Made by a program: the position numbers and the translations under genes
Origin: an uncultured Syntrophomonadaceae bacterium
GTDB taxonomy: Bacteria > Bacillota > Dethiobacteria > DTU022
NCBI GenBank assembly: GCA_964464625.1
Contig: CAYXKD010000006.1
Location: 1,256 to 65,255, forward strand
DNA length: 64,000 bases
Reading direction: 5' to 3'
The notes under the pieces: model-generated
The model's input: only the letters and a program-made list of their open reading frames with translations
Told to the model about the DNA's origin: nothing
The model's database searches: none
In this document: positions 1 through 64,000 of the stretch, in pieces
Layout of the letters: each line of letters starts with the position of its first letter
How positions within the stretch are numbered: the stretch's first letter is position 1

Positions 1-1
1 G

Positions 2-178
2 GCGCGTTATGCTTCTCCCCTGGGTGTGGGAGATTTTATGAAAAGCACTCATTTTGTTTACTACAGCGCGGCGGCGCTCGCCGGGGCGGCGCCGCAGATC
101 GAGAGGCTGGCGCGGGCAGAGGGGCTGGAAGGTCACGCCCGGGCTGTTGCCTTGAGGAGGCATGATGATGAAGCGTGA
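2..178 (+). CDS. hisD: Histidinol dehydrogenase, C-terminal end (partial, runs in from window edge)
   Basis: My translation from nt 2 gives ARYASPLGVGDFMKSTHFVYYS...LARAEGLEGHARAVALRR, the typical HisD C-terminus. TGA at 176-178 overlaps the hisB start. Confidence 0.85.
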   Translation, partial: ARYASPLGVGDFMKSTHFVYYSAAALAGAAPQIERLARAEGLEGHARAVALRRHDDEA

Positions 179-758
179 AGCAACTGTACAGCGCACCACC
201 CTGGAGACGGCGGTGGAGCTCGGGCTGCACCTTGACGGCGGCGGCAAGGCTGATCTGAAAACAGGGCTGCCTTTTCTTGAGCATATGCTGACGCTCTGGT
301 GCCGCCACGGTTTTTTTGACCTGCGTATCCGGGCCGAAGGGGATATTGAGGTGGAACCTCATCACCTGGTGGAGGATATCGGACTTTGCCTGGGAAGAAC
401 TTTTTACCAGGCCCTGGGAGAAAAGCGGGGGATCAGGCGTTACGGATTCAGTGCGGTGCCCATGGATGATGCCCTTGTCTTTGCCGTTGCCGATCTTTCC
501 GGCCGTCCCTACCTGCATTACGGGATAGAGCTGCCTGCCGGGCTGGTGGGGACCATGGATGGAGAGCTTTTTGAAGAATTTTGGCGTGCTTTTGTCAACG
601 AAGGCCGCCTGAACCTGCATCTGAAGATGAGCCACGGGCGCAACAAACACCATATTATCGAAGCCTCTTACAAGGCGGCGGGGCGGGCCCTGGGCGAAGC
701 CTCTTCAAAGGTGGAGGGCTTTGACGGTGTTCTCTCCACCAAGGGACGGCTGGAGTGA
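168..758 (+). CDS. hisB: Imidazoleglycerol-phosphate dehydratase
   Basis: Motifs TGLPFLEHML, HHLVED, PMDDAL and NKHHIIEA..KA. RBS GAGGAGG at 154-160. In-frame ATGs at 162, 165 and 168. Confidence 0.96.
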   Translation: MKREATVQRTTLETAVELGLHLDGGGKADLKTGLPFLEHMLTLWCRHGFFDLRIRAEGDIEVEPHHLVEDIGLCLGRTFYQALGEKRGIRRYGFSAVPMDDALVFAVADLSGRPYLHYGIELPAGLVGTMDGELFEEFWRAFVNEGRLNLHLKMSHGRNKHHIIEASYKAAGRALGEASSKVEGFDGVLSTKGRLE

Positions 759-768
759 GGTGCCGGTG

Positions 769-1494
769 ATGACAGTGACGGTGATTCCGGCAATCGATCT
801 GAAAGGGGGACGCTGCGTCCGCCTGGTACAGGGCGATCCCGGCCGCGAGACCGTGTACAGCGACGATCCTGTGGCGATGGCCCGGCAGTGGGAGCGGCTC
901 GGCGCCAAACTGCTACACCTGGTTGATCTGGAGGGAGCCTTTACCGGGGATTCAGTTCACGGCAGCGTCATTAAAGAGATAGTTGACTCCATTGCGATTC
1001 CCCTTCAACTGGGCGGTGGGATTCGCTCCCGCGAGGCGGTGCAGCAGGCGCTGGATGCAGGTATTGCCCGGGTAATTCTGGGGACCCTTATCGTGGAGCA
1101 GCCGGAGCTCGGGGCCAGGCTGGCTGCGGAATTCAGTGGCAGGCTTCTTGGCGGAATAGATGCCCGTGATGGAAGAGTGGCGGTGCGGGGCTGGAGAGGG
1201 CAGACTGAAATAAAGGCGGTGGAGCTGGCGCGCCGGGTGGAGCAGTGGGGGATTGGCGAAATTGTGTACACCGATACACAGAAGGACGGCACCCTTGGCG
1301 GGCCAAATTTGCAGGGGCTGGAGGAAATACTCGAGGCCAGCCAGCTTAAAGTTATCGCTGCGGGGGGGATCGCTACGCTGGAGGACCTGCTGGCGCTGAA
1401 ATCCTACGCCCCGCGGGTGAGCGGCGTGATTATGGGACAGGCGCTTTATACCGGGCGCATTGCCCTGCCGGAGGCGATTGCCGCACTGGCCTGA
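769..1494 (+). CDS. hisA: ProFAR isomerase
   Basis: VIPAIDLKGGRCVRLVQG, LHLVDLEGA, LQLGGGIR, YTD..KDGTLGGPN. Start moved from the ORF-track 721 to the ATG at 769. Confidence 0.95.
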   Translation: MTVTVIPAIDLKGGRCVRLVQGDPGRETVYSDDPVAMARQWERLGAKLLHLVDLEGAFTGDSVHGSVIKEIVDSIAIPLQLGGGIRSREAVQQALDAGIARVILGTLIVEQPELGARLAAEFSGRLLGGIDARDGRVAVRGWRGQTEIKAVELARRVEQWGIGEIVYTDTQKDGTLGGPNLQGLEEILEASQLKVIAAGGIATLEDLLALKSYAPRVSGVIMGQALYTGRIALPEAIAALA

Positions 1495-1589
1495 TTATTA
1501 TACGGCAGATAAAGATTTCCCCTTTCAACTGTCTGGATCAGGGGGCGGCCCTTTCACGGCACTGGATTAACAATGGAGGTTACATTTCA

Positions 1590-2000
1590 ATGCCAAATAA
1601 CAATATTACTCATGGGGAAGAGGGCAACACACTATCCATAGATGAGCTAAAATATGATACCGCCGGTCTTATCCCCGCGGTGATCCAGGACAGCAGCGAC
1701 GGCGCCGTGCTCATGCTGGGGTATATGAACAGGGAATCGCTGCGGAGGACCATTAAGAGCGGACGCGTCTGCTTCTGGAGCCGCAGCCGCAGCCAGTTTT
1801 GGCTGAAAGGGGAGAGCTCGGGCAATTATTTTACCCTTCGCTCCATTTGCACCGATTGCGACGCCGATGCGCTGCTGGTCAGGGTAACCGTCGAGGGGTC
1901 GGGAGTTGCCTGCCATACGGGGCGCCGCTCCTGCTTTTTCAATTTGCTGCCCCAGGCGGAAAAAGGTTTTGCTGAGGGCGGGGGCTGTGCCGATGATTGA
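1590..2000 (+). CDS. hisI: Phosphoribosyl-AMP cyclohydrolase (monofunctional, no HisE domain)
   Basis: GLIPAVIQD, VLMLGYMN, FWSRSR..FWLKGESSGN, DCDADALL, ACHTGRRSCF. The ORF ends before any PRA-PH domain. Confidence 0.95.
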   Translation: MPNNNITHGEEGNTLSIDELKYDTAGLIPAVIQDSSDGAVLMLGYMNRESLRRTIKSGRVCFWSRSRSQFWLKGESSGNYFTLRSICTDCDADALLVRVTVEGSGVACHTGRRSCFFNLLPQAEKGFAEGGGCADD

Positions 2001-2805
2001 TTACCATATGCATACGCCGCTCTGCCATCATGCCACCGGTTCTCCTGCAGAGTATCTTGAGGTTGCCCGGCAGAAGGGAATCGGGGAGATCGGCTTTGCC
2101 GACCACTATCCGCTAGGCCTCTTAGGGGTGCAGCAGCACTCCCCTGTAACCATGTCTCCCGGTGAACTTTCCGGATATATCAACGAGATCAGGGCGCTGG
2201 CAGCGGATGAGAAGGAGATCACCGTCAGGCTGGGCATCGAGGTGGATTACATTCCCGGCAAAGAGGAAACCCTGGCGGAACTTCTGCCCCGCGAGCCCTT
2301 TGATTATATCATCGGCTCTATTCACTTCATGGGAGACTGGGATTTTACACATCCCCGGCACGCTGCGCTGTACAACAGTTCCGATCTGGGACAAATTTAT
2401 AGTCGTTACTTTGAGCTTTTGTGGCAGGCCTGTAGCAGCGGCCTTTTTGATATTATGGGCCATATAGATGTGGTCAAAAAATTTGGCCACAGGCTCCCTG
2501 ATGAGGCAATGGAGTTCTACTGGCAGCGTACAGCCTCTATTTTGAAAAAGAATGATCTATGTTTTGAGCTGAACACCGCGGGCCGGGCGGCGCCGGCTGC
2601 CGAATTCTACCCGGGGAGGCGCTTGCTGGAGCTTTGCAGCCGCAAGGAAGTGCCGGTGACCCTGGGCTCGGACGCCCACGGGCCGGAGCAGGTGGGACGC
2701 TACTTTGATGACGCCCTGGCGCTGTTGCATGATGTGGGTTACCGCGAGCTGGCCGTTTTTTCCCGGCGGCAGCGAAACTTCATCCCCCTTGAAAGAGAGA
2801 AGTGA
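1993..2805 (+). CDS. hisK: PHP-family histidinol-phosphate phosphatase (HisJ/HisK type)
   Basis: DYHMHT, GFADHYP, GIEVDY, IIGSIH, GHIDVVKK, ELNTAG, LGSDAH, in his operon context. ATG at 1993 overlaps the hisI end. Confidence 0.88.
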   Translation: MIDYHMHTPLCHHATGSPAEYLEVARQKGIGEIGFADHYPLGLLGVQQHSPVTMSPGELSGYINEIRALAADEKEITVRLGIEVDYIPGKEETLAELLPREPFDYIIGSIHFMGDWDFTHPRHAALYNSSDLGQIYSRYFELLWQACSSGLFDIMGHIDVVKKFGHRLPDEAMEFYWQRTASILKKNDLCFELNTAGRAAPAAEFYPGRRLLELCSRKEVPVTLGSDAHGPEQVGRYFDDALALLHDVGYRELAVFSRRQRNFIPLEREK

Positions 2806-2857
2806 GTTTTAGTCCGGGCGGGGGAGCTGAAACTCACGTATTGATTCAGGAATTTAT

Positions 2858-2886
2858 CTGCAATTATTATTTTGCTTTGCTATAAT
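2858..2886 (+). promoter_or_regulatory. sigma-A promoter of secDF
   Basis: CTGCAA-17 nt-TATAAT with extended TG. Confidence 0.6.
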
Positions 2887-2930
2887 AGAGCAGGCTTATA
2901 TTTTAGAAATCTGCGGGAAGGTGGTCAACT

Positions 2931-4223
2931 TTGAGGCCAAAACAGAAGATCAAGCCGGGCCGGCTGCTCTTATTTATGGGGATTTGTTTATTTCTTGCGG
3001 CCTCGGCATTTTTTGTTTCACAGATTGCATTGAGAACGGAAACAGGCAAGAAGATGACAGCATGGACCGGCAGGGAGGATCTGGGGATTAAGCGCGGTCT
3101 TGATATCGCCGGGGGGCTTTATGTGCTCCTCGAGGCGGTGGAGACGGGCGATGCCGAGGTCGATGCCGATGCTATTGAGAGGACAGCAGCAGTGATCCGC
3201 ATGCGGGTCGATGATCTCGGTGTGGCTGAACCGGTGATTGTGCCGCAGGGCGATAAACGGATCCGCATAGAACTGCCCGATATTAAAAACCCCGAGGAGG
3301 CGCGCGAGATCATCGGGCGCACCGCCAGGCTATCCTTTGTGGGGCCAGATGGCCAGGAGATCCTCACCGGTGCCAACCTGCGCCAGGCCCAGGCGATGCG
3401 CGATCCCAGCGGACATGAGCCCAACCCCTTTGTCTCCCTGGAATTTGATGATGAGGGCTCTCGCCTTTTTGCCGAAGCCACGGGCAAGTTTCTCAGGCAG
3501 CCCATAGCTATTGTCCTGGACGGTGAGTCTATCTCCATGCCCACAGTGGAGAGTGTGATCACCGACGGCAAGGCCAGGATTACCAGCCCCCGGTTTGATT
3601 TTGAAGAGGCGGCCAGACTGGCATTGCTGCTGCGCAGCGGCTCTCTGCCGGTGGAGCTGCGCGAACTGGAATCCCGGCTTGTGGGGCCCACCCTGGGCGA
3701 GCAGACCATGAAGATCAGCGTCTATGCTGCCGCTGCCGGCCTGGCTGCGGTGCTTCTCTTCATGCTGTTCTATTACCGGTTCGCCGGTTTTGTTGCTGAT
3801 GTTGCTCTGCTCTTCTACCTGATGCTTGTCCTGGGGGTGCTCATGCTGCTGCCGACAACGCTAACTTTGCCGGGCATGGCCGGTCTGATCCTCTCCATAG
3901 GCATGGCTGTTGACGCCAATGTGATCATCTTTGAGCGGATCAAGGAGGAGCTCCTCTCCGGGCGCACCGTCCGCAGCGCTATGGAAAGCGGTTTTAAACG
4001 GGCGTACCAGACTATTCTCGACTCAAATGTGACTACAATCATCGCCACCATTGTTCTCTTTGCCCTGGCCAGCGGTCCGGTGCGCGGTTTTGCAGTAACG
4101 CTGTTTATTGGTGTTCTCAGCAGCATGTTTACTGCAATCACCTTGACGCGCGCCCTGATGCGCCTTGCATTTAAGGCCGGGTTGATGCAAAGCGGCAGCT
4201 ACGTGGGGGTGAAATCAGTATGA
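2931..4223 (+). CDS. secD: Protein translocase subunit SecD
   Basis: GLDIAGG, RVDDLGVAEP, VGPTLG, GMAVDANVIIFERIKEE, ILDSNVTT, GPVRGFAVTL. Confidence 0.97.
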   Translation: MRPKQKIKPGRLLLFMGICLFLAASAFFVSQIALRTETGKKMTAWTGREDLGIKRGLDIAGGLYVLLEAVETGDAEVDADAIERTAAVIRMRVDDLGVAEPVIVPQGDKRIRIELPDIKNPEEAREIIGRTARLSFVGPDGQEILTGANLRQAQAMRDPSGHEPNPFVSLEFDDEGSRLFAEATGKFLRQPIAIVLDGESISMPTVESVITDGKARITSPRFDFEEAARLALLLRSGSLPVELRELESRLVGPTLGEQTMKISVYAAAAGLAAVLLFMLFYYRFAGFVADVALLFYLMLVLGVLMLLPTTLTLPGMAGLILSIGMAVDANVIIFERIKEELLSGRTVRSAMESGFKRAYQTILDSNVTTIIATIVLFALASGPVRGFAVTLFIGVLSSMFTAITLTRALMRLAFKAGLMQSGSYVGVKSV

Positions 4224-5143
4224 TTGCCTTTGTCCGCAACCGGCGCATTCCTTATACTTTGTCGATAATTCTGATTCTGGCAGGTGTGCTCTCCCTGATA
4301 TTTTCAGGGCTGAACCTGGGCATCGATTTTGCCGGGGGAACGGTTTTGCATCTCAGCCTGGATACCTCCTTCACTCTTGACGAGGTGGAGGAGGTGGCCG
4401 GCAGATTTCCTGATCTGAAAGGTGCGGCGCTGCAGGTTGTCCAGGGGCGCGATCTGCAGGGGCAGGTAACCGCCGAAGGGGTGGTGATCAAGAGTTCCTT
4501 TATTGAAGAGGGGCGTCGCAACGCCATCCTGGCAGCTTTCAGGGAGCGCTGGCCCTCGCTGGGGCCGGAAGATCTGCGCGTGGAGAGCGTGGGCGGGGTG
4601 ATCAGCGGTGAGCTGGCCCGCCAGGCCCTCATCGCCCTGGCTGTAGCCATTGGCGGAATGATCGCCTATATTACGATTCGCTTTGAATTCAAGTTCGCCC
4701 TGACTGCAATTGCAGCGCTGCTGCATGATATATTTATTATTGTGGCTATTTTTTCCCTGTTTAAGATCGAGGTGAACAGTCCTTTTGTCGCCGCATTGCT
4801 CACAGTGTTCGGTTATTCTGTAAATGATACCATCGTTATCTTCGATCGGATCCGGGAAAATATGAAGATGAAAAAGAAAAAGGATTATAGCGAAGTGGTC
4901 GATCAGAGCATCAACCAAAGTCTTAGAAGGACCATTAATACATCGCTGACCACGCTCATTGTTCTGGCGGCACTGTTTGTAGGTTTCTACTATTTTATTG
5001 GCAGCTTTGATCTCATTGCTTTTGTCATCGCTCTTATTATCGGTGTGATGGTGGGGACCTATTCTTCCATATTTATCGCTGCTCCCCTCTGGCTGGATCT
5101 GAAGAATCTTGAATTCAGGCGGGCCCGGCGCCGCCTGGCATGA
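4220..5143 (+). CDS. secF: Protein translocase subunit SecF
   Basis: LGIDFAGG, YITIRFE, GYSVNDTIVIFDRIREN, RTINTSLTT, GTYSSIFIA. ATGA overlap with secD. Confidence 0.97.
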   Translation: MIAFVRNRRIPYTLSIILILAGVLSLIFSGLNLGIDFAGGTVLHLSLDTSFTLDEVEEVAGRFPDLKGAALQVVQGRDLQGQVTAEGVVIKSSFIEEGRRNAILAAFRERWPSLGPEDLRVESVGGVISGELARQALIALAVAIGGMIAYITIRFEFKFALTAIAALLHDIFIIVAIFSLFKIEVNSPFVAALLTVFGYSVNDTIVIFDRIRENMKMKKKKDYSEVVDQSINQSLRRTINTSLTTLIVLAALFVGFYYFIGSFDLIAFVIALIIGVMVGTYSSIFIAAPLWLDLKNLEFRRARRRLA

Positions 5144-5235
5144 GCGGCATTTGCCTCAGAGGCGGGATATATTTGGCGTCAGCTCCGCAATAGGGCGCCT
5201 CCTGCTGGAGCATTAGGATTAAAGGAGTGAAGAAC

Positions 5236-5586
5236 ATGAGTTCATTGTTTATCATTCTCGCGCTTCTTTTTAGCCTGATCATTGCAATAATCGCTGCAGC
5301 CAATCATCAGCCTGTTAATGTAAATTATATTTTTGGCCAGGCAGAGCTCTCGCTCATCGTCCTGATTATCGGAGCCGCCGCAACCGGCGCCCTTGTGATG
5401 GGCATGATTAGCCTTTACCGGGGTATCCGCAACGCAATGGTAATGCGCGGCGGGAAAAAGCACCAGGAGGAGCTTCAGCAGCGTCTGGACAAACTGGAGC
5501 AGGAGAAGATCTCCCTTAAGGAGGAGCTGAAGCGGTTGCAGGAGCCGGCAGGAGCTGTTGAAGAAAGAGGAGGAGAAGCCTCCTGA
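5236..5586 (+). CDS. LapA/DUF1049-like small membrane protein with C-terminal coiled coil
   Basis: Two hydrophobic segments around AAANHQPVNVNYIFG, then a charged coiled-coil tail. RBS AAAGGAG 8 nt before the ATG at 5236. Confidence 0.65.
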   Translation: MSSLFIILALLFSLIIAIIAAANHQPVNVNYIFGQAELSLIVLIIGAAATGALVMGMISLYRGIRNAMVMRGGKKHQEELQQRLDKLEQEKISLKEELKRLQEPAGAVEERGGEAS

Positions 5587-8027
5587 AGTTAAGCCTTACT
5601 CAGAAACGCTGGAATGAACCATCTCTCGCACAATGGGAAGAAGCCGCGGCACTGGCCGATGAACTGGGCATTTTGCCCGCAGTAGCCAGGGTATTGTTTA
5701 AACGCGGAATTAAAAGCGCCGGTGCTGCCCGCGCTTTTCTTTATCCATCGGTGGAGCAGCTGTATTCACCCTGGCTAATGAAGGGGATGGAGAAGGCGGT
5801 GGCGCGCATCTGCACCGCTCTGGATAAAGGTGAGAAAATTGTAGTACATGGGGACTACGATGCCGACGGTATAACCGCGGCGGCGCTCATGATGGAGGCA
5901 CTGCGGCTGCTTGGCGCTGCGAAGATTGACTTTTATCTGCCCAGCCGTTTCCGGGAAGGCTATGGGCTGCACCGGGGTGCGCTGGAGCAGATTGCCGCCA
6001 CCGGCACCGGGCTTGTCATCACCGTGGATTGTGGGATCAACGCTGCTGATGAGGTAAATTATGCCCGCAGCCTCGGCCTGGATCTTATCGTTACCGATCA
6101 TCACCAGCCTTTTGGCCCCCTTGAGGAGGCTGAGGCGGTGTTAAACCCCCTTCAGGAAGGCTGCTCCTACCCTTTCAAAGAACTTTCAGGGGCGGGAATA
6201 GCCTTTAAACTGGCCTCGGCGCTGATGGAGAGGGCGGGCGCTGCTTTTCCTGCGGGACTGCTTGATCTGACCGCCCTGGGAACCGTTGCCGACGTGGTGC
6301 CCCTTATGGGCGAGAACCGGATTCTTGTTGCCTGCGGGCTGGAGCAGATGAGAGATTCGCCCCGGTTGGGATTGAAAGCGCTGGCAGATGCTGCCGGTTT
6401 GAAGCAGGAGCGTATGGACAGCTATGCACTCGCCTTTGTCCTGGCGCCGCCGCTCAATGCCGCCGGGCGCCTTGGAGAGGCTGATCCTGCTCTTGAGCTG
6501 CTTCTGGAGCGGGATGAAGGAATGGCGGGAGAACTGGCTTTACTGCTGCACCGGGCCAACCGGGAGCGCCGCGAAAAGGAGATGGAGATCCTCCAGGAGG
6601 CCGAAGCTGTGATTGCAGAAGATCGCCGCTCGGCAGGAGAAAGAGTGATCACCCTGGCTGGTGAAGGCTGGCCGCAGGGAATTATCGGAATAGTCGCATC
6701 GCGTCTGGCGGAGCGCCATTACCGCCCGGCTGTGCTTATCAGCATGGAGGGCAGTGAGGGGCGCGGCTCTGCGCGCAGCATTCCCGGATTTGATATTACC
6801 GCCGCTCTGGGCAGCTGTGCCCCTTTGCTGGAGCGCTTTGGCGGTCATGCCGGTGCAGCCGGTTTTACCATAGATCCCTTTAGAGTGGATGATCTGAGAG
6901 AAGGGTTGAACCGTTATGCTGCGCCGCACCTTCAGGGAGATAAACTGCGCCCTCTCGTGGAGCTGGACGCCGTGCTGGAGGCGCCGGAAATAGATCTCAA
7001 ACTGGCCCGCCAGCTGAAGGAGCTGGAGCCCTTTGGAACAGGCAATACCAGGCCCATGTTTTACAGCTCCGGATGGGAGCTTAAGGCCTGGCGTCTCGTG
7101 GGAAGTGGCAGAAAGCACCTCAAGTTGAACCTGGTCCGCGGTGAACAGAGGGCAGCACCAATTTTCTTCTCCGCTGCAGAGCTGGAGCCCTCTCTGGGAC
7201 GCAGCAGGCGCTTTGATCTTGCTTTTAGCCTGAGGGAGGGGAGCTACCTCGACCGCCCATCCCTGGATATGGTGCTCAGGGATTTGCGCAGCAGCGACAG
7301 CGGCACCAGCGGCGCTGTGACAGTGTTTGACCGCCGCTTCACATCTGACCGCCTTGCTGAGCTGCGGCACATTCTTGGCGCCGGGGGAGGCGGGCCTGCT
7401 GTCATATTTGCCGGCACGGGCCGCCGCATAGCGGCGCTGCAGCGGAGCCTGCCGGCGGAACAGGAGCTTGCTTTTCTGAGCAGCGGGAGAGATAATGGAA
7501 ACAAAGGAGCGGCGCTGCCTGCAGGGTGCCGGCTGTTTGTGCTTTACGACCTGCCCCTGTCGGAAAGGCTGCTTGAGCCTTTTTTTAAAAATTGCTCCGG
7601 TGAAGACGCCGTACAAATCTGGCTGCTTTTCGGAGATGTCGATGTGAAGCGCAACAAGCTGCTCCTCGACATGAGCCTTCCCCGGGGCAGCTCTCTGGAT
7701 GAAATATACTGTGCCTGGTCCGAGGCGGCATCGGGGAGCAGCGGTGAAACTACTTTTCCCCTCCTGCTTAAAGGTCGATCTGCGCAGGGGCGGGGTGAAA
7801 AATTTTGGAATCGCTGTTTAAAGATCTACGAAGAAGCGGGGTTTTGCCGGGGTGGGAAGCCTTATCCGCCGGAGGATCTTTCCATGCTGGAGAGCGGTTA
7901 TGATTCATCGCCCACCTTTCGAAAAGCCCGGGAGCTGCGTGAGAGCTGCCAGCGCTACCAGGAGATGCTTTTAAGAGCTTCGCCGGAGGAGCTGGCGGCT
8001 TACTGGAGTACTTTGCTGAAAGGTTAA
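5583..8027 (+). CDS. recJ: Single-stranded-DNA exonuclease RecJ
   Basis: VHGDYDADG, ITVDCG, IVTDHH, LSGAG, ALGTVADVVPL, GSARS, FGGHAGAAG, LEPFGTGN. The frame is open upstream of the ORF-track start (5673) back to a CTG at 5583. Confidence 0.95.
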   Translation: MKLSLTQKRWNEPSLAQWEEAAALADELGILPAVARVLFKRGIKSAGAARAFLYPSVEQLYSPWLMKGMEKAVARICTALDKGEKIVVHGDYDADGITAAALMMEALRLLGAAKIDFYLPSRFREGYGLHRGALEQIAATGTGLVITVDCGINAADEVNYARSLGLDLIVTDHHQPFGPLEEAEAVLNPLQEGCSYPFKELSGAGIAFKLASALMERAGAAFPAGLLDLTALGTVADVVPLMGENRILVACGLEQMRDSPRLGLKALADAAGLKQERMDSYALAFVLAPPLNAAGRLGEADPALELLLERDEGMAGELALLLHRANRERREKEMEILQEAEAVIAEDRRSAGERVITLAGEGWPQGIIGIVASRLAERHYRPAVLISMEGSEGRGSARSIPGFDITAALGSCAPLLERFGGHAGAAGFTIDPFRVDDLREGLNRYAAPHLQGDKLRPLVELDAVLEAPEIDLKLARQLKELEPFGTGNTRPMFYSSGWELKAWRLVGSGRKHLKLNLVRGEQRAAPIFFSAAELEPSLGRSRRFDLAFSLREGSYLDRPSLDMVLRDLRSSDSGTSGAVTVFDRRFTSDRLAELRHILGAGGGGPAVIFAGTGRRIAALQRSLPAEQELAFLSSGRDNGNKGAALPAGCRLFVLYDLPLSERLLEPFFKNCSGEDAVQIWLLFGDVDVKRNKLLLDMSLPRGSSLDEIYCAWSEAASGSSGETTFPLLLKGRSAQGRGEKFWNRCLKIYEEAGFCRGGKPYPPEDLSMLESGYDSSPTFRKARELRESCQRYQEMLLRASPEELAAYWSTLLKG

Positions 8028-8154
8028 CGCCGGGAGCAAATCCGGCAGTGCGGGCGCTTCCGCCGAGTTTGTCATAGAGCGGCAAAGTGGCGCTGATCCG
8101 GAGTGAAAGGCCCGGCGATGGGGATCAATGTGACGAAAGCTGGTTGTTAAAGAG

Positions 8155-10332
8155 ATGGCGGTAAAGGAGCGAAAACTGGGCGAGCTGAGAAAGCTGTTGG
8201 CGCGCCACTATCCTACAGAGGATGACTGGGCTCTGGTAGAGAAGGCTTATACCTTTGCTTTCCAGGCGCATGCGGGGCAACGCCGTGAATCGGGGGAGTC
8301 CTTTATTACCCATCCCCTTGGGGTAGCCATGATCCTGGCGGAGCTGGGGCTTGATCTTACCACAATCATAGCGGGACTGCTGCATGATGTAGTTGAGGAT
8401 ACACCGGTAACCCTGGAGGAGATCGAAGAAACTTTTGGTGAAGAGATTGCTGTCCTTGTGGACGGTGTAACTAAGTTGAGCCGTCTTGATTTTGCTTCCC
8501 GTGAGGAGCAGCAGGCGGAGACCCTGCGGAAAATGTTTATTGCCATGGCGAAGGATATTCGCGTGGTTCTGATCAAGCTGGCAGACCGGGCCCACAATCT
8601 GCGCACACTGCGTTTCCTTAATACCAGGAAACAGCAGGAGATCGCCAGGGAGACCATGGAGATCTATGCTCCGCTGGCGCACCGCCTGGGCATCTACAAG
8701 ATCAAAGGGGAACTTGAAGATAATGCCTTCCGCTATATGCAGCCCGGCGAATATTACCGCCTGGCCGACAGGCTGGCCAAGAAAAAGCGGGAGCGGGAGC
8801 AGTTTATCAACATGATCATGGGCATCCTTAAAAAAAGGCTTGAAGCGGTTGCTCTGGTGGCGGAGATCAGGGGCCGGCCCAAACATCTTTACAGTATCTA
8901 CTATAAAATGAAAGAGCAGGACAAGGATCTCAACGAGATTTACGATCTTACCGCTATCCGCGTGATCGTAGATTCAGTGAAGGATTGCTACGGCGCCTTA
9001 GGAACAGTCCATGCGCTCTGGAAACCCATACCTGGGCGGTTCAAAGATTATATTGCCATGCCCAAGCCGAATATGTATCAATCGCTGCACACAACGGTGG
9101 TTGTTGCCGAAAATGAACTGGTGGAGGTGCAGATCCGGACCTGGGAGATGCACCGCACTGCAGAATACGGCATTGCCGCGCACTGGCGTTACAAAGAGAA
9201 GCTCACCGATGAGGGAGAATTTGATAAGAAGCTGGCCTGGTTGCGCCAGCTGCTGGAATGGCAGCAGGATTATCGCGATGCCCGCGAATTTATCGAAAAC
9301 CTGAAGATGGATCTTTTCACCGATGAGGTATTTGTTTTTACACCTCGCGGTGATGTCATCGATCTTCCCGCCGGTTCCATTCCCATTGACTTTGCCTACA
9401 AGATCCATACCGATATTGGGAATCGCTGCAACGGCTCCCGGGTAAATGGCAGGCTGGTGCCGCTCGACTATGTCTTAAAAACAGGAGACATGGTCGAGAT
9501 TATTACAGCCAAGCACAGCTCTCCCAGCCGCGACTGGCTCAATATAGTAAAGAGCGCCCAGGCCAAGAACAAGATCCGCAGCTGGTTCAAGCGGGAGCGG
9601 CGCGATGAGAATATTGAAAAAGGGCGCGAGGCGCTGGAGCGCGAGAATCGCCGTCTTGATTTTGATCTGCGTCTGCTGCTTAAAAACGATATTGTCGAAG
9701 AGGTTGCCAAGAAATTCAATATACTTTCGCCCGACGATCTCTACGCCGCCATCGGTTACGGGGGGATCACTCCGCAGCAGGTCATCGGAAGGCTGCGCGA
9801 GGAATACCGCCGCAGGTACGGCGTCAAGGAGGAACCGCTCCCTGAGATAAAGACGGTGCGGAAACCTGCCGGCTCTGCGCCGGGGATAATCATCGAGGGG
9901 ATAGACAACATTCTGGTGCGTATTGCCCGCTGCTGCAATCCGGTGCCCGGTGATCCCATTACCGGCCTGGTGACGCGGGGGAGGGGTGTTTCCATACACC
10001 GACGTGATTGTCCCAATTTGACTGAATTTCAGTCCTCTACCGGCCGTTTTCTGGAGGTTGCCTGGGAGGGGCAGGCCGATCAATCTTACCAGGTAGCAAT
10101 AGAGGTACAGGCTAATGACAGGACCAACCTGCTTGCCGATATCATCGCTGCGATCAGTGAAAGCAAGGTGCAGATCTCCGCGGTTAACGGCCGCACTGAA
10201 TCCGATCATACAGCCACAATCCACCTGACGATAATTGTTAAAGATCGTCTCCAGTTGGAGAAGATCATGAACCAGATCAAAAAAGTGAAGGATATATATA
10301 GCGTACACCGCCATATTTATGGTAAAAGTTAG
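8155..10332 (+). CDS. rel: Bifunctional (p)ppGpp synthetase/hydrolase
   Basis: HD hydrolase (LLHDVVEDT), synthetase ([33 protein letters not shown]), TGS (FAYKIHT), zinc finger ([15 protein letters not shown]) and ACT domain. Confidence 0.98.
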
Positions 10333-10351
10333 TTTACAGGAGTGTGGTAGA

Positions 10352-10801
10352 GTGCGAGCGGTTGTCCAACGGGTAGAAGAGGCCTGCGTAACGGTGAATG
10401 GAGAGAGTATAGGCAGTATCGGCGCCGGACTGGTTGTTTATCTGGGCGTTGGCCGGGATGACAGCGCCGCCGATTGTGCCTACCTTGCGGAGAAGATAGC
10501 CGGGCTGCGTATCTTTGAAGATGAAAAGGGCCTGATGAACCTTTCCATCAAAGAAAAGGGAGGGGGAGTGCTCTCCATCTCCCAGTTTACTCTTTACGGC
10601 GATTGCAGGAAAGGACGGAGGCCCAGCTTTACTTCTGCCGCCCCCCCGGAAAAGGCAGCCCTGCTCTTTGAAGAATTCTGTGCGCAGCTGGAGCAAAGGG
10701 GTCTCGCCGTTTCAACGGGCAGCTTCGGCGCGATGATGCGCATCGATCAGGTCAACGACGGCCCCGTAACCATCCTCCTGGACAGCCGTAAAACCTTCTA
10801 A
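10352..10801 (+). CDS. dtd: D-aminoacyl-tRNA deacylase
   Basis: (M)RAVVQRV, LRIFED, SQFTL, KGRRPSF, NDGPVT. GTG start at 10352. Confidence 0.96.
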
Positions 10802-10837
10802 TTAGTAAACTTGGTGCCTGGCACCAAGTTTACTAAT
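10801..10837. repeat. Perfect 17-bp inverted repeat (REP-like or terminator-like)
   Basis: ATTAGTAAACTTGGTGC-CTG-GCACCAAGTTTACTAAT, directly at the dtd stop. Confidence 0.85.
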
Positions 10838-10863
10838 GTTGACAGGTATTGCCAGGTGCTGAA

Positions 10864-10892
10864 TTGACAGCCGCTGATACCCGGTTTAAAAT
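10864..10892 (+). promoter_or_regulatory. sigma-A promoter of the hisS-aspS fusion
   Basis: TTGACA-17 nt-TAAAAT, about 30 nt upstream of the TTG start at 10924. Confidence 0.75.
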
Positions 10893-10923
10893 GAGAATAA
10901 TTTTTGGGGAAGGATGAAGGGAA

Positions 10924-13900
10924 TTGCAGTATAAAGCTCCCCGGGGAACGAGGGATATATTTACAGAAGAGGTGGAGAGGTGGCAATTCCTGGAGGAAAC
11001 ATTCAGGAAGCTATGTTCACTTTACGGATACAGTGAGATTCGCACGCCGCTCTTTGAAGAGACAGGGCTTTTTACCCGCAGCGTTGGTGAAGAGAGCGAT
11101 ATTGTATCCAAAGAGATGTATACATTCGAGGACCGGGGCGGGCGTAGTTTAACTTTGCGCCCCGAGGGGACTGCGCCGGTGACAAGAGCCTATATGGAAC
11201 ATAATTTGAAAGAGGGTCCGCAGCCGGTGAAGATGTACTATGTGGGGCCCATGTTTCGCTATGACCGGCCGCAGGCGGGGCGTTACCGCCAGTTTCACCA
11301 GGTGGGCCTGGAGCTTTTCGGAGCGCCCGGTGCAGCCGCCGATGCCGAAATAGTCCTTATATCCCTTAATTTTTTACAGGCGCTGCACATCGGGGATTTT
11401 GATCTTGAGCTGAACAGCGTGGGCTGTCCCCTGTGCCGGCCTGCCTACCGCGAGGAGCTCCTTGCCTTCCTGCAGCCGCTGGAGGGGGAACTCTGCCCGG
11501 ATTGCCGGCGCAGGTTTGCAGATAACCCGCTGCGCGTTCTTGATTGTAAAGAGGAGCGCTGCCGGGAATCTGTCCGGCAGGCGCCGCAGATAATAGACCG
11601 TTTGTGCCCCGGATGCGATTCCCACTTTAGAGAGCTCCGCGAGATGCTGGATGATCTGCAAGTTCAATACCTGCTCAATCCCCGCCTTGTCCGGGGCCTC
11701 GATTACTACAGCCGTACCGCTTTTGAGCTTGTCCCCCGCAACGGCGGGGCGCAGGGCTCTCTGGGCGGCGGCGGGCGCTATGATTATCTTGTGGAATACT
11801 GCGGAGGTCCGCCTCTACCCGGTGTGGGAGCGGCCCTGGGGGTGGAGCGCCTGCTAGCAGCGGCGGAGAGCGCCGCCGCACCGCCATTTACCCCGGTCAA
11901 AACACCGCTCTATATTGCCTCCGCCGGGGAGGTGCCGGCCGCCGGGACGCTCGTCCTTGCCGAAGAGCTGCGCCGCCGGGGCATAGCAGTGGAGACGGAG
12001 CTGATGGAGCGCAGCCTGAAAGGGCAGATGAAATATGCCGGACGGAGAGGTTTTCAAACCGTGCTCATAGTGGGCTCCCGTGAACTGGCTGCAGGGACCG
12101 TTACCCTGCGCCACATGGACACCGGGGAGCAGGAAGAGGTGAGCCGGGAAAAGATCCCGGAGAAGGTGCTGCCGGCGGGCAATCAGATCGATTCCGCTAC
12201 TGTCTTTACGCCGGAAGAAGAGCCGCCGGGCTGTGGAGAGCTCCGGGCAGCCCATGCCGGCAATGAGGTTTTCCTACAGGGCTGGGTGCAGCGGCGCCGC
12301 GACCACGGAGGGCTTCTTTTTGTCGACCTTCGCGATCGCACCGGCCTGGTCCAGCTTCTTTTCAACAGCGACGGAGACAAAGAGCTTTTTTCCGCTGCTG
12401 AAAGCCTGCGCAGCGAATATGTCATCGCAGTCCGGGGAAAGGTGGTGATGCGGGATCCCTCCAATGTCAACCCCGCCCTGAAAACGGGGGAGATTGAGAT
12501 CGGGATAGACTCGCTGGAAATACTCAATGAGGCTAAAACACCGCCTTTCTATATTGAAGACGGGCTTCATGCCGACGAGAACCTGCGCCTGCGCTACCGC
12601 TATCTAGACTTGCGCCGCCCCGAAAACTACCGGCGCCTGGCGCTGCGCCACCGTGCGGTGAAGTTTATCCGCGACTACCTTGACAGCTGCGGTTTCCTGG
12701 AGATCGAGACGCCGGCGCTTACGCGCAGTACCCCTGAAGGGGCCCGCGACTATCTTGTGCCCAGCCGCACAAACCCCGGCTCTTTTTATGCGCTGCCACA
12801 ATCGCCCCAGCTTTTTAAGCAGCTGCTCATGGCCGGTGGGGTTGAACGCTACTTCCAGATTGCCCGCTGTTTCCGCGATGAAGATCTGCGTGCCGACCGC
12901 CAGCCGGAATTCACCCAGATCGATATTGAGGCTTCATTTCTGGGCCGCGAACGCCTGTTTGGCATTATGGAAGGGATGATGGCCTGTCTGTACAGGGATC
13001 TTCTGGGATGGGAGCTATCCCTCCCATTCCCCAGGCTGCCCTACAGTGAGGCCATAGCCCGTTTTGGCACGGACAAGCCTGATCTGCGCTTCGGGATGGA
13101 GCTTGTTGACTGCAGTGCACCGGCAGGGGAAAGCGATTTCAAAATTTTCCGCGCCGCCCTGGAGGCAGGCGGGGCAGTCAAGGCGCTTCGGGTGCCCGGT
13201 AAAGGGGGCGTCAGCCGCAAAGAGCTGGACGATCTGGTAGCCCTGGCCATTGAATTCGGCGCCCGGGGGCTGGCCTGGCTCATCCGTGATGAAAAGGGCT
13301 GGCGTTCGCCCATCACCAAATTTTTCGGCCCCGGTCTTCTGGATAAGATAGGAGAGCTGACAGGGGCTCTTCCCGGTGACCTGCTCCTTTTTGGCGCCGG
13401 CGATGCCGCGGTATCTTCGGAAATCCTTGGCCGGCTGCGGCTTCACCTCGCCCCGGAAGGGCTTACAAAGGATCCGCATTTTCTCTGGGTGGTCGACTTT
13501 CCTCTCTTTGAATATGATCCTGCGGAGAAGCGCCTTAATCCGGCACACCATCCTTTTACCGCTCCTCTTGAAGAGGACCTTGGCCTTCTGGAAGAAAAAC
13601 CGCTGGCGGTGCGCTCGCAGGCCTATGACCTTGTCCTGAACGGTGTGGAGTTGGGATCGGGAAGCAACCGGATTCACCGCCGCGAAACGCAAATGCGCAT
13701 TTTCAAGATGCTCGGCCTTTCGGAAAGTGAGGTGATGGAGAAATTTTCCTTCCTGCTGGAGGCTTTTGAGTATGGGACACCGCCTCATGGCGGCATTGCT
13801 CTGGGGCTGGACCGGATGGTGGCTCTTTTTACGGGGGACGATTCCATTCGCCAGGTCATCGCTTTTCCCAAGACTGCCTCGGGAAGCTGCCTCCTTACGG

Positions 13901-13989
13901 GTGCTCCTGCCCCGGTGGCGCCGCAGCAGTTGCAGGAGCTGGGCCTTGTCGTCAGATCCGCTTCAAAAGACGGCTCCCCAAATTGCTAA
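10924..13989 (+). CDS. hisS-aspS: Fused histidyl-tRNA synthetase / aspartyl-tRNA synthetase (1021 aa)
   Basis: aa 1-416 are HisRS (LRPEGTA, GPMFRYDRPQAGRYRQFHQ, LVRGLDYY, GGGRYD, GVERL, anticodon domain). aa 417-436 are a linker. aa 437-1021 are AspRS (CGELR, GWVQRRRDHGG, STPEGARDY, QSPQLFKQLLM, FRDEDLRADRQPEFTQID, HHPFT, PPHGGIALGLDR). One uninterrupted frame. Confidence 0.95.
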   Translation: MQYKAPRGTRDIFTEEVERWQFLEETFRKLCSLYGYSEIRTPLFEETGLFTRSVGEESDIVSKEMYTFEDRGGRSLTLRPEGTAPVTRAYMEHNLKEGPQPVKMYYVGPMFRYDRPQAGRYRQFHQVGLELFGAPGAAADAEIVLISLNFLQALHIGDFDLELNSVGCPLCRPAYREELLAFLQPLEGELCPDCRRRFADNPLRVLDCKEERCRESVRQAPQIIDRLCPGCDSHFRELREMLDDLQVQYLLNPRLVRGLDYYSRTAFELVPRNGGAQGSLGGGGRYDYLVEYCGGPPLPGVGAALGVERLLAAAESAAAPPFTPVKTPLYIASAGEVPAAGTLVLAEELRRRGIAVETELMERSLKGQMKYAGRRGFQTVLIVGSRELAAGTVTLRHMDTGEQEEVSREKIPEKVLPAGNQIDSATVFTPEEEPPGCGELRAAHAGNEVFLQGWVQRRRDHGGLLFVDLRDRTGLVQLLFNSDGDKELFSAAESLRSEYVIAVRGKVVMRDPSNVNPALKTGEIEIGIDSLEILNEAKTPPFYIEDGLHADENLRLRYRYLDLRRPENYRRLALRHRAVKFIRDYLDSCGFLEIETPALTRSTPEGARDYLVPSRTNPGSFYALPQSPQLFKQLLMAGGVERYFQIARCFRDEDLRADRQPEFTQIDIEASFLGRERLFGIMEGMMACLYRDLLGWELSLPFPRLPYSEAIARFGTDKPDLRFGMELVDCSAPAGESDFKIFRAALEAGGAVKALRVPGKGGVSRKELDDLVALAIEFGARGLAWLIRDEKGWRSPITKFFGPGLLDKIGELTGALPGDLLLFGAGDAAVSSEILGRLRLHLAPEGLTKDPHFLWVVDFPLFEYDPAEKRLNPAHHPFTAPLEEDLGLLEEKPLAVRSQAYDLVLNGVELGSGSNRIHRRETQMRIFKMLGLSESEVMEKFSFLLEAFEYGTPPHGGIALGLDRMVALFTGDDSIRQVIAFPKTASGSCLLTGAPAPVAPQQLQELGLVVRSASKDGSPNC

Positions 13990-14266
13990 AAGCATTGATG
14001 AGATCGTGCATCATCCCCGAGCCGCGGGATATGAGCAGTCCGGTAAGGATGTAATCGGCAGGGGGGCAGCGGATAAAACCTTCCCCGGCCGGGGCCAGCA
14101 GGCCCCTGTTTGTAAGATAGCAGAGCAGAATTCCCATGGGGAGGGTAATCCAGTGGGCGGGAAGGCGCTGCAGCAGGGGGATGCTCTCTCTAAGAGCTTC
14201 GGTGATGAATTCCACCGCCACCGCCAGGTAAAGCAGGGTTATCAGAGCATTTGTCACCTTCTGCAT
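13952..14266 (-). CDS. Small multi-pass membrane protein, holin-like (hypothetical)
   Basis: 104 aa with 2-3 hydrophobic segments, an EFITE motif and a C-terminal LTGLLISRGSGMMHDL followed by a basic tail. AAAGGAG upstream; the start could be ATG 14266 or GTG 14257. Confidence 0.7.
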   Translation of the reverse strand: MQKVTNALITLLYLAVAVEFITEALRESIPLLQRLPAHWITLPMGILLCYLTNRGLLAPAGEGFIRCPPADYILTGLLISRGSGMMHDLINAFSNLGSRLLKRI

Positions 14267-14309
14267 TCTCCTTTACCCGCATTTCGTCAGGGAATCAAGA
14301 CATTCCATT

Positions 14310-14337
14310 TATCATATGCCCATTGCGAATCGGATGT
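14310..14337 (-). promoter_or_regulatory. Putative sigma-K promoter of the small membrane-protein gene
   Basis: The minus strand reads ACA-16 nt-CATATGATA, matching the AC(A/C)-N16-CATAnnnTA consensus. Confidence 0.55.
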
Positions 14338-14434
14338 CAGGGGATGAAAATCAAAATAAGGAAAAAGCAAGGCGGGCAGACAAAGTAAAGGAAAAGCCAC
14401 GAAAAACAAGGAAGGTTTTCTTCTTTTTTGTTTC

Positions 14435-14463
14435 TTGCTTCTTATTTCTAGTTATGTTATGAT
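14435..14463 (+). promoter_or_regulatory. sigma-A promoter of 6S RNA
   Basis: TTGCTT-17 nt-TATGAT with extended TG, about 10 nt before the 6S 5' end. Confidence 0.65.
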
Positions 14464-14473
14464 TCTAGTGCGC

Positions 14474-14652
14474 AAAGGCCCTGCTGTGTTCGTGTTTACC
14501 GATAAAGTTTTGAGCTAACACATGATTCCAGGGAGCCCGGGCTTTAGCTTGTGGCGTAGCAGCCTCCTCTGAGAGGACCTATAAAGCGGCTAAGAGGGCA
14601 CCCACCTTTAGGGGGAACAGTTCAAAACCCACGGTCCACGGCATAGCGGGGT
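14474..14652 (+). ncRNA. ssrS: 6S RNA
   Basis: Firmicute 6S signature blocks GGGAGCCCG, TGGCGTA..GCCTC, GAGGAC, AAGAGGGCACCCACC, GTTCAAAAC. The ends pair (CCCTGCTGTGTTCGTG with CACGGCATAGCGGGG). Lies downstream of aspS, as in Bacillus. Confidence 0.9.
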
Positions 14653-14682
14653 TTTTTACGCAGCAAAAAGGGAGGTGAAAAT

Positions 14683-16008
14683 ATGCTGTTCAAAGCAACA
14701 GAAATTTTTGATCAGATCCGACGGGGTCTTGGGGAGGGGACTCACCCGGGAGATCTGCTCGAACTGCTCGATCCGCTTGATGATGAAGAGAAAGGTAAAC
14801 TGCTGAAACTTTTATCCGACAGGGAAGCCGCCTTGCTTATCCAGGAGATGGAGCAGTTCGACCAGGTATCCCTTTTCCGGCTTCTGGGCAGTGACCGCGC
14901 CTCGACAATTCTCAGGGAGATGGCTTCCGACGATGCTGTGGACCTTTTGGGAGAACTCCTACCCCATGAGACGGCGGAGCTGCTCGAGCTAGTTGATGAG
15001 GACGGCGATGAATTTAGCGGGCTGCTCAAGTATCCCGAGGAGAGCGCCGGGGGGATCATGACTACTGAATTTATCTCTCTCCCCGCGGAACTTCCTGTTG
15101 AGGAAGCCATTGCCCGTCTGCGTGAGATCGCCCCCGAGGCAGAGACGATCTACTATGTCTTTGTAGTTGATTCTGAGAATAGATTAACGGGTGTTCTTTC
15201 GCTGCGCGATCTCATTGCCGCTCCCGACGGCACCCCGCTGAGAGCGATCATGCGGCGCAATGTGATCAGCGTTAACGCTGCGCTGGATCAGGAGGAGGTG
15301 GCCCGGATTGTATCCAGGTATGATCTCCTTGCCGTCCCGGTGGTTGACGATGAGGATTACCTGTTGGGGATCATCACCGTTGACGATGTCATCGATGTCC
15401 TGGAGCAAGAAGCCACTGAGGATATTTACCGCATGGCCGGGGCCGGTGAAGTAACAGGGATGGATTTCATGGAGGCTCCGGTGCACAGGATTGCCTGGCA
15501 CCGCACTCCCTGGCTGGTGATCTGCCTGCTGGGGGGCCTCTTCTCCGGCAGTATTATCGGTGTTTTCGAGAATACTCTTCAATCGATTCTGGTCCTCGCA
15601 GTTTTTATCCCGGTGATTATGGATATGGGGGGAAATGTAAGTACCCAGTCTTCGACGATTTTTGTCCGGGGAATTGCCACAGGCGAAATCGGGGCCGACG
15701 ATCTCTGGCGCTATTTTACCCGTGAAGTGAGGGTTGGCCTGCTCATGGGGCTGATCTTCGGACTGTTCATAGCTCTTGCCGCCTTTATCTGGCAGGGAAG
15801 CCCGGTGCTCGGTTTTGTAGTGGGGATTTCCATGTTTGCCACAGTGGCCCTGGCCACCCTCATCGGATCGCTGGTGCCCGTAATCTTTCACAAATTAAAC
15901 ATCGATCCCGCCATCACATCGGGTCCCCTGGTGACGACAATTAAGGATATCACCGGCTTGCTCATCTATTTTGGGATGGCCACTCTTTTTCTCGATTATC
16001 TGCGCTGA
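14683..16008 (+). CDS. mgtE: Magnesium transporter MgtE
   Basis: YPEESAGGIMTTEF, tandem CBS domains, GGNVSTQSST, DPAITSGPLVTTIKD. Confidence 0.96.
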   Translation: MLFKATEIFDQIRRGLGEGTHPGDLLELLDPLDDEEKGKLLKLLSDREAALLIQEMEQFDQVSLFRLLGSDRASTILREMASDDAVDLLGELLPHETAELLELVDEDGDEFSGLLKYPEESAGGIMTTEFISLPAELPVEEAIARLREIAPEAETIYYVFVVDSENRLTGVLSLRDLIAAPDGTPLRAIMRRNVISVNAALDQEEVARIVSRYDLLAVPVVDDEDYLLGIITVDDVIDVLEQEATEDIYRMAGAGEVTGMDFMEAPVHRIAWHRTPWLVICLLGGLFSGSIIGVFENTLQSILVLAVFIPVIMDMGGNVSTQSSTIFVRGIATGEIGADDLWRYFTREVRVGLLMGLIFGLFIALAAFIWQGSPVLGFVVGISMFATVALATLIGSLVPVIFHKLNIDPAITSGPLVTTIKDITGLLIYFGMATLFLDYLR

Positions 16009-16221
16009 AATGGCAGCTGGTGACAGGTTGCCGCAGCAAAAGGGGATTGCCATTACAATAGTGCCGCGAAATTTTATAAGCTGTTTTAACAGGAAGAAGC
16101 TTTGCTAAAAATAGCGATTAATGGAGAAATAAAGAAGCCCTTTTAGGGGAGAAAGAACAAGATACGGCAGCATTCCTGAAGATAAAATGTTATTATATGT
16201 CAACACTGTCATTTAGTAGTG

Positions 16222-16253
16222 AAGAGAGGAAAAACTTTTCCTCTCTTTTTTTA
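16222..16253 (+). terminator. Intrinsic terminator-like hairpin between mgtE and mraZ
   Basis: AAGAGAGGAAAA..TTTTCCTCTCTT followed by a T run. Confidence 0.6.
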
Positions 16254-16286
16254 TTTTAAGCCATTTTTAAGAAGGAGTTTTTTAAA

Positions 16287-16333
16287 GTGGAGCGAATTGA
16301 TAATTGAGTGGGGGATAGTGGAGTAAAGTGGAT
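16287..16333 (+). promoter_or_regulatory. MraZ-binding direct repeats (dcw boxes)
   Basis: GTGG at 16308, 16318 and 16328 (10-nt period) and at 16287, just upstream of mraZ. Confidence 0.75.
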
Positions 16334-16343
16334 GGAGGCGCCC

Positions 16344-16775
16344 ATGTTTACCGGAGAGTACCAGCATACTCTTGATGACAAGGGAAGGGTGATCATCCCG
16401 GCCAGACTGCGGGAAGGCCTGGGCGATTCTTTCATGATCACCCGGGGGCTTGACCGCTGCCTTTTTATATATCACTTTGATGCCTGGAGAAAGATCGAGC
16501 AGAAGGTGAAGGAGTTGCCGCTGACCCGCCGCGATGCCCGGGCTTTTACCCGCTACTTTTTTTCGGGCGCTGCCGAGGCGGAAATCGACCGGCAGGGACG
16601 GATATTGATTCCTCAGAATCTGCGTGAATATGCAAGCATTGGGAAAGAGGTCATGATTATCGGTGTCTCTGACCGGGTAGAAGTATGGAGCGAGGAGGCC
16701 TGGAGAGAATATACCAGCGCCGATAATCTCGATTTCGAAGCGGCTGCTGAAACACTGGCAGATTTTGTTTTCTAA
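16344..16775 (+). CDS. mraZ: Transcriptional regulator MraZ
   Basis: [38 protein letters not shown]. Confidence 0.97.
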
Positions 16776-16787
16776 CGGAGGGTCTGC

Positions 16788-17747
16788 ATGGTGGAAAAGC
16801 ATATTCCCGTCATGGTCGATGAGATGCTTCACTATCTAGACTGCCGGGAAAAAGGGATCTATGTTGATGCCACGCTGGGTGACGGCGGACATGCCGCCGC
16901 CATCTGCAGCAGACTGGAGCATCCGGGGTTGCTTATCGGGCTCGATTGGGACGGTACAGCCCTGGAGCGGGCGGCACGGCGCCTGGCTGCTTTTACCGGT
17001 AAATTTCGGCTGCTGCAGAGAAGCTATACCGAACTGGGGGCTGTCCTGGATGAGCTTGGATGTCAGCGGGTAGATGGTATTTTGGCAGACCTCGGTGTTT
17101 CCACTCTTCAGTTGATGGACCCTTCGCGCGGTTTTTCTTACCGCCAGGAGGAGCATCTGGATATGCGCATGGATCGTCGTATGGATACCGATGCCGCCCA
17201 TCTGGTCAACGGCCTTCCGGAGCATTCACTGGCCAGGCTCATCTTCCGCTACGGCGAAGAGAGATGGGCCCGTAGGATCGCCGCCCGGGTGGTATCTTAC
17301 CGTGAAAGAAGTGGGCCTATCGAAAGCGGCGCAGAGCTGGCTGAAATTGTTAAGAAGGCCATTCCTGCAGCTGCACGGCGAAAAGGAGGCCATCCGGCGA
17401 GGCGTACATTCCAGGCGCTGCGCATTGCTGTGAACAGCGAGCTTGAAAATATCGAAGGTTTTCTCCCCCAGGCTGTATCGCATCTGAATCCGGGGGGGAG
17501 GATCTGCGTCATCGCTTATCATTCCCTGGAGGATCGTATTGTAAAGCGTTTTTTTCGGGAGCGCTCCCATCGCTGCAGCTGTCCTCCCGATTTGCCCTGC
17601 AGCTGCAAGGGAGAGGGAGAACTGCTTCTGCTTACCCGGAAAGCGGTCCGCCCCCGGGAGGAGGAAGTGTCGCTTAACCCCCGCGCCCGCAGCGCTCTGC
17701 TGCGCGCAGCGGAGAGGCGCGTTCTAAAAGAAGAAGAAGGTGCATAA
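16788..17747 (+). CDS. rsmH: 16S rRNA m4C1402 methyltransferase
   Basis: HIPVM, YVDATLGDGGH, DLGVS, LDMRMD, TFQALRIAVN, AYHSLEDRIVK, NPRARSALLR. Confidence 0.97.
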   Translation: MVEKHIPVMVDEMLHYLDCREKGIYVDATLGDGGHAAAICSRLEHPGLLIGLDWDGTALERAARRLAAFTGKFRLLQRSYTELGAVLDELGCQRVDGILADLGVSTLQLMDPSRGFSYRQEEHLDMRMDRRMDTDAAHLVNGLPEHSLARLIFRYGEERWARRIAARVVSYRERSGPIESGAELAEIVKKAIPAAARRKGGHPARRTFQALRIAVNSELENIEGFLPQAVSHLNPGGRICVIAYHSLEDRIVKRFFRERSHRCSCPPDLPCSCKGEGELLLLTRKAVRPREEEVSLNPRARSALLRAAERRVLKEEEGA

Positions 17748-18144
17748 AGTGTTACAGGCCAGAAATACTGCAATCGCCCACAGGCATGCTCCGGAAAGAG
17801 TATACAGACCTGCCGTTAAAGAGGTCCCGGTTAAAGAGCGCAGCCGCTTAGGGGTAAAAAAATTGATTTTTCTTCTGCTGACAGGCTGTTTTCTTTTAGC
17901 CCTGATAATCATTGCCCAGTACTCATCCATGGTCACTTTGCAGTACAGACTGGGCGGGGTTGAAAAGAGGATGGATACCTTGCAGGAGGAATTCCGGCAA
18001 CTGGAACAGGAGGCAGCCCGGCTGAGCTCCCTGGCTCGTATAGAGACGATTGCCCGTTCCGAACTGGGCATGCAGGAACCGGAAAATGGCCAAATCAGGG
18101 TTCTGACAGCCGTCCGGGAAGACGGTTCCACCCGGGGAGAGTGA
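17740..18144 (+). CDS. ftsL: Cell division protein FtsL
   Basis: One TM segment plus coiled coil ending RIETIARSELGM, located between rsmH and the class B PBP. Confidence 0.85.
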   Translation: MHKVLQARNTAIAHRHAPERVYRPAVKEVPVKERSRLGVKKLIFLLLTGCFLLALIIIAQYSSMVTLQYRLGGVEKRMDTLQEEFRQLEQEAARLSSLARIETIARSELGMQEPENGQIRVLTAVREDGSTRGE

Positions 18145-18151
18145 GTGCTGC

Positions 18152-20251
18152 TTGATAGAGGTTCCGGTAACACTGTCAACGGTGCGGCGCAGGGTTGCAT
18201 ACATGTTGTTCATCATTGTCCTGACAGTTTCCATCCTTATCGGCCGGCTGGCCTGGCTGCAAATCTTTCGATCTGAAGAACTCTACGGCGCAGCCTGGGA
18301 ACAATGGAACCGCAGCATTCCCGCGCGTTCACCCCGGGGCGCCATCTATGATCGCCAGGGGAGGATGTTTGCCGGCAGCACCACCGTGGATACGGTTGTG
18401 GCCATTCCGGCGCAGGTTGAAAATCCCGGGGAGACGGCCAAAGAGCTGGCACCCCTTCTCGGTCTGTCAGAAAGCGATCTTCACGAAAAGCTGACGATGA
18501 ATTGCAGCTCCATCTACTTAAAGCGTAAGGTGCCGCCGGAGATTTCGCAGGCGGTGCGGGAACTGAAGCTGCCGGGAATTATCTTTACGACAGAGGGGCA
18601 GCGTTATTATCCCAATGGAACTCTTGCCTCACAGCTGCTTGGTTTTGTGGGTATGGATGAGGGGCTTGCCGGGCTGGAGCTCTATTACGAGGACTACCTT
18701 AAGGGGAAAGAGGGCTATCTTCTTTTCCCTTGCGATAACCTGAACAGGCCCATACCTCACGAGATTAAGCGCTTTGTGCCGCCCAAGGAGGGGATGGATC
18801 TTTACCTGACCATCGATGAGACTATCCAGTATATCGTCGAGCGGGAACTGGCCCGGGCAATGATAGAGTTCGGGCCTAAAGGGGTCATGGCCATCGCCGC
18901 TGATCCCCACAGCGGCGCCATTCTGGCGGCAGCCTCAAAACCCGATTATGATCCGCTGCATTATGACCGTGTTGATTCAAAATACTGGGCTTTGCCGCCG
19001 GTGACCGCTTCATTTGAGCCGGGATCAACTTTTAAGCTTGTCACCCTCTGTGCCGCCATTGAAGAGGGGTTATATAATGAAAATGAATATTTTTTCTGCC
19101 GGGGATTCGCCAGCGTGGGCGGGCATAATCTGCGCTGCTGGACCGGCAGCGGCCACGGCAGCATTACCTATCTCCAGGCTGTGGAGAGTTCCTGCAACCC
19201 GGCTTTTATAAATCTGGGGCAGCGCCTGGGGGAGGAAAAACTTTTCAGCTATATCCATGCTTTTGGATACGGCGGGCTAAGCGGCATCGACTATCCCGGG
19301 GAGAGTGGCGGCCTTATCTTTGAGCCGGAGCAGGTGGGCCCGGTAGAGCTGGCCACGAGTGCTTTTGGCCAGGGGGTTTCGGTGACACCGCTACAGCAGC
19401 TGATGGCTGTTTCAGCCATTGCCAACGGGGGTTATCTGATGAAACCCTACCTGGTGAAGGAGATCTGCAATATGGAAGGGGAGATCGTCTATGAGCGGCA
19501 GCCCGAAGTTGTCCGCCAGGTAATCTCCAAAGCCACTGCCGATAAGGCCGCCTGGATCATGGAGAATGTAACCATCCGCGGCAGCGGCATGAATGCGGCC
19601 ATTGAAGGATACCGCATCGCTTCAAAAACAGGGACGGCGGAAAAAGTGGGCCCCGACGGCAGATATATATCGGGAAGCTATATTGTCTCCTTTATCGGTT
19701 TTGTTCCGGTTGAAGATCCCCGGATTGTGATCTATGTGGCTGTGGATGGGGCTACCCGGGGTCCCCAGTGGGGTTCCCAGATCGGCGCCCCCGTGTTTAA
19801 ATGGATCGCCACCGATGTGCTTACCTATATGCAGGTGCCGCCCTCGGAGATTGATGCTCCCCTTGCCGTGCCGGTGCAGGTGCCCGACCTGCAGGGGCTT
19901 AGTGTGCATGATGCGGCGGCGCAGCTTGATACGGCGGGGTTGATGTTAAGACTCGTGGGAGAAGGGCAATATATTGTTAATCAGACGCCTAAAGCGGGGG
20001 CTTCTGTCTCCCCGCAGACGGAGATAATTGTCTATCTGGGTGAAGACGATGCTTTTTCCGGAGGCACTATCAGTGTGCCCGACCTGAGCGGTTTTACCGT
20101 AAAGGATGTGGGCCAGGTGCTGAGCTGGCTGGGCCTGTACCTGGAGGCGGAAGGTTCGGGAATCGCACTGCGCCAGGAGCCTGCTCCGGGGACAGCAGTA
20201 GAGCAGGGAGAGGTGATTAAAGTGTTTTTCGGGACTCCCCTGGAGCAGTGA
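18152..20251 (+). CDS. spoVD: Class B penicillin-binding protein, SpoVD/FtsI type, with two PASTA domains
   Basis: RGAIYDR, RYYP, EPGSTFK (SxxK), SCN (SxN), KTGT, and two PASTA repeats (VPDLQG, VPDLSG). Confidence 0.88.
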   Translation: MIEVPVTLSTVRRRVAYMLFIIVLTVSILIGRLAWLQIFRSEELYGAAWEQWNRSIPARSPRGAIYDRQGRMFAGSTTVDTVVAIPAQVENPGETAKELAPLLGLSESDLHEKLTMNCSSIYLKRKVPPEISQAVRELKLPGIIFTTEGQRYYPNGTLASQLLGFVGMDEGLAGLELYYEDYLKGKEGYLLFPCDNLNRPIPHEIKRFVPPKEGMDLYLTIDETIQYIVERELARAMIEFGPKGVMAIAADPHSGAILAAASKPDYDPLHYDRVDSKYWALPPVTASFEPGSTFKLVTLCAAIEEGLYNENEYFFCRGFASVGGHNLRCWTGSGHGSITYLQAVESSCNPAFINLGQRLGEEKLFSYIHAFGYGGLSGIDYPGESGGLIFEPEQVGPVELATSAFGQGVSVTPLQQLMAVSAIANGGYLMKPYLVKEICNMEGEIVYERQPEVVRQVISKATADKAAWIMENVTIRGSGMNAAIEGYRIASKTGTAEKVGPDGRYISGSYIVSFIGFVPVEDPRIVIYVAVDGATRGPQWGSQIGAPVFKWIATDVLTYMQVPPSEIDAPLAVPVQVPDLQGLSVHDAAAQLDTAGLMLRLVGEGQYIVNQTPKAGASVSPQTEIIVYLGEDDAFSGGTISVPDLSGFTVKDVGQVLSWLGLYLEAEGSGIALRQEPAPGTAVEQGEVIKVFFGTPLEQ

Positions 20252-20349
20252 GGTGAGGAAGGCTCTGGCACAGCCTTTTTAATCCCGGAATATGATACAA
20301 TACCGGGTTGAAGGAAGGACCCGGAAAGAAACTCCGGGAGAGAGGCTGT

Positions 20350-21870
20350 ATGCGAAAAGTGCCGCTGGGTGAACTGTTAGAAGCGCTGTTATTGAAAAGC
20401 GTGGAAGGAGAGATTGCAGGTGAGGTGAGCGGATTGGCCTGCCATACCGAAAAAGTTGAGCCCGGGTCGCTCTTTTTTTCATTGGAGGGGCGCTGCGGGG
20501 AGGGGTGGCAATATGCTGAAGAGGCCTTCCGGAGGGGTGCCCTGGCCGCAGTGGTGGCGCGGGATTGCCCTCTGAAGGGCTTTCCTTTGGTGCGGGTGCC
20601 GGAGGTGAGACCGGCCATGGCGCTGCTGGCCGATCGTTTCTACGATCATCCCTCTCGCAATTTCCGCCTTATTGGAGTAACGGGCACCAACGGGAAGACA
20701 ACAACGGCTCATCTCATTGACAGGCTTTTCCAGGCCAGGGGGGAGGTCACAGGGCTGCTGGGGACAACAGGCTATCGCCTGGGAAATGATACCTTATCCG
20801 CCAGGGCGACTACTCCGGAGGCGCCGGAGCTGCAGGAGCTTTTTGCCCGGCTCTCCACCGGGGGCGCCGCTCATGTGACCATGGAGGTGTCGTCGCATGC
20901 TCTGGCCCAGGACCGCATCCTGGGCTGCCGATTTGATATTGCTGTGCTGACGAACATTACCGGTGAGCATCTTGATTTCCACAAAACCTTTGCCTCCTAT
21001 CTCAGGGCAAAAACAATGTTTTTTGCCCATATGGGGTGGAGCGGCGGCGAAAGTGAAAAGGGTCCGCGGGCGGTGGTGCTAAATGCCGATTCGCGTTGTT
21101 ACCGCTATATCAGGCGCTGGACAAAAGGGCAATATATCACTTATGGGATAGAGGCCCCGGCAGATGTGCGGGCTGAAGAAATACATTGTGGGACTGCAGG
21201 AATTGCTTTCCTGATCCGCTCTTTCGCAGGGAGCGAGTATTTCCGGCTCCCCCTGAAAGGGAGGTTCAACATTTACAATACCCTGGCCGCGATTTCGGCG
21301 GGCCTGGTGGAGGGGTTTAAACTTTCGGAGATGGCGGCCATCTTCGCTTCTTTTCCAGGTGTGCCCGGCCGCCTGGAGGCTGTGGAGGCGGGACAGGATT
21401 ATATGGTCCTTGTTGATTTTGCCCATACTCCCGACGGCCTGGCCAGTGCGCTGCAGGCGGCCCGGGAATTTACTCCGGGCCGGGTAATTACGGTCTTCGG
21501 ATGCGGTGGCGAGCGGGATCGCAGTAAGCGTCCACTCATGGGCGAGGCTGCCGGCGGCAACAGCGATCTGGTGATCCTTACTGACGACAACCCGCGGGGC
21601 GAGGTACCGGCTCAGATTTACAGCGAGGTGCTGCCGGGACTGGAGCGGTGCTTGCCCGGTGAGGGATACCGGGTGATACCGGATCGCAGGGAGGCCATCG
21701 CCGCGGCACTTGCTGCTGCAGGCAGAGGCGATCTTGTTCTTATAGCCGGCAAAGGACATGAAACAGAGCAGATCTACAATGACGACAGTTTTCCTTTTAG
21801 CGACGGGGCGGTGGCTCGGGCTCTCATCCGTTCGAGCCTGGAGAGGAGAGATGGAGGCTGTGTCAATTAA
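20350..21870 (+). CDS. murE: UDP-MurNAc-dipeptide:meso-DAP ligase
   Basis: GVTGTNGKTTT, TTPEAP, MEVSSH, VDFAHTPD, DNPR (DAP specificity), AGKGHE. Confidence 0.96.
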   Translation: MRKVPLGELLEALLLKSVEGEIAGEVSGLACHTEKVEPGSLFFSLEGRCGEGWQYAEEAFRRGALAAVVARDCPLKGFPLVRVPEVRPAMALLADRFYDHPSRNFRLIGVTGTNGKTTTAHLIDRLFQARGEVTGLLGTTGYRLGNDTLSARATTPEAPELQELFARLSTGGAAHVTMEVSSHALAQDRILGCRFDIAVLTNITGEHLDFHKTFASYLRAKTMFFAHMGWSGGESEKGPRAVVLNADSRCYRYIRRWTKGQYITYGIEAPADVRAEEIHCGTAGIAFLIRSFAGSEYFRLPLKGRFNIYNTLAAISAGLVEGFKLSEMAAIFASFPGVPGRLEAVEAGQDYMVLVDFAHTPDGLASALQAAREFTPGRVITVFGCGGERDRSKRPLMGEAAGGNSDLVILTDDNPRGEVPAQIYSEVLPGLERCLPGEGYRVIPDRREAIAAALAAAGRGDLVLIAGKGHETEQIYNDDSFPFSDGAVARALIRSSLERRDGGCVN

Positions 21871-23248
21871 AGGAGCAGAGCTGATAAAGGCCTGCCGGGG
21901 TGAGCTGCTTCAGGGTGATCCGGAGCGGAACCTCACCGGCTTCTCCATTGATTCCCGGTGTATCCGCCAGGGTGACTTCTTTGTGCCGCTGCGTGGTGAA
22001 AAAGATGACGGGCATCTTTATGTACCCGGCGCCATTGCCGCGGGGGCAGCGGGATCTTTTTATGCCCTCCGCCCGTTACCCCATTTGCCGCCGCAAGCCC
22101 TGCTTATCGGGGTTCCCCATGTACTGGCTGCGCTGCAGCAGGCGGGCGCTTTTCACCGGCGCCGTTTCACCCTGCCGGTAATCGGGGTTACCGGAAGCAG
22201 CGGGAAAACCACAACGAAGGATTTAATTGCAAGCGTCCTCTCCGGCGGAATGAAGGTTTTAAAGACTGAGGGGAATTTGAATAACGAAATTGGCCTTCCC
22301 CTGACCCTGCTGCGCCTTGATGAAAGCTGCCGGGCAGCGGTGTTGGAGATGGCGATGAGTGCGCCGGGGGAGATCGCAGAACTGGCGCAGTGGGCTCTTC
22401 CCGATATCGGGGTGATCACCAATGTGGGCGAAGCCCACATTGGAATGCTGGGCAGCATATCTGCCATCGCTGCAGCAAAGGAGGAGCTGCTCCACGCCAT
22501 CGGCCCCGGAGGCACGGCTGTTCTCAATGGAGAGGACCCGCACCTCAGGGAGATGGCCGCGCATTTTGACGGAAAAGTATTTACATATGGATTTAAACAG
22601 GGTGATATCAGGGCAACATCCCTGCTGATGCAGGGGGAGGGCAGCGTATTTGAGGTGACTTTTCCCAATGGTGAGGTGGGGAGTTTTAGCCTTCCCTTTC
22701 CCGGGCGTCACTTTGTAAGCAATGCCCTGGCTGCTCTTGCTGTGGGCTATATTCTGGGGTTAACGGTGCTGCAAATGCAGGAAGGCCTGAGTAAAAGCGA
22801 GCTCACTGCAGGACGGATGGAGCTACTTACGAATCGTGCCGGGCTAAAGATAATTGATGATAGCTACAATGCCAATCCAGATTCAATGCGGGCGGCGCTG
22901 GAGGCGCTCCGGGATCTGGGCGGGGTCAATTCCATTGCTGTTCTGGGGGACATGTTTGAGCTTGGCTCTGTGGCACTGCAGGTGCACCGCGAAATAGGGG
23001 ACTATGCGGGGCACTGCCGTATTGGAGCGCTTGTTACTGTGGGTGAATTGGCAGCGGAGTTCGCCGCCGGTGCCCGGGGGAAGGGTCTTCCCGCTGAGGC
23101 CTGCCGCAGCCACGCCGGAGCAGTCGCCGCGATAAAAAAATTTTTACCGGCAAATTGTGCGGGATGGTATATCCTGGTAAAAGGGTCGCGGGGTATGCGC
23201 ATGGAAACAATTGTCGATGAATTGATGGAGATGCCCGGGGGGGATTGA
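21851..23248 (+). CDS. murF: UDP-MurNAc-tripeptide:D-Ala-D-Ala ligase
   Basis: IDSR, GVTGSSGKTTTKD, NLNNEIGLP, DDSYNANPDSM, LGDMFELG, VKGSRGM. Confidence 0.96.
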   Translation: MEAVSIKGAELIKACRGELLQGDPERNLTGFSIDSRCIRQGDFFVPLRGEKDDGHLYVPGAIAAGAAGSFYALRPLPHLPPQALLIGVPHVLAALQQAGAFHRRRFTLPVIGVTGSSGKTTTKDLIASVLSGGMKVLKTEGNLNNEIGLPLTLLRLDESCRAAVLEMAMSAPGEIAELAQWALPDIGVITNVGEAHIGMLGSISAIAAAKEELLHAIGPGGTAVLNGEDPHLREMAAHFDGKVFTYGFKQGDIRATSLLMQGEGSVFEVTFPNGEVGSFSLPFPGRHFVSNALAALAVGYILGLTVLQMQEGLSKSELTAGRMELLTNRAGLKIIDDSYNANPDSMRAALEALRDLGGVNSIAVLGDMFELGSVALQVHREIGDYAGHCRIGALVTVGELAAEFAAGARGKGLPAEACRSHAGAVAAIKKFLPANCAGWYILVKGSRGMRMETIVDELMEMPGGD

Positions 23249-23251
23249 GCA

Positions 23252-24211
23252 GTGCAAAAAGAGATTTTGCAGACAGTGCTGATAGCTTTTGCAATCAGCG
23301 TTATAGTCTGTCCTCTCTACATCAGGATGCAGCGGCGTCGCCGGCTGGGCCAGCAGATCCGCATTGATGGCCCCAGCCGCCACCTGAAGAAGGCGGGGAC
23401 ACCAACCTCGGGCGGTGTGGTTTTCCTTATTTCCGCTCTGTGCGCCCTCCTTATTGCGGGCAAGTTCAACATCCGCCTTTGGCTTGCCCTAGTGCTAACC
23501 CTGGGCAGTGCTTTCATAGGGTGGCTCGACGATTACATGAAGATGGTGCACGGCTCATCGCTGGGCTTAAAAGCGCGTGACAAGATTTCCGGACAGGCTC
23601 TGCTTACCATATTTTTTACTGCTTTGCTCTATCTTTTCGGAGAGTACAATTCTGCGGTAGAGCTGCCTTTTAGCAATATAACCATTGAGATGGGCTGGTT
23701 TTATCCCGTCTTTATCTTTGTAATTATTATTTCAACTGTAAATGCCGTCAACCTTACTGACGGCATCGATGGATTGGCTACCGGAACAGCGATTATCGCA
23801 CTGCTGGCCTTTCTCTATATTGCCCTGGAGAGCGCTCTTCCCAGCCTGGTTCTCTTCTGCGGGGCACTTATCGGAGCTTCTTTTGGCTTTCTTTTGTACA
23901 ACCTCCACCCGGCCCGTATATTTATGGGCGACGCCGGTTCACTGGGCCTGGGCGGTGCCCTCGCCGCGGTGGCCATCCTGACGAAAGCGGAATTTCTGCT
24001 GGTGGTGATCGGGGGGATCTATGTAATCGAGGCAATCTCCGTAATCCTACAGGTTTTAAGTTTTCAACTGGCAGGGCGGCGTATCCTCTTGATGGCTCCA
24101 TTGCACCATCATTTTGAACTTAAGGGATGGAGCGAGTGGCGGGTGGTAATCGCTTTCTGGGGGGTAACTTTTATTTTTGCCCTGATCGGGCTTCTCGAAT
24201 GGCGGTTGTAA
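23252..24211 (+). CDS. mraY: Phospho-MurNAc-pentapeptide transferase
   Basis: KAGTPTSGG, GWLDDY, NAVNLTDGIDGL, FMGDAGS, MAPLHHHFEL. Confidence 0.97.
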   Translation: MQKEILQTVLIAFAISVIVCPLYIRMQRRRRLGQQIRIDGPSRHLKKAGTPTSGGVVFLISALCALLIAGKFNIRLWLALVLTLGSAFIGWLDDYMKMVHGSSLGLKARDKISGQALLTIFFTALLYLFGEYNSAVELPFSNITIEMGWFYPVFIFVIIISTVNAVNLTDGIDGLATGTAIIALLAFLYIALESALPSLVLFCGALIGASFGFLLYNLHPARIFMGDAGSLGLGGALAAVAILTKAEFLLVVIGGIYVIEAISVILQVLSFQLAGRRILLMAPLHHHFELKGWSEWRVVIAFWGVTFIFALIGLLEWRL

Positions 24212-24234
24212 TGTGAAGAGAGGGGCTGTGATGG

Positions 24235-25629
24235 TTGATCGATCTCATTCGTGAGGGAACTGTCATCGTGGTGGGGCTTGCCCGCAGCGGGATAGCTGCG
24301 GCAAAGCTGCTGGCAGGGCTGGGAGCCTCCAGGATGATCCTTAATGACAGCCGGCCCGCCGCCGAACTGGAGCAGGAGCTGAACCTGTTGAAAAACTACG
24401 GTTGCCTGGAGGTGGTGACAGGGGGCAACCCGCCGGAACTGGTTGCTCCCGGAGTAACCCTGGTGATCAAAAGCCCGGGAATTCCGCCGGGACTGGAGCT
24501 GTTTAAAAGATCGGCAGCGTTGCAAATACCGGTTTTATCCGAGATCGAGCTGGCATATGCTTTTATAAAAGCCCCCATCGTCGGGATTACAGGGAGCAAT
24601 GGGAAGACCACAACCACTGCGCTGGTGGCGGAGATGCTTGCCGAAGCCCGCTTCAACAATACCATGGCTGCCGGCAATATCGGGGTTCCGCTCTGCGAGG
24701 CTGTGGGCCGTACAGATGGGGCGGGAGCAGTGGTGGCGGAGTTGAGCAGTTTTCAGCTTGCCGACATCCTGAATTTTCGGCCGGCGGTAGCTCTGTTTTT
24801 GAATTTTTCGGAGGATCATATTGATTATCACGGCAGCGTGGAAGGATACTACCGTGCCAAGGTGCGTCTGTTCGAGAATCAGGGGGCGGGTGATTTTGCG
24901 GTGCTCAATGCTTCCGATCCTGCCGTTGCCCGGCTGGAGGAGGATGTGCGGGCAGAGCTGCTCTGGTTTGCCCGCGGTCCGGTGAAGCGCGGGGCAGGTA
25001 TCGCTGAGGGGCAGGTGGCTCTCTTTAATGATGGCCGGACCGTTGCATTTATCTGTCCTGCAGGCGAGGTGGCCTTGCCGGGTGAGCATAACCTGGAGAA
25101 TGCCCTTGCTGCTGCTGCTGCGGCCTGGGCGGCCGGTGCGGCGCCGGAGGCGATCGGCAGGGTGCTCCGCCGGTTTAAAGCCATTGCCCACCGCCTTGAA
25201 TTTGTGGCTGAGATAGGCGGTGTAGAGTTCATCAACGATTCAAAAGGGACTAATCCGGGGGCTGTGATCAGGGCGCTGCGATCATTTCCCGGGAAAAAGA
25301 AAATCCTCATCGCCGGGGGCAGGGATAAGGGGAGCGATTTTTCGGAACTGGCTCAGGTAATTAGGAAGGAGGTAAAGGCGCTGATTCTCTTTGGGGAATC
25401 CAGGGCTAAACTGGCCCGGGCAGCTGCCGAAGCGGGATTTACTGCCTTTTATGAGGCAGTTACGCTGGGGGAAGCAGTGGTAGAAGCCTGGTCCCGTGCC
25501 CGGCCCGGGGAGATGGTTCTGCTCTCACCTGCCTGCACCAGTTGGGATCAGTTTACCGATTACGAGGCCCGGGGGGAGCATTTCAAGGAGCTGGTTTATC
25601 AATTGTGCGAGAAAGAAGGCAAAGCATGA
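24235..25629 (+). CDS. murD: UDP-MurNAc-L-Ala:D-Glu ligase
   Basis: GLARSG, GITGSNGKTTTT, ELSSFQL, HRLE, NDSKGTN, LSPACTSWDQF. Confidence 0.96.
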   Translation: MIDLIREGTVIVVGLARSGIAAAKLLAGLGASRMILNDSRPAAELEQELNLLKNYGCLEVVTGGNPPELVAPGVTLVIKSPGIPPGLELFKRSAALQIPVLSEIELAYAFIKAPIVGITGSNGKTTTTALVAEMLAEARFNNTMAAGNIGVPLCEAVGRTDGAGAVVAELSSFQLADILNFRPAVALFLNFSEDHIDYHGSVEGYYRAKVRLFENQGAGDFAVLNASDPAVARLEEDVRAELLWFARGPVKRGAGIAEGQVALFNDGRTVAFICPAGEVALPGEHNLENALAAAAAAWAAGAAPEAIGRVLRRFKAIAHRLEFVAEIGGVEFINDSKGTNPGAVIRALRSFPGKKKILIAGGRDKGSDFSELAQVIRKEVKALILFGESRAKLARAAAEAGFTAFYEAVTLGEAVVEAWSRARPGEMVLLSPACTSWDQFTDYEARGEHFKELVYQLCEKEGKA

Positions 25630-26729
25630 AAAAGAAAGAGCGCCGCGATCCCGATTATGCGCTGGTCCTGGTAACATTTCTGCTGCTGGGGATCGGTCTT
25701 GTGATGATCTTCAGCGCCAGCTATATCATCGCCGAAGAGGAGCAGGGTGATCCTTATTATTTTCTGCGGCGCCAGGCGATCTGGATAGCTCTGGGCCTGG
25801 TTACGATGTATTTCGTCTCCCGGGTAGATTACTGGAAGCTGCGCCGCCTTTCACCTATACTCATTCTGTTCAGTTTTGTTATCCTTGTTTTTATCTTTAC
25901 GGGACTGGGCACCGATATGGGGACGGGTGCAAAACGCTGGCTCATCCTGGGCGCTTTTACCTTTCAACCTGCCGAATTCTGCAAGCTTTCTTTTGTTCTT
26001 TTTACCGCTGCCTTCATGAGCAGCCGCAACCTGAGGATAAAGAAATTCTGGTCGAGCAGTTTCATCCCTCTGATGCTGGCGGGGGCTGCTTTCCTCCTGA
26101 TTATCAAACAACCCGACCTGGGCAGTGCCCTGATTCTATTGGTAGGTACTGTTGTAATCATCCTGCTTGCAGGGATGCCTTTCAAGCATGCCCTTATGCT
26201 GGGGCTCGTCTCACTGCCAGCCCTGGTGCTTATTACCATAAGCAAGCCTTACCGGCTCGAGCGTCTTTTTGCTTTCAGGGATCCCTGGGCTGATCCCAGC
26301 GATACAGGATATCATATTATTCAATCTCTTTATGCCCTGGGGCCGGGCTATTTATTTGGGGTGGGGCTGGGGCGGAGCCGTCAGAAGCTCTACTACCTGC
26401 CTTTTCCGTATAATGATTTTATCTTCGCCGTTATCGGCGAAGAACTTGGTTTTGTCGGCGCTACAGTGGTTCTGCTGCTATTTTTTGTGCTCATGTGGCG
26501 CGGTTTGAAAATCTCGTTAACGGCGCCCGATACCTTCGGGAGCCTGCTGGCCGCTGGAATTACGGCCATGCTGGCTTTGCAGGTGCTAATCAATATCGGC
26601 ATGGTTACAGGCTCGCTGCCTGTGACGGGCATCAACCTGCCGCTTATCAGCGCCGGAGGAAGTTCGGTATTCTTTAACCTTGTAAGCCTGGGAATTCTGC
26701 TGAATGTTTCGCGGCACTGCCAGCAGTAA
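25626..26729 (+). CDS. spoVE: SEDS peptidoglycan polymerase FtsW/SpoVE
   Basis: GAKRW, FQPAEF, QPDLG, GYHIIQS, DFIFAVIGEELG, PLISAGGSS. Start set at the ATG at 25626. Confidence 0.9.
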   Translation: MKKKERRDPDYALVLVTFLLLGIGLVMIFSASYIIAEEEQGDPYYFLRRQAIWIALGLVTMYFVSRVDYWKLRRLSPILILFSFVILVFIFTGLGTDMGTGAKRWLILGAFTFQPAEFCKLSFVLFTAAFMSSRNLRIKKFWSSSFIPLMLAGAAFLLIIKQPDLGSALILLVGTVVIILLAGMPFKHALMLGLVSLPALVLITISKPYRLERLFAFRDPWADPSDTGYHIIQSLYALGPGYLFGVGLGRSRQKLYYLPFPYNDFIFAVIGEELGFVGATVVLLLFFVLMWRGLKISLTAPDTFGSLLAAGITAMLALQVLINIGMVTGSLPVTGINLPLISAGGSSVFFNLVSLGILLNVSRHCQQ

Positions 26730-26757
26730 GCCAGGCAAGAAGGGAGGGCAAAAGCCG

Positions 26758-27861
26758 GTGCGGATGATCATTACCGGGGGTGGGACAGGCGGTCATATCT
26801 ACCCCGCTCTTGCTGTGGCGCGCTATGTCAGGGAGCAGAATCCTTCGGCGAAGCTTCTTTACGTGGGCAGCGCAAAGGGGCTGGAAATGAAAATTGTCCC
26901 TGCAGCGGGTTTTGATCTGGAGACGGTCCCGGCAAGCGGTTTCGGGCGAAGCCTGCGTCATCTCGGGCCTTTCACCCGCGATCTGATGCGAGGCCTTTCC
27001 AGAGCCCGCCGGATTATGGCCTCCTTTCAGCCCGATGTTGTCTTCGGCACAGGCGGCTATGTTTCGGCTCCGGTGATGCTGGCGGCGCTGCTGGCAGGGC
27101 GCCCGGCAGCGTTGCATGAACAGAATGCGCAGCCCGGTCTGGCAAATCGCATGCTTGCGCCGCTGGTGCAGCGGGTCTGCCTCTCTTTTGAGGAGTCGCG
27201 CAGTGCTTTCCCGCGCCGCAGCAGGATTGTCTTTACGGGCAACCCCCGTGCCAGTGAAGTGACTGCGGTGGATCGCGCTGCAGCACAGGATAAGCTAAAA
27301 ATAGATCCATCTTTGAAGACGATTCTTATTTACGGTGGCAGCCGGGGGGCTTTAAAAATCAACAAGGTGGTTGTTGATTTGCTTAAGGATGGCCGGCTTC
27401 CGCCGGCAACGCAGCTTATTTACATAACTGGCGAGATCTACTACGAGCAGGTCAGAGAGCAGCTGGGATTTTTGCCGCAAAGGGGCCGCCTTTATCCCTA
27501 TTTAGATGAAATGCCCGCCGCACTGGCTGCTGCGGACCTGGTGGTTACCCGCGCCGGTGCCACCACCATGGCTGAAATTACCGCCCTGGGGCTTCCGGCA
27601 ATACTCATACCCTCGCCCAATGTGGTGAACAACCACCAGTACCACAATGCCCGCCTTCTGGAGAAAGCGGGAGCGGCGCTGCTCATTGAAGAGAAAGATT
27701 TCAATTCCTACCGTCTGCAGCGCGAACTGGGCAGGCTCAGTGCAGATGAGGCTTTGCTGGAGCGAATGGCCCGGGCCGGGGCGAAGCTGGCTGTCCCCGA
27801 TGCTTCTTCGCGACTCTACCGCTGCTTATGTGAAATAGCGGGGGCGGCAGGGGAAAACTAA
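26758..27861 (+). CDS. murG: Lipid I N-acetylglucosaminyl transferase
   Basis: TGGGTGGHIYPA, GTGGYVS, HEQNA, GNPR, GGSRGA, RAGATT, HQYHNA. Confidence 0.97.
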   Translation: MRMIITGGGTGGHIYPALAVARYVREQNPSAKLLYVGSAKGLEMKIVPAAGFDLETVPASGFGRSLRHLGPFTRDLMRGLSRARRIMASFQPDVVFGTGGYVSAPVMLAALLAGRPAALHEQNAQPGLANRMLAPLVQRVCLSFEESRSAFPRRSRIVFTGNPRASEVTAVDRAAAQDKLKIDPSLKTILIYGGSRGALKINKVVVDLLKDGRLPPATQLIYITGEIYYEQVREQLGFLPQRGRLYPYLDEMPAALAAADLVVTRAGATTMAEITALGLPAILIPSPNVVNNHQYHNARLLEKAGAALLIEEKDFNSYRLQRELGRLSADEALLERMARAGAKLAVPDASSRLYRCLCEIAGAAGEN

Positions 27862-27913
27862 CATAAAGAGCTGCTTGCGCATAGAATAAATTACCCTGAT
27901 GGAGGGCTGAACT

Positions 27914-28810
27914 TTGAATGTGGAGCAAGAGCTGGGTCCGCGTCTCAGTGCCGGGATAAAAAAAGATGAACCCATGTCGCTACATACATCATGGCGGGCC
28001 GGGGGGTGTGCAGATTACTACGCCGTCCCCGCAAACAGGGATGAACTGCTCGAGATTGTCCGCTTTGCAGATCGAAGGGGACTGCCGCTTTTTGTGCTGG
28101 GTAAGGGAACGAACCTGCTGGTGCGCGACGGTGGTATCAGAGGGCTGGTGGTTCAGATTGGTGAGCCTTTCAGCTATATTCACCGGGAAGGGGAATCTCT
28201 GCGGGCAGGTTCGGGAACGCTGCTGACCTCCCTGGCTCATGCAGCGGTCAAAGAGAGATTGCGCGGTCTCAGCTTTGCCGCCGGTATTCCCGGCTCACTG
28301 GGAGGTGCCCTGGTGATGAATGCAGGCGCTTTCGGCAACTATATGGGAGCCCTGGTACAGGAGGTTACCATGATCCGCCCCGGGGGTGATCTGTTCTGCC
28401 TGAGACGGGAGAATATTGTTTTCAGTTACCGTGAAAGCAATCTGTCCGGCCAGGGAATCATCGTGGAGGCACTGCTCAAGCTGGAGGAGGGGGATGGAGA
28501 GAGCCTGCAGAGAGAAGTAGATCACTTCTTTGCCGAAAGGCGGCGCCGCCACCCCTCACTGCCCAATGCCGGCAGCGTTTTTCGCAATCCTCCCGGTAAT
28601 CCTGCGGGGGGACTCATAGAGGCTGCAGGCTGCAAGGGACTTTCCGCAGGAACCGCCCGGGTTTCCGAGAAGCATGCCAACTTTATTGTCAATGAAGGCG
28701 GGGCTTCTGCCGGGGACATTGAAACTCTTATCGAGGCGGTGCGGAGGAAGGTGAAAGAGAGGTTCGGCATAGAGCTGCAGACGGAAGTCAGGGTTATAGG
28801 TGAGAGATAA
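27914..28810 (+). CDS. murB: UDP-N-acetylenolpyruvoylglucosamine reductase
   Basis: HTSWRAGG, GKGTNLLV, GIPGSLGGALVMNAGA, NAGSVFRNP, HANFIVN. Confidence 0.96.
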   Translation: MNVEQELGPRLSAGIKKDEPMSLHTSWRAGGCADYYAVPANRDELLEIVRFADRRGLPLFVLGKGTNLLVRDGGIRGLVVQIGEPFSYIHREGESLRAGSGTLLTSLAHAAVKERLRGLSFAAGIPGSLGGALVMNAGAFGNYMGALVQEVTMIRPGGDLFCLRRENIVFSYRESNLSGQGIIVEALLKLEEGDGESLQREVDHFFAERRRRHPSLPNAGSVFRNPPGNPAGGLIEAAGCKGLSAGTARVSEKHANFIVNEGGASAGDIETLIEAVRRKVKERFGIELQTEVRVIGER

Positions 28811-28830
28811 ACATATGGGAGTGGAATTGT

Positions 28831-30108
28831 GTGAGCAGCTATTTTGTACGGGGAGGCCCCCCCCTTGAAGGAAAAATTGCGGTGCACGGCGCGAAAAATT
28901 CCATACTGCCAGTTCTGGCAGCTTCATTGCTCAATGGAACCAGGGAGAAAATCAGGCTAAAAAAGGTTCCGGCGCTCTATGATGTCAAGGCCATGGTCTC
29001 CATTCTTACCGGTTTGGGGGCGGAGGTTGAACACGACGGAGAGGATCTGCTTCTGCAAACGGCCGGTGTGGATAGTTTCCATGTTCCCGGAGAGCTGATG
29101 CGGGAGATGCGCTCAAGCATATTCCTGATGGGCCCGCTGTTGGCCAGGATGGGTCGTGCGCAGCTCTGCTATCCAGGCGGCTGTGCCATTGGAATGCGTC
29201 CCATAAATCTGCATATCGAAGGTTTGCGGAAACTGGGTGCGGTGATCGAGGAAAAAGATGAATATATTGAAGCCCGGGGGAGGCTCCGCGGCGGAGAGAT
29301 TAATCTGGATTATCCCAGCGTAGGGGCTACGGAGAATATAATACTGGCTGCTGTCACCGCACGCGGCGAAACGGTCATTCGCAATGCCGCCTGCGAACCG
29401 GAAATTGTCGATTTGCAGAATTTCTTAAATACGCTGGGAGCCAGGGTGAAAGGCGCGGGCAGCCCTGTGGTCAGGATCAGGGGAGTGGGCTCTCTGCACG
29501 GCGGCAGTTACCATGTTTACCCTGATCGCATAGTTGCCGGGACATTTTTGCTGGCCGGAGCGATCACCCGCGGCACTGTGACTGTGGAGGGTGTCAACCC
29601 CGATCACCTGGGTTCCCTTCTTAGACTGCTCGATCAGGGCGGCGCTGCGGTAACGGTTTTGGGAGAGGCAGTTACGGTTTCCGCAGAGCGGCTGAAGGCG
29701 ATTCCTCGCGTTGAGACCAAACCTTACCCGGGGTTTCCCACCGATTTGCAGCCGCCTCTTGTAGCCTGCCTGACCCTGGCACGGGGCAGCAGCACCATGA
29801 TCGAGCATGTTTTTAAAGGGCGCTTCCATCATGTTGCTGAATTGCGTAAAATGGGGGCACAGATCAATGTTCGCGGCCACAGGGCGGTGATCAACGGAGT
29901 GGGCGCTTTAAAGGGCGCTACTGTTACAGCTGCCGATTTACGGGCCGGCGCCGCTTTGGTTCTGGCGGCACTGGCGGCAAGGGGGGAAAGCAGGATCCTG
30001 GGAATTCATCATATTGAACGGGGCTACGAAAGGATGCCCGAGGCGTTGCGCTCACTGGGAGCCAGAATATTCAGGGAAAAAGATGTGAAAAGGGAGGCGG
30101 TATTTTGA
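28831..30108 (+). CDS. murA: UDP-GlcNAc 1-carboxyvinyltransferase
   Basis: GAKNS, PGGCAIG.RP (catalytic Cys), SVGATEN, PYPGFPTD, DLRAGAAL, RGYE. Confidence 0.93.
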   Translation: MSSYFVRGGPPLEGKIAVHGAKNSILPVLAASLLNGTREKIRLKKVPALYDVKAMVSILTGLGAEVEHDGEDLLLQTAGVDSFHVPGELMREMRSSIFLMGPLLARMGRAQLCYPGGCAIGMRPINLHIEGLRKLGAVIEEKDEYIEARGRLRGGEINLDYPSVGATENIILAAVTARGETVIRNAACEPEIVDLQNFLNTLGARVKGAGSPVVRIRGVGSLHGGSYHVYPDRIVAGTFLLAGAITRGTVTVEGVNPDHLGSLLRLLDQGGAAVTVLGEAVTVSAERLKAIPRVETKPYPGFPTDLQPPLVACLTLARGSSTMIEHVFKGRFHHVAELRKMGAQINVRGHRAVINGVGALKGATVTAADLRAGAALVLAALAARGESRILGIHHIERGYERMPEALRSLGARIFREKDVKREAVF

Positions 30109-30860
30109 AAGGCCGGCTCAGGCTGGCGCAACCAGCCCCCAGAAAAAAAGGCCGCCTCTCTTTGAAGAGGATTTTAATGATTTTCCTCTTTTTAGGCGCC
30201 GCTTTACTGATCTTCTGGGCCGGAGAAAATTTTTTCCAGGTGGAGGAGATCACCGTTACCGGTGCTGTGCGCCTCAGTGAAGCGGAGGTGATCTCCTTAA
30301 GCGGGATTAAAAAGGGGACAGGCCTCCTGCTGCTGTCTGGCGGAAGAGTGGAAAAAAAAGTGGCTTCTCATCCTGCGGTCCGCTCAGTGACAGTTAAAAA
30401 GCATCTTCCGGAAACTGTACGGATCGCTCTGCAGGAGCGGGAAGAGGCAGGCTCCCTTCTTGATCAGCAACGCTTCTGGCTTATCGATGGGGAAGGAGTC
30501 CTTTTTGCGGAACAGACCCTTCCAGCAGAGGGGCTGCCGGTGATTACCGGGGCCACGGCGGCGGAGATCAGCATGGGGGAACCTTTGGACCATGCGGAAA
30601 AAAGCGCAGCTTTACGAATTTTTTTAAAAGCGCTGTTCCAGGTTCCGATGTTGAAGCCGGCGGAATTGAATTTAACCGATCCGCAGGATCTCGTTCTTTA
30701 TACAGCAGAGGGATGCATGGTGTTCCTTGGAGACAGTGAAAAAATGACTGAGAAGCTCATTTTGCTCCAGGCTTTTCTGCAGGAGGGCCGGAGAGGCAAT
30801 TGTCTTGATCTGCGTGCGGGAGATCGGCTTGTTGTGGTCTCCGGTAAGAATGGCGAGTAA
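30105..30860 (+). CDS. ftsQ: Cell division protein DivIB/FtsQ
   Basis: Basic N-tail, one TM, POTRA domain (VEEITVTG...LPETVRIALQER), C-terminal LDLR; upstream of ftsA. Confidence 0.88.
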   Translation: MKGRLRLAQPAPRKKGRLSLKRILMIFLFLGAALLIFWAGENFFQVEEITVTGAVRLSEAEVISLSGIKKGTGLLLLSGGRVEKKVASHPAVRSVTVKKHLPETVRIALQEREEAGSLLDQQRFWLIDGEGVLFAEQTLPAEGLPVITGATAAEISMGEPLDHAEKSAALRIFLKALFQVPMLKPAELNLTDPQDLVLYTAEGCMVFLGDSEKMTEKLILLQAFLQEGRRGNCLDLRAGDRLVVVSGKNGE

Positions 30861-30944
30861 AAATTTGTCGTTGTTAGCGGAAATATGAAGGGGAATAATT
30901 ATGCAATGTGGAATTGAAAGCAGGAAGGGTAAGGGGGTGTAGAA

Positions 30945-32174
30945 ATGGTTCGAAAAAACTATCTTATTGGTATCGATGTTGGCACAACCCAGGTTCGGGT
31001 GATTGTTGGGGAACCCCGCCCTGATGGCACAGTGAGCATAATCGGCCTGGGGTTGGCACCTTCCGAAGGCCTGAAAAAAGGAATTATTGTGGATCTGGAG
31101 TTGACTGTGGAGGCCATAGTTTCTGCCGCAGCTGAGGCCGAAAGAATGTGCGGTTTCAAAATTGAATCTGCCTGTGTTGGCCTTCCAGGATTGAATACAG
31201 AACTTATTGGCAACCGCGGCGTGGTGGCGGTGCAATCTACTGATCGGGAGATCAGGGAGGAAGACCTGGAAAGGGTTTTGCAGGCTGCCCGGGTGATTGC
31301 TCTTTCTATCGATCGGGAAATTGTGGAGGTGATTCCCCGGGAATTCATAGTTGACGGCTATGACGGGATCCGTGATCCTGTTGGCATGCTGGGGGTTCGC
31401 CTGGAGGTTGATGCAATGGTCTTGACAAACCCCATCACCGCACTGCGCAACCTGACCCGGTGCGTTACACGGGCCGGAATCGGTGTGGCGGGTATGGTGT
31501 TGCAGCCCCTGGCCGCTGCTGAGGTCTCGCTGTCCGCTGATGAAAAGGAGCTCGGTGTCTTCCTTATTGACATAGGCGGTGGGACTACGGATATTGCTCT
31601 GTTTCAGCAGGGTAAACTGCAGCAGATTGCTGCATTGCCTGTTGGGGGCGATCACATTACCAGCGACCTTGCTATGGGCTTGCGAACAAGCTTTTTCACA
31701 GCAGAAAGTATAAAGATCGAGCATGGCAGCGCTCTTGCTTCTATGGCATCCGATGATGCTCATATTGAAATCAGCAGTGTTGGCAGCAGGGAGCGCCGGC
31801 ATGTATCGCCCAAAGAGATCAGTCGCTATATTGAACCGCGGGTTCAGGAGCTCTTCCAGATTGTTCGTGAAGAGATGATTAAAATGGGTCAGCCCGGGCT
31901 TCCTCCTGCAGGAGCGGTGTTTACCGGCGGTGTTTCCCAGATGAGCGGGCTCATCGACCTGGCTTCTCTCTACTTTGAAAGCAATCAGGTGCGGCAGGCG
32001 GAATATGATTACGTGGGTATTCAGAATCCCATCTATACCAATGCCGCGGGTTTGCTCTACTACGCATACCGGCATCAACCCAGGTTGTACCAGGAGAGGG
32101 CAGGGGGCGGGCATAAAGCGAAACCGGGTTTATGGAAAAGAGCCAAAGACTGGCTGAACGAATTTATAGAATAA
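30945..32174 (+). CDS. ftsA: Cell division protein FtsA
   Basis: GIDVGTT, GLKKGIIVD, DPVGMLG, IDIGGGTT, FTGGVS. Confidence 0.96.
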   Translation: MVRKNYLIGIDVGTTQVRVIVGEPRPDGTVSIIGLGLAPSEGLKKGIIVDLELTVEAIVSAAAEAERMCGFKIESACVGLPGLNTELIGNRGVVAVQSTDREIREEDLERVLQAARVIALSIDREIVEVIPREFIVDGYDGIRDPVGMLGVRLEVDAMVLTNPITALRNLTRCVTRAGIGVAGMVLQPLAAAEVSLSADEKELGVFLIDIGGGTTDIALFQQGKLQQIAALPVGGDHITSDLAMGLRTSFFTAESIKIEHGSALASMASDDAHIEISSVGSRERRHVSPKEISRYIEPRVQELFQIVREEMIKMGQPGLPPAGAVFTGGVSQMSGLIDLASLYFESNQVRQAEYDYVGIQNPIYTNAAGLLYYAYRHQPRLYQERAGGGHKAKPGLWKRAKDWLNEFIE

Positions 32175-32209
32175 AAGGTGCGATCCTCTGAAGGAGGTGC
32201 TCAGGAAAG

Positions 32210-33304
32210 ATGATTGAATTTGACAATGAAAAGTCCCAGTTCACCTCTATTAAGGTTGTCGGCATCGGCGGCGGCGGCAACAATGCCGTCAACCGGATGA
32301 TCGGCGCCGGCTTAAAAGGTGTTGAGTTTATTACAGTAAACACAGATGCCCAGGCACTGCACCTGGTGAATTCGGGCGTTAAGTTGCAGATTGGCGAAAA
32401 ATTGACCAAGGGGCTGGGCGCCGGAGCCAACCCGGAGATCGGCCGGCAGGCTGCCGAAGAGAGCCGTGAGCTTATCGAGGACAACCTGCGCGGAGCAGAT
32501 ATGATATTCCTGACCGCCGGTATGGGCGGCGGCACCGGAACGGGAGCTACGCCGGTAATTGCCGAGGTGGCCCGGGAGCTCGACGCTTCTCCCCTGAAAC
32601 GACCCCTTGTAGTCGGTGTTGTCACGAAGCCCTTCAGCTTTGAAGGGCGCAAACGGCAGCGGCAGGCTGAAGAGGGGATTGCTATACTTCAGGAGAAAGT
32701 CGATACACTGATTACCATTCCCAATGATCGCCTTTTTCAGGTTATCGAGAAACGGACACCAATCCTGGAGGCATTTCGTGTTGTTGATGATGTACTCCGC
32801 CAGGCGGTACAAAGCATTTCCGATCTCATTGCAGTTCCCGGATTGATCAACCTTGATTTTGCAGATATCCGCACGATCATGTCTGAAACGGGTCCGGCCC
32901 TCATGGGTGTGGGTGAAGGCAGCGGTGACAATCGCACTGCCGAGGCGGCAAAAGCGGCTACAAACAGCCCCCTGCTGGAAACATCCATTGAAGGAGCCAC
33001 AGGCTTGCTCATCAATGTGAGCGGCGGACCCGACCTGGGACTATTTGAGGTACAGGAAGCGGCCGATATTGCAGGCAACTCCATAGACCCCAATGCTGTA
33101 ATTATATTCGGAGCGACTATTGATGAGGAGTTGCAGGAGAGAGTCCGGGTGACCGTCATCGCTACAGGTTTCAAAAGGAAGCGCCAGGTTCACCAGCAGG
33201 CTTTCCAGGAGCTGGGCTATAGCGATTATGCCCGCGGCAGGGATATCGACCGCCCCGCCTGGTCTCGCTTCCGGGAGCAGGAAGACGAAACAGGTGACAA
33301 TTGA
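32210..33304 (+). CDS. ftsZ: Cell division protein FtsZ
   Basis: [39 protein letters not shown]. Confidence 0.99.
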
Positions 33305-33330
33305 AATATTAAGCAGCAAACAACTTTATC

Positions 33331-33365
33331 AAAAAACTTCCCTGAGTGAACGGGGAAGTTTTTTT
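33331..33365 (+). terminator. Intrinsic (bidirectional-type) terminator after ftsZ
   Basis: AAAAAACTTCCC-loop-GGGAAGTTTTTTT. Confidence 0.85.
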
Positions 33366-33396
33366 GTCAGAATCTTTGCCCTTGATGATGCCAAAG

Positions 33397-33430
33397 AGCG
33401 ACAGACTTCTGTGCTCCCTTCCCTTATAGT
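33397..33430 (+). promoter_or_regulatory. spoIIG-type promoter (long spacer, Spo0A-like site over the -35)
   Basis: GCGACA-21 nt-TATAGT. The reverse strand over the -35 reads TGTCGCT (0A-box-like). The over-long spacer resembles B. subtilis PspoIIG. Confidence 0.55.
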
Positions 33431-33496
33431 AGGGCATATCCAGGGTGGTCTGTTCATATATTTATAAGAACAAGCCCCTCATGCAGGGGGTGTGAA

Positions 33497-34369
33497 ATGT
33501 ATCTTGACCTTCTTTTTTTCCTCAATCTGCTGGTGCATTATTTCCTTCTTCTTTTTACGGCAAAGCTTTTCCACCGTGAAACAGCTTTCGGGAGGCTGCT
33601 GGCAGGTGCGGCAATTGGGGCTCTGGCAATCCTGGTCCTGCCTTTTCCACATTCTCCGGTGCTGGCTGCCGCATTAATACTGGCGGCGCCGCTGCTCATG
33701 GTGCTCACTGCATTCTGGCCGCTGCGACCGCTGGAGATATTCTATTTTTGGGGCGCTTTTTTTGTTGCTTCTTTTGTTGTTGCCGGAGCCCTTGGCGCTT
33801 TGCTGAACTTTAATGGGCCCCGTCAAATATTTTCTTCGCCAATGGGTATATTTATAATTTTTGGCGTCTCCATCCTGCTTTACCTGCTCCTTGGCCTGCT
33901 GAGGCCCTTTCGTGAGGATAAGAAATGGCAGAAGATCTTGCGGGTGGATCTCCAGGTGGTCTGGCAGGGAAAAGAGAAAAGCTTTCCGGCTTTTTTGGAT
34001 ACCGGCAACCGGCTGCGTGATCCCTTCTCCAGTCTTCCCGTGATTTTAGTTGACTACCGCAGTCTGGAGGGAATGCTGCCATCGCAGGTCTTTCACTGCC
34101 TTGCCGAGGAGGGGTCAGAGTCGTGGAGCGCACTGGAGAGGCTCTCTGATCCGGCGCTGGCACGGTGTTTTACTCTTATTCCCTGCCGGGGGGTGGGCCG
34201 CAAGGGTGAAATCCTGCTTGGCTTCAAGCCGGACAGGGTTGAATATTTTAAAAACGGACAGATCAGGCCTCTTGGATCCCAGGTTTTTATCGCATTAAGC
34301 CGCCGCGGATTTGGTCCGACAGCAGAATATAGAGCACTGCTGCCGCCGGAGCTGCTCCGCGCGGGCTAG
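33497..34369 (+). CDS. spoIIGA: Pro-sigma-E processing aspartic protease
   Basis: [11 protein letters not shown]-terminus, multiple TM segments, catalytic LDTGN.LRDP; upstream of sigE. Confidence 0.93.
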
Positions 34370-34394
34370 TTTTATTAAAAATGGAGGTGACTTG

Positions 34395-35126
34395 ATGAAA
34401 AAGAAAAAATTTCGCCCGCTTATCTTAAAGCTCGCTCTTTTGCGGCTGAGGCGCTTTCTGGGTCTTGATTATCTGGATTATATCTATTATGTCACCAGCA
34501 GTGAAGCGCTGCCCCCGCCGCTCAGCCTTGAAGAGGAGGGCTTTCTGCTGGATAAGCTGAAGAAGGGGGATGGAGCTGTCCGCACCGTTCTCATCGAGCG
34601 CAATCTACGGCTTGTTGTCTATATCGCCAGGAAATTTGAAAACACGGGTGTCACCATCGATGATCTCGTCTCCATCGGGACAATCGGCCTTATAAAGGCG
34701 GTGAACACCTTTGATCCGCATAAGAACATCAAGCTGGCTACCTATGCCTCAAAATGTATTGAGAATGAGATTCTCATGTTTCTAAGGCGTAACAACCGGG
34801 TGCGCAGCGAGATCTCCTTTGACGAACCGCTGAATGTGGATTGGGACGGTAATGAGCTGCTTCTCTCCGACGTCCTCGGCACTGAAGGGGACCTTGTTTT
34901 AAAGAATATTGAAGCTGAGGTTGAGCGAAAACTGCTTTACCTGGCCATGGAGAAGCTGAGCTACCGGGAGCGGCGGATCATGGAGCTTCGTTTCGGTCTT
35001 GTGAGCGGTGTGGAGAAAACACAGAAGGAGGTTGCCGAACTGCTGGGGATTTCGCAATCCTATATATCCAGGCTGGAAAAACGAATTATCAAAAGATTAC
35101 AGCGAGAAATTCGGAAGATGGAATAG
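34395..35126 (+). CDS. sigE: Sporulation sigma factor pro-sigma-E
   Basis: Basic pro-peptide, [51 protein letters not shown]. Confidence 0.97.
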
Positions 35127-35145
35127 ACAGGCAACTACCGCTTCA

Positions 35146-35173
35146 GTATAAAAGGAGCCGCCAGGGAGATACT
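35146..35173 (+). promoter_or_regulatory. sigma-F/sigma-G promoter of sigG
   Basis: GTATA-14 nt-GGAGATACT, same geometry and -10 as B. subtilis PspoIIIG. Confidence 0.7.
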
Positions 35174-35209
35174 CTAGTTATCTCTTAAACAGCTGCAAGG
35201 GGCGAAAAA

Positions 35210-35980
35210 ATGAACAAGGTGGAAATTTGTGGCGTAAATACGTCCAAGCTTCCAGTTCTAAAGAACAAGATCATGAGGCAGCTTTTTGAGGCGATGCAGA
35301 AAGGAGATGGGTCGGCAAGAGAAAAACTGATCAGCGGTAACCTGCGACTGGTTCTTAGCGTAATCCAGCGATTCAACAACCGTGGTGAATATGTGGATGA
35401 TCTCTTCCAGGTGGGCTGCATCGGTCTGATCAAAGCCATCGATAATTTTGATCTGACGCAGAATGTCAAGTTTTCCACCTATGCAGTTCCCATGATTATT
35501 GGGGAAATCCGGCGCTACCTCAGGGATAACAACCTTATCCGGGTAAGCCGCTCCCTGCGCGACATTGCTTATAAGGTTTTGCAGGTAAGGGATGTGTTGG
35601 CTAACAGGTTCTCCCGGGAGCCATCCATCAATGAAATTGCATCAGAACTGGATCTGGGATCTGAAGAGATTGTCAGCGCTCTGGATGCCATACAGGAGCC
35701 TCTCTCTCTATTTGAACCGATTTACCATGACGGTGGGGATCCTATCTTTGTCATGGATCAGATCAGCGATGAGAAAAACAATGATGAGCGCTGGCTGGAG
35801 ATCCTGGCAATCAAAGAAGCCATGACCAGGCTTAATGAACGGGAAAAAATGATTTTGACGATGCGTTTTTACAGGGGAAAAACGCAGATGGAGGTAGCCG
35901 ATGAAATCGGCATCTCGCAGGCCCAGGTCTCGCGCCTGGAAAAAGCCGCCCTAGGCCATTTGCGAAAACACGTTCAGTAA
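35210..35980 (+). CDS. sigG: Sporulation sigma factor sigma-G
   Basis: MNKVEICGVNTSKLPVL, DDLFQVGCIGL, GKTQMEVA.EIGISQAQVSRLEK. Confidence 0.98.
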   Translation: MNKVEICGVNTSKLPVLKNKIMRQLFEAMQKGDGSAREKLISGNLRLVLSVIQRFNNRGEYVDDLFQVGCIGLIKAIDNFDLTQNVKFSTYAVPMIIGEIRRYLRDNNLIRVSRSLRDIAYKVLQVRDVLANRFSREPSINEIASELDLGSEEIVSALDAIQEPLSLFEPIYHDGGDPIFVMDQISDEKNNDERWLEILAIKEAMTRLNEREKMILTMRFYRGKTQMEVADEIGISQAQVSRLEKAALGHLRKHVQ

Positions 35981-36012
35981 AAACAGCTTCAGACCGATGA
36001 TAATACGGTTTA

Positions 36013-36055
36013 AAATACTTACTCCGGTGCCTGTCTGACACCGGAGTAAGTATTT
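36013..36055. repeat. Perfect 17-bp inverted repeat (REP-like or terminator-like)
   Basis: AAATACTTACTCCGGTG-CCTGTCTGA-CACCGGAGTAAGTATTT. Confidence 0.85.
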
Positions 36056-36136
36056 GTGCCGCAAAAGTTGTTTGAATTGCGCTGAAAGAGCTGGGGGATT
36101 ATAATGAACTAAAGAAAAGCCGGGAGGAGGACCCTT

Positions 36137-36376
36137 TTGATTAGAATAAGCGAATTGCGGGAACGCGATGTGGTCAATGTAAATGACGGTCGCAGGTTGG
36201 GGATGATCAAAGATCTGGAGCTTGATCTGGAGAAGGGTACCGTTAAAGCGATCATTGTTCCCGCTGCAGGTGGCGTATGGGGGAAATTCTCCCGGGCTAA
36301 AGATTATCTTATACCCTGGGAGAAAATAGTCAAAATTGGCGTTGATACCATTCTTGTGGATCACCCTGTGGATTAG
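36137..36376 (+). CDS. ylmC: YlmC/YmxH-family PRC-barrel sporulation protein
   Basis: RISELRERDVVNVNDGRRLG...IPWEKIVKIGVDTILV; follows sigG. Confidence 0.92.
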   Translation: MIRISELRERDVVNVNDGRRLGMIKDLELDLEKGTVKAIIVPAAGGVWGKFSRAKDYLIPWEKIVKIGVDTILVDHPVD

Positions 36377-36525
36377 GGGCATAAAGCCGGAAGGGAGAAT
36401 CCGAAAACCTGCTATTGTTTTTGCTGAAGAAACACCGCATTGTCATTTCCATGAACGCATTTCGCCTTGTATCTTGACAGGTAAAATGGATTTGATTATC
36501 TGTAAAAACTAGCTTTTCAAGACCT

Positions 36526-36560
36526 GACCCCGGTTGGTTGTTATCAGCTGGGGTCCTTTA
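36526..36560 (+). terminator. Hairpin, probable terminator upstream of nrdR
   Basis: GACCCCGGTTGGT-TGTT-ATCAGCTGGGGTC gives 13 pairs including G-U, followed only by a short CTTT. Confidence 0.5.
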
Positions 36561-36614
36561 AATTGCTCGAATTGTCCGGGATGGGTAAATTTCGGGAATT
36601 AGAGGATTTCGCGC

Positions 36615-36667
36615 TTTACATTACTAGATGTTGTGCTATATAATACTGGCAACACAACATGTAGGGT
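36615..36667 (+). promoter_or_regulatory. sigma-A promoter with tandem NrdR boxes
   Basis: TTTACA-18 nt-TATAAT (36615-36644). NrdR-box matches TTACTAGATGTTGTGC (36621-36636) and ACACAACATGTAGGGT (36652-36667), 31 nt apart. Confidence 0.8.
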
Positions 36668-36676
36668 GTCGGAGCG

Positions 36677-37171
36677 ATGAAATGTCCTTACTGCGGCACG
36701 CAGGATAGCCGGGTTCTCGATTCCCGGGTCACCCGGGAGGGCGCCTCAATCAGGCGGCGGCGGGAATGCAACGGCTGTGCAAACCGCTTTTCTACAATGG
36801 AAAGAATTGAAGAGGAGCCGCTCGTTGTGATAAAGCGCGACGGGCGGCGGGAACTCTTTGACGGCAACAAGGTTCTGCGGGGGCTGCTCCTGGCAGGGAG
36901 GAAACGCAATATTCCCCTTGCAAGATGGCAGCAACTGGTGGAGCAGCTGGAACAGGAGCTGCACAGCAGTTACTCCAGGGAGATTGACACCGGCGAGATC
37001 GGTGAGTTCGTGTTGGAGAGGCTGCGGCAGATCGACGAAGTGGCATATGTCCGCTTCGCTTCTGTTTATCGCCAGTTCCCTGATGTGGAAACTTTTAAAA
37101 TCGAACTGGAGAGAATGCTTCGGCTAAAAGAGGGTAAAAAGCCGCCGGAAGCGGGCAAAAGGGAGGAGTAG
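36677..37171 (+). CDS. nrdR: Ribonucleotide reductase repressor
   Basis: MKCPYC...SRVLDSR...IRRRREC..C..RFST zinc ribbon plus ATP cone, DEVAYVRFASVYRQF. Confidence 0.98.
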   Translation: MKCPYCGTQDSRVLDSRVTREGASIRRRRECNGCANRFSTMERIEEEPLVVIKRDGRRELFDGNKVLRGLLLAGRKRNIPLARWQQLVEQLEQELHSSYSREIDTGEIGEFVLERLRQIDEVAYVRFASVYRQFPDVETFKIELERMLRLKEGKKPPEAGKREE

Positions 37172-37175
37172 GGCA

Positions 37176-39263
37176 ATGTCTGGTTCAGCTGTTTTAAAGA
37201 ATCACGATTATGGAAAGACCCCATTCACAGAGATACGGAAACGTGATGGACGGGTCGTTCTCTTTGAGCCTGAGAAGATCACTGATGCAATCTTCAAGGC
37301 AGTCCAGGCTGTAGGGGGAAGCAACAGGGATATTGCTGAGAACCTGACAGGGCAGGTGGTTCGTCATCTTCAGGAGGCAGGCTACAATGGCATTGTTCCT
37401 GCGGTAGAAGAGGTCCAGGATGCCGTGGAGAAGGTGCTCATAGAGAATGGACATGCCCGCACTGCCAAGGCTTACATCCTGTACCGCGACCGGCGCACGC
37501 GGATCCGCGAAGCTAAATCGGAGCTTATGGATGTGGTCAAGGAGATCCTGGTGGAGACAAGCCGGGAGAATGCCAATATAAGCAATTCGCCCTCGGCGAA
37601 GATGCTGCAGATTGCCATGGCTGCGAGCAAGAAATATTATCTGAGCAATTTGCTGCCCGAGGAATTCGCCCTGGCGCATATTAACGGCTCTTTTCATATC
37701 CATGATCTGGACTACTACAGCAAGACCCTGAACTGCCTGCAGATTGACCTGGGCAGGCTTTTCAGTGAAGGTTTTAATACCGGGTACGGCTATATCAGAC
37801 CGCCAAAAAGGGTCGCTTCGGCTGCGGCTCAGGCGGCGATTATCCTGCAGAGCAACCAAAATGAAATGTTCGGCGGACAGAGTTTCCCCCATTTTGATCG
37901 CAGTATGGGCGAGCTGATCCGCACTCTTAAGGAGCAGCCCGGCGAAGAGGAGATCTACCAGGCCATGGAGGGGCTGATCTACAACCTGAATTCCATGCAT
38001 TCCCGGGCAGGTGCGCAGGTTCCCTTTTCTTCCATCAACCTGGGGACTGACACCACGACCGAGGGAAGGGCTGTCACCGGTGCCATCCTGGAGGCCTTCT
38101 ACCGCGGCCTGGGCCGCGGCGAGAGCCCCATCTTTCCCAATCTTGTCTTTCGCATTCAGAAGGGAACGAATTTCAATCCCGGAGATCCCAATTACGACCT
38201 CTACTGCCTTGCCCTGAAAGTAGCAGCACGGCGGATGAATCCCACCTTCAGCTTTATGGACAGCACCTTTAATGGGAAATACGGCGATGAGGTCGCTTAC
38301 ATGGGCTGCCGAAGCCGGGTCATTGGCAACCGCCACGGTCCCGAGGTCTCGGCGGGGCGCGGCAACTTTGCCTTTACCACTTTGAATTTGCCCCGCCTTG
38401 CCCTGGAGAGCCGCGGGAGCCAGGATCTCTTTTTTGTCGAGCTGGACCGGTGCCTCCTTCTTGCCGCCAGGCAGCTGCTGCACCGCTTTGAAGTGATCTC
38501 CAGACTGCGGGTAAGAGATCTGCCTTTTTTGATGGGTGAAAGGCTTTATCTCGGCTCGGAAAATCTGGATCAGGAGGATCGGATCGGTGAAGCTATCAAG
38601 CACAGCACTCTGGCTATCGGTTTTATCGGGTTGGCCGAGACACTGCAACTGCTCGCCGGTAAGCATCACGGGGAGGATGAAGAGGCGCTGCAGCTGGGGC
38701 TGCAGATTGCCCATCACATGTTCCGGCGCTGTGAGCAGTTTTGCGAAGAATATGATCTCAATTTTGTCCTGCTGGCGACGCCGGCGGAGGGTCTTTCCGG
38801 ACGTTTCCTGGAAATAGACAGAGAGCGTTTCGGCGTGCTCCCGGGGATCACAGATAAGGAGTATTACACCAACTCCTTTCACCTGCCGGTGAACTTTGCC
38901 ACATCCATGACTGATAAAATTGAGAAAGAAGGTTGTTTTCACCGTTTCTGCAATGCCGGGCACATCAGCTATGTGGAGCTGGAGGCGCCGCCACTGCATA
39001 ATATTGAGGCTGTCGACAGGATTGTCCGTCTCATGGCCGCCTCTGATGTGGGTTACGGTGGGATCAACTATCCTGTGGATGAATGCTGCGCCTGTGCTTT
39101 TAGCGGGGTTTTTGGCGACTGCTGTCCGCAATGCGGCAGCAACGCCATCAGGCGGATTCGCCGCATTACCGGCTACCTTTCCACCGAGGACTGTTTCAAC
39201 GAAGCGAAGCGCCATGAACTGAAAGAGAGGCGGTCACATTTTGGGCCGCGTGAAACAAAGTGA
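37176..39263 (+). CDS. nrdD: Anaerobic (class III) ribonucleoside-triphosphate reductase
   Basis: N-terminal ATP cone (IRKRDG), [24 protein letters not shown], CxxC...CxxC, and the glycyl-radical motif RITGYL. Confidence 0.96.
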
Positions 39264-39763
39264 AACTGCGCCTGGCAGGGATAGTTCCGGAATCAGTTGT
39301 CGACGGTCCGGGGATCCGCCTGTCGATATTTTTCCAGGGTTGTCCCCACCGCTGCCCCGGCTGTCATAACCCTGAAACGCATGATCCAGGCGGCGGGAGG
39401 GAGATGGATGCCCGGGAATTGCTGTCGAGAATCAGGAGTAGCAGGGGTATCGATGGGGTGACTTTTTCTGGTGGTGAGCCTTTTGAGCAGGCAGCGGGCC
39501 TGGCCGGACTGGCGGAGGAGATTGGCCTTCTGGGGCTGAACCTGGTGATCTACAGCGGTTTCACCTTTGAGGTTCTTTTTAAAAAAAGTAAAAGCGATCA
39601 TCATATCCGGCAGCTGCTCGGGGCGGGAATGCTGCTCATAGACGGGCCCTACATCCGGGAGGAGCGCGATTTGACGCTGCCCTTCCGGGGATCGCACAAT
39701 CAGCGCCTCATTGACCTGCCCCGCTCTTTTGGAAAGGGCGCTGCAGTGGAGTGGAAAGTATGA
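39260..39763 (+). CDS. nrdG: Class III RNR activating radical-SAM enzyme
   Basis: [20 protein letters not shown] (CxxxCxxC), [13 protein letters not shown]. Confidence 0.95.
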
Positions 39764-40626
39764 AAGCAGAAGGGGAAAAAGGTTTTAAGCTTTATCGGCA
39801 CGGTAAAATTCAATACCTGCAATCACCGCTTCTGGCAGGCTGTCCCGGTGTTGTTCATGCCTTTTCTACACGAGTGGGCGGCTGCAGCGAGGGGGCGATG
39901 GCCTCGTTGAATACCGCTTTTCATACCGGCGATGAGTACAGCTGCGTTTGCGAAAACCGGCGCCGTTTTTTGGAGCCCTGGGGTTTTCGTCCCGATGAAG
40001 TTGTCGCCGCCATCCAGGTGCATGGAGTCAATATCTGCGAAGCTCTCCCGGGTGATCGGGGGCGCGGCGCCGTGCCCCGCAGTTTTCTGGGAGAGGGTGA
40101 CGCCCTGGTGACAGCGGTGCCTCACCTGCCGCTAACGGGATATGCCGCCGACTGCCCCCTGCTCTTTATCGCCGCCCCCGATGTGGCTGCAGTGGCGCTG
40201 GCCCATGCCGGCTGGCGCGGTACGCTGCAGAACATGGCGGAGCGGGTTATTGGACGGCTTTATGATCGCTTTGGGGCTGATCCCGCCTCCATGCTGGTGG
40301 CTATCAGTCCGGGGATCTGCGGCCGCTGTTACACCGTTGAAAGGAGCGTTGCCGCCAGTTTTATCGAGGCCGGCTGGAGCGGCCCCCCCTATCTCTGGGA
40401 GTCTTCCTGCGGCGGTTTTCACCTGGACCTGGCAGCTATCAATGCGGTCCAGCTTCGCTCCGCCGGGATTGAAAAAGAAAACATGGCCCCCGGCGTTGAC
40501 TGGTGCACCTCCTGCAAGCCCGGGCTTTTTTATTCCTACCGGCGGGAAAAGGGTAAGACCGGCAGGATGATGGGCCTTATTGCTTTGCAGAAGCAGTCTT
40601 CCACCGGGAAGGCGGTAAAAATTTGA
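39760..40626 (+). CDS. pgeF: PgeF/YlmD purine nucleoside phosphorylase-like (peptidoglycan editing) protein
   Basis: [36 protein letters not shown]. Confidence 0.9.
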
Positions 40627-41777
40627 GCCGGCGCCGCCGCACTGCATCGGGAGGCCCCTCTCATGAGCGTCTGGAGGTGCTGCCGGGAGGGGGGCGCCGC
40701 TTTGCCCACTTCAAGCGGGCGGCAGTGTTCTACATAATCATCGCCCTGACTGCCCTGCTGGTTTTGCAGGCAGGTTACCACTGGATGGGGCCTCTTATTC
40801 TGGCCAGGAGGCTGCAGATAGTATCTGCGGTGGAGGGCTTCATGGAGCAGAGGACGGAAGTGGAGGGGATGTTTGCCAGCCGGGAACTGCTACTCAGGGC
40901 GCCCTGCTCCGGGATTATTGTGGAGCTGGCCCCGGCCGGGGAGAGAGCCGCCGCCGGGACCAGAGCTGCCGTTCTGGCGCCGCTTACAGCTGTGGAGCAG
41001 CAGAAACTTCTGGAAGAAGAAGAGGTAATTCGGGAAAAAATTTGGGACAGGATCAAAGCCTGGCTATTTCGCATGATAGGCGGTAAGGAGGAGAAGGAGC
41101 GGGAAGAAGAGCAGTTGATCATAGCGGGGGAGCTGCCTTCCTGGCTTCAGGAGAGGATGGAGCTGGTTTTACCCGAAGCGGGGCTGCTGCTGCATCAGCT
41201 GGACGGTTGGGAGAATACCGGGGAGGATCTTTACCTGACCTCCGAACAGTATTCTGCTGCCGCGAAAGAACCCTGTGAAGCGGTTGTGGGCCTTTACGTG
41301 GAACAGGATCAGCCCTTCCTCAAACTTGTCGATAACTGGCAGTTGTCTTATCATGTTTTGCTGCCCCTCGAACCAGGCAGGATTGCTGCTGCCAGGGATG
41401 AGGTCTACCTTGAATTCAACTTTGCACCGGGGCAACCTGTCCTTGCCCGACTTTTGTCCGTTGAAATCGATGGCGAAAAAGAGGAGGTTCGCCTGGACTA
41501 CCGGATAAGCAGGCAGCTCTTCGGGTTTGAGAACCTTCGCCGGGCAGAGGCAGATCTGATTTTAGGGCGGCAGGAAGGGTTGATTATACCGGCCACAGCC
41601 CTGGTGGATAGGGAAGGGGCCCAGGGAGTTTTTCTAAACCAGGGGGGAAGGGTCAAGTTTAATGAAATTGTGGTGATCATGATCCAGGAGGGAGAGGCTC
41701 TTGTTGATGGACTGGAGCCGGGCAGTCTTGTTATCGCGCGGCCCGAACTTGTTGAGGAGGGCCAGCGCCTGAATTGA
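40623..41777 (+). CDS. Membrane-anchored HlyD/periplasmic-adaptor-like hypothetical protein
   Basis: N-terminal TM, lipoyl-like APCSG..V, a coiled segment, beta-barrel KLVDN, and C-terminal GLIIPATAL...GVFL...GLEPG typical of adaptor membrane-proximal domains. Confidence 0.65.
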   Translation: MSRRRRTASGGPSHERLEVLPGGGRRFAHFKRAAVFYIIIALTALLVLQAGYHWMGPLILARRLQIVSAVEGFMEQRTEVEGMFASRELLLRAPCSGIIVELAPAGERAAAGTRAAVLAPLTAVEQQKLLEEEEVIREKIWDRIKAWLFRMIGGKEEKEREEEQLIIAGELPSWLQERMELVLPEAGLLLHQLDGWENTGEDLYLTSEQYSAAAKEPCEAVVGLYVEQDQPFLKLVDNWQLSYHVLLPLEPGRIAAARDEVYLEFNFAPGQPVLARLLSVEIDGEKEEVRLDYRISRQLFGFENLRRAEADLILGRQEGLIIPATALVDREGAQGVFLNQGGRVKFNEIVVIMIQEGEALVDGLEPGSLVIARPELVEEGQRLN

Positions 41778-41783
41778 TGCCGC

Positions 41784-41812
41784 TTCAGAACGGTTGAGCT
41801 ATGAGGTATAAT
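41784..41812 (+). promoter_or_regulatory. sigma-A promoter of yggS
   Basis: TTCAGA-17 nt-TATAAT. Confidence 0.55.
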
Positions 41813-41850
41813 GTAGGAAGTTAAGAGGATTCCGGAAAAAGGGTGGAACA

Positions 41851-42528
41851 TTGATGCTGGCGAATAATTTGAAGGAGATTCAAAAAAAGATTGACGCCGC
41901 TGCGCTTCGTGCCGGCCGTTCTCCATCGGAGATCCGCCTGGTGGCGGTGACAAAGACTGTGGGCCCTGATGAGATCCGCCGGGCAGCGGCGCTGGGTTTG
42001 CGTGACTTCGGGGAGAACCGCCTTCAGGAGGCGAAACCGAAGCTGCAACTTTTTCCAGAGCTGCGCTGGCACTTTATCGGCCACCTGCAGACGAACAAGG
42101 TCAAAGATGTGCTGAAGGCTTTTAGCCTGATACACTCGCTGGATCGCTTATCCCTGGCCAGGGAGCTGGAGCGGCGGGCCGGGCGCCTCGATAGTGAGGT
42201 CCGCTGCCTGGTGCAGATAAATATTTCCGGTGAAAAAAGCAAGTTTGGCCTTGAAGAGGCTGAACTTGGAGATTTCCTGGAGGCAATGCGCGATTATTCC
42301 AGGATCAAGATAGAAGGCCTTATGACCATGGCCCCTTACCATGCAGAGCCCGCCGAGGCGAGGCTGCTGTTCCGCCGCCTGCGCCGGCTGCAAAAGATTC
42401 ATGCCCGCCCGGAAATGAAGTTGAAGGAGCTCTCCATGGGAATGACCAATGACTATACTGTTGCTGTGGAGGAAGGAGCTACCATGCTGCGCATAGGCAC
42501 TGCTCTTTTCGGAGAACGAAGAGGATGA
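41851..42528 (+). CDS. yggS: PLP homeostasis protein YggS/YlmE
   Basis: LVAVTK, FGENRLQE, WHFIGHLQTNKVK, GLMTM, LSMGMT.DY..AVEEGATMLRIG. Confidence 0.96.
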   Translation: MMLANNLKEIQKKIDAAALRAGRSPSEIRLVAVTKTVGPDEIRRAAALGLRDFGENRLQEAKPKLQLFPELRWHFIGHLQTNKVKDVLKAFSLIHSLDRLSLARELERRAGRLDSEVRCLVQINISGEKSKFGLEEAELGDFLEAMRDYSRIKIEGLMTMAPYHAEPAEARLLFRRLRRLQKIHARPEMKLKELSMGMTNDYTVAVEEGATMLRIGTALFGERRG

Positions 42529-42545
42529 CAGGCAGGTGAAATAGA

Positions 42546-42827
42546 ATCGAAATAATTGGCAATGGCCTTTTGATCTTTCTCCAGATTTATGTGTATGTGA
42601 TCCTTGGCCGGATCATCCTTTCCTGGTTTCAGGGCTCATTCTATAACAGTCCTTTTCTTTACCAGATTTTTCGGTTCTGTTATGTCCTTACGGAGCCGCT
42701 GATGGCGCCGCTGCGCCGGATCATTCCCCCCATGCGAATGGGCGCAGGCTACATGGACCTGTCGCCAATTATATTATGGATGCTTCTACTGGTAGCCCGG
42801 CAGCTTATAGTGCGTTTCTTATTTTGA
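42546..42827 (+). CDS. ylmG: YggT/YlmG membrane protein
   Basis: RIILSW...TEPLMAPLRRIIP...DLSPII. The start is uncertain: ATC at 42546 behind AGGTGA, or TTG at 42570. Confidence 0.88.
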   Translation: MEIIGNGLLIFLQIYVYVILGRIILSWFQGSFYNSPFLYQIFRFCYVLTEPLMAPLRRIIPPMRMGAGYMDLSPIILWMLLLVARQLIVRFLF

Positions 42828-42852
42828 ATTCTCCCAGGGAGGTATCAGGCAG

Positions 42853-43215
42853 ATGAAGGGCAAAAAAACCGGCCTTTCCGCTGTTGAAGGGGAAGAGGAG
42901 AGGGCAATCAGGCCTGCCGGTGATCACGGTTTTGCGGCGGTTTCGGAGGGAAAAGAGATAAAGGGAACGGTGGCTGCCCTGCGTCTCGACGCAGTGCTGG
43001 CGCTCGGCTTCGGCCTCTCCAGGTCCCGGGCGGTAGCATTGATAAAGGGTGGCCTTGTCCAGGTGAAGGGGCGCCCTGTAGAGACGCCTTCCCGACGGCT
43101 GAATGAGGGTGATCTTATCTCACTAAGCGGGCGGGGCGGCCTGGAGATAACCGCCCTGACAGGAGAAAGCCGTAAAGGAAGGCAGTGCCTAATACTTAAA
43201 AAATTTAACAAATAG
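42853..43215 (+). CDS. ylmH: YlmH-like S4 RNA-binding protein, C-terminal domain only
   Basis: RLDAVLA.GFGLSRS...V.V.G....PS..L.EGDLIS.SGRG...SRKGR. Only 120 aa. RBS GGGAGG present. Confidence 0.75.
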   Translation: MKGKKTGLSAVEGEEERAIRPAGDHGFAAVSEGKEIKGTVAALRLDAVLALGFGLSRSRAVALIKGGLVQVKGRPVETPSRRLNEGDLISLSGRGGLEITALTGESRKGRQCLILKKFNK

Positions 43216-43242
43216 GCAGGAACAGGCTGAACATTGTCGAAA
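43216..43242 (+). promoter_or_regulatory. Putative sigma-H promoter / Spo0A box upstream of divIVA
   Basis: GCAGGAACA-11 nt-GTCGAAA. The -10 overlaps a perfect 0A box, TGTCGAA (43235-43241). Confidence 0.55.
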
Positions 43243-43299
43243 GTTTAAAACGATTACATGTATATAATAAAAATGTTTTGAAACAGGGGAGGAAAAAGG

Positions 43300-43764
43300 A
43301 TGGCTTTAACACCGATGGATATTCACAATAAAGAGTTTGCGCACTCTTTTCGCGGTTATGTTGTTGAAGAAGTCAACGAATTCCTGGATCGTGTAGCCAA
43401 GGATTTTGAGCAGGTCCTCCGGGAAAACATCGAGCTTAGGGACCAGCAGAACCAGTTGACTGACAAGATGAAAAGCTATCAAAAGCTTGAAGAGACCATG
43501 CATAATGCCATTGTCATTGCTCAGGAAGCTGCCGAAGAGGTGAAGCAGACAGCCAAGCGCGAAGCCGATCTTATTCGCCGGGAGGCTGACCGCGAGGCGC
43601 AGCAGATTCTGGAGGATGCCCGATACCGGGCCAGCAAAATTTTAACGGAACATGATGAGATCATCAAACAGGCTCAGGTTTTTAAAATGCGTTTTCGTGC
43701 CTTTGTCGAGGCGCAGCTTGCGTCGCTGGAAATGGAGGAATGGATCCCGCCTACACAACAGTAG
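43300..43764 (+). CDS. divIVA: DivIVA
   Basis: LTPMDIHNKEF..SFRGY..EEVNEFLD, then a long coiled coil. Confidence 0.95.
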   Translation: MALTPMDIHNKEFAHSFRGYVVEEVNEFLDRVAKDFEQVLRENIELRDQQNQLTDKMKSYQKLEETMHNAIVIAQEAAEEVKQTAKREADLIRREADREAQQILEDARYRASKILTEHDEIIKQAQVFKMRFRAFVEAQLASLEMEEWIPPTQQ

Positions 43765-43851
43765 TTCGAAAAGCTTCGATTGCATTTCCCTTGTCAGCGA
43801 TCCTGATTAAAAGGTTAATACAGAGTGTCTGTAAAACCCGGCGCATAAGGA

Positions 43852-43880
43852 TTGATCGTTCAGGGTAAGATTGTTATAAT
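43852..43880 (+). promoter_or_regulatory. sigma-A promoter of the ileS leader
   Basis: TTGATC-17 nt-TATAAT with extended TG. Confidence 0.75.
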
Positions 43881-43899
43881 TTAAATTAAGTTTTACAAT

Positions 43900-44157
43900 A
43901 AAGCGGCGATGAACGGGCCAGTAAGCTGCAGAATATTTCTTTAAGAGAGCCGGGAACAGGTGCGAGCCCGGTGAAATGCTGCTGCTGAAAATCCCCCGGG
44001 AGTTCCCCTGAGAAATCCTTAGGGATAGTAGACAGGGGCGGGCCCACCGTTAGAGGGCAACCGTAGAGAGGCCGCCGGGGGTGCCGGACCGGCGGCTATA
44101 AGGGTGGTACCGCGGGAGCAATCTCGTCCCTAAATCGAAAAGGGAGGAGATTTTTTT
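43900..44157 (+). ncRNA. T-box riboswitch (Ile specifier)
   Basis: AGAGAGC and GGTG motifs, specifier GAAA-ATC (AUC, Ile) at 43991-43993, T-box AGGGTGGTACCGCG at 44101-44114, terminator hairpin 44120-44157. Confidence 0.93.
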
Positions 44158-44186
44158 ATAGCACAGTCAGGCAGGAGGCTTCTGAA

Positions 44187-46949
44187 ATGAAGGATCAGGA
44201 TTACCGCGAGACATTGAATCTACCCCGCACAGATTTCCCCATGCGGGCGCAACTACCACGGCGGGAGCCGGAAATATTAAGCTACTGGAACAGGATGGAG
44301 ATTTACGACAGGGTGCAGCGTTTGCGGCGGGGAGGACCGCAGTATATTCTGCATGACGGCCCTCCCTATGCCAACAACGACATTCACATGGGCACTGCCC
44401 TGAACAAGGTGCTCAAAGATTTCATAGTAAAATACAAGACCATGCGCGGTTTTGACAGCCCCTATGTGCCCGGTTGGGATACGCACGGGCTGCCCATTGA
44501 ACACCAGATTATTAAAACCAGGGGGGTTAACCGTAAGGAGATTTCACCCCTGGAGTTCCGGCGGATGTGTCGTGACTATGCACTGGAATATGTGGCTATC
44601 CAGCGGGATCAATTTCGTCGTCTGGGGGTGCGGGGCTGCTGGGAAGACCCCTACCTGACCCTGGCGCACGCTTACGAGGCCCGTCAGATCGCCGTTTTCG
44701 GGGAAATGGTCTCGCGCGGTTATATATATAAGGGCCTCCGGCCTGTTTACTGGTGTCCCCGATGTGAAACCGCCCTGGCCGAGGCCGAGGTGGAATATGG
44801 CGATCACCGCACTGATTCCATCTATGTGAAGTTTCCGGTGGTGGAGGATCGCGGTCTGCTGGAGGGGGCGGAGGGATGTTACTGTCTCATCTGGACGACA
44901 ACAGCATGGACGATCCCCGCCAACCTGGCTATCTGTATTCATCCTCATCTTGATTATGTGCTTGCCGGCGCAGGTGATGAAAGATATCTTCTCGCTGAAG
45001 AGCTGCTCGAAAACGTCAGCAGTGAAACTGGAGGCGGCTCCTGGAAGGTACTGCGCCGCTTTAAAGGGCAGGAACTGGAGGGGGTTGTCTGCCGTCATCC
45101 CCTTTATGACAGGGAATCACCGCTGATTTTAGGCGATCATGTTACACTGGAGCAGGGGACCGGCTGCGTGCACACCGCTCCCGGGCACGGCCTGGAGGAC
45201 TATGATGTGGGTCGTCTCTACCGTCTGCCCGTGCTCAGCCCCATTGATGACAAGGGGGTATTTACCGGTGAGGCGGGCGAGTTTGCCGGAATGTCCTATG
45301 CCGCCGGCGGTGAAGCGGTGGTCCGGGCGCTGGAGCGTGAAGGGGTATTGATGAAAGCTTCTCCCTATGAACACCAGTACCCCCACTGCTGGCGCTGCAA
45401 GGAACCTGTTCTTTTCCGGGCTACGGAGCAGTGGTTTGCCTCCATCGATGGATTTCGCAGGGAGGCCCTGGAGGCTGTTCGAAAAGTCAGGTGGACTCCT
45501 GCCTGGGGTGAAGAGCGGATCTACAATATGATATCCGAACGGCAGGACTGGTGCATTTCGCGTCAGCGGATCTGGGGCGTACCCATTCCAATTTTCTATT
45601 GCCAGGCCTGCAATGAAGCGATTATCGATCCCCGGGTCATTGCTGCGGTATCCGCCCTTTTCAGCAGGGAGGGTTCCGACGCCTGGTATGCCCGGGAGGC
45701 GGAGGAGATCTTGCCGCCGGGTTACAGCTGCCCTGCCTGCGGTGGCGGCACCTTCCGCAAGGAACATGACACCATGGATGTATGGTTCGATTCGGGGACA
45801 AGCCATTTTGCCGTCCTTGAGGGGCGTCCTGAGCTGCGCTGGCCGGCTGATCTCTACCTTGAGGGGAGCGATCAATACCGGGGCTGGTTTCACTCATCGC
45901 TGCTTACTGCGGTGGCGGTGCGCGGGGAGCCCCCCTACCGTGCTGTGCTCAGCCACGGCTGGGTGGTTGACGGTGATGGCAGGAAGATGTCCAAGTCGCT
46001 GGGCAATGTCATCGCTCCCTCGGAAATCATTGAAGATTACGGCGCCGACATCCTGCGACTCTGGGTAGCATCCTCGGATTACACCAATGATATTCACCTC
46101 TCCACGGAGATCCTGAAGCAACTTTCCGAGGTTTACCGGAAAATCCGCAATACCTGCCGTTTTCTGCTGGGAAACTGTTTTGATTTCGATCCCTCATCGG
46201 AGGCTGTTGAATACCGATCCCTGGCAGAATTTGACCGCTGGGTACTGCAGAGGCTGGGCCTGCTCATCAAGCGGGTTACGCAGTCTTATGAAGATAATGC
46301 TTACCATATGGTCTATCAGGCGCTGCACAATTTTTGCACCGTGGACCTGAGCAACTTTTATCTTGATGTGCAGAAAGATCGCCTCTATTGTTCAGCGGCG
46401 GATGATCAGGCGCGCCGCGCTGTTCAGACGGTGATGATGACCGTTCTGGAAAGCCTCACCAGGCTCATGGCCCCTGTGCTCACCTTTACCGCCGAGGAGC
46501 TCTGGCAGCAGCTGCCTGGCGAGCGGGAGCCCAGCGTGCAGCTTGCCTCTTGGCCCGAGGTAGATCCCCATTGGGATGATGCGGAGCTGGGGCGGTGTTG
46601 GGATGAACTGCTGGCGGTGCGGGATGAAGTCACCCGTATTCTTGAGGAGGCACGCCGTGAAAAGCTCATCGGCGGCTCCCTGGAGGCCGCCCTGATCCTT
46701 TGGGCTGATGGTGAAACCTACAGGCTTCTCCATCGTTACCGGGAGCAGCTGGCGGAGATCTTCATTGTCTCCACTGTGGAGCTTCGCGAAGGGCTGGATC
46801 AGGCTCCGCAGGGAACGGGCAGCGCCCAGGAGATGCCGCTAAAACTTCACGTAGCCAGGGCGCCGGCGGCAAAATGCCCCCGCTGCTGGATCTATGCTGC
46901 GCCGGCCGAGAACGCCCTTTGTCCCCGCTGCAGTTCCCTTTTGGAGTAA
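44187..46949 (+). CDS. ileS: Isoleucyl-tRNA synthetase (type 1)
   Basis: TLNLP.TDFPMR, HDGPPYAN, GWDTHGLPIE, WTTT, GTGCVHTAPGHG, DWCISRQR, KMSKS, C-terminal CPRC...CPRC zinc site. Confidence 0.98.
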   Translation: MKDQDYRETLNLPRTDFPMRAQLPRREPEILSYWNRMEIYDRVQRLRRGGPQYILHDGPPYANNDIHMGTALNKVLKDFIVKYKTMRGFDSPYVPGWDTHGLPIEHQIIKTRGVNRKEISPLEFRRMCRDYALEYVAIQRDQFRRLGVRGCWEDPYLTLAHAYEARQIAVFGEMVSRGYIYKGLRPVYWCPRCETALAEAEVEYGDHRTDSIYVKFPVVEDRGLLEGAEGCYCLIWTTTAWTIPANLAICIHPHLDYVLAGAGDERYLLAEELLENVSSETGGGSWKVLRRFKGQELEGVVCRHPLYDRESPLILGDHVTLEQGTGCVHTAPGHGLEDYDVGRLYRLPVLSPIDDKGVFTGEAGEFAGMSYAAGGEAVVRALEREGVLMKASPYEHQYPHCWRCKEPVLFRATEQWFASIDGFRREALEAVRKVRWTPAWGEERIYNMISERQDWCISRQRIWGVPIPIFYCQACNEAIIDPRVIAAVSALFSREGSDAWYAREAEEILPPGYSCPACGGGTFRKEHDTMDVWFDSGTSHFAVLEGRPELRWPADLYLEGSDQYRGWFHSSLLTAVAVRGEPPYRAVLSHGWVVDGDGRKMSKSLGNVIAPSEIIEDYGADILRLWVASSDYTNDIHLSTEILKQLSEVYRKIRNTCRFLLGNCFDFDPSSEAVEYRSLAEFDRWVLQRLGLLIKRVTQSYEDNAYHMVYQALHNFCTVDLSNFYLDVQKDRLYCSAADDQARRAVQTVMMTVLESLTRLMAPVLTFTAEELWQQLPGEREPSVQLASWPEVDPHWDDAELGRCWDELLAVRDEVTRILEEARREKLIGGSLEAALILWADGETYRLLHRYREQLAEIFIVSTVELREGLDQAPQGTGSAQEMPLKLHVARAPAAKCPRCWIYAAPAENALCPRCSSLLE

Positions 46950-47122
46950 AGGTGCAGGCTGGAGCTTAGAGGCATGGGGAAAGGATCATCAAGCAATGCA
47001 TCTGTTATCCAGGGGCAAAAGGATCCCCGGGATATCAGCATCATGACTGTTCTGCGGAGCAAAGTGATGTAGCCGGGTTAGCTCCCGGTGTTTCGGGATT
47101 AACAGGTTGCACTGTAAAAGCA

Positions 47123-47165
47123 CCGGGGTGTCCCTCTTTTGGGACAGCCCCGGATCACTGTTTTT
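47123..47165 (+). terminator. GC-rich hairpin, probable terminator after ileS
   Basis: CCGGGGTGTCCC-TCTTTT-GGGACAGCCCCGG, with a T run 7 nt downstream. Confidence 0.5.
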
Positions 47166-47330
47166 AAGCCGCAAAATGCTCCAGGCAGCAACAATAATGA
47201 GTCAGTCTTGAAAAAACACTGAATCCGGTTCTGCCCGAGGTCGCCATTGCGTTACTATCGGGATCGAGCAAAGCCCCTTCCAGGATCAATCCGCCTACAT
47301 TAAGAGGTAATATTTCCAAAATATCGAACA

Positions 47331-47358
47331 GAAGGTATTAATATAGAGCAGGTCGAAT
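47331..47358 (+). promoter_or_regulatory. Putative sigma-H promoter of the acyl-CoA ligase
   Basis: GAAGGTATT-12 nt-GTCGAAT. Confidence 0.55.
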
Positions 47359-47397
47359 AGAGAAGGCTATCCATAAAAGATAAGGAGGTTCTGAATC

Positions 47398-49026
47398 ATG
47401 ACGGAGCGGCCCTGGCTGAAAAACTATCCTGTCCGCTGGAACCTGGATTATCCAAGGATCTCTCTTTACGAACATATCAGGCGGAGTACGGCGGAAAATA
47501 GTGATCTTATCGCACTTGTTTTTTTCAGCAAGGAAATTAGCTTTCGCCAGATGCAGGAGAATATTGACCGGATGGCGGCGGCGTTTACAGATCTGGGTCT
47601 GTTGAAAGGGGATCGCGTCGCCCTCATGCTTCCCAACTGTCCTGAATATGTGTACAGCTACTATGCCGCTATGAAGATCGGCGCCATTGTTGTTCAGTTG
47701 AACCCTCTGTATAAGCGGGAGGAGATAGAGTTTATCCTCAAGGATTCAGGAGCAAAAATTTTTATCGGCATTGATGCGGCGGTAGAATCTTTTCAGGAGG
47801 CGCGGAGGGGGGCGAAGCTGGATCATGTGATCATTGTCCGCTTCACCGGAGCTGAGGTAGCCGGTGAAAATCTCTGGTACGATGAATTGCTGGAGAAATA
47901 CCCTCCCCAATCGGAGGAAGCAAAAATCGATCCCGAAGAGGATGTGGCGGTATTCCAATACACAGGCGGGACCACGGGACTGCCGAAAGCGGCAATGCTA
48001 ACTCATTTTAACCTTGTGGCAAATGTTACCCAGATAAAAGAGTGGCTTAAAGAGTGGATTGAAATCAAATTAGCCGAAAAGATGAAGCAGCATTTTGGTA
48101 TTGGGATCCTGCCCTTTTTTCACTCCTACGGGATGACCTGTGTGATGAATACAGGCCTGGCACTTCCCATGGGGCAGGTGCTTCTACACCGTTTTGATAT
48201 GGAAGCCCTGCTGGAATCTGTTGTGAAATACAGGCCGGCCCTCTTTCCCGCTGTGCCTACAATCTATGCTGCCGTGGCAAATCATCCGCAGCTGGCCAGT
48301 TACGGAATCCACGGCGTGATTGAGATCTGCAACAGCGGTGCTGCGCCCATGCCTCTGGATGTGATGATGCGTTTTGAAAAGGAGACCGGTTCAAAAATTC
48401 TTGAGGGTTACGGTCTTACCGAGGCCTCGCCGGTAACTCACTGCAATCCATTGGGCAGCCTCCGCAAACCGGGCAGTGTGGGAATGCCCTACCCCGATAC
48501 TGATTGCCGGATCGTGGATCTGGCGGACGGAGTTACCGGTATGGCGGTGGGCGAAGAGGGCGAGCTGATTATTAAGGGGCCGCAGGTGATGAAAGGTTAC
48601 TGGAACCGCCCCGATGAGACGGCGGAGATTCTTCGTGACGGGTGGCTTTACACCGGTGATATAGCAAAAATGGATGAGCAGGGATATTTCTATATCGTTG
48701 ATCGAAAAAAAGATCTGGTTATCACCGGCGGTTACAATGTTTATCCACGCGAGGTCGATGAGGTTCTTTTCGATCATCCAAAGATTGCCGAGGCAGTAAC
48801 TATTGGCATTTCTGACGACTATTTTGGCGAGGTGCTCAAGGCTTTTGTCGTGCTCAAAGAGGGTGAAAGCGCCAGGGCGGAAGAGATTATAGAATTCTGT
48901 TCCGGGAAGCTTGCCCGCTACAAGGTGCCGCGCCAGGTTGAATTCCGGGCTGAACTGCCCAAAAGCGCCATTGGCAAGATCCTGCGCCGCGAATTGATTA
49001 AAGAGGAGGAGCAAAAAAAGGGTTAG
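47398..49026 (+). CDS. Long-chain-fatty-acid--CoA ligase (AMP-binding family)
   Basis: QYTGGTTGLPK, EGYGLTE, GWLYTGD, VDRKKD, GGYNVYPREV, LPKSAIGKILRR. FadD/LcfA-like. Confidence 0.9.
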   Translation: MTERPWLKNYPVRWNLDYPRISLYEHIRRSTAENSDLIALVFFSKEISFRQMQENIDRMAAAFTDLGLLKGDRVALMLPNCPEYVYSYYAAMKIGAIVVQLNPLYKREEIEFILKDSGAKIFIGIDAAVESFQEARRGAKLDHVIIVRFTGAEVAGENLWYDELLEKYPPQSEEAKIDPEEDVAVFQYTGGTTGLPKAAMLTHFNLVANVTQIKEWLKEWIEIKLAEKMKQHFGIGILPFFHSYGMTCVMNTGLALPMGQVLLHRFDMEALLESVVKYRPALFPAVPTIYAAVANHPQLASYGIHGVIEICNSGAAPMPLDVMMRFEKETGSKILEGYGLTEASPVTHCNPLGSLRKPGSVGMPYPDTDCRIVDLADGVTGMAVGEEGELIIKGPQVMKGYWNRPDETAEILRDGWLYTGDIAKMDEQGYFYIVDRKKDLVITGGYNVYPREVDEVLFDHPKIAEAVTIGISDDYFGEVLKAFVVLKEGESARAEEIIEFCSGKLARYKVPRQVEFRAELPKSAIGKILRRELIKEEEQKKG

Positions 49027-49083
49027 ATCCGCTGCCAGTCTGCGGCTCTGATCTTTTAGCAGTGAATTTTATGACCTGATTAT

Positions 49084-49110
49084 GCCTCGCTGCGGCGGGG
49101 CTATTTTTTT
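49084..49110 (+). terminator. Intrinsic terminator
   Basis: GCCTCGC-TGCG-GCGGGGC followed by TATTTTTTT. Confidence 0.75.
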
Positions 49111-49151
49111 GTTACTGGGAAAACATATGATTGATCAAGGAGGCAGCTCCG

Positions 49152-49481
49152 TTGGGCGATGGACAGAGGTCAGGGACGAATGAGCATAACCGGCAAAGAG
49201 AGCTGCAGCGGCGCCTGATTATCCGGATGGCCCGCCTGTCACAGGAGCTGGAGAAATTTAATCTGGCTGAATATATGAACCTGCTGAACAATCCCCGGCG
49301 CTATATATTAATTAATTTCACCGGCGGACTTTTCCGCGGCCTCGGTTTCGGACTGGGAGCGACACTGCTGGCGGCCCTGCTCATTTATATCATGCAGCGA
49401 CTAGTGGTCCTTAACTTGCCGCTCATCGGGGACTTCATTGCTGAACTGATCAAAATTGTTAATGAACAATTGAGAGGATGA
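49152..49481 (+). CDS. DUF5665-like membrane protein
   Basis: AEYMNLLNNPRR...NFTGGLFRGLGFGLG...LPLIGDFIAE. TTG at 49152 follows AGGAGG. Confidence 0.7.
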   Translation: MGDGQRSGTNEHNRQRELQRRLIIRMARLSQELEKFNLAEYMNLLNNPRRYILINFTGGLFRGLGFGLGATLLAALLIYIMQRLVVLNLPLIGDFIAELIKIVNEQLRG

Positions 49482-49493
49482 GGTGAAGAGAAG

Positions 49494-50093
49494 ATGGATC
49501 TCCATCTGGAAAAACATGAAGCTGCCTTGAAAGAGGCGCGGCAAAAGCTGCTGGAGCAGCTTGGGGAATGCCCTTACCGGGGGTCGGGCATCGGTATGCG
49601 CGAAAGTGTTACCGACCTCTCCTTTGCCGACAATCACCCTGCCGATCTGGGCACAGAAAATTTTGAACGGAGCAAGGATCTCTCCCTTCGTGAGTCGCGT
49701 CTCACCCGGTTGCGCTACATTGAAGAGGCACTTGCACGCATTGATGGCGGCACTTACGGGACTTGCCGGCGCTGCGGCGAGACAATCTCACCGGAGAGGC
49801 TTGAAGCGGTCCCGGAGGCGCCCCTCTGCCTGCTCTGCCGCGAATACGAAGAGAAGGCTGCTGGAAAAGAGGGGCGCCGCCCTGTGGAAGAGGAACTCCT
49901 TTCACCGCCTTTTGCACGCAGCACTGGCCGGGATGATCTCTTTTTTGACAGCGAAGATTGCTGGCAGGCCGTCGCCGGGCATAATAAACGGCCCTTTATC
50001 TACGAAGATATCCTTGATGATAAGGAAAAGGGGCTTGTTGAGGATACCGATGCCCTGAGCAATGAGGATCTTCGCAAGCAGCTTCCTGATTAG
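49494..50093 (+). CDS. yteA: YteA-family TraR/DksA C4 zinc-finger protein
   Basis: LSFADNHPADLGTENFER.KD, EEALARIDGGTYGTCRRCG..I..ERLEAVP...LC..C. Confidence 0.8.
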   Translation: MDLHLEKHEAALKEARQKLLEQLGECPYRGSGIGMRESVTDLSFADNHPADLGTENFERSKDLSLRESRLTRLRYIEEALARIDGGTYGTCRRCGETISPERLEAVPEAPLCLLCREYEEKAAGKEGRRPVEEELLSPPFARSTGRDDLFFDSEDCWQAVAGHNKRPFIYEDILDDKEKGLVEDTDALSNEDLRKQLPD

Positions 50094-50161
50094 CTTGTTT
50101 TTCGCAGCTCTGCTGTGATAGAATAGCTCCCAGCAGGTACGAAGCGCCGGGAGGGAAAGGA

Positions 50162-50620
50162 TTGCGCCTTTTTTTAGTTGTTGCCGCGGTTGTAGCCGCT
50201 GATCAGTTTTCCAAGTACCTCGTTGCTTCAAGGATGGATGTGGGCCAGTCAATCCCAGTAATCAAAGGGTTCCTGGCTATTACCTATGTCCGGAACCCCG
50301 GAGCAGCTTTTGGTATGTTCCCTTACCGGACAGTTATCTTCATCATTGTTACACTTATTGTCATAGGCATGATCATCTATTACTACCGCGTTCTTCCCGA
50401 AGGACATACCCTGCTGCGGCTGGGACTGGCGCTGCAACTGGGCGGAGCATTGGGAAATTTGATTGATAGGGTGCGAAGTGTTTATGTCATCGATTTTATC
50501 GACATCAAATTCTTTCCGCCCGTTTTTAACCTGGCTGATACATCAATTGTCTTCGGGGTGATTATTTTTCTCTTTGTTTTTTGGCGGATATTTCCCCCGG
50601 TGGAGAGCAGTCCGCAGTAG
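50162..50620 (+). CDS. lspA: Lipoprotein signal peptidase
   Basis: DQFSK, RNPGAAFG, GGALGNLIDR, VIDFI, FNLADT. Confidence 0.96.
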   Translation: MRLFLVVAAVVAADQFSKYLVASRMDVGQSIPVIKGFLAITYVRNPGAAFGMFPYRTVIFIIVTLIVIGMIIYYYRVLPEGHTLLRLGLALQLGGALGNLIDRVRSVYVIDFIDIKFFPPVFNLADTSIVFGVIIFLFVFWRIFPPVESSPQ

Positions 50621-50649
50621 TGTAATCAATATTATGGGGAGATGAGTAG

Positions 50650-51417
50650 ATGCACCGGATTCTCTTTCATATCGGCAGTTTGCCGGTTTATTCTTATGGG
50701 GCCATGATTTCACTGGCTGTACTGATCATTGCAATTTTAATGTCCAGGGAATCCTCCCGCGTGGGGATCAGCCCCGATCACACCCTGGAGGCCATCATTT
50801 TTGCCGTCATCGGGGGCCTGCTGGGCTCGAGGATTCTTTATGTGCTACTGAACTGGGAATATTACCGGGGGCGCTGGCAAGATATCTTCTTCGCCCGGTT
50901 TGAAGGCCTTACATTTTACGGCGCCTTTCTGGGCGGTGTCATTGCTGTTATACTGTGGTGCCGCTGGCGCAAAATTGACTTTTTCAAATTTACTGATCTT
51001 GCCGCGCCTTATTTTATCCTTGGCTATGCCTTTGGGCGGACGGGCTGTTTCCTTAACGGCTGCTGTTACGGCAGGGTGAGTGCTGTCCCCTGGGCAGTGG
51101 TAATTCCCGCGGTGGACAACCTGCCCCGGCACCCTGTTCAGCTTTACGCTGCCGCAGGAGCCTTGATCATCTTTATTGTGTTGAAGCTATTTCAGCGCTA
51201 TCGCCCCTATGTGGGCTTTAACATCATTGCCCTCTGCGCTTTCTATGGGACCCTGCGCTTTATTACAGAATTTTTCCGTGAAGAGGCGATCTTATGGATG
51301 GGATTGACCCTGGCACAGCTGTTCAGCCTGGGGCTGACGATCCTCTCACTTGCGCTCATGCTGTACCTTTTTTCCTTACAGCCGCAGAAGGGCAGGAAGG
51401 CTTTGGGCAAAAAGTAA
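50650..51417 (+). CDS. lgt: Prolipoprotein diacylglyceryl transferase
   Basis: YSYG, GLTFYGA, GRTGCFLNGCCYG, RHPVQLY, RFITEFFR. Confidence 0.94.
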   Translation: MHRILFHIGSLPVYSYGAMISLAVLIIAILMSRESSRVGISPDHTLEAIIFAVIGGLLGSRILYVLLNWEYYRGRWQDIFFARFEGLTFYGAFLGGVIAVILWCRWRKIDFFKFTDLAAPYFILGYAFGRTGCFLNGCCYGRVSAVPWAVVIPAVDNLPRHPVQLYAAAGALIIFIVLKLFQRYRPYVGFNIIALCAFYGTLRFITEFFREEAILWMGLTLAQLFSLGLTILSLALMLYLFSLQPQKGRKALGKK

Positions 51418-51471
51418 AGGTACGGAGTCGTTGGGGCGTCCGATTTCACCAGTGATCAGAGGTGGGCTCTG

Positions 51472-52410
51472 TTGTCGAAAAGATTGGAGTTTACCGCCGG
51501 TAGTGAGGATGCGGGGCGGCGCCTTGATCTATTTCTGGTGGGTAAAGAATCCTCTCTTTCACGCAACAAGGCTCAGAAATTGATCTCCCTTGGGTCCGTC
51601 TACGTTAATGAGCACTGCTGCTCTGATAAAAATTATCGCCTCCAGGCGGAAGATAGCGTTGTGCTGAATCTCCCCGCAAAGCGCCCTTTGCAGCTCCTGG
51701 CGGAACAGATCCCTCTGGATATTGTCTATGAGGATGATGATCTTCTGGTAATCAACAAGCCCCGGGGAATGGTTGTTCATCCCGCACCGGGCCATGACAG
51801 TGGCACCCTGGTGAATGCCCTGCTCAGTCATTGTGCAGCCCTCTCCAGAGCCGGCGGGGCTGATCGCCCGGGGATCGTACACCGCCTGGACAGGGATACA
51901 ACGGGGCTTATTATTGCCGCCAAAAACGATTCCTGCCATGCCTTTCTGGCGGCGCAGCTGCGTGCGCGCACCATGCGGCGCGAATATATCGCCCTGGTCT
52001 ACGGAAAGGTCAGCCCCGCTGCAGGAAGGATCGAGGCGCCGGTGGGCCGCCATCCCCGCCACCGCCGGCTCATGGCGGTGGTCCCCGGAGGGAGGGAGGC
52101 TGTAACCCGTTACCGTGCCATTGCCATGCTCGGCGCCTTTACCCTGCTTCAGGTAAGCCTGGAAACGGGCCGCACCCATCAGGTAAGGGTTCATCTGAAC
52201 TTTATAAAGCATCCTGTGGCCGGTGATCCGCTGTACGGGCCCGGCTGCACTCCCGATCTGCCGCCCCCGCTCTGCCGTGGGCAGGCGCTCCATGCCCGCC
52301 GCATCTCTTTTCTCCATCCCCGCAGCGGGCGGAGATTCGAATTCACCGCCCCCCTGCCTCCTGACTTTCGCGAAGGGCTGCGCCTGCTGCGGGAGCGCTT
52401 CCGCAACTGA
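51472..52410 (+). CDS. rluD: RluA/RluD-family pseudouridine synthase
   Basis: S4 domain (RRLD), NKPRGMVVHP, GIVHRLDRDTTG, ETGRTHQVRVH, GDPLYG, LHA. Confidence 0.93.
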   Translation: MSKRLEFTAGSEDAGRRLDLFLVGKESSLSRNKAQKLISLGSVYVNEHCCSDKNYRLQAEDSVVLNLPAKRPLQLLAEQIPLDIVYEDDDLLVINKPRGMVVHPAPGHDSGTLVNALLSHCAALSRAGGADRPGIVHRLDRDTTGLIIAAKNDSCHAFLAAQLRARTMRREYIALVYGKVSPAAGRIEAPVGRHPRHRRLMAVVPGGREAVTRYRAIAMLGAFTLLQVSLETGRTHQVRVHLNFIKHPVAGDPLYGPGCTPDLPPPLCRGQALHARRISFLHPRSGRRFEFTAPLPPDFREGLRLLRERFRN

Positions 52411-52539
52411 TTAATTTACAGACACGGCTGGTTTTCAAATATGTGGGGATTGCGGAAGGCGGCCGGGATTATTGCAAAAAATGGGCCGTTGAATGCCCGG
52501 TTAAATGGAGCAGCGGTAATGGTAAAGGGGTGCAGGCAA

Positions 52540-53427
52540 ATGTCGGATCGTAGAGGGGGAGGTAAGGGGAAAACCCTAAAAACAGTTTCGGTCTTTTCAG
52601 TCCTGATATTTATTCTGATGATTATCTTTTTTCTTCCTGCACTCAAATCGTTGATCTGTCAAAAGGTGCATAGAGGGTTTATTGAGCAGGTTGATAGATA
52701 CGCGCTTCCGGCAAATATAAAAATAGTCCAATTAGAATACAGGGACGATGGTGACATTGTGTCTACAGCGGTTTCTGCGGGCGCCAGCGGGGTGGTTTTC
52801 CACAGGGAAGGCAATAGATATTACGCGCTTACAGCCCGGCATGTGGTGGCAGGTATTGACGGCGCCAATCAAATCCGGTTTATAGCAATGGGATATGATG
52901 ACCTTGATTATGCAGATGCCCTGGATAGGGGAGAAAAATACCGGGGCATAGCCGGCTATTATCAGCAGTTCCCTGAAGCTGCAGTAGAATTTTCAAGTGA
53001 TCAATATGACCTGGCCATTATCAGTTTTGTTTCCGAAAAAGATCTCGCGGCTCTGCCTGTCTCAGATAAAATGCCCGCCTATGGAGATAAGGTTGCCGCT
53101 ATGAGCAATCCCCATGGTAAAAGAAATACGATCACTGTCGGGAGAATCAGCAGCCGGAAAGAGGCGCCCTTCGGCGATGAGGCCGGTAAAATGCAGCACG
53201 GCGTGATCAGGCACACATGTGTCCTCTCTGAAGGAAGCAGCGGGAGCGCTTTGCTTGGCGAAAACCTGGAGATTGTGGGGATAAATCTGGGCGGCGGTGG
53301 AAATTTATTTCGCCGACATCTCTACGGGATGGCCATGCCCGCTAACCGTATTCTGGATTTTTTGGAGGAGTGGAGCTGCGCTGCTCCAGAAGGTGTCTTA
53401 ATTCCTCTTCCTGCGGGTTTACGATGA
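52540..53427 (+). CDS. Membrane-anchored trypsin-like serine protease (no PDZ domain)
   Basis: N-terminal TM, then ASGVVF, LTARHVV (His), DLAII (Asp), EGSSGSAL (Ser), IVGIN. Confidence 0.8.
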   Translation: MSDRRGGGKGKTLKTVSVFSVLIFILMIIFFLPALKSLICQKVHRGFIEQVDRYALPANIKIVQLEYRDDGDIVSTAVSAGASGVVFHREGNRYYALTARHVVAGIDGANQIRFIAMGYDDLDYADALDRGEKYRGIAGYYQQFPEAAVEFSSDQYDLAIISFVSEKDLAALPVSDKMPAYGDKVAAMSNPHGKRNTITVGRISSRKEAPFGDEAGKMQHGVIRHTCVLSEGSSGSALLGENLEIVGINLGGGGNLFRRHLYGMAMPANRILDFLEEWSCAAPEGVLIPLPAGLR

Positions 53428-55111
53428 TGGTTTTGAAAGGTTCGTACAGCACAAATCCCGGCCTGCCGCCCGGGGCTCGCTTCACGTGGCGCACCTCGGT
53501 GTAGTCCACCGCCACGGCGGGCAGATCCCGGCCCCGGCTGTAATGTGCAGCAAGCAGCGCCGCCTCCTGAAGATCGCTCTCTGCAGGCGGGCCGGTACCG
53601 GCCCCTTTAATGATCACATGGCTGCCCGGCAGCCTCTGTGCATGCAGCCAGATATCATACCTGGTAGCCAGCTTGAATGTAAGATGATCGTTCTGGCGAT
53701 TGTTCTGCCCCACCAGAATCTTTTTCCCCGAAGAGGCAAGAAAAGAAAGTGGCTGGGGCTTCTCCCGGCGGCGCTTTTTTTTACGCTGCGGCTTTTTTCT
53801 TGAGTCGGGCTTCATATAGCCTGACTCCACGAGCTCTTCACGGATCTCCAATAGAGAGGCGGCGCTTCCTTCTTCTATGGTGTATAGAAGCTCCCGGCAG
53901 TATGCCAGCTCCCCTTGCAATCTGGATATATGTTTTTTCAGGTGTTTTCGGCTGTTGCTTATTTTCCGGTAGATCCGGAAATATTTCTGTGCATTGCCAA
54001 GGGCATCCAGGGATGGATTCATGGGGATGGTGATCTTCTCATCCGGCTGATAAAGGCTGGGTAAAATGATCTCTTCCGCCCTGCTGTTGATCCCGGTGCC
54101 GTATGTGAGAAGTGTCTCCCCGTAAATGCGGTAGCGATCCGCCTCCCCTGCCTGCAGCAGATCCCTTTTCAGCTGTTCCAGCTTCATTTCCAGGCTTCTC
54201 TTGCGGCGGTTTACCCTGGAGCGCAGCCGGTCTTGCAGAAGTTTTCTTTCTTCCGCTTCCTCCAGCCGGCTGTAATAATGATCCAGCAACTCACTCATCT
54301 TCGTAAATTTTTGCAGGGTGCTGTCCTGAAGGTGGGTCAGCGGGTAGGAGGCATAAATATTTAATTGGGGAGCCATGCAGGCTTCCAGCGCGCCGCTTTT
54401 GCCAAAGAGAGCCTTCATTTCCCGGGTGAGCCGCTCCAAAGAGCCCAGGGGCGCCTCTTTATCCCATTTGCTGCGATAAATCAGCTCCCGGGCGGCCAGG
54501 GGGCTGATGGCGCGCACTGTTTTAAGCAGTGCCTGATCCGGACTGCTACCTTTCGCCAGCAGGGGCAGCAGCGTTGCGGCGAGCCTCTCCCCCTCTGTCT
54601 CAGAGGGGTCAAGCCTGGATTGCGGAGGCACCTCCTCATAGGGCAGCCCCGGCAAAACTGCGCGCCGCGGGTTTTGTTCCCGGGTGGCGGTTTTGATTGC
54701 ACCCAGGATTATTTCCTCCTCATCGACCAGGATCACATTGCTCCGCCGTCCCATGATCTCGGCGATTATTTTTACCGGAGGCAGAACTTCATGGGCTTCA
54801 AAGTGCAGCATCAAAATTCGCTCCAGGTGAGGCTGAACAACAGCGGAAATCCGCGCACCTGTGAGATATTTCCGCAGGAGCATGCAGAAAGGAGGTGGCT
54901 GTTGGGGAAGGCGATAGCTCCGCCCGGTGAGGTGGACCCGGGCATGGTGGGGATGCGTTGAAAGCAGCAGGCCGTATTCTTCTCCGGCATGATAGAGGGA
55001 GAGGACAATCACCTGGCGTGAGGGCTGGGTAACCCGCTGTACTCGCGCCCCTATTGCCATCTCCCGCAGCTCCGCCGCCACCGCTGTCATCGCCAGAACA
55101 TCAAAGGTCAT
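53342..55111 (-). CDS. rqcH: Ribosome quality control NFACT protein RqcH
   Basis: MTFD, PPPFCMLLRK, EIMGRRSNVILVD, NAQKYF.IY.K, VGQNNRQND, WLHAQ.LPGSHV, VDYT...V. Start set at the ATG at 55111. Confidence 0.94.
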   Translation of the reverse strand: MTFDVLAMTAVAAELREMAIGARVQRVTQPSRQVIVLSLYHAGEEYGLLLSTHPHHARVHLTGRSYRLPQQPPPFCMLLRKYLTGARISAVVQPHLERILMLHFEAHEVLPPVKIIAEIMGRRSNVILVDEEEIILGAIKTATREQNPRRAVLPGLPYEEVPPQSRLDPSETEGERLAATLLPLLAKGSSPDQALLKTVRAISPLAARELIYRSKWDKEAPLGSLERLTREMKALFGKSGALEACMAPQLNIYASYPLTHLQDSTLQKFTKMSELLDHYYSRLEEAEERKLLQDRLRSRVNRRKRSLEMKLEQLKRDLLQAGEADRYRIYGETLLTYGTGINSRAEEIILPSLYQPDEKITIPMNPSLDALGNAQKYFRIYRKISNSRKHLKKHISRLQGELAYCRELLYTIEEGSAASLLEIREELVESGYMKPDSRKKPQRKKKRRREKPQPLSFLASSGKKILVGQNNRQNDHLTFKLATRYDIWLHAQRLPGSHVIIKGAGTGPPAESDLQEAALLAAHYSRGRDLPAVAVDYTEVRHVKRAPGGRPGFVLYEPFKTIIVNPQEEELRHLLEQRSSTPPKNPEYG

Positions 55112-55310
55112 CTGAGCAGGCCTCCCCGCTATCTTTGTATACAGTATACACTTCTCCTTGATTACCACAAGTTATTGGAAAGCCGGGGCAGTTACCGGAT
55201 GTTGGGATATGGCGGATGTTTAGCTTTGGATGCTGGAGAGGGGATAGCGGGAGTTCTCTGTACGATGATATAATGGAAATGCCAGTAAAAAATTCTGGGA
55301 GGTTTTTTAA

Positions 55311-56183
55311 ATGGCAGCTGAAGTAAAAAAGATCGCTGTTGTCGGTGCCGGAAATATGGGTCACCAGATCTCCATCTGCTGCGCTCTGGCGGGTTTGCAA
55401 ACGAGCTGTATTGATGTCAGTGCGGAGCAGCTCCGTAAGGCGGAGTCCTTTCTCAGGAATTACCTGCCCGACCGTATAGCCAGGGGAAAGATCTCCGAAA
55501 AGGATGCCGGCGGGGTGGAGTCGCGGCTCAGCTTTACCGGGGAGCTCGAAGAAGGTGTCAGAGAGGCTGATTTTGTTATCGAGGCTGTCACGGAGAAGCT
55601 TGATCTGAAAAAAGAGCTCTTTCGCAATCTGGACCGCATTTGCGCTCCGCAGACCATTCTGGCTACAAACAGCTCTTTTTTCGTCAGCTCCCTCCTGGCA
55701 TCGGAAACAGCCCGTCCCGCCCTGGTTTGCAACATGCATTTTTTCAATCCGGCACTGGTCATGAAGTGTGTTGAAATAGTTAAAGGGCCGCACACTTCTG
55801 AAGAGACCGCCGGGGTGGCAATGGAGCTGGCTTCGAAAATGGGGAAGAAACCTGTTCTGCTCCATAAAGAGATCTACGGCTTCCTGGTCAACAGAATCCT
55901 GCGCCGGATCATGGATGAAGCGCTATTTTTGCTGGATACCGGTGTGGCCTCCGCCGCAGACATTGACAGCGCCGTGGTGAACGCTTTGGGACATCCCATG
56001 GGTCCCTTTACCCTGATGGATCTGACGGGGATTGATCTGAGCTACCATATTGCCATGGAGCGATACCGCGAAACAGGCGACTCCGCCGAAAAGCCTTCGC
56101 CAACGGTAGTCGAAAAATATGTAAGGGGCGAATGGGGGCGGAGGAAAGGGCGCGGTTTTTACGAATATAAAAACAAGGGTTAG
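55311..56183 (+). CDS. hbd: 3-hydroxyacyl(butyryl)-CoA dehydrogenase
   Basis: VVGAGNMG, VIEAVTE, LATNSS, MHFFNP, GFLVNR, GHPMGPFTL.DLTGID, GRGFYEY. Confidence 0.9.
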   Translation: MAAEVKKIAVVGAGNMGHQISICCALAGLQTSCIDVSAEQLRKAESFLRNYLPDRIARGKISEKDAGGVESRLSFTGELEEGVREADFVIEAVTEKLDLKKELFRNLDRICAPQTILATNSSFFVSSLLASETARPALVCNMHFFNPALVMKCVEIVKGPHTSEETAGVAMELASKMGKKPVLLHKEIYGFLVNRILRRIMDEALFLLDTGVASAADIDSAVVNALGHPMGPFTLMDLTGIDLSYHIAMERYRETGDSAEKPSPTVVEKYVRGEWGRRKGRGFYEYKNKG

Positions 56184-56260
56184 ACAGCCCTGAACAAGTC
56201 ATCAGCAGAACCCCCCGGGCATAACAATTAAGAGAAATTAAATGCCAAAGGGGGGTTTTT

Positions 56261-58984
56261 GTGTTTTCCCAGTGGACTACCCTGGAAACCGGAGAGCTTT
56301 TTCGCCTGCTGGGGACACTTCCGGAAAGGGGTTTGGCAAAGGAAGACGTAGAAAAAAGGCGCCGCCGCTGGGGTAAAAACCTTCTGGTCACTGCCGCTCC
56401 CCTGTCCCTGCCTCTCCTCTTTTTAAACCAGTTCAAGGATTTTATGGTTCTCATCCTGCTGGGAGCCACGCTGCTGGCGGCACTGTTGGGTGAAATCTCC
56501 GATGCTCTTACCATCCTGGTAATTGTGCTGCTTAATGCTTTTCTCGGGTTTATCCAGGAATACCGCGCAGAGCGCTCCCTGGAGGCTTTGCAAAAAATGG
56601 CGGCGCCACGGGCGCGGGTGCTGCGGGAGGGGAGCTTAAGTATTATTCCCGCTGCAGAGGTGGTGCCGGGAGATCTGGTTTATCTCGAGCCTGGAGACCG
56701 GGTCTGCTCCGATTTGCGCCTTTACGACAGCCAGGGGCTTATGCTGAATGAGGCGGCTCTCACAGGGGAGTCAGCGGCTGTCTACAAGAAAGCAGGTAAG
56801 CTTCTTTTTACCCCGGCCTCGCCGGGTGACGCCGCGAACATGGCCTTCAGCGGCACCGGGGTGCTTGCAGGGCGGGGAAAGGGCCTGGTAGTGGCTACAG
56901 GGATGGAAACAGAGATCGGGCGCATTGCTCATATGATCAGGGAGGCGGAGCGCGGCGTCACTCCCCTGCAGGCGCGTCTGGCCCGCCTGGGCAAGATCCT
57001 GGTCTGGGTTTGCCTTGCGGTCTGCCTGGGGATGACCCTGCTGGGTGTGATCCGCGGCAAGGAGCCTTATGCCATGTTCATGGCCGGTGTGAGCCTGGCT
57101 GTCGCCGCCATTCCCGAAGGACTACCTGCTATTGTAACCGTCTCCCTGGCCCTGGGGGTGCAGCGGATGATTAGACGCCGGGCTATTGTCCGGCGCCTTC
57201 CTGCAGTGGAAACACTGGGCTCGGCAACAGTGATCTGCTCTGATAAAACGGGGACACTTACAGAAAACAAGATGAAGGTGAACCGCATTTTTACAGGCGG
57301 ACGTCTTTACAGCTTTGAAGCAGGAACCTTTATGGTTAAAAAAGTGGAGGGGGAGGGCTGGGAAAAAGCGCTGCTCCATCCTGACGGCCTCCTCGGTTTT
57401 TCACTTTTAATTGCTGCACAGTGCAACAATGCCTATCGCGAAGGCGATCTTTTTAAAGGCGATCCCACCGAGACTGCTCTTCTGGAAAGCGCTGTTGCAG
57501 CAGGAATCAAGCCTCATTCGGGCCGGCGGGAGAGGGAGTACCCTTTCTCTTCCGAGCGTAAGATGATGAGCGTTATTCAGCGCGGCCGCAGGCGCCGCCT
57601 TCTACTAAAAGGGGCGCCAGAAATCGTTTTGGAGCGCTGCAGTTATTACCTTTCTGAAAATAAGAGGGTTGTGCCGTTGAACGCGGTGAAACGGCGGGAA
57701 CTGCTGGCTCAGCTGGAGATTATGGCCGGGTTGGCGCTGCGTCCCCTGGCAGTGGCTTACCGGGAGCTCTCTCCGGAAAGGGGAGCGTTGAACCATAGCG
57801 CAGCATCGGGAAGATTTGCAGACAGTGCAGAGGAATTGGAAAGAGAGCTGGTCTGGGCAGGCCTCTTCGGACTGGAAGACCCACCCCGCCCTGAAGCGCT
57901 GCCGGCAATTCGTCTTTGCCATCGGGCCGGAATAAGGGTGGTCATGATCACCGGAGACCATCGCTCCACCGCCGAGGCGGTAGCCCGCCGCCTGGAGATT
58001 CTTCAACGAGGCGGCAAAGTGATGCTGGGAGAGGAGCTCAACGCTCTTGATGACCGCGAGCTGCTGCGGATCATCGGGGGGGTGCAGGTCTTTGCCCGGG
58101 TCAGCCCCATGCATAAGCTGCGTATCGTCCGGGCTCTTAAGCGGCGCGGTGAAGTTGTGGCCATGACGGGCGATGGGATTAACGATGCTCCTGCAGTAAA
58201 AGAGGCTGATATCGGTATTGCCATGGGGCTCACCGGAACGGATGTGACCCGGGAAGCCGCTTCCCTCATCCTGGCCGATGATAATTTTAAAACCATTGTT
58301 GCGGCGGTGGAAGAGGGGCGCAGCATCTACGGGAATATCCGCAAGTTTATCCGCTTCCTGCTAGGCTGCAATACGGGGGAAGTGCTGACCATGCTACTGG
58401 CGATTCTCAGCGGACTGCCGCTGCCGCTGCGTCCCCTTCAGATCTTGTGGATAAATCTCGTAACCGACGGCCTTCCCGCCCTGGCTCTGGGCGTGGATCC
58501 TCCTGAAGAAACATTGATGGAGCTACCGCCCCGCCGCCGCAAGGAAGGCCTTTTCAGCCGCGGCTTATGGGGTAAACTGCTGTTTCGCGGTATCATGATC
58601 GGGGCGGTGACTGTGTCGCTTTTCGGGCTGGCACTGGCCTCCGGAGCGGACATTGCAAAGGCGCAGACATTGGCCTTCGCCGCACTGATCCTGGCTCAAC
58701 TGGTCTATGTTTACGACTGCCGCAGCGAAGAAGCCTCTTTTTCAAGAAACCGCCGGCGCAACTTTCTCCTTGATGGAGCGGTGCTTTCATCCTGCCTTCT
58801 CATGGCCGTTGTTATTCACCATCCCCTGTTATCTGCCATTTTCGGCACTGTCCCCCTTTCCGCCCTGGAGTGGGCCGCTGCTTTTGGCGCTGCTTTTCTG
58901 CCCGCCTTGCCCGAACTTTTCGCCTCACTGATTAAAAGCGTTTTTCCTGGAAAAAAGAGAGCGGTAACAGGGAAATACTCTTGA
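56261..58984 (+). CDS. yloB: P-type (P2A, Ca2+-type) ATPase, YloB-like
   Basis: [49 protein letters not shown]. Confidence 0.9.
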
Positions 58985-59139
58985 GTTCAACTTTCCCAGG
59001 TGTTAAGATAAATAGAAATAGGATTCTGGAACGATTAACATTATTTTTCCAGACCGGGGATTGCCGCTTTTCAGGGCGGGAGGCTCAGGCCTTCGCCGGC
59101 GGGCGGCAGCCCAGGGGGCGAAAGAGAGGTCTTGTTGCC

Positions 59140-60015
59140 TTGCTCAGAAGCATGACCGGATATGGCCGGGGGAGTTGCTCCGGAGAAAACAGCGGTGTTA
59201 CCGTGGAGCTGCGCTCGGTAAACCACCGGTATGCCGATTTGTTTTTACGGGTTCCCCGGGAAATATACTTCTTTGAGGACCGTATTCGTCGCTTGCTAAA
59301 GAAGGAGGTCCGGAGAGGCCGCGTTGAGGTGAATATAACTTTGAGCGGTTCGCCTGCCGGTGAAGAGGCTGTTATGTTGAACAAAGAGCTTGCCTCCGCC
59401 TATTATCGTGTTCTGGAGGGCCTGGCAGATCATCTCCGTATTCCCATGACATTGGGTGTGGGAGAGCTCATTCAGATGCCGGGGGTTTTGCAGGAACGGT
59501 GTGATGCGCCAGGAGAAGAACAAATTTGGCCTTTTTTGGAGAGAGCGCTGCAGGAGGCGCTGGAAAGCCTGGTAAAATCACGGAATGAAGAGGGAAACAA
59601 TCTTTCACGGGATCTGAAGCTGCGGCTGGAACGGATTGATGCAATGGTGGAGGAGCTGACCGATCTTGCTCCTGCTGTGCTGGAAGAGCAGCAGCTTCGC
59701 CTGAAGAACAGGCTTACGGAGATGTTGGGAGATCATTTTGAACAGAACAGGATCCTTATGGAATGTGCCGTCCTGGCTGAGCGAATGGATATTCATGAAG
59801 AGGTGATCAGGTTAAAAAGCCACCTGGATTCTTTTGGCGGGATTCTCTGCGGCGATGGTGCCGCCGGCCGCCGTCTCGACTTTCTTGCCCAGGAGCTCTT
59901 TCGCGAAATCAATACAGTAGGGGCTAAATCACAGGATTACCGGATAGCAACCCTGGTGGTGGAAATGAAAACCGAACTTGAAAAGATGCGGGAGCAGATA
60001 CAGAATATCGAATGA
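59140..60015 (+). CDS. yloC: YicC/YloC-family endoribonuclease
   Basis: LRSMTGYG, ELRSVNHRY, RGRVE, DIHEE..RL.SH, GRRLDFLAQE..REINT, EKMREQIQNIE. TTG start at 59140. Confidence 0.93.
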   Translation: MLRSMTGYGRGSCSGENSGVTVELRSVNHRYADLFLRVPREIYFFEDRIRRLLKKEVRRGRVEVNITLSGSPAGEEAVMLNKELASAYYRVLEGLADHLRIPMTLGVGELIQMPGVLQERCDAPGEEQIWPFLERALQEALESLVKSRNEEGNNLSRDLKLRLERIDAMVEELTDLAPAVLEEQQLRLKNRLTEMLGDHFEQNRILMECAVLAERMDIHEEVIRLKSHLDSFGGILCGDGAAGRRLDFLAQELFREINTVGAKSQDYRIATLVVEMKTELEKMREQIQNIE

Positions 60016-60043
60016 GCAATAAGGAGAAAAGGGGTTAAAAAAG

Positions 60044-60310
60044 GTGTCAACAAAATTGATCAACATTGGATTCGGGAATATTGTTTCGGCGGGGCGGATT
60101 GTAGCCATTGTCAGCCCCGAATCTGCGCCGATCAAAAGGCTTATCAGCGAGGCCAGGGACCGGGGGAATTTGATTGACGCTACTTACGGGCGCCGCACCC
60201 GGGCGGTAATCATCGCTGACAGCAACCATGTAATCCTTTCAGCAGTGCAGCCGGAGACGGTGCGGCACCGTCTGCAAGCCCGGGCTGAATCGAATGACGA
60301 GGGCAGTTAA
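60044..60310 (+). CDS. remA: Extracellular matrix regulator RemA (DUF370)
   Basis: [28 protein letters not shown]...[14 protein letters not shown]. Confidence 0.95.
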
Positions 60311-60333
60311 ACAATTTTGACCCGGGAGGATGA

Positions 60334-60945
60334 ATGATGGCCTCAGGGCTTCTCTTTGTACTCTCCGGCCCTTCGGGAGTAGGCAAGGGGACTGTCTGCG
60401 AGCGGCTTCTTTGTTACAGGCCTTCGCTGCAAATTTCCCGATCGCTGACGACGCGCCCTCCCCGACCAGGAGAAAAGGCCGGATGTGATTATGACTTTAC
60501 ATCGCCGGCCTGCTTTCAAAAATTGATATCCCAGGATGCTTTTCTGGAATGGGCCGTTGTGTACGGCCATTATTATGGGACACTCAGGAAAAGAGTGGAG
60601 GAGGCCTTGAGCCGGGGAACAGATATTTTACTGGAAATTGATGTGCAGGGCGCCCTTCAGGTTCGCCGTCGTCTGGAAAGCACCGTCCTGATATTTTTGG
60701 CGCCGCCTTCGTCGGAGGTTCTCTGTGCGCGAATTGCAGGACGGGCTACGGAGAGCGCGGCGAATATGAAACGGCGTCTGGATGAATCGCAGCGTGAGCT
60801 GGCGGCTTACCGGCACTATGATTACCTTGTAGTCAATGATAGTGTCGAGGAGGCAGCCACATTCATAGCCGCGATCATGGAGGCCGAAAAATGCAGAGTC
60901 AGCCGGGGCGCCAGACCGCCTTGCCTGGGAGGTGAAGAAAAGTGA
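60334..60945 (+). CDS. gmk: Guanylate kinase
   Basis: SGPSGVGKGT, TTRPPRPGE, EWAVVYGHYYGT, EIDVQGA, YDYLVVND. Confidence 0.97.
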   Translation: MMASGLLFVLSGPSGVGKGTVCERLLCYRPSLQISRSLTTRPPRPGEKAGCDYDFTSPACFQKLISQDAFLEWAVVYGHYYGTLRKRVEEALSRGTDILLEIDVQGALQVRRRLESTVLIFLAPPSSEVLCARIAGRATESAANMKRRLDESQRELAAYRHYDYLVVNDSVEEAATFIAAIMEAEKCRVSRGARPPCLGGEEK

Positions 60946-61160
60946 TCTACCCATCAATAGATCAACTAATGGAGAAAGTTGACAGCAAATACACTCTGGT
61001 TATTGCCGCTGCGAAACGGGGGCGTCAGCTGCGTGACGGAGCCAGGCCGGCTATTGAATCCGGCTCCCGCAAAGAGGTTACCGTGGCTTTAAACGAAATT
61101 AACGTAGGGAAAATAGAGATCGAATTGCAGCCGGGTATGGGCCGCAGTGGCAACAAGTAA
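60942..61160 (+). CDS. rpoZ: RNA polymerase omega subunit
   Basis: YPSIDQLMEKVDSKYTLVIAAAKRGRQL...VALNEI. Confidence 0.95.
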   Translation: MIYPSIDQLMEKVDSKYTLVIAAAKRGRQLRDGARPAIESGSRKEVTVALNEINVGKIEIELQPGMGRSGNK

Positions 61161-61168
61161 AGGGAGCT

Positions 61169-62353
61169 GTGATGAAAATGTATCTACTGGGGGTTACCGG
61201 AGGTATCGCCGCCTATAAATCTGTTGAACTGGCCAGGATTTTTATGCGTCAGGGGCGGGAGGTCCAGGCGGTCATGACACCCGGGGCCGCTCACTTTATC
61301 AACCCCCTGACCTTCCGGACTATTACGGGGCGCCCGGCGCTTATCGATCAATTCGGGGTTTCCGAAAGCGAGAAGGTGCGACATGTGGATCTGGGTTCGG
61401 CTGCCTCAGTTTTTGTGATCGCTCCGGCAACAGCCAATACCATTGGGAAGATGGCCGCCGGTATCGCGGACAACCTTTTGACAACGGTTTACCTGGCTGC
61501 AGGCTGTCCGGTGGTCCTCGTTCCATCGATGAATGAGCGGATGTATGAGCACCCGGCGGTTCAGAACAGTTTAAGCAGGCTGCGGGAACAGGGTTGCCGG
61601 GTTATGGAGCCGGAAGACGGCGAGCTGGCCTGCGGAGTTACAGGCAAGGGGAGGATGCCCGAAGCTGCGCAGATTGCAGATTTTGTCGAGGCTGCTCTTA
61701 AGCCAGATGATTTCCGGGGACTCCGCGCCCTTGTCACAGCGGGGCCGACACGGGAGCCCCTCGATCCTGTACGTTTTATCAGCAACCACTCTACCGGTCT
61801 TATGGGCTATGCCCTGGCCCGCGCTCTTGTCGCAAGAGGGGCGGAAGTTATCCTTGTGAGCGGTCCCACCGCTTTAAATTGCCCCCGGGGAGCTTTGCTG
61901 GTGCCGGTGACTACAGCCCGGGAGATGTATGCAGCGGTGCTGGAGAACTATGAGAAGTGCAATCTTGTAATAAAGGCGGCAGCAGTGGCTGATTACCGCC
62001 CTGCTGAGAGAGCGGAGCATAAACTTAAAAAAGATGGTTCAGCTATGGTGCTGGAGCTGCAGTCCAACCCCGATATTTTGCTGGAACTGGGGCGCCGAAA
62101 AGGGGAACACCTCCTTGTCGGTTTCGCCATGGAGACGGAGCAGGCCCGGGAGCGCGCCCTGGAGAAATTGAGGCGGAAGAATCTGGACCTTATCGTGGTG
62201 AACGATCTCACTGTTCCCGGAGCGGGTTTTGCCTCACCAACCAATCAGGTCTGCATCATCGACAGGGAGGGAGGGGCTGAAGATCTGCCCCTGATGCCCA
62301 AAGAGACCCTGGCGCACCATATCCTGGACAGGGTCCGTCCGCTGCTGCCGTAA
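61169..62353 (+). CDS. coaBC: Bifunctional PPC decarboxylase/synthetase
   Basis: GVTGGIAAYK, APATANTIGK, PSMN..M, GKGRM, TAGPTRE.LDPVRFISN.STG.MG, AAVADY, GFAMET, VNDL. Confidence 0.96.
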   Translation: MMKMYLLGVTGGIAAYKSVELARIFMRQGREVQAVMTPGAAHFINPLTFRTITGRPALIDQFGVSESEKVRHVDLGSAASVFVIAPATANTIGKMAAGIADNLLTTVYLAAGCPVVLVPSMNERMYEHPAVQNSLSRLREQGCRVMEPEDGELACGVTGKGRMPEAAQIADFVEAALKPDDFRGLRALVTAGPTREPLDPVRFISNHSTGLMGYALARALVARGAEVILVSGPTALNCPRGALLVPVTTAREMYAAVLENYEKCNLVIKAAAVADYRPAERAEHKLKKDGSAMVLELQSNPDILLELGRRKGEHLLVGFAMETEQARERALEKLRRKNLDLIVVNDLTVPGAGFASPTNQVCIIDREGGAEDLPLMPKETLAHHILDRVRPLLP

Positions 62354-62375
62354 AGCGCCGCCGGGACTGTCCAGG

Positions 62376-62996
62376 TTAGAGCACGCTGCCCAGGAGATGA
62401 GGCGTTACAAATATCTCCACAAAAGCGGCGCAGATTAGCAGCGCCACCACAAGGGGGATAACAGAGACAATTTCTTTCCAGATGTATCTGAAACTTTGCA
62501 GGCGCGTTTTATTTGGCAGGGGCGAGGCGATGCAGTGGTAGCCCAGTTTCAGCCCCAGGGCGGCGCAGAAAAAGAAAGCTGAAAGCTCGAAAATACCGTG
62601 GGGCAGTATCCCTAAAAAGATCATCGCCGGGATAGAGCAGCCTGATGCATTGCACGAAGCTGCGACAATGCCGAGAATGTAGCCATTTAAAAATAGAGTG
62701 GCCAGCGGCGAAAAACCAGCCAGAACTCCCAGAAAGAGCATCTGTGCTATTGCCATAAAATTTTTTAAAAAAACAATCAACACCGTGATCAGCGGGGGAT
62801 TACCCAGGATTATGTCGAAGAGTTTCTGCAGATCATTCATCTGTGTTTCAATCCCGGGAAGGGAGTCACCCTGTAAAGATGAGCCAAAGTAGGCCACTAT
62901 AGATCCGGCCAGGAATATTACTACGGCCAGAACGATCCAGTTGCGGTTCTGGTTAAAAACCTCCTTGACCGGCATGAGGAGTGAAAACACTGACAT
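62376..62996 (-). CDS. Stage II sporulation protein M (DUF95)-family membrane protein
   Basis: FLKN...GVLAG...LFLNG.ILG...GILPHGIFEL...LICAAFVEIFVTP. Start at 62996 or 63038. Confidence 0.75.
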   Translation of the reverse strand: MSVFSLLMPVKEVFNQNRNWIVLAVVIFLAGSIVAYFGSSLQGDSLPGIETQMNDLQKLFDIILGNPPLITVLIVFLKNFMAIAQMLFLGVLAGFSPLATLFLNGYILGIVAASCNASGCSIPAMIFLGILPHGIFELSAFFFCAALGLKLGYHCIASPLPNKTRLQSFRYIWKEIVSVIPLVVALLICAAFVEIFVTPHLLGSVL

Positions 62997-63074
62997 CAAC
63001 CTTTCACCATTTATTATTTCAGCGGATACTCCATCCATTTTATCAAAATATGCTTATCTTGTTAATCCCTGAAG

Positions 63075-64000
63075 ATGCATGAATATGCCGAGATCCTCAT
63101 TGAGCTGATTAGCGACGCTGTGGATCGCCCCTTTGACTACAGGATTCCCAAACATCTTCTGGGCAAAGCGGTGCCGGGCTCAGCAGTGCGGGTCCCCTTT
63201 GGGAGAAGGCAATACCGGGGCTATCTGCTGCGGCTTCGGGAGCAGCCCGCTGTCGATCCCGGTGAAGTGCGCGAGATTATTTCCCTGGAGGGGAGCGAGC
63301 CGTTGCTCCAGAAGGAGCAGCTCGCTCTGATCCATTGGATGTCGCACCGCTTCTATTGCCGTAAAATCGAAGCAGTTCATGCTATGCTGCCGGCCCTATT
63401 CCGGGAGGGACGGCAGCTAACCCCCCGCGTTTTAACTTTAACGGGTGCTGCGGAGGAGGCCAGTCTTTCGCGTGCTCCGCAGCAGCGAAACGCCGTTGAA
63501 CTTTTACGTAAACATGGACCCCTGATGCGGCGCGATCTGCTCCGCCTGGGTGTGCGCAGCGATACGGTGCGGGCTCTGCTTAAGAAAGGGCTGCTCCAGG
63601 AAATAGCGGCTACAGCCACGTCGATAAAAGTGGAGACACTTTTTCCATCTGCGGAGTCCCGGGCTGCCACCCGTAATCTAGATGATCTACATGATCTAAA
63701 GGAAGAGCAGCAGCGCGTTTTCGAGGCGGTGAGCGCCGCTCTTGACGGGAGGCGTGCTGAAAAGATGCTGCTGCATGGAGTTACAGCCAGCGGCAAAACA
63801 GAGATCTACCTGCAGGGGATTGCCCGCTGTCTCGAACAGCAAAGGGGAGCGCTGGTGCTTCTCCCGGAAATCTCGCTGACACCGCAGATGATCGAACTTT
63901 TTGCCGGGCGTTTCCCCGGGAAGGTGGCCATGCTGCACAGCCGCCTTACACCTGCGGAGAGGGCGGAGCAGTGGCAGAGGATCCGTTTGGGCGCGGCGCC
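63075..64000 (+). CDS. priA: Primosomal protein N' (5' part, runs off window)
   Basis: My translation from ATG 63075: YAEILI...VDRPFDYRIP...VRVPFG; Walker A LHGVTASGKTEIY in frame at 63771; LLPEISLTPQM; LHSRLT..ER. Confidence 0.93.
   Translation, partial: MHEYAEILIELISDAVDRPFDYRIPKHLLGKAVPGSAVRVPFGRRQYRGYLLRLREQPAVDPGEVREIISLEGSEPLLQKEQLALIHWMSHRFYCRKIEAVHAMLPALFREGRQLTPRVLTLTGAAEEASLSRAPQQRNAVELLRKHGPLMRRDLLRLGVRSDTVRALLKKGLLQEIAATATSIKVETLFPSAESRAATRNLDDLHDLKEEQQRVFEAVSAALDGRRAEKMLLHGVTASGKTEIYLQGIARCLEQQRGALVLLPEISLTPQMIELFAGRFPGKVAMLHSRLTPAERAEQWQRIRLGAA

What the first reader, a model, noticed from the sequence alone, without database searches (positions are those of the whole stretch)
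10924..13989. Natural HisRS-AspRS fusion: two complete class II synthetases in one polypeptide
Seen: one 1021-codon frame contains a full HisRS (motifs 1-3, HisA/HisB loops, anticodon domain ending ...EQEEVSREKIPEKVL at nt 12171). A 20-aa linker PAGNQIDSATVFTPEEEPPG (12172-12231) follows, then a full AspRS starting at CGELR. The linker has no stop and no ATG, and the usual AspRS 'M..RTH.CG' start is replaced by 'PPG-CG'. A single base-call error removing the hisS stop would have left an intact aspS start, so this looks like a fixed fusion. Established: hisS and aspS are adjacent but separate genes in many Bacillota, each enzyme is a homodimer, and the best-known fusion of two synthetases is metazoan EPRS. 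I do not recall a characterised bacterial HisRS-AspRS. Inference: a chain with two independent dimer interfaces must form either a compact four-site dimer or cross-linked higher-order assemblies, a minimal bacterial analogue of a multisynthetase complex.
Basis: partly seen in the sequence, partly recalled or inferred. Interest (0 to 1): 0.88.

Follow-up and report, generated by a model that had tools for sequence, protein, structure and literature searches.

The report
Conserved bacterial HisRS–AspRS fusion gene
One gene in this uncultured Bacillota genome encodes a complete histidyl-tRNA synthetase joined by a short flexible linker to a complete aspartyl-tRNA synthetase; the fusion is real, is inherited across a whole clade, and I found no description of it in the searchable literature.

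Summary
ORF 10924-13989 (+, TTG start, 1021 codons) holds a full HisRS (aa 1-416), a 20-residue linker (aa 417-436) and a full bacterial-type AspRS (aa 437-1011).

It is not a sequencing artefact:
- About 95 sequences from NCBI, JGI, ENA and Logan assemblies have the same architecture, at 85% down to about 57% identity.
- A second assembly of the same species spans the junction at 100% identity.
- Catalytic motifs of both halves are invariant across the clade.
- The HisRS half is at least as conserved as in split relatives.
- The linker has no conserved internal start codon, and AlphaFold2 predicts it disordered.

In a bootstrapped neighbour-joining (NJ) tree the AspRS halves of all core fusions form one clade (96%). 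Its sister (99%) is a split locus where the hisS TAA stop directly abuts an in-frame aspS TTG start. Loss of one stop codon therefore explains the origin.

Related lineages carry hisS only or aspS only at this locus. Independent fusions occur in Acidobacteriota and in other lineages.

Seven literature searches and two aaRS reviews found no description, and databases name these proteins only "aspartate--tRNA ligase". The two activities, the oligomeric state and the absence of stand-alone copies elsewhere in the genome remain untested. I rate it a new variant of a known kind, of moderate to high interest.

The parts
10802..10836 (+). Perfect palindrome with 17-bp arms (TTAGTAAACTTGGTGCC / TGGCACCAAGTTTACTAA) directly after the dtd stop codon. 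It could be a terminator or an operator; its function was not tested.
   Evidence: Read directly from the sequence. L001 has a different GC-rich hairpin at the same place.
10864..10892 (+). Sigma-70-like promoter candidate: TTGACA, 17-nt spacer, TAAAAT (11 of 12 matches), 32 nt upstream of the start codon.
   Evidence: Consensus scan. This is a pattern match only. 5 such sites were found against 3.4 expected in shuffles.
10906..10923 (+). Purine-rich ribosome-binding region GGGGAAGGATGAAGGGAA upstream of the TTG start.
   Evidence: Sequence. A similar GGGAAGGGTGAGGGTAA followed by TTG is seen in L001.
10924..13989 (+). Single hisS-aspS fusion ORF: 1021 codons plus stop, TTG start.
   Evidence: The N-terminus MQYKAPRGTRD matches the clade consensus MxYKAPRGTRD.
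10924..11883 (+). HisRS class IIa catalytic domain (aa 1-320). It contains motif 2 FRYDRPQAGRYRQFHQ (aa 111-126), HisA RGLDYY (aa 257-262), HisB GGGRYD (aa 282-287) and motif 3 (aa 300-310).
   Evidence: Pfam PF13393 aa 8-310. TIGR00442 scores 501 bits. These residues are invariant in 92 fusion proteins.
11425..11616 (+). Cys-rich part of the HisRS insertion domain: C168/C171, C191/C194, C208 (plus C213) and C228/C231. It is probably metal-binding.
   Evidence: C168, C171, C191, C194, C208, C228 and C231 are invariant and C213 nearly invariant in alignment A2. Metal binding is an inference.
11884..12171 (+). HisRS C-terminal anticodon-binding domain (aa 321-416). The last helix is aa 408-415.
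   Evidence: Pfam PF03129 aa 345-415. AF2 secondary structure.
12172..12231 (+). Linker PAGNQIDSATVFTPEEEPPG (aa 417-436). It has no stop and no start codon, is predicted disordered, and is the shortest in the clade.
   Evidence: pLDDT is below 50 for aa 417-433. Mean column identity is 0.39 against about 0.8 in the catalytic domains. Length measured from R408 is 28 aa, against a clade median of 40.
12232..12543 (+). AspRS N-terminal OB-fold anticodon-binding domain (aa 437-540). The usual M-x-R-T-H start is absent. It carries RRRDHGG, as the two PDB enzymes labelled Asp/Asn ligase do.
   Evidence: Pfam PF01336 aa 450-534. The best PDB matches for this domain are 4WJ3 and 5W25, both Asp/Asn ligases.
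12544..13956 (+). AspRS class IIb catalytic core (aa 541-1011). It contains QSPQ (aa 626-629), motif 2 FRDEDLRADRQPEFTQ (aa 650-665) and motif 3 GIALGLDR (aa 957-964). The bacterial GAD insertion is aa 742-832 (nt 13147-13419).
   Evidence: Pfam PF00152 aa 551-984 and PF02938 aa 742-832. NF001750 scores 789 bits. The motifs are invariant.
13957..13989 (+). Non-conserved 10-residue C-terminal tail and stop codon. It overlaps a convergent small gene.
   Evidence: Tail conservation is 0.27. The overlap is with ORF 13952-14266 on the minus strand.

Best explanation
**What it is.** This is a genuine, vertically inherited gene fusion. It encodes one polypeptide of about 113 kDa that is both the histidyl-tRNA synthetase and the aspartyl-tRNA synthetase of the cell.

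**Origin (inferred from comparison).** The ancestor had the usual Bacillota hisS-aspS pair at the relA-dtd locus. The hisS stop codon sat directly against an in-frame aspS start codon, as still seen in the sister lineage L051 (TAA then TTG). Loss of that single stop codon merged the two reading frames. The former HisRS tail plus the first AspRS residues became the linker.

**How it works.**
- Shown: the gene is one ORF with a promoter-like site and an RBS-like region upstream, no T-box and no conserved internal start.
- Shown: both halves keep every defining class II motif and both anticodon-binding domains under purifying selection.
- Shown: the linker is variable and predicted disordered.
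- Inferred: each half charges its own tRNA independently. The AspRS half possibly also charges tRNA-Asn.
- Inferred: stoichiometry is fixed at 1:1.
- Inferred: because both parent enzymes are obligate homodimers, two chains most likely form a closed alpha2 particle. It would have a HisRS dimer and an AspRS dimer, four active sites and a mass of about 226 kDa.
For: **Architecture**
- ORF and domains.
- 101 full-length homologues with the same architecture, from four data sources.
- 8 GTDB species representatives are fused.

**Independent assemblies**
- An identical protein occurs on another NCBI contig, and a fragment spanning the junction at 100% identity occurs on a further contig.
- The identical subgroup-B protein P0019 occurs in three separate JGI metagenome assemblies with conserved secDF-recJ-relA-dtd-fusion-mgtE-mraZ synteny.

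**Selection on both halves**
- Mean column identity is 0.81 (HisRS catalytic domain), 0.66 (HisRS anticodon-binding domain), 0.76 (AspRS OB-fold) and 0.82 (AspRS core), against 0.39 for the linker.
- Catalytic residues are invariant.
- At equal AspRS identity, the HisRS half is at least as conserved in fused pairs as in split pairs.

**Single polypeptide**
- No conserved ATG, GTG or TTG in the linker DNA of 10 fused loci.
- Linker pLDDT is below 50.

**Origin**
- In the AspRS NJ tree, fused monophyly has 96% bootstrap support and L051 as sister has 99%.
- The L051 junction reads KEEG*LRNQRTHWCG. Read through, it gives 28 residues, the same length as the window's connection.

**Not another family**
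- The hisZ model and the AspRS-GatC model both score below their cutoffs.
Against: - No biochemical or proteomic evidence exists. Activities, the intact polypeptide in vivo and the oligomeric state are all inferred.
- Whole genomes could not be searched, so stand-alone hisS or aspS copies elsewhere cannot be excluded.
- Related lineages with only hisS (L086, L088, L090) or only aspS (L093, L094) at this locus show that the clade can supply either enzyme from elsewhere.
- The HisRS tree and the flank-marker tree do not resolve the order of subgroup A, subgroup B and the hisS-only lineage. A single origin therefore rests mainly on the AspRS half and on NJ trees only.
- AF2 gives no confident inter-domain geometry (pTM 0.47 and 0.53).
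Confidence: 0.8

Rival explanations
1. Artefact. A sequencing, assembly or gene-calling error removed the hisS stop codon, and the organism really has two genes.
For: A single-base change would be enough, because the sister locus L051 differs from a fusion by one in-frame stop codon. The window comes from a metagenome-type contig.
Against: - About 95 sequences in one clade, at 57-85% identity and from many independent assemblies, all keep the frame open.
- The aspS start codon and the M-x-RTH N-terminus are gone in the window's subgroup.
- An independent assembly of the same species has the same junction.
- P0019 is identical in three metagenomes.
Confidence: 0.01
2. The fusion is translated as one chain, but free enzymes are produced as well or instead. 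This would happen by proteolytic cleavage of the linker or by internal initiation giving free AspRS.
For: - The linker is exposed and predicted disordered, so it could be protease-accessible.
- A GTG at 12166-12168 preceded by GGAG lies just upstream of the linker.
Against: - No start codon is conserved in or near the linker across 10 fused loci.
- The conserved Val/Leu positions of subgroup B use varied codons (GTC, GTT, GTG, TTT, GCA).
- Only 9 of 95 linkers have a Met in their last 15 residues, at differing positions.
- The GGAG-to-GTG spacing in the window is only 3 nt.
- No known processing motif was found.
Confidence: 0.08
3. One half is a non-catalytic or regulatory paralogue, such as a HisZ-like or otherwise inactive module. 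The real housekeeping enzyme would then be encoded elsewhere.
For: - HisRS paralogues such as HisZ exist, and hisF plus a PHP-domain gene (possibly a histidinol phosphatase) lie in the same window.
- Sister lineages lack one or other gene at this locus, so other sources of these enzymes must exist in the wider clade.
Against: - The HisRS half scores above the hisS equivalog cutoff (501 against 287 bits) and below the hisZ cutoff (170 against 272 bits).
- It keeps the anticodon-binding domain.
- All motif residues of both halves are invariant.
- There is no rate acceleration in the HisRS half.
- The gene sits at the canonical housekeeping locus.
Confidence: 0.05
4. The fused chain does not close into a dimer. 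Instead it forms open, cross-linked higher-order assemblies such as chains or networks of alternating HisRS and AspRS dimers.
For: - Two independent homodimer interfaces on one chain permit polymerisation in principle.
- The truly flexible segment is short: about 17 residues in the window and about 11 in P0019. That could make closure sterically difficult.
- AF2 finds no defined inter-domain packing (pTM 0.47 and 0.53).
Against: - Linker length is narrowly distributed (median 40 from R408, with 34 of 95 exactly 40). This fits a specific closed geometry better than open polymers.
- Uncontrolled polymerisation of two essential enzymes would probably be costly (inference), yet the fusion has been kept across deep divergence.
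- There is no direct evidence either way.
Confidence: 0.1

Closest known systems
hisS-aspS gene pair at the relA-dtd locus of Bacillota (two separate class II synthetases, often with a T-box leader)
   Same: - Same gene order and neighbourhood: secDF-recJ-relA-dtd-hisS-aspS-6S RNA.
- Both enzymes are complete and of the ordinary bacterial types.
- 53 of 80 related Clostridia loci have this split arrangement.
   Different: - Here there is no hisS stop, no aspS start and no intergenic region; it is one ORF.
- None of 10 fused loci has a T-box, whereas 6 of 12 split relatives have one directly upstream of hisS.
[quoted passage not shown]
   Same: - Two complete synthetases of different specificity sit on one chain joined by a linker.
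- It arose by gene fusion, is retained over a large clade, and has undergone secondary fission in some lineages (PMC4394549; PMC11580382).
   Different: - EPRS joins a class I monomer to a class II dimer through structured WHEP repeats that have regulatory roles, inside the eukaryotic multi-synthetase complex.
- Here two class II homodimers are joined by a short, unstructured, poorly conserved linker of 20-35 residues.
- No Pfam family other than aminoacyl-tRNA synthetase domains matched the protein.
- The host is a bacterium.
Fused (alpha-beta)2 GlyRS of some bacteria and chloroplasts
   Same: Adjacent bacterial synthetase genes are merged into one reading frame (PMC11580382).
   Different: That fusion joins two subunits of one enzyme. 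This one joins two enzymes with different amino-acid and tRNA specificities.
Bifunctional AspRS / GatC protein (NCBIfam NF009460)
   Same: A bacterial AspRS covalently linked to another component of tRNA charging.
   Different: - The partner is GatC, at the C-terminus.
- The window protein scores 607 bits against a cutoff of 1379 and has no GatC part.
HisZ (HisRS-like regulatory subunit of ATP phosphoribosyltransferase)
   Same: It has the HisRS catalytic-domain fold. Histidine-biosynthesis genes lie nearby in the window.
   Different: - HisZ lacks the anticodon-binding domain (my own knowledge) and is named a regulatory subunit of ATP phosphoribosyltransferase rather than a tRNA ligase.
- The window's HisRS half has the domain, passes the hisS model and fails the hisZ model.

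Membership tests
Histidine--tRNA ligase (HisRS, class IIa; NCBIfam TIGR00442) | Whole-protein score above the curated equivalog cutoff | tested here: met
   501.3 bits against a cutoff of 286.75, aa 4-407, model positions 1-405 of 406. 374 bits to HisRS 1qe0.
Histidine--tRNA ligase (HisRS, class IIa; NCBIfam TIGR00442) | Class II motifs 1-3 plus the HisRS-specific HisA (RGLDYY) and HisB (GGRYD) elements | tested here: met
   All are present. R257-Y262, G282-Y286, R112, R120, R122, Q126, E308 and R309 are invariant in 92 fusion proteins.
Histidine--tRNA ligase (HisRS, class IIa; NCBIfam TIGR00442) | C-terminal alpha/beta anticodon-binding domain | tested here: met
   Pfam PF03129 aa 345-415, 56.8 bits.
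Histidine--tRNA ligase (HisRS, class IIa; NCBIfam TIGR00442) | Histidylation of tRNA-His | not testable with these tools
   Needs an enzyme assay or complementation.
Bacterial-type aspartate--tRNA ligase (AspRS, class IIb; NCBIfam NF001750 / TIGR00459) | Whole-protein score above the curated equivalog cutoff | tested here: met
   NF001750 scores 788.7 bits against 443. TIGR00459 scores 723.3 against 373.85. Both cover aa 437-1011. 619.5 bits to T. thermophilus AspRS.
Bacterial-type aspartate--tRNA ligase (AspRS, class IIb; NCBIfam NF001750 / TIGR00459) | N-terminal OB-fold, class II core with motifs 1-3 and the QSPQ loop, and the bacterial GAD insertion | tested here: met
   PF01336 aa 450-534, PF00152 aa 551-984, PF02938 aa 742-832. 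Q626-Q629, F650-D654, G961, D963 and R964 are invariant.
Bacterial-type aspartate--tRNA ligase (AspRS, class IIb; NCBIfam NF001750 / TIGR00459) | Own initiation codon and the M-x-R-T-H N-terminus | tested here: not met
   This is replaced by ...EEEPPG-CGELR. The alignment starts at residue 7 of the T. thermophilus enzyme. This is the fusion itself, not a loss of the enzyme fold.
Bacterial-type aspartate--tRNA ligase (AspRS, class IIb; NCBIfam NF001750 / TIGR00459) | Discriminating (Asp only) versus non-discriminating (Asp/Asn) specificity | tested here: inconclusive
   - The best PDB matches for the anticodon-binding domain are two enzymes whose PDB entries name them Asp/Asn ligases: 4WJ3 (P. 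aeruginosa by my recollection) and 5W25 (M. tuberculosis by my recollection).
- The window shares their RRRDHGG. Two enzymes named aspartyl-tRNA synthetase, 1efw and 1c0a (T. thermophilus and E. coli by my recollection), have Leu at that position.
- The second residue I recall as diagnostic is Ser here, neither Gly nor Lys.
- No gatCAB or asnS information is available.
Two-synthetase fusion protein (EPRS-like bifunctional aaRS) | Two complete synthetases of different specificity in one uninterrupted reading frame | tested here: met
Two-synthetase fusion protein (EPRS-like bifunctional aaRS) | The fusion is conserved in relatives rather than a singleton | tested here: met
   A 95-sequence clade at 57-85% identity. 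AspRS-tree monophyly has 96% bootstrap support.
Two-synthetase fusion protein (EPRS-like bifunctional aaRS) | Structured WHEP-type linker | tested here: not met
   Only aminoacyl-tRNA synthetase families were reported for the protein, and none covers aa 416-449. Linker pLDDT is below 50. It works like a tethered pair but is not an EPRS homologue.
Two-synthetase fusion protein (EPRS-like bifunctional aaRS) | Intact bifunctional polypeptide in the cell, with both activities | not testable with these tools
   Needs proteomics and enzyme assays.
HisZ (ATP phosphoribosyltransferase regulatory subunit, TIGR00443) | Score above the cutoff; no anticodon-binding domain | tested here: not met
   170.2 bits against a cutoff of 271.65. 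The HGTP_anticodon domain is present.
Bifunctional AspRS/GatC (NF009460) | Score above the cutoff, with a C-terminal GatC module | tested here: not met
   607.2 bits against a cutoff of 1379. Only model positions 22-616 of 723 are matched.
T-box-regulated hisS-aspS operon | T-box leader upstream of hisS | tested here: not met
   - No Rfam hit at 10700-11100, even at E<=1.
- None in 9 other fused loci, whereas 6 of 12 split relatives have one.
- The organism does use a T-box elsewhere, at 43900-44134.

The most novel reading that the evidence does not exclude
The fusion is not a neutral accident. It is a selected, minimal bacterial multi-synthetase particle in which a HisRS dimer and an AspRS dimer are held in one defined assembly, with functional coupling between them. 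The coupling could be obligatory 1:1 dosage, shared localisation or hand-off to the translation machinery. If the AspRS half is non-discriminating, it could also recruit HisRS to a GatCAB transamidosome.

The clade also offers a natural fusion/fission series at one locus (split, fused, hisS-only, aspS-only). That series would make the costs and benefits of synthetase fusion directly testable.
Probability: 0.25. Interest if true: 0.8.

Novelty: new variant of a known kind. Interest (0 to 1): 0.62.

Why it matters
**A rare kind of fusion.** Covalent fusions of two different aminoacyl-tRNA synthetases are rare. They are known essentially from metazoan EPRS, which sits inside a complicated eukaryotic complex. 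A conserved bacterial HisRS-AspRS would be a much simpler system for three questions:
- How do two obligate homodimers share one chain?
- Does tethering synthetases bring any kinetic or regulatory benefit?
- How do such fusions arise and get lost? Here the likely precursor state (an in-frame stop directly against a start) and single-gene derivatives exist in sister lineages.

**A practical annotation problem.** Public annotation calls these proteins only "aspartate--tRNA ligase". By that label, HisRS may appear to be missing from these MAGs in automated completeness or metabolic calls (inference).

Tried and rejected
**Regulation and expression**
1. T-box or other riboswitch upstream. No Rfam hit at the gathering threshold or at E<=1. 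Rejected.
2. Internal translation start for a separate AspRS. I inspected the codons of 10 fused loci and found no conserved ATG, GTG or TTG. Rejected as a conserved feature.

**Other family assignments**
3. HisZ-like or AspRS-GatC identity. Both models score below their cutoffs. Rejected.

**Searches that gave little**
4. Exact-protein look-up of the window ORF found nothing. The identical protein surfaced later as P0130.
5. The exhaustive HMMER search of 1.84 billion representatives was meant to count independent fusions. The whole clade collapses to one representative (P0003), and other fusions are hidden under non-fused representatives. It gave no count.
6. The search with the HisRS half did not list the close fused relatives. 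I assume this is a limit of the word index. It did reveal the hisS-only lineage.
7. tRNA genes nearby: none in the 64 kb window.

**Structure and phylogeny**
8. AF2 monomer models of the window protein and of P0019 gave good domains but no reliable inter-domain arrangement.
9. Bootstrapped NJ trees of the HisRS half and of RelA+Dtd left the order of subgroup A, subgroup B and the hisS-only lineage unresolved. No maximum-likelihood program was available.

**Literature and taxonomy**
10. Seven full-text searches and two aaRS reviews gave no mention of a HisRS-AspRS fusion.
11. A search for the residues diagnostic of non-discriminating AspRS found nothing. That point rests on my memory plus the PDB alignment.
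12. Taxonomic naming of the clade. Source names are only "Bacillota bacterium" or "Syntrophomonadaceae bacterium". The nearest named HisRS sequences are Dethiobacter and Desulfotomaculia at 53-56% identity.

Full report
**1. Observation**

The window contains one ORF at 10924-13989 (+), 1021 codons, starting with TTG.

- Pfam finds tRNA-synt_His (aa 8-310), HGTP_anticodon (345-415), the OB-fold tRNA_anti-codon domain (450-534), tRNA-synt_2 (551-984) and GAD (742-832).
- The NCBIfam equivalog models for hisS (501 bits, cutoff 287) and bacterial aspS (789 bits, cutoff 443) are both passed.
- The hisZ, archaeal-type aspS and AspRS-GatC models are failed.
- Against solved structures, aa 437-1010 align with residues 7-577 of Thermus thermophilus AspRS, and aa 4-411 with residues 3-414 of HisRS 1qe0.
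- Only about six N-terminal AspRS residues, including the start Met, are missing.
- The 64-kb window has no other hisS or aspS.

**2. Real or artefact**

A protein search returned 101 full-length proteins (900-1052 aa) with the same architecture. They come from NCBI, JGI, ENA and Logan assemblies and range from 85% identity downwards.

- In a GTDB species-representative scan, 8 of the 80 best loci have an uninterrupted fused frame. 53 have separate hisS followed by aspS. 19 have no aspS within the fetched flank.
- The identical 1021-aa protein is on record from an NCBI contig of 69,862 bp, which is probably this window's source.
- A 684-aa fragment on a different 6.6-kb contig spans the junction at 100% identity.
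- A subgroup-B protein (P0019) is identical in three separate JGI metagenome assemblies.

An error explanation is therefore excluded for practical purposes.

**3. Anatomy and constraint**

In an alignment of the 95-member core clade, mean column identity by region is as follows.

| Region | Mean column identity |
|---|---|
| HisRS catalytic domain | 0.81 |
| HisRS anticodon-binding domain | 0.66 |
| Linker | 0.39 |
| AspRS OB-fold | 0.76 |
| AspRS catalytic core | 0.82 |

- The diagnostic residues of both enzymes are invariant in 92 fusion proteins. For HisRS these are motif 2, RGLDYY, GGGRY and motif 3. For AspRS they are QSPQ, FRDED and GLDR.
- At a given AspRS identity, the HisRS half is at least as conserved between fused proteins as between split relatives. 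For example it is 0.61 against 0.55 in the 60-65% AspRS bin. Neither half is decaying.
- Counted from the conserved R408 to the residue before the Cys-Gly, linker length is 28-53 residues. The median is 40, and 34 of 95 sequences are exactly 40.
- The window's linker, at 28, is the shortest. Linker composition is rich in A, E, L, G, P and S.
- AlphaFold2 monomer models place pLDDT below 50 on aa 417-433 of the window protein (pTM 0.47).
- In the subgroup-B protein P0019, pLDDT is below 50 only on aa 418-428 (pTM 0.53). Its conserved phi-x-L-P...KTHYCG stretch is modelled with moderate confidence, next to the AspRS OB-fold domain in sequence.
- The relative orientation of the two enzymes is not predicted with confidence.

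**4. Expression signals**

- The dtd stop (10799-10801) is followed by a perfect 17-bp-arm palindrome (10802-10836).
- Next come a sigma-70-like TTGACA-17-TAAAAT site (10864-10892, 11 of 12 matches) and a purine-rich RBS region, then the TTG start.
- The closest relative, L001, also starts with TTG behind a similar RBS.
- There is no T-box or any other Rfam element upstream, even at E<=1. The organism does use a T-box elsewhere, in front of an IleRS-sized class I synthetase gene at 43900-44134.
- None of the nine other fused loci has a T-box. Six of twelve split relatives do, though the nearest split relatives (L051, L039) also lack one.
- The linker DNA of ten fused loci has no conserved ATG, GTG or TTG. 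Only 9 of 95 linkers have a Met near the AspRS start.
- The product is therefore translated as one chain.

**5. Evolution**

The core fusions fall into two subgroups.
- Subgroup A is the window plus P0001-P0015, with three intermediate lineages. Here the AspRS start is reduced to E-E/D-P-P-G-C-G.
- Subgroup B is about 70 clusters that retain K-T/S-H-Y-C-G without a Met.

Phylogenetic results:
- In a bootstrapped NJ tree of the AspRS part, all sampled fusions are monophyletic (96%). The split locus L051 is their sister (99%). L051 is a soda-lake MAG labelled Syntrophomonadaceae.
- In L051 the hisS TAA is followed immediately and in frame by a TTG aspS start (KEEG*LRNQRTHWCG).
- Reading through that stop gives a 28-residue connection, the same length as the window's. 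Loss of one stop codon is therefore a sufficient origin.
- Another split relative, L039, has the ATGA overlap typical of translational coupling.

A search with the HisRS half uncovered two further states of the same locus.
- A lineage with stand-alone HisRS (61-64% identical) has hisS only, followed by 6S RNA and mraZ. No aspS remnant is detectable (L086, L088, L090).
- Another lineage has aspS only (L093, L094).

A RelA+Dtd flank tree unites subgroups A and B, the hisS-only lineage, L051 and the aspS-only lineage with 100% support. It does not resolve their order (A+B 44%). The HisRS tree is equally unresolved at depth. I cannot tell whether the hisS-only lineage lost the AspRS half of a fused ancestor or branched off before the fusion.

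Outside this clade, HisRS-AspRS fusions recur.
- Acidobacteriota MAGs (P0092, P0093) carry one in a different gene neighbourhood.
- P0099 has seven full-length members.
- P0097, P0098 and P0409 have linkers holding 2, 3 or 4 copies of a 9-residue repeat that still includes the old aspS MRT start.
- Some longer, high-GC hits without an anticodon-binding-domain match (P0094, P0096, P0100-P0104) were not verified. They may be frame errors.

**6. How it most likely works**

Shown:
- One ORF with a promoter-like site and an RBS-like region upstream.
- Two intact synthetase modules under purifying selection.
- A variable, disordered tether.

Inferred from established knowledge of class II synthetases:
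- Each module independently activates its amino acid and charges its tRNA.
- Because bacterial HisRS and AspRS are obligate homodimers, two chains most simply close into an alpha2 particle with both dimer interfaces satisfied and four active sites.
- The attachment points are plausible. Class IIb enzymes in eukaryotes tolerate N-terminal extensions before the OB-fold, and the HisRS C-terminus follows its anticodon-binding domain (both from my own knowledge).
- The fusion fixes the two enzymes at equal dosage, replacing the translational coupling seen in split relatives.

The AspRS anticodon-binding domain resembles two enzymes whose PDB entries name them Asp/Asn ligases most closely (4WJ3 and 5W25). 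It shares their RRRDHGG. Charging of tRNA-Asn is therefore possible but undecided.

**7. Comparison with what is known**

- Functionally it is the ordinary hisS-aspS pair of Bacillota, made into one protein.
- As a kind, it resembles metazoan EPRS: two synthetases on one chain, conserved in a clade, with lineage-specific fission (PMC4394549). It is not homologous to EPRS, has no WHEP linker, and joins two class II dimers.
- Two aaRS reviews list EPRS and fused or split isoforms of single synthetases (double-length TyrRS, GlyRS, AlaRS, PheRS, PylRS) and a MetRS-p43 fusion. They list no HisRS-AspRS.
- Seven full-text searches found none.
- Source databases call these proteins only "aspartate--tRNA ligase" or "aspartyl-tRNA synthetase". 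Fragments are called "histidine--tRNA ligase, partial".
- The literature library is incomplete, so an undetected prior description cannot be ruled out.

**8. Verdict**

- I rate it a new variant of a known kind, with interest about 0.6. Adjacent-gene fusion by stop-codon loss is a common evolutionary event, and both halves are ordinary.
- Against that, a deeply conserved fusion of two different, dimeric synthetases in bacteria appears uncharacterised and recurs in other phyla.
- It also comes with a natural series of split, fused and single-gene states that makes its consequences testable.
- The main open points are the two activities, the oligomeric state, and the presence of other hisS or aspS copies in these genomes. 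None of these could be addressed with the tools at hand.

Noticed in passing
window 14475-14656 (+): A 6S RNA gene (RF00013, 93.8 bits) lies between the fusion gene and mgtE. The same placement directly downstream of aspS, of the fusion, or of hisS alone is seen in all 9 other fused loci, in 10 of 12 split relatives and in the hisS-only loci.
   Followed up: partly
window 43900-44134 (+) and ORF 44187-46949 (+): A T-box leader (114.9 bits) sits directly upstream of a 920-aa class I synthetase, which is IleRS-like by size and Pfam domains. The organism therefore uses T-box control for another synthetase but not for the fusion.
   Followed up: partly
window 13952-14266 (-): A convergent 104-aa ORF with no Pfam match overlaps the last 38 nt of the fusion ORF. 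It is 45% identical to a called gene at the same position in the hisS-only locus (L086:4109-4417), so it is probably a real, uncharacterised small gene.
   Followed up: partly
window 10802-10836: A perfect palindrome with 17-bp arms lies immediately after the dtd stop codon, upstream of the promoter-like site of the fusion gene. It could be a terminator or an operator.
   Followed up: no
window 11425-11616 (aa 168-231 of the fusion protein): Four Cys pairs or clusters in the HisRS insertion domain (C168/C171, C191/C194, C208 plus C213, C228/C231). Seven of the eight are invariant and C213 nearly invariant in 92 fusion proteins. This suggests a metal-binding insertion domain.
   Followed up: no
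L086, L088, L090 (hisS only) and L093, L094 (aspS only): Sister lineages keep the same relA-dtd...6S-mgtE/mraZ locus but carry only hisS or only aspS there. There is no remnant of the other gene. An SH3-amidase gene lies upstream in all five loci, and a ParE/RHH toxin-antitoxin pair in L088 and L090. Where the missing synthetase is encoded is unknown.
   Followed up: partly
L085 (Acidobacteriota MAG contig JAZHCF011151925.1) 4001-7051; proteins P0097, P0098, P0409, P0099: Independent HisRS-AspRS fusions occur outside the Bacillota clade. In P0097, P0098 and P0409 the linker contains 2, 3 or 4 copies of the 9-residue repeat TEVQATSMR, which includes the former aspS start.
   Followed up: partly
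subgroup B fusion proteins, e.g. L081 8001-11084 (P0019 aa 431-446): A conserved phi-x-L-P motif lies about 13 residues before KTHYCG in the linker. It is encoded with synonymous variation and is modelled by AF2 with moderate confidence (pLDDT about 72). It is absent from the window's subgroup.
   Followed up: partly
window 12232-12543 (aa 437-540): The AspRS anticodon-binding domain has RRRDHGG and best matches the two PDB enzymes named Asp/Asn ligase (4WJ3, 5W25). This hints at a non-discriminating AspRS and an indirect Asn-tRNA pathway.
   Followed up: partly
L051 10565-10664 (-): A PYLIS_3 hit (pyrrolysine insertion sequence of mttB, 60.2 bits) in the split sister locus suggests that this lineage uses pyrrolysine. 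Its hisS stop is TAA, so this is unrelated to the junction.
   Followed up: no
window 721-2802 (+): hisF (PF00977) and a PHP-domain protein (possibly a histidinol phosphatase) lie upstream of secDF-recJ-relA-dtd. Histidine-biosynthesis genes are thus in the same 64-kb region as the HisRS-containing fusion.
   Followed up: no
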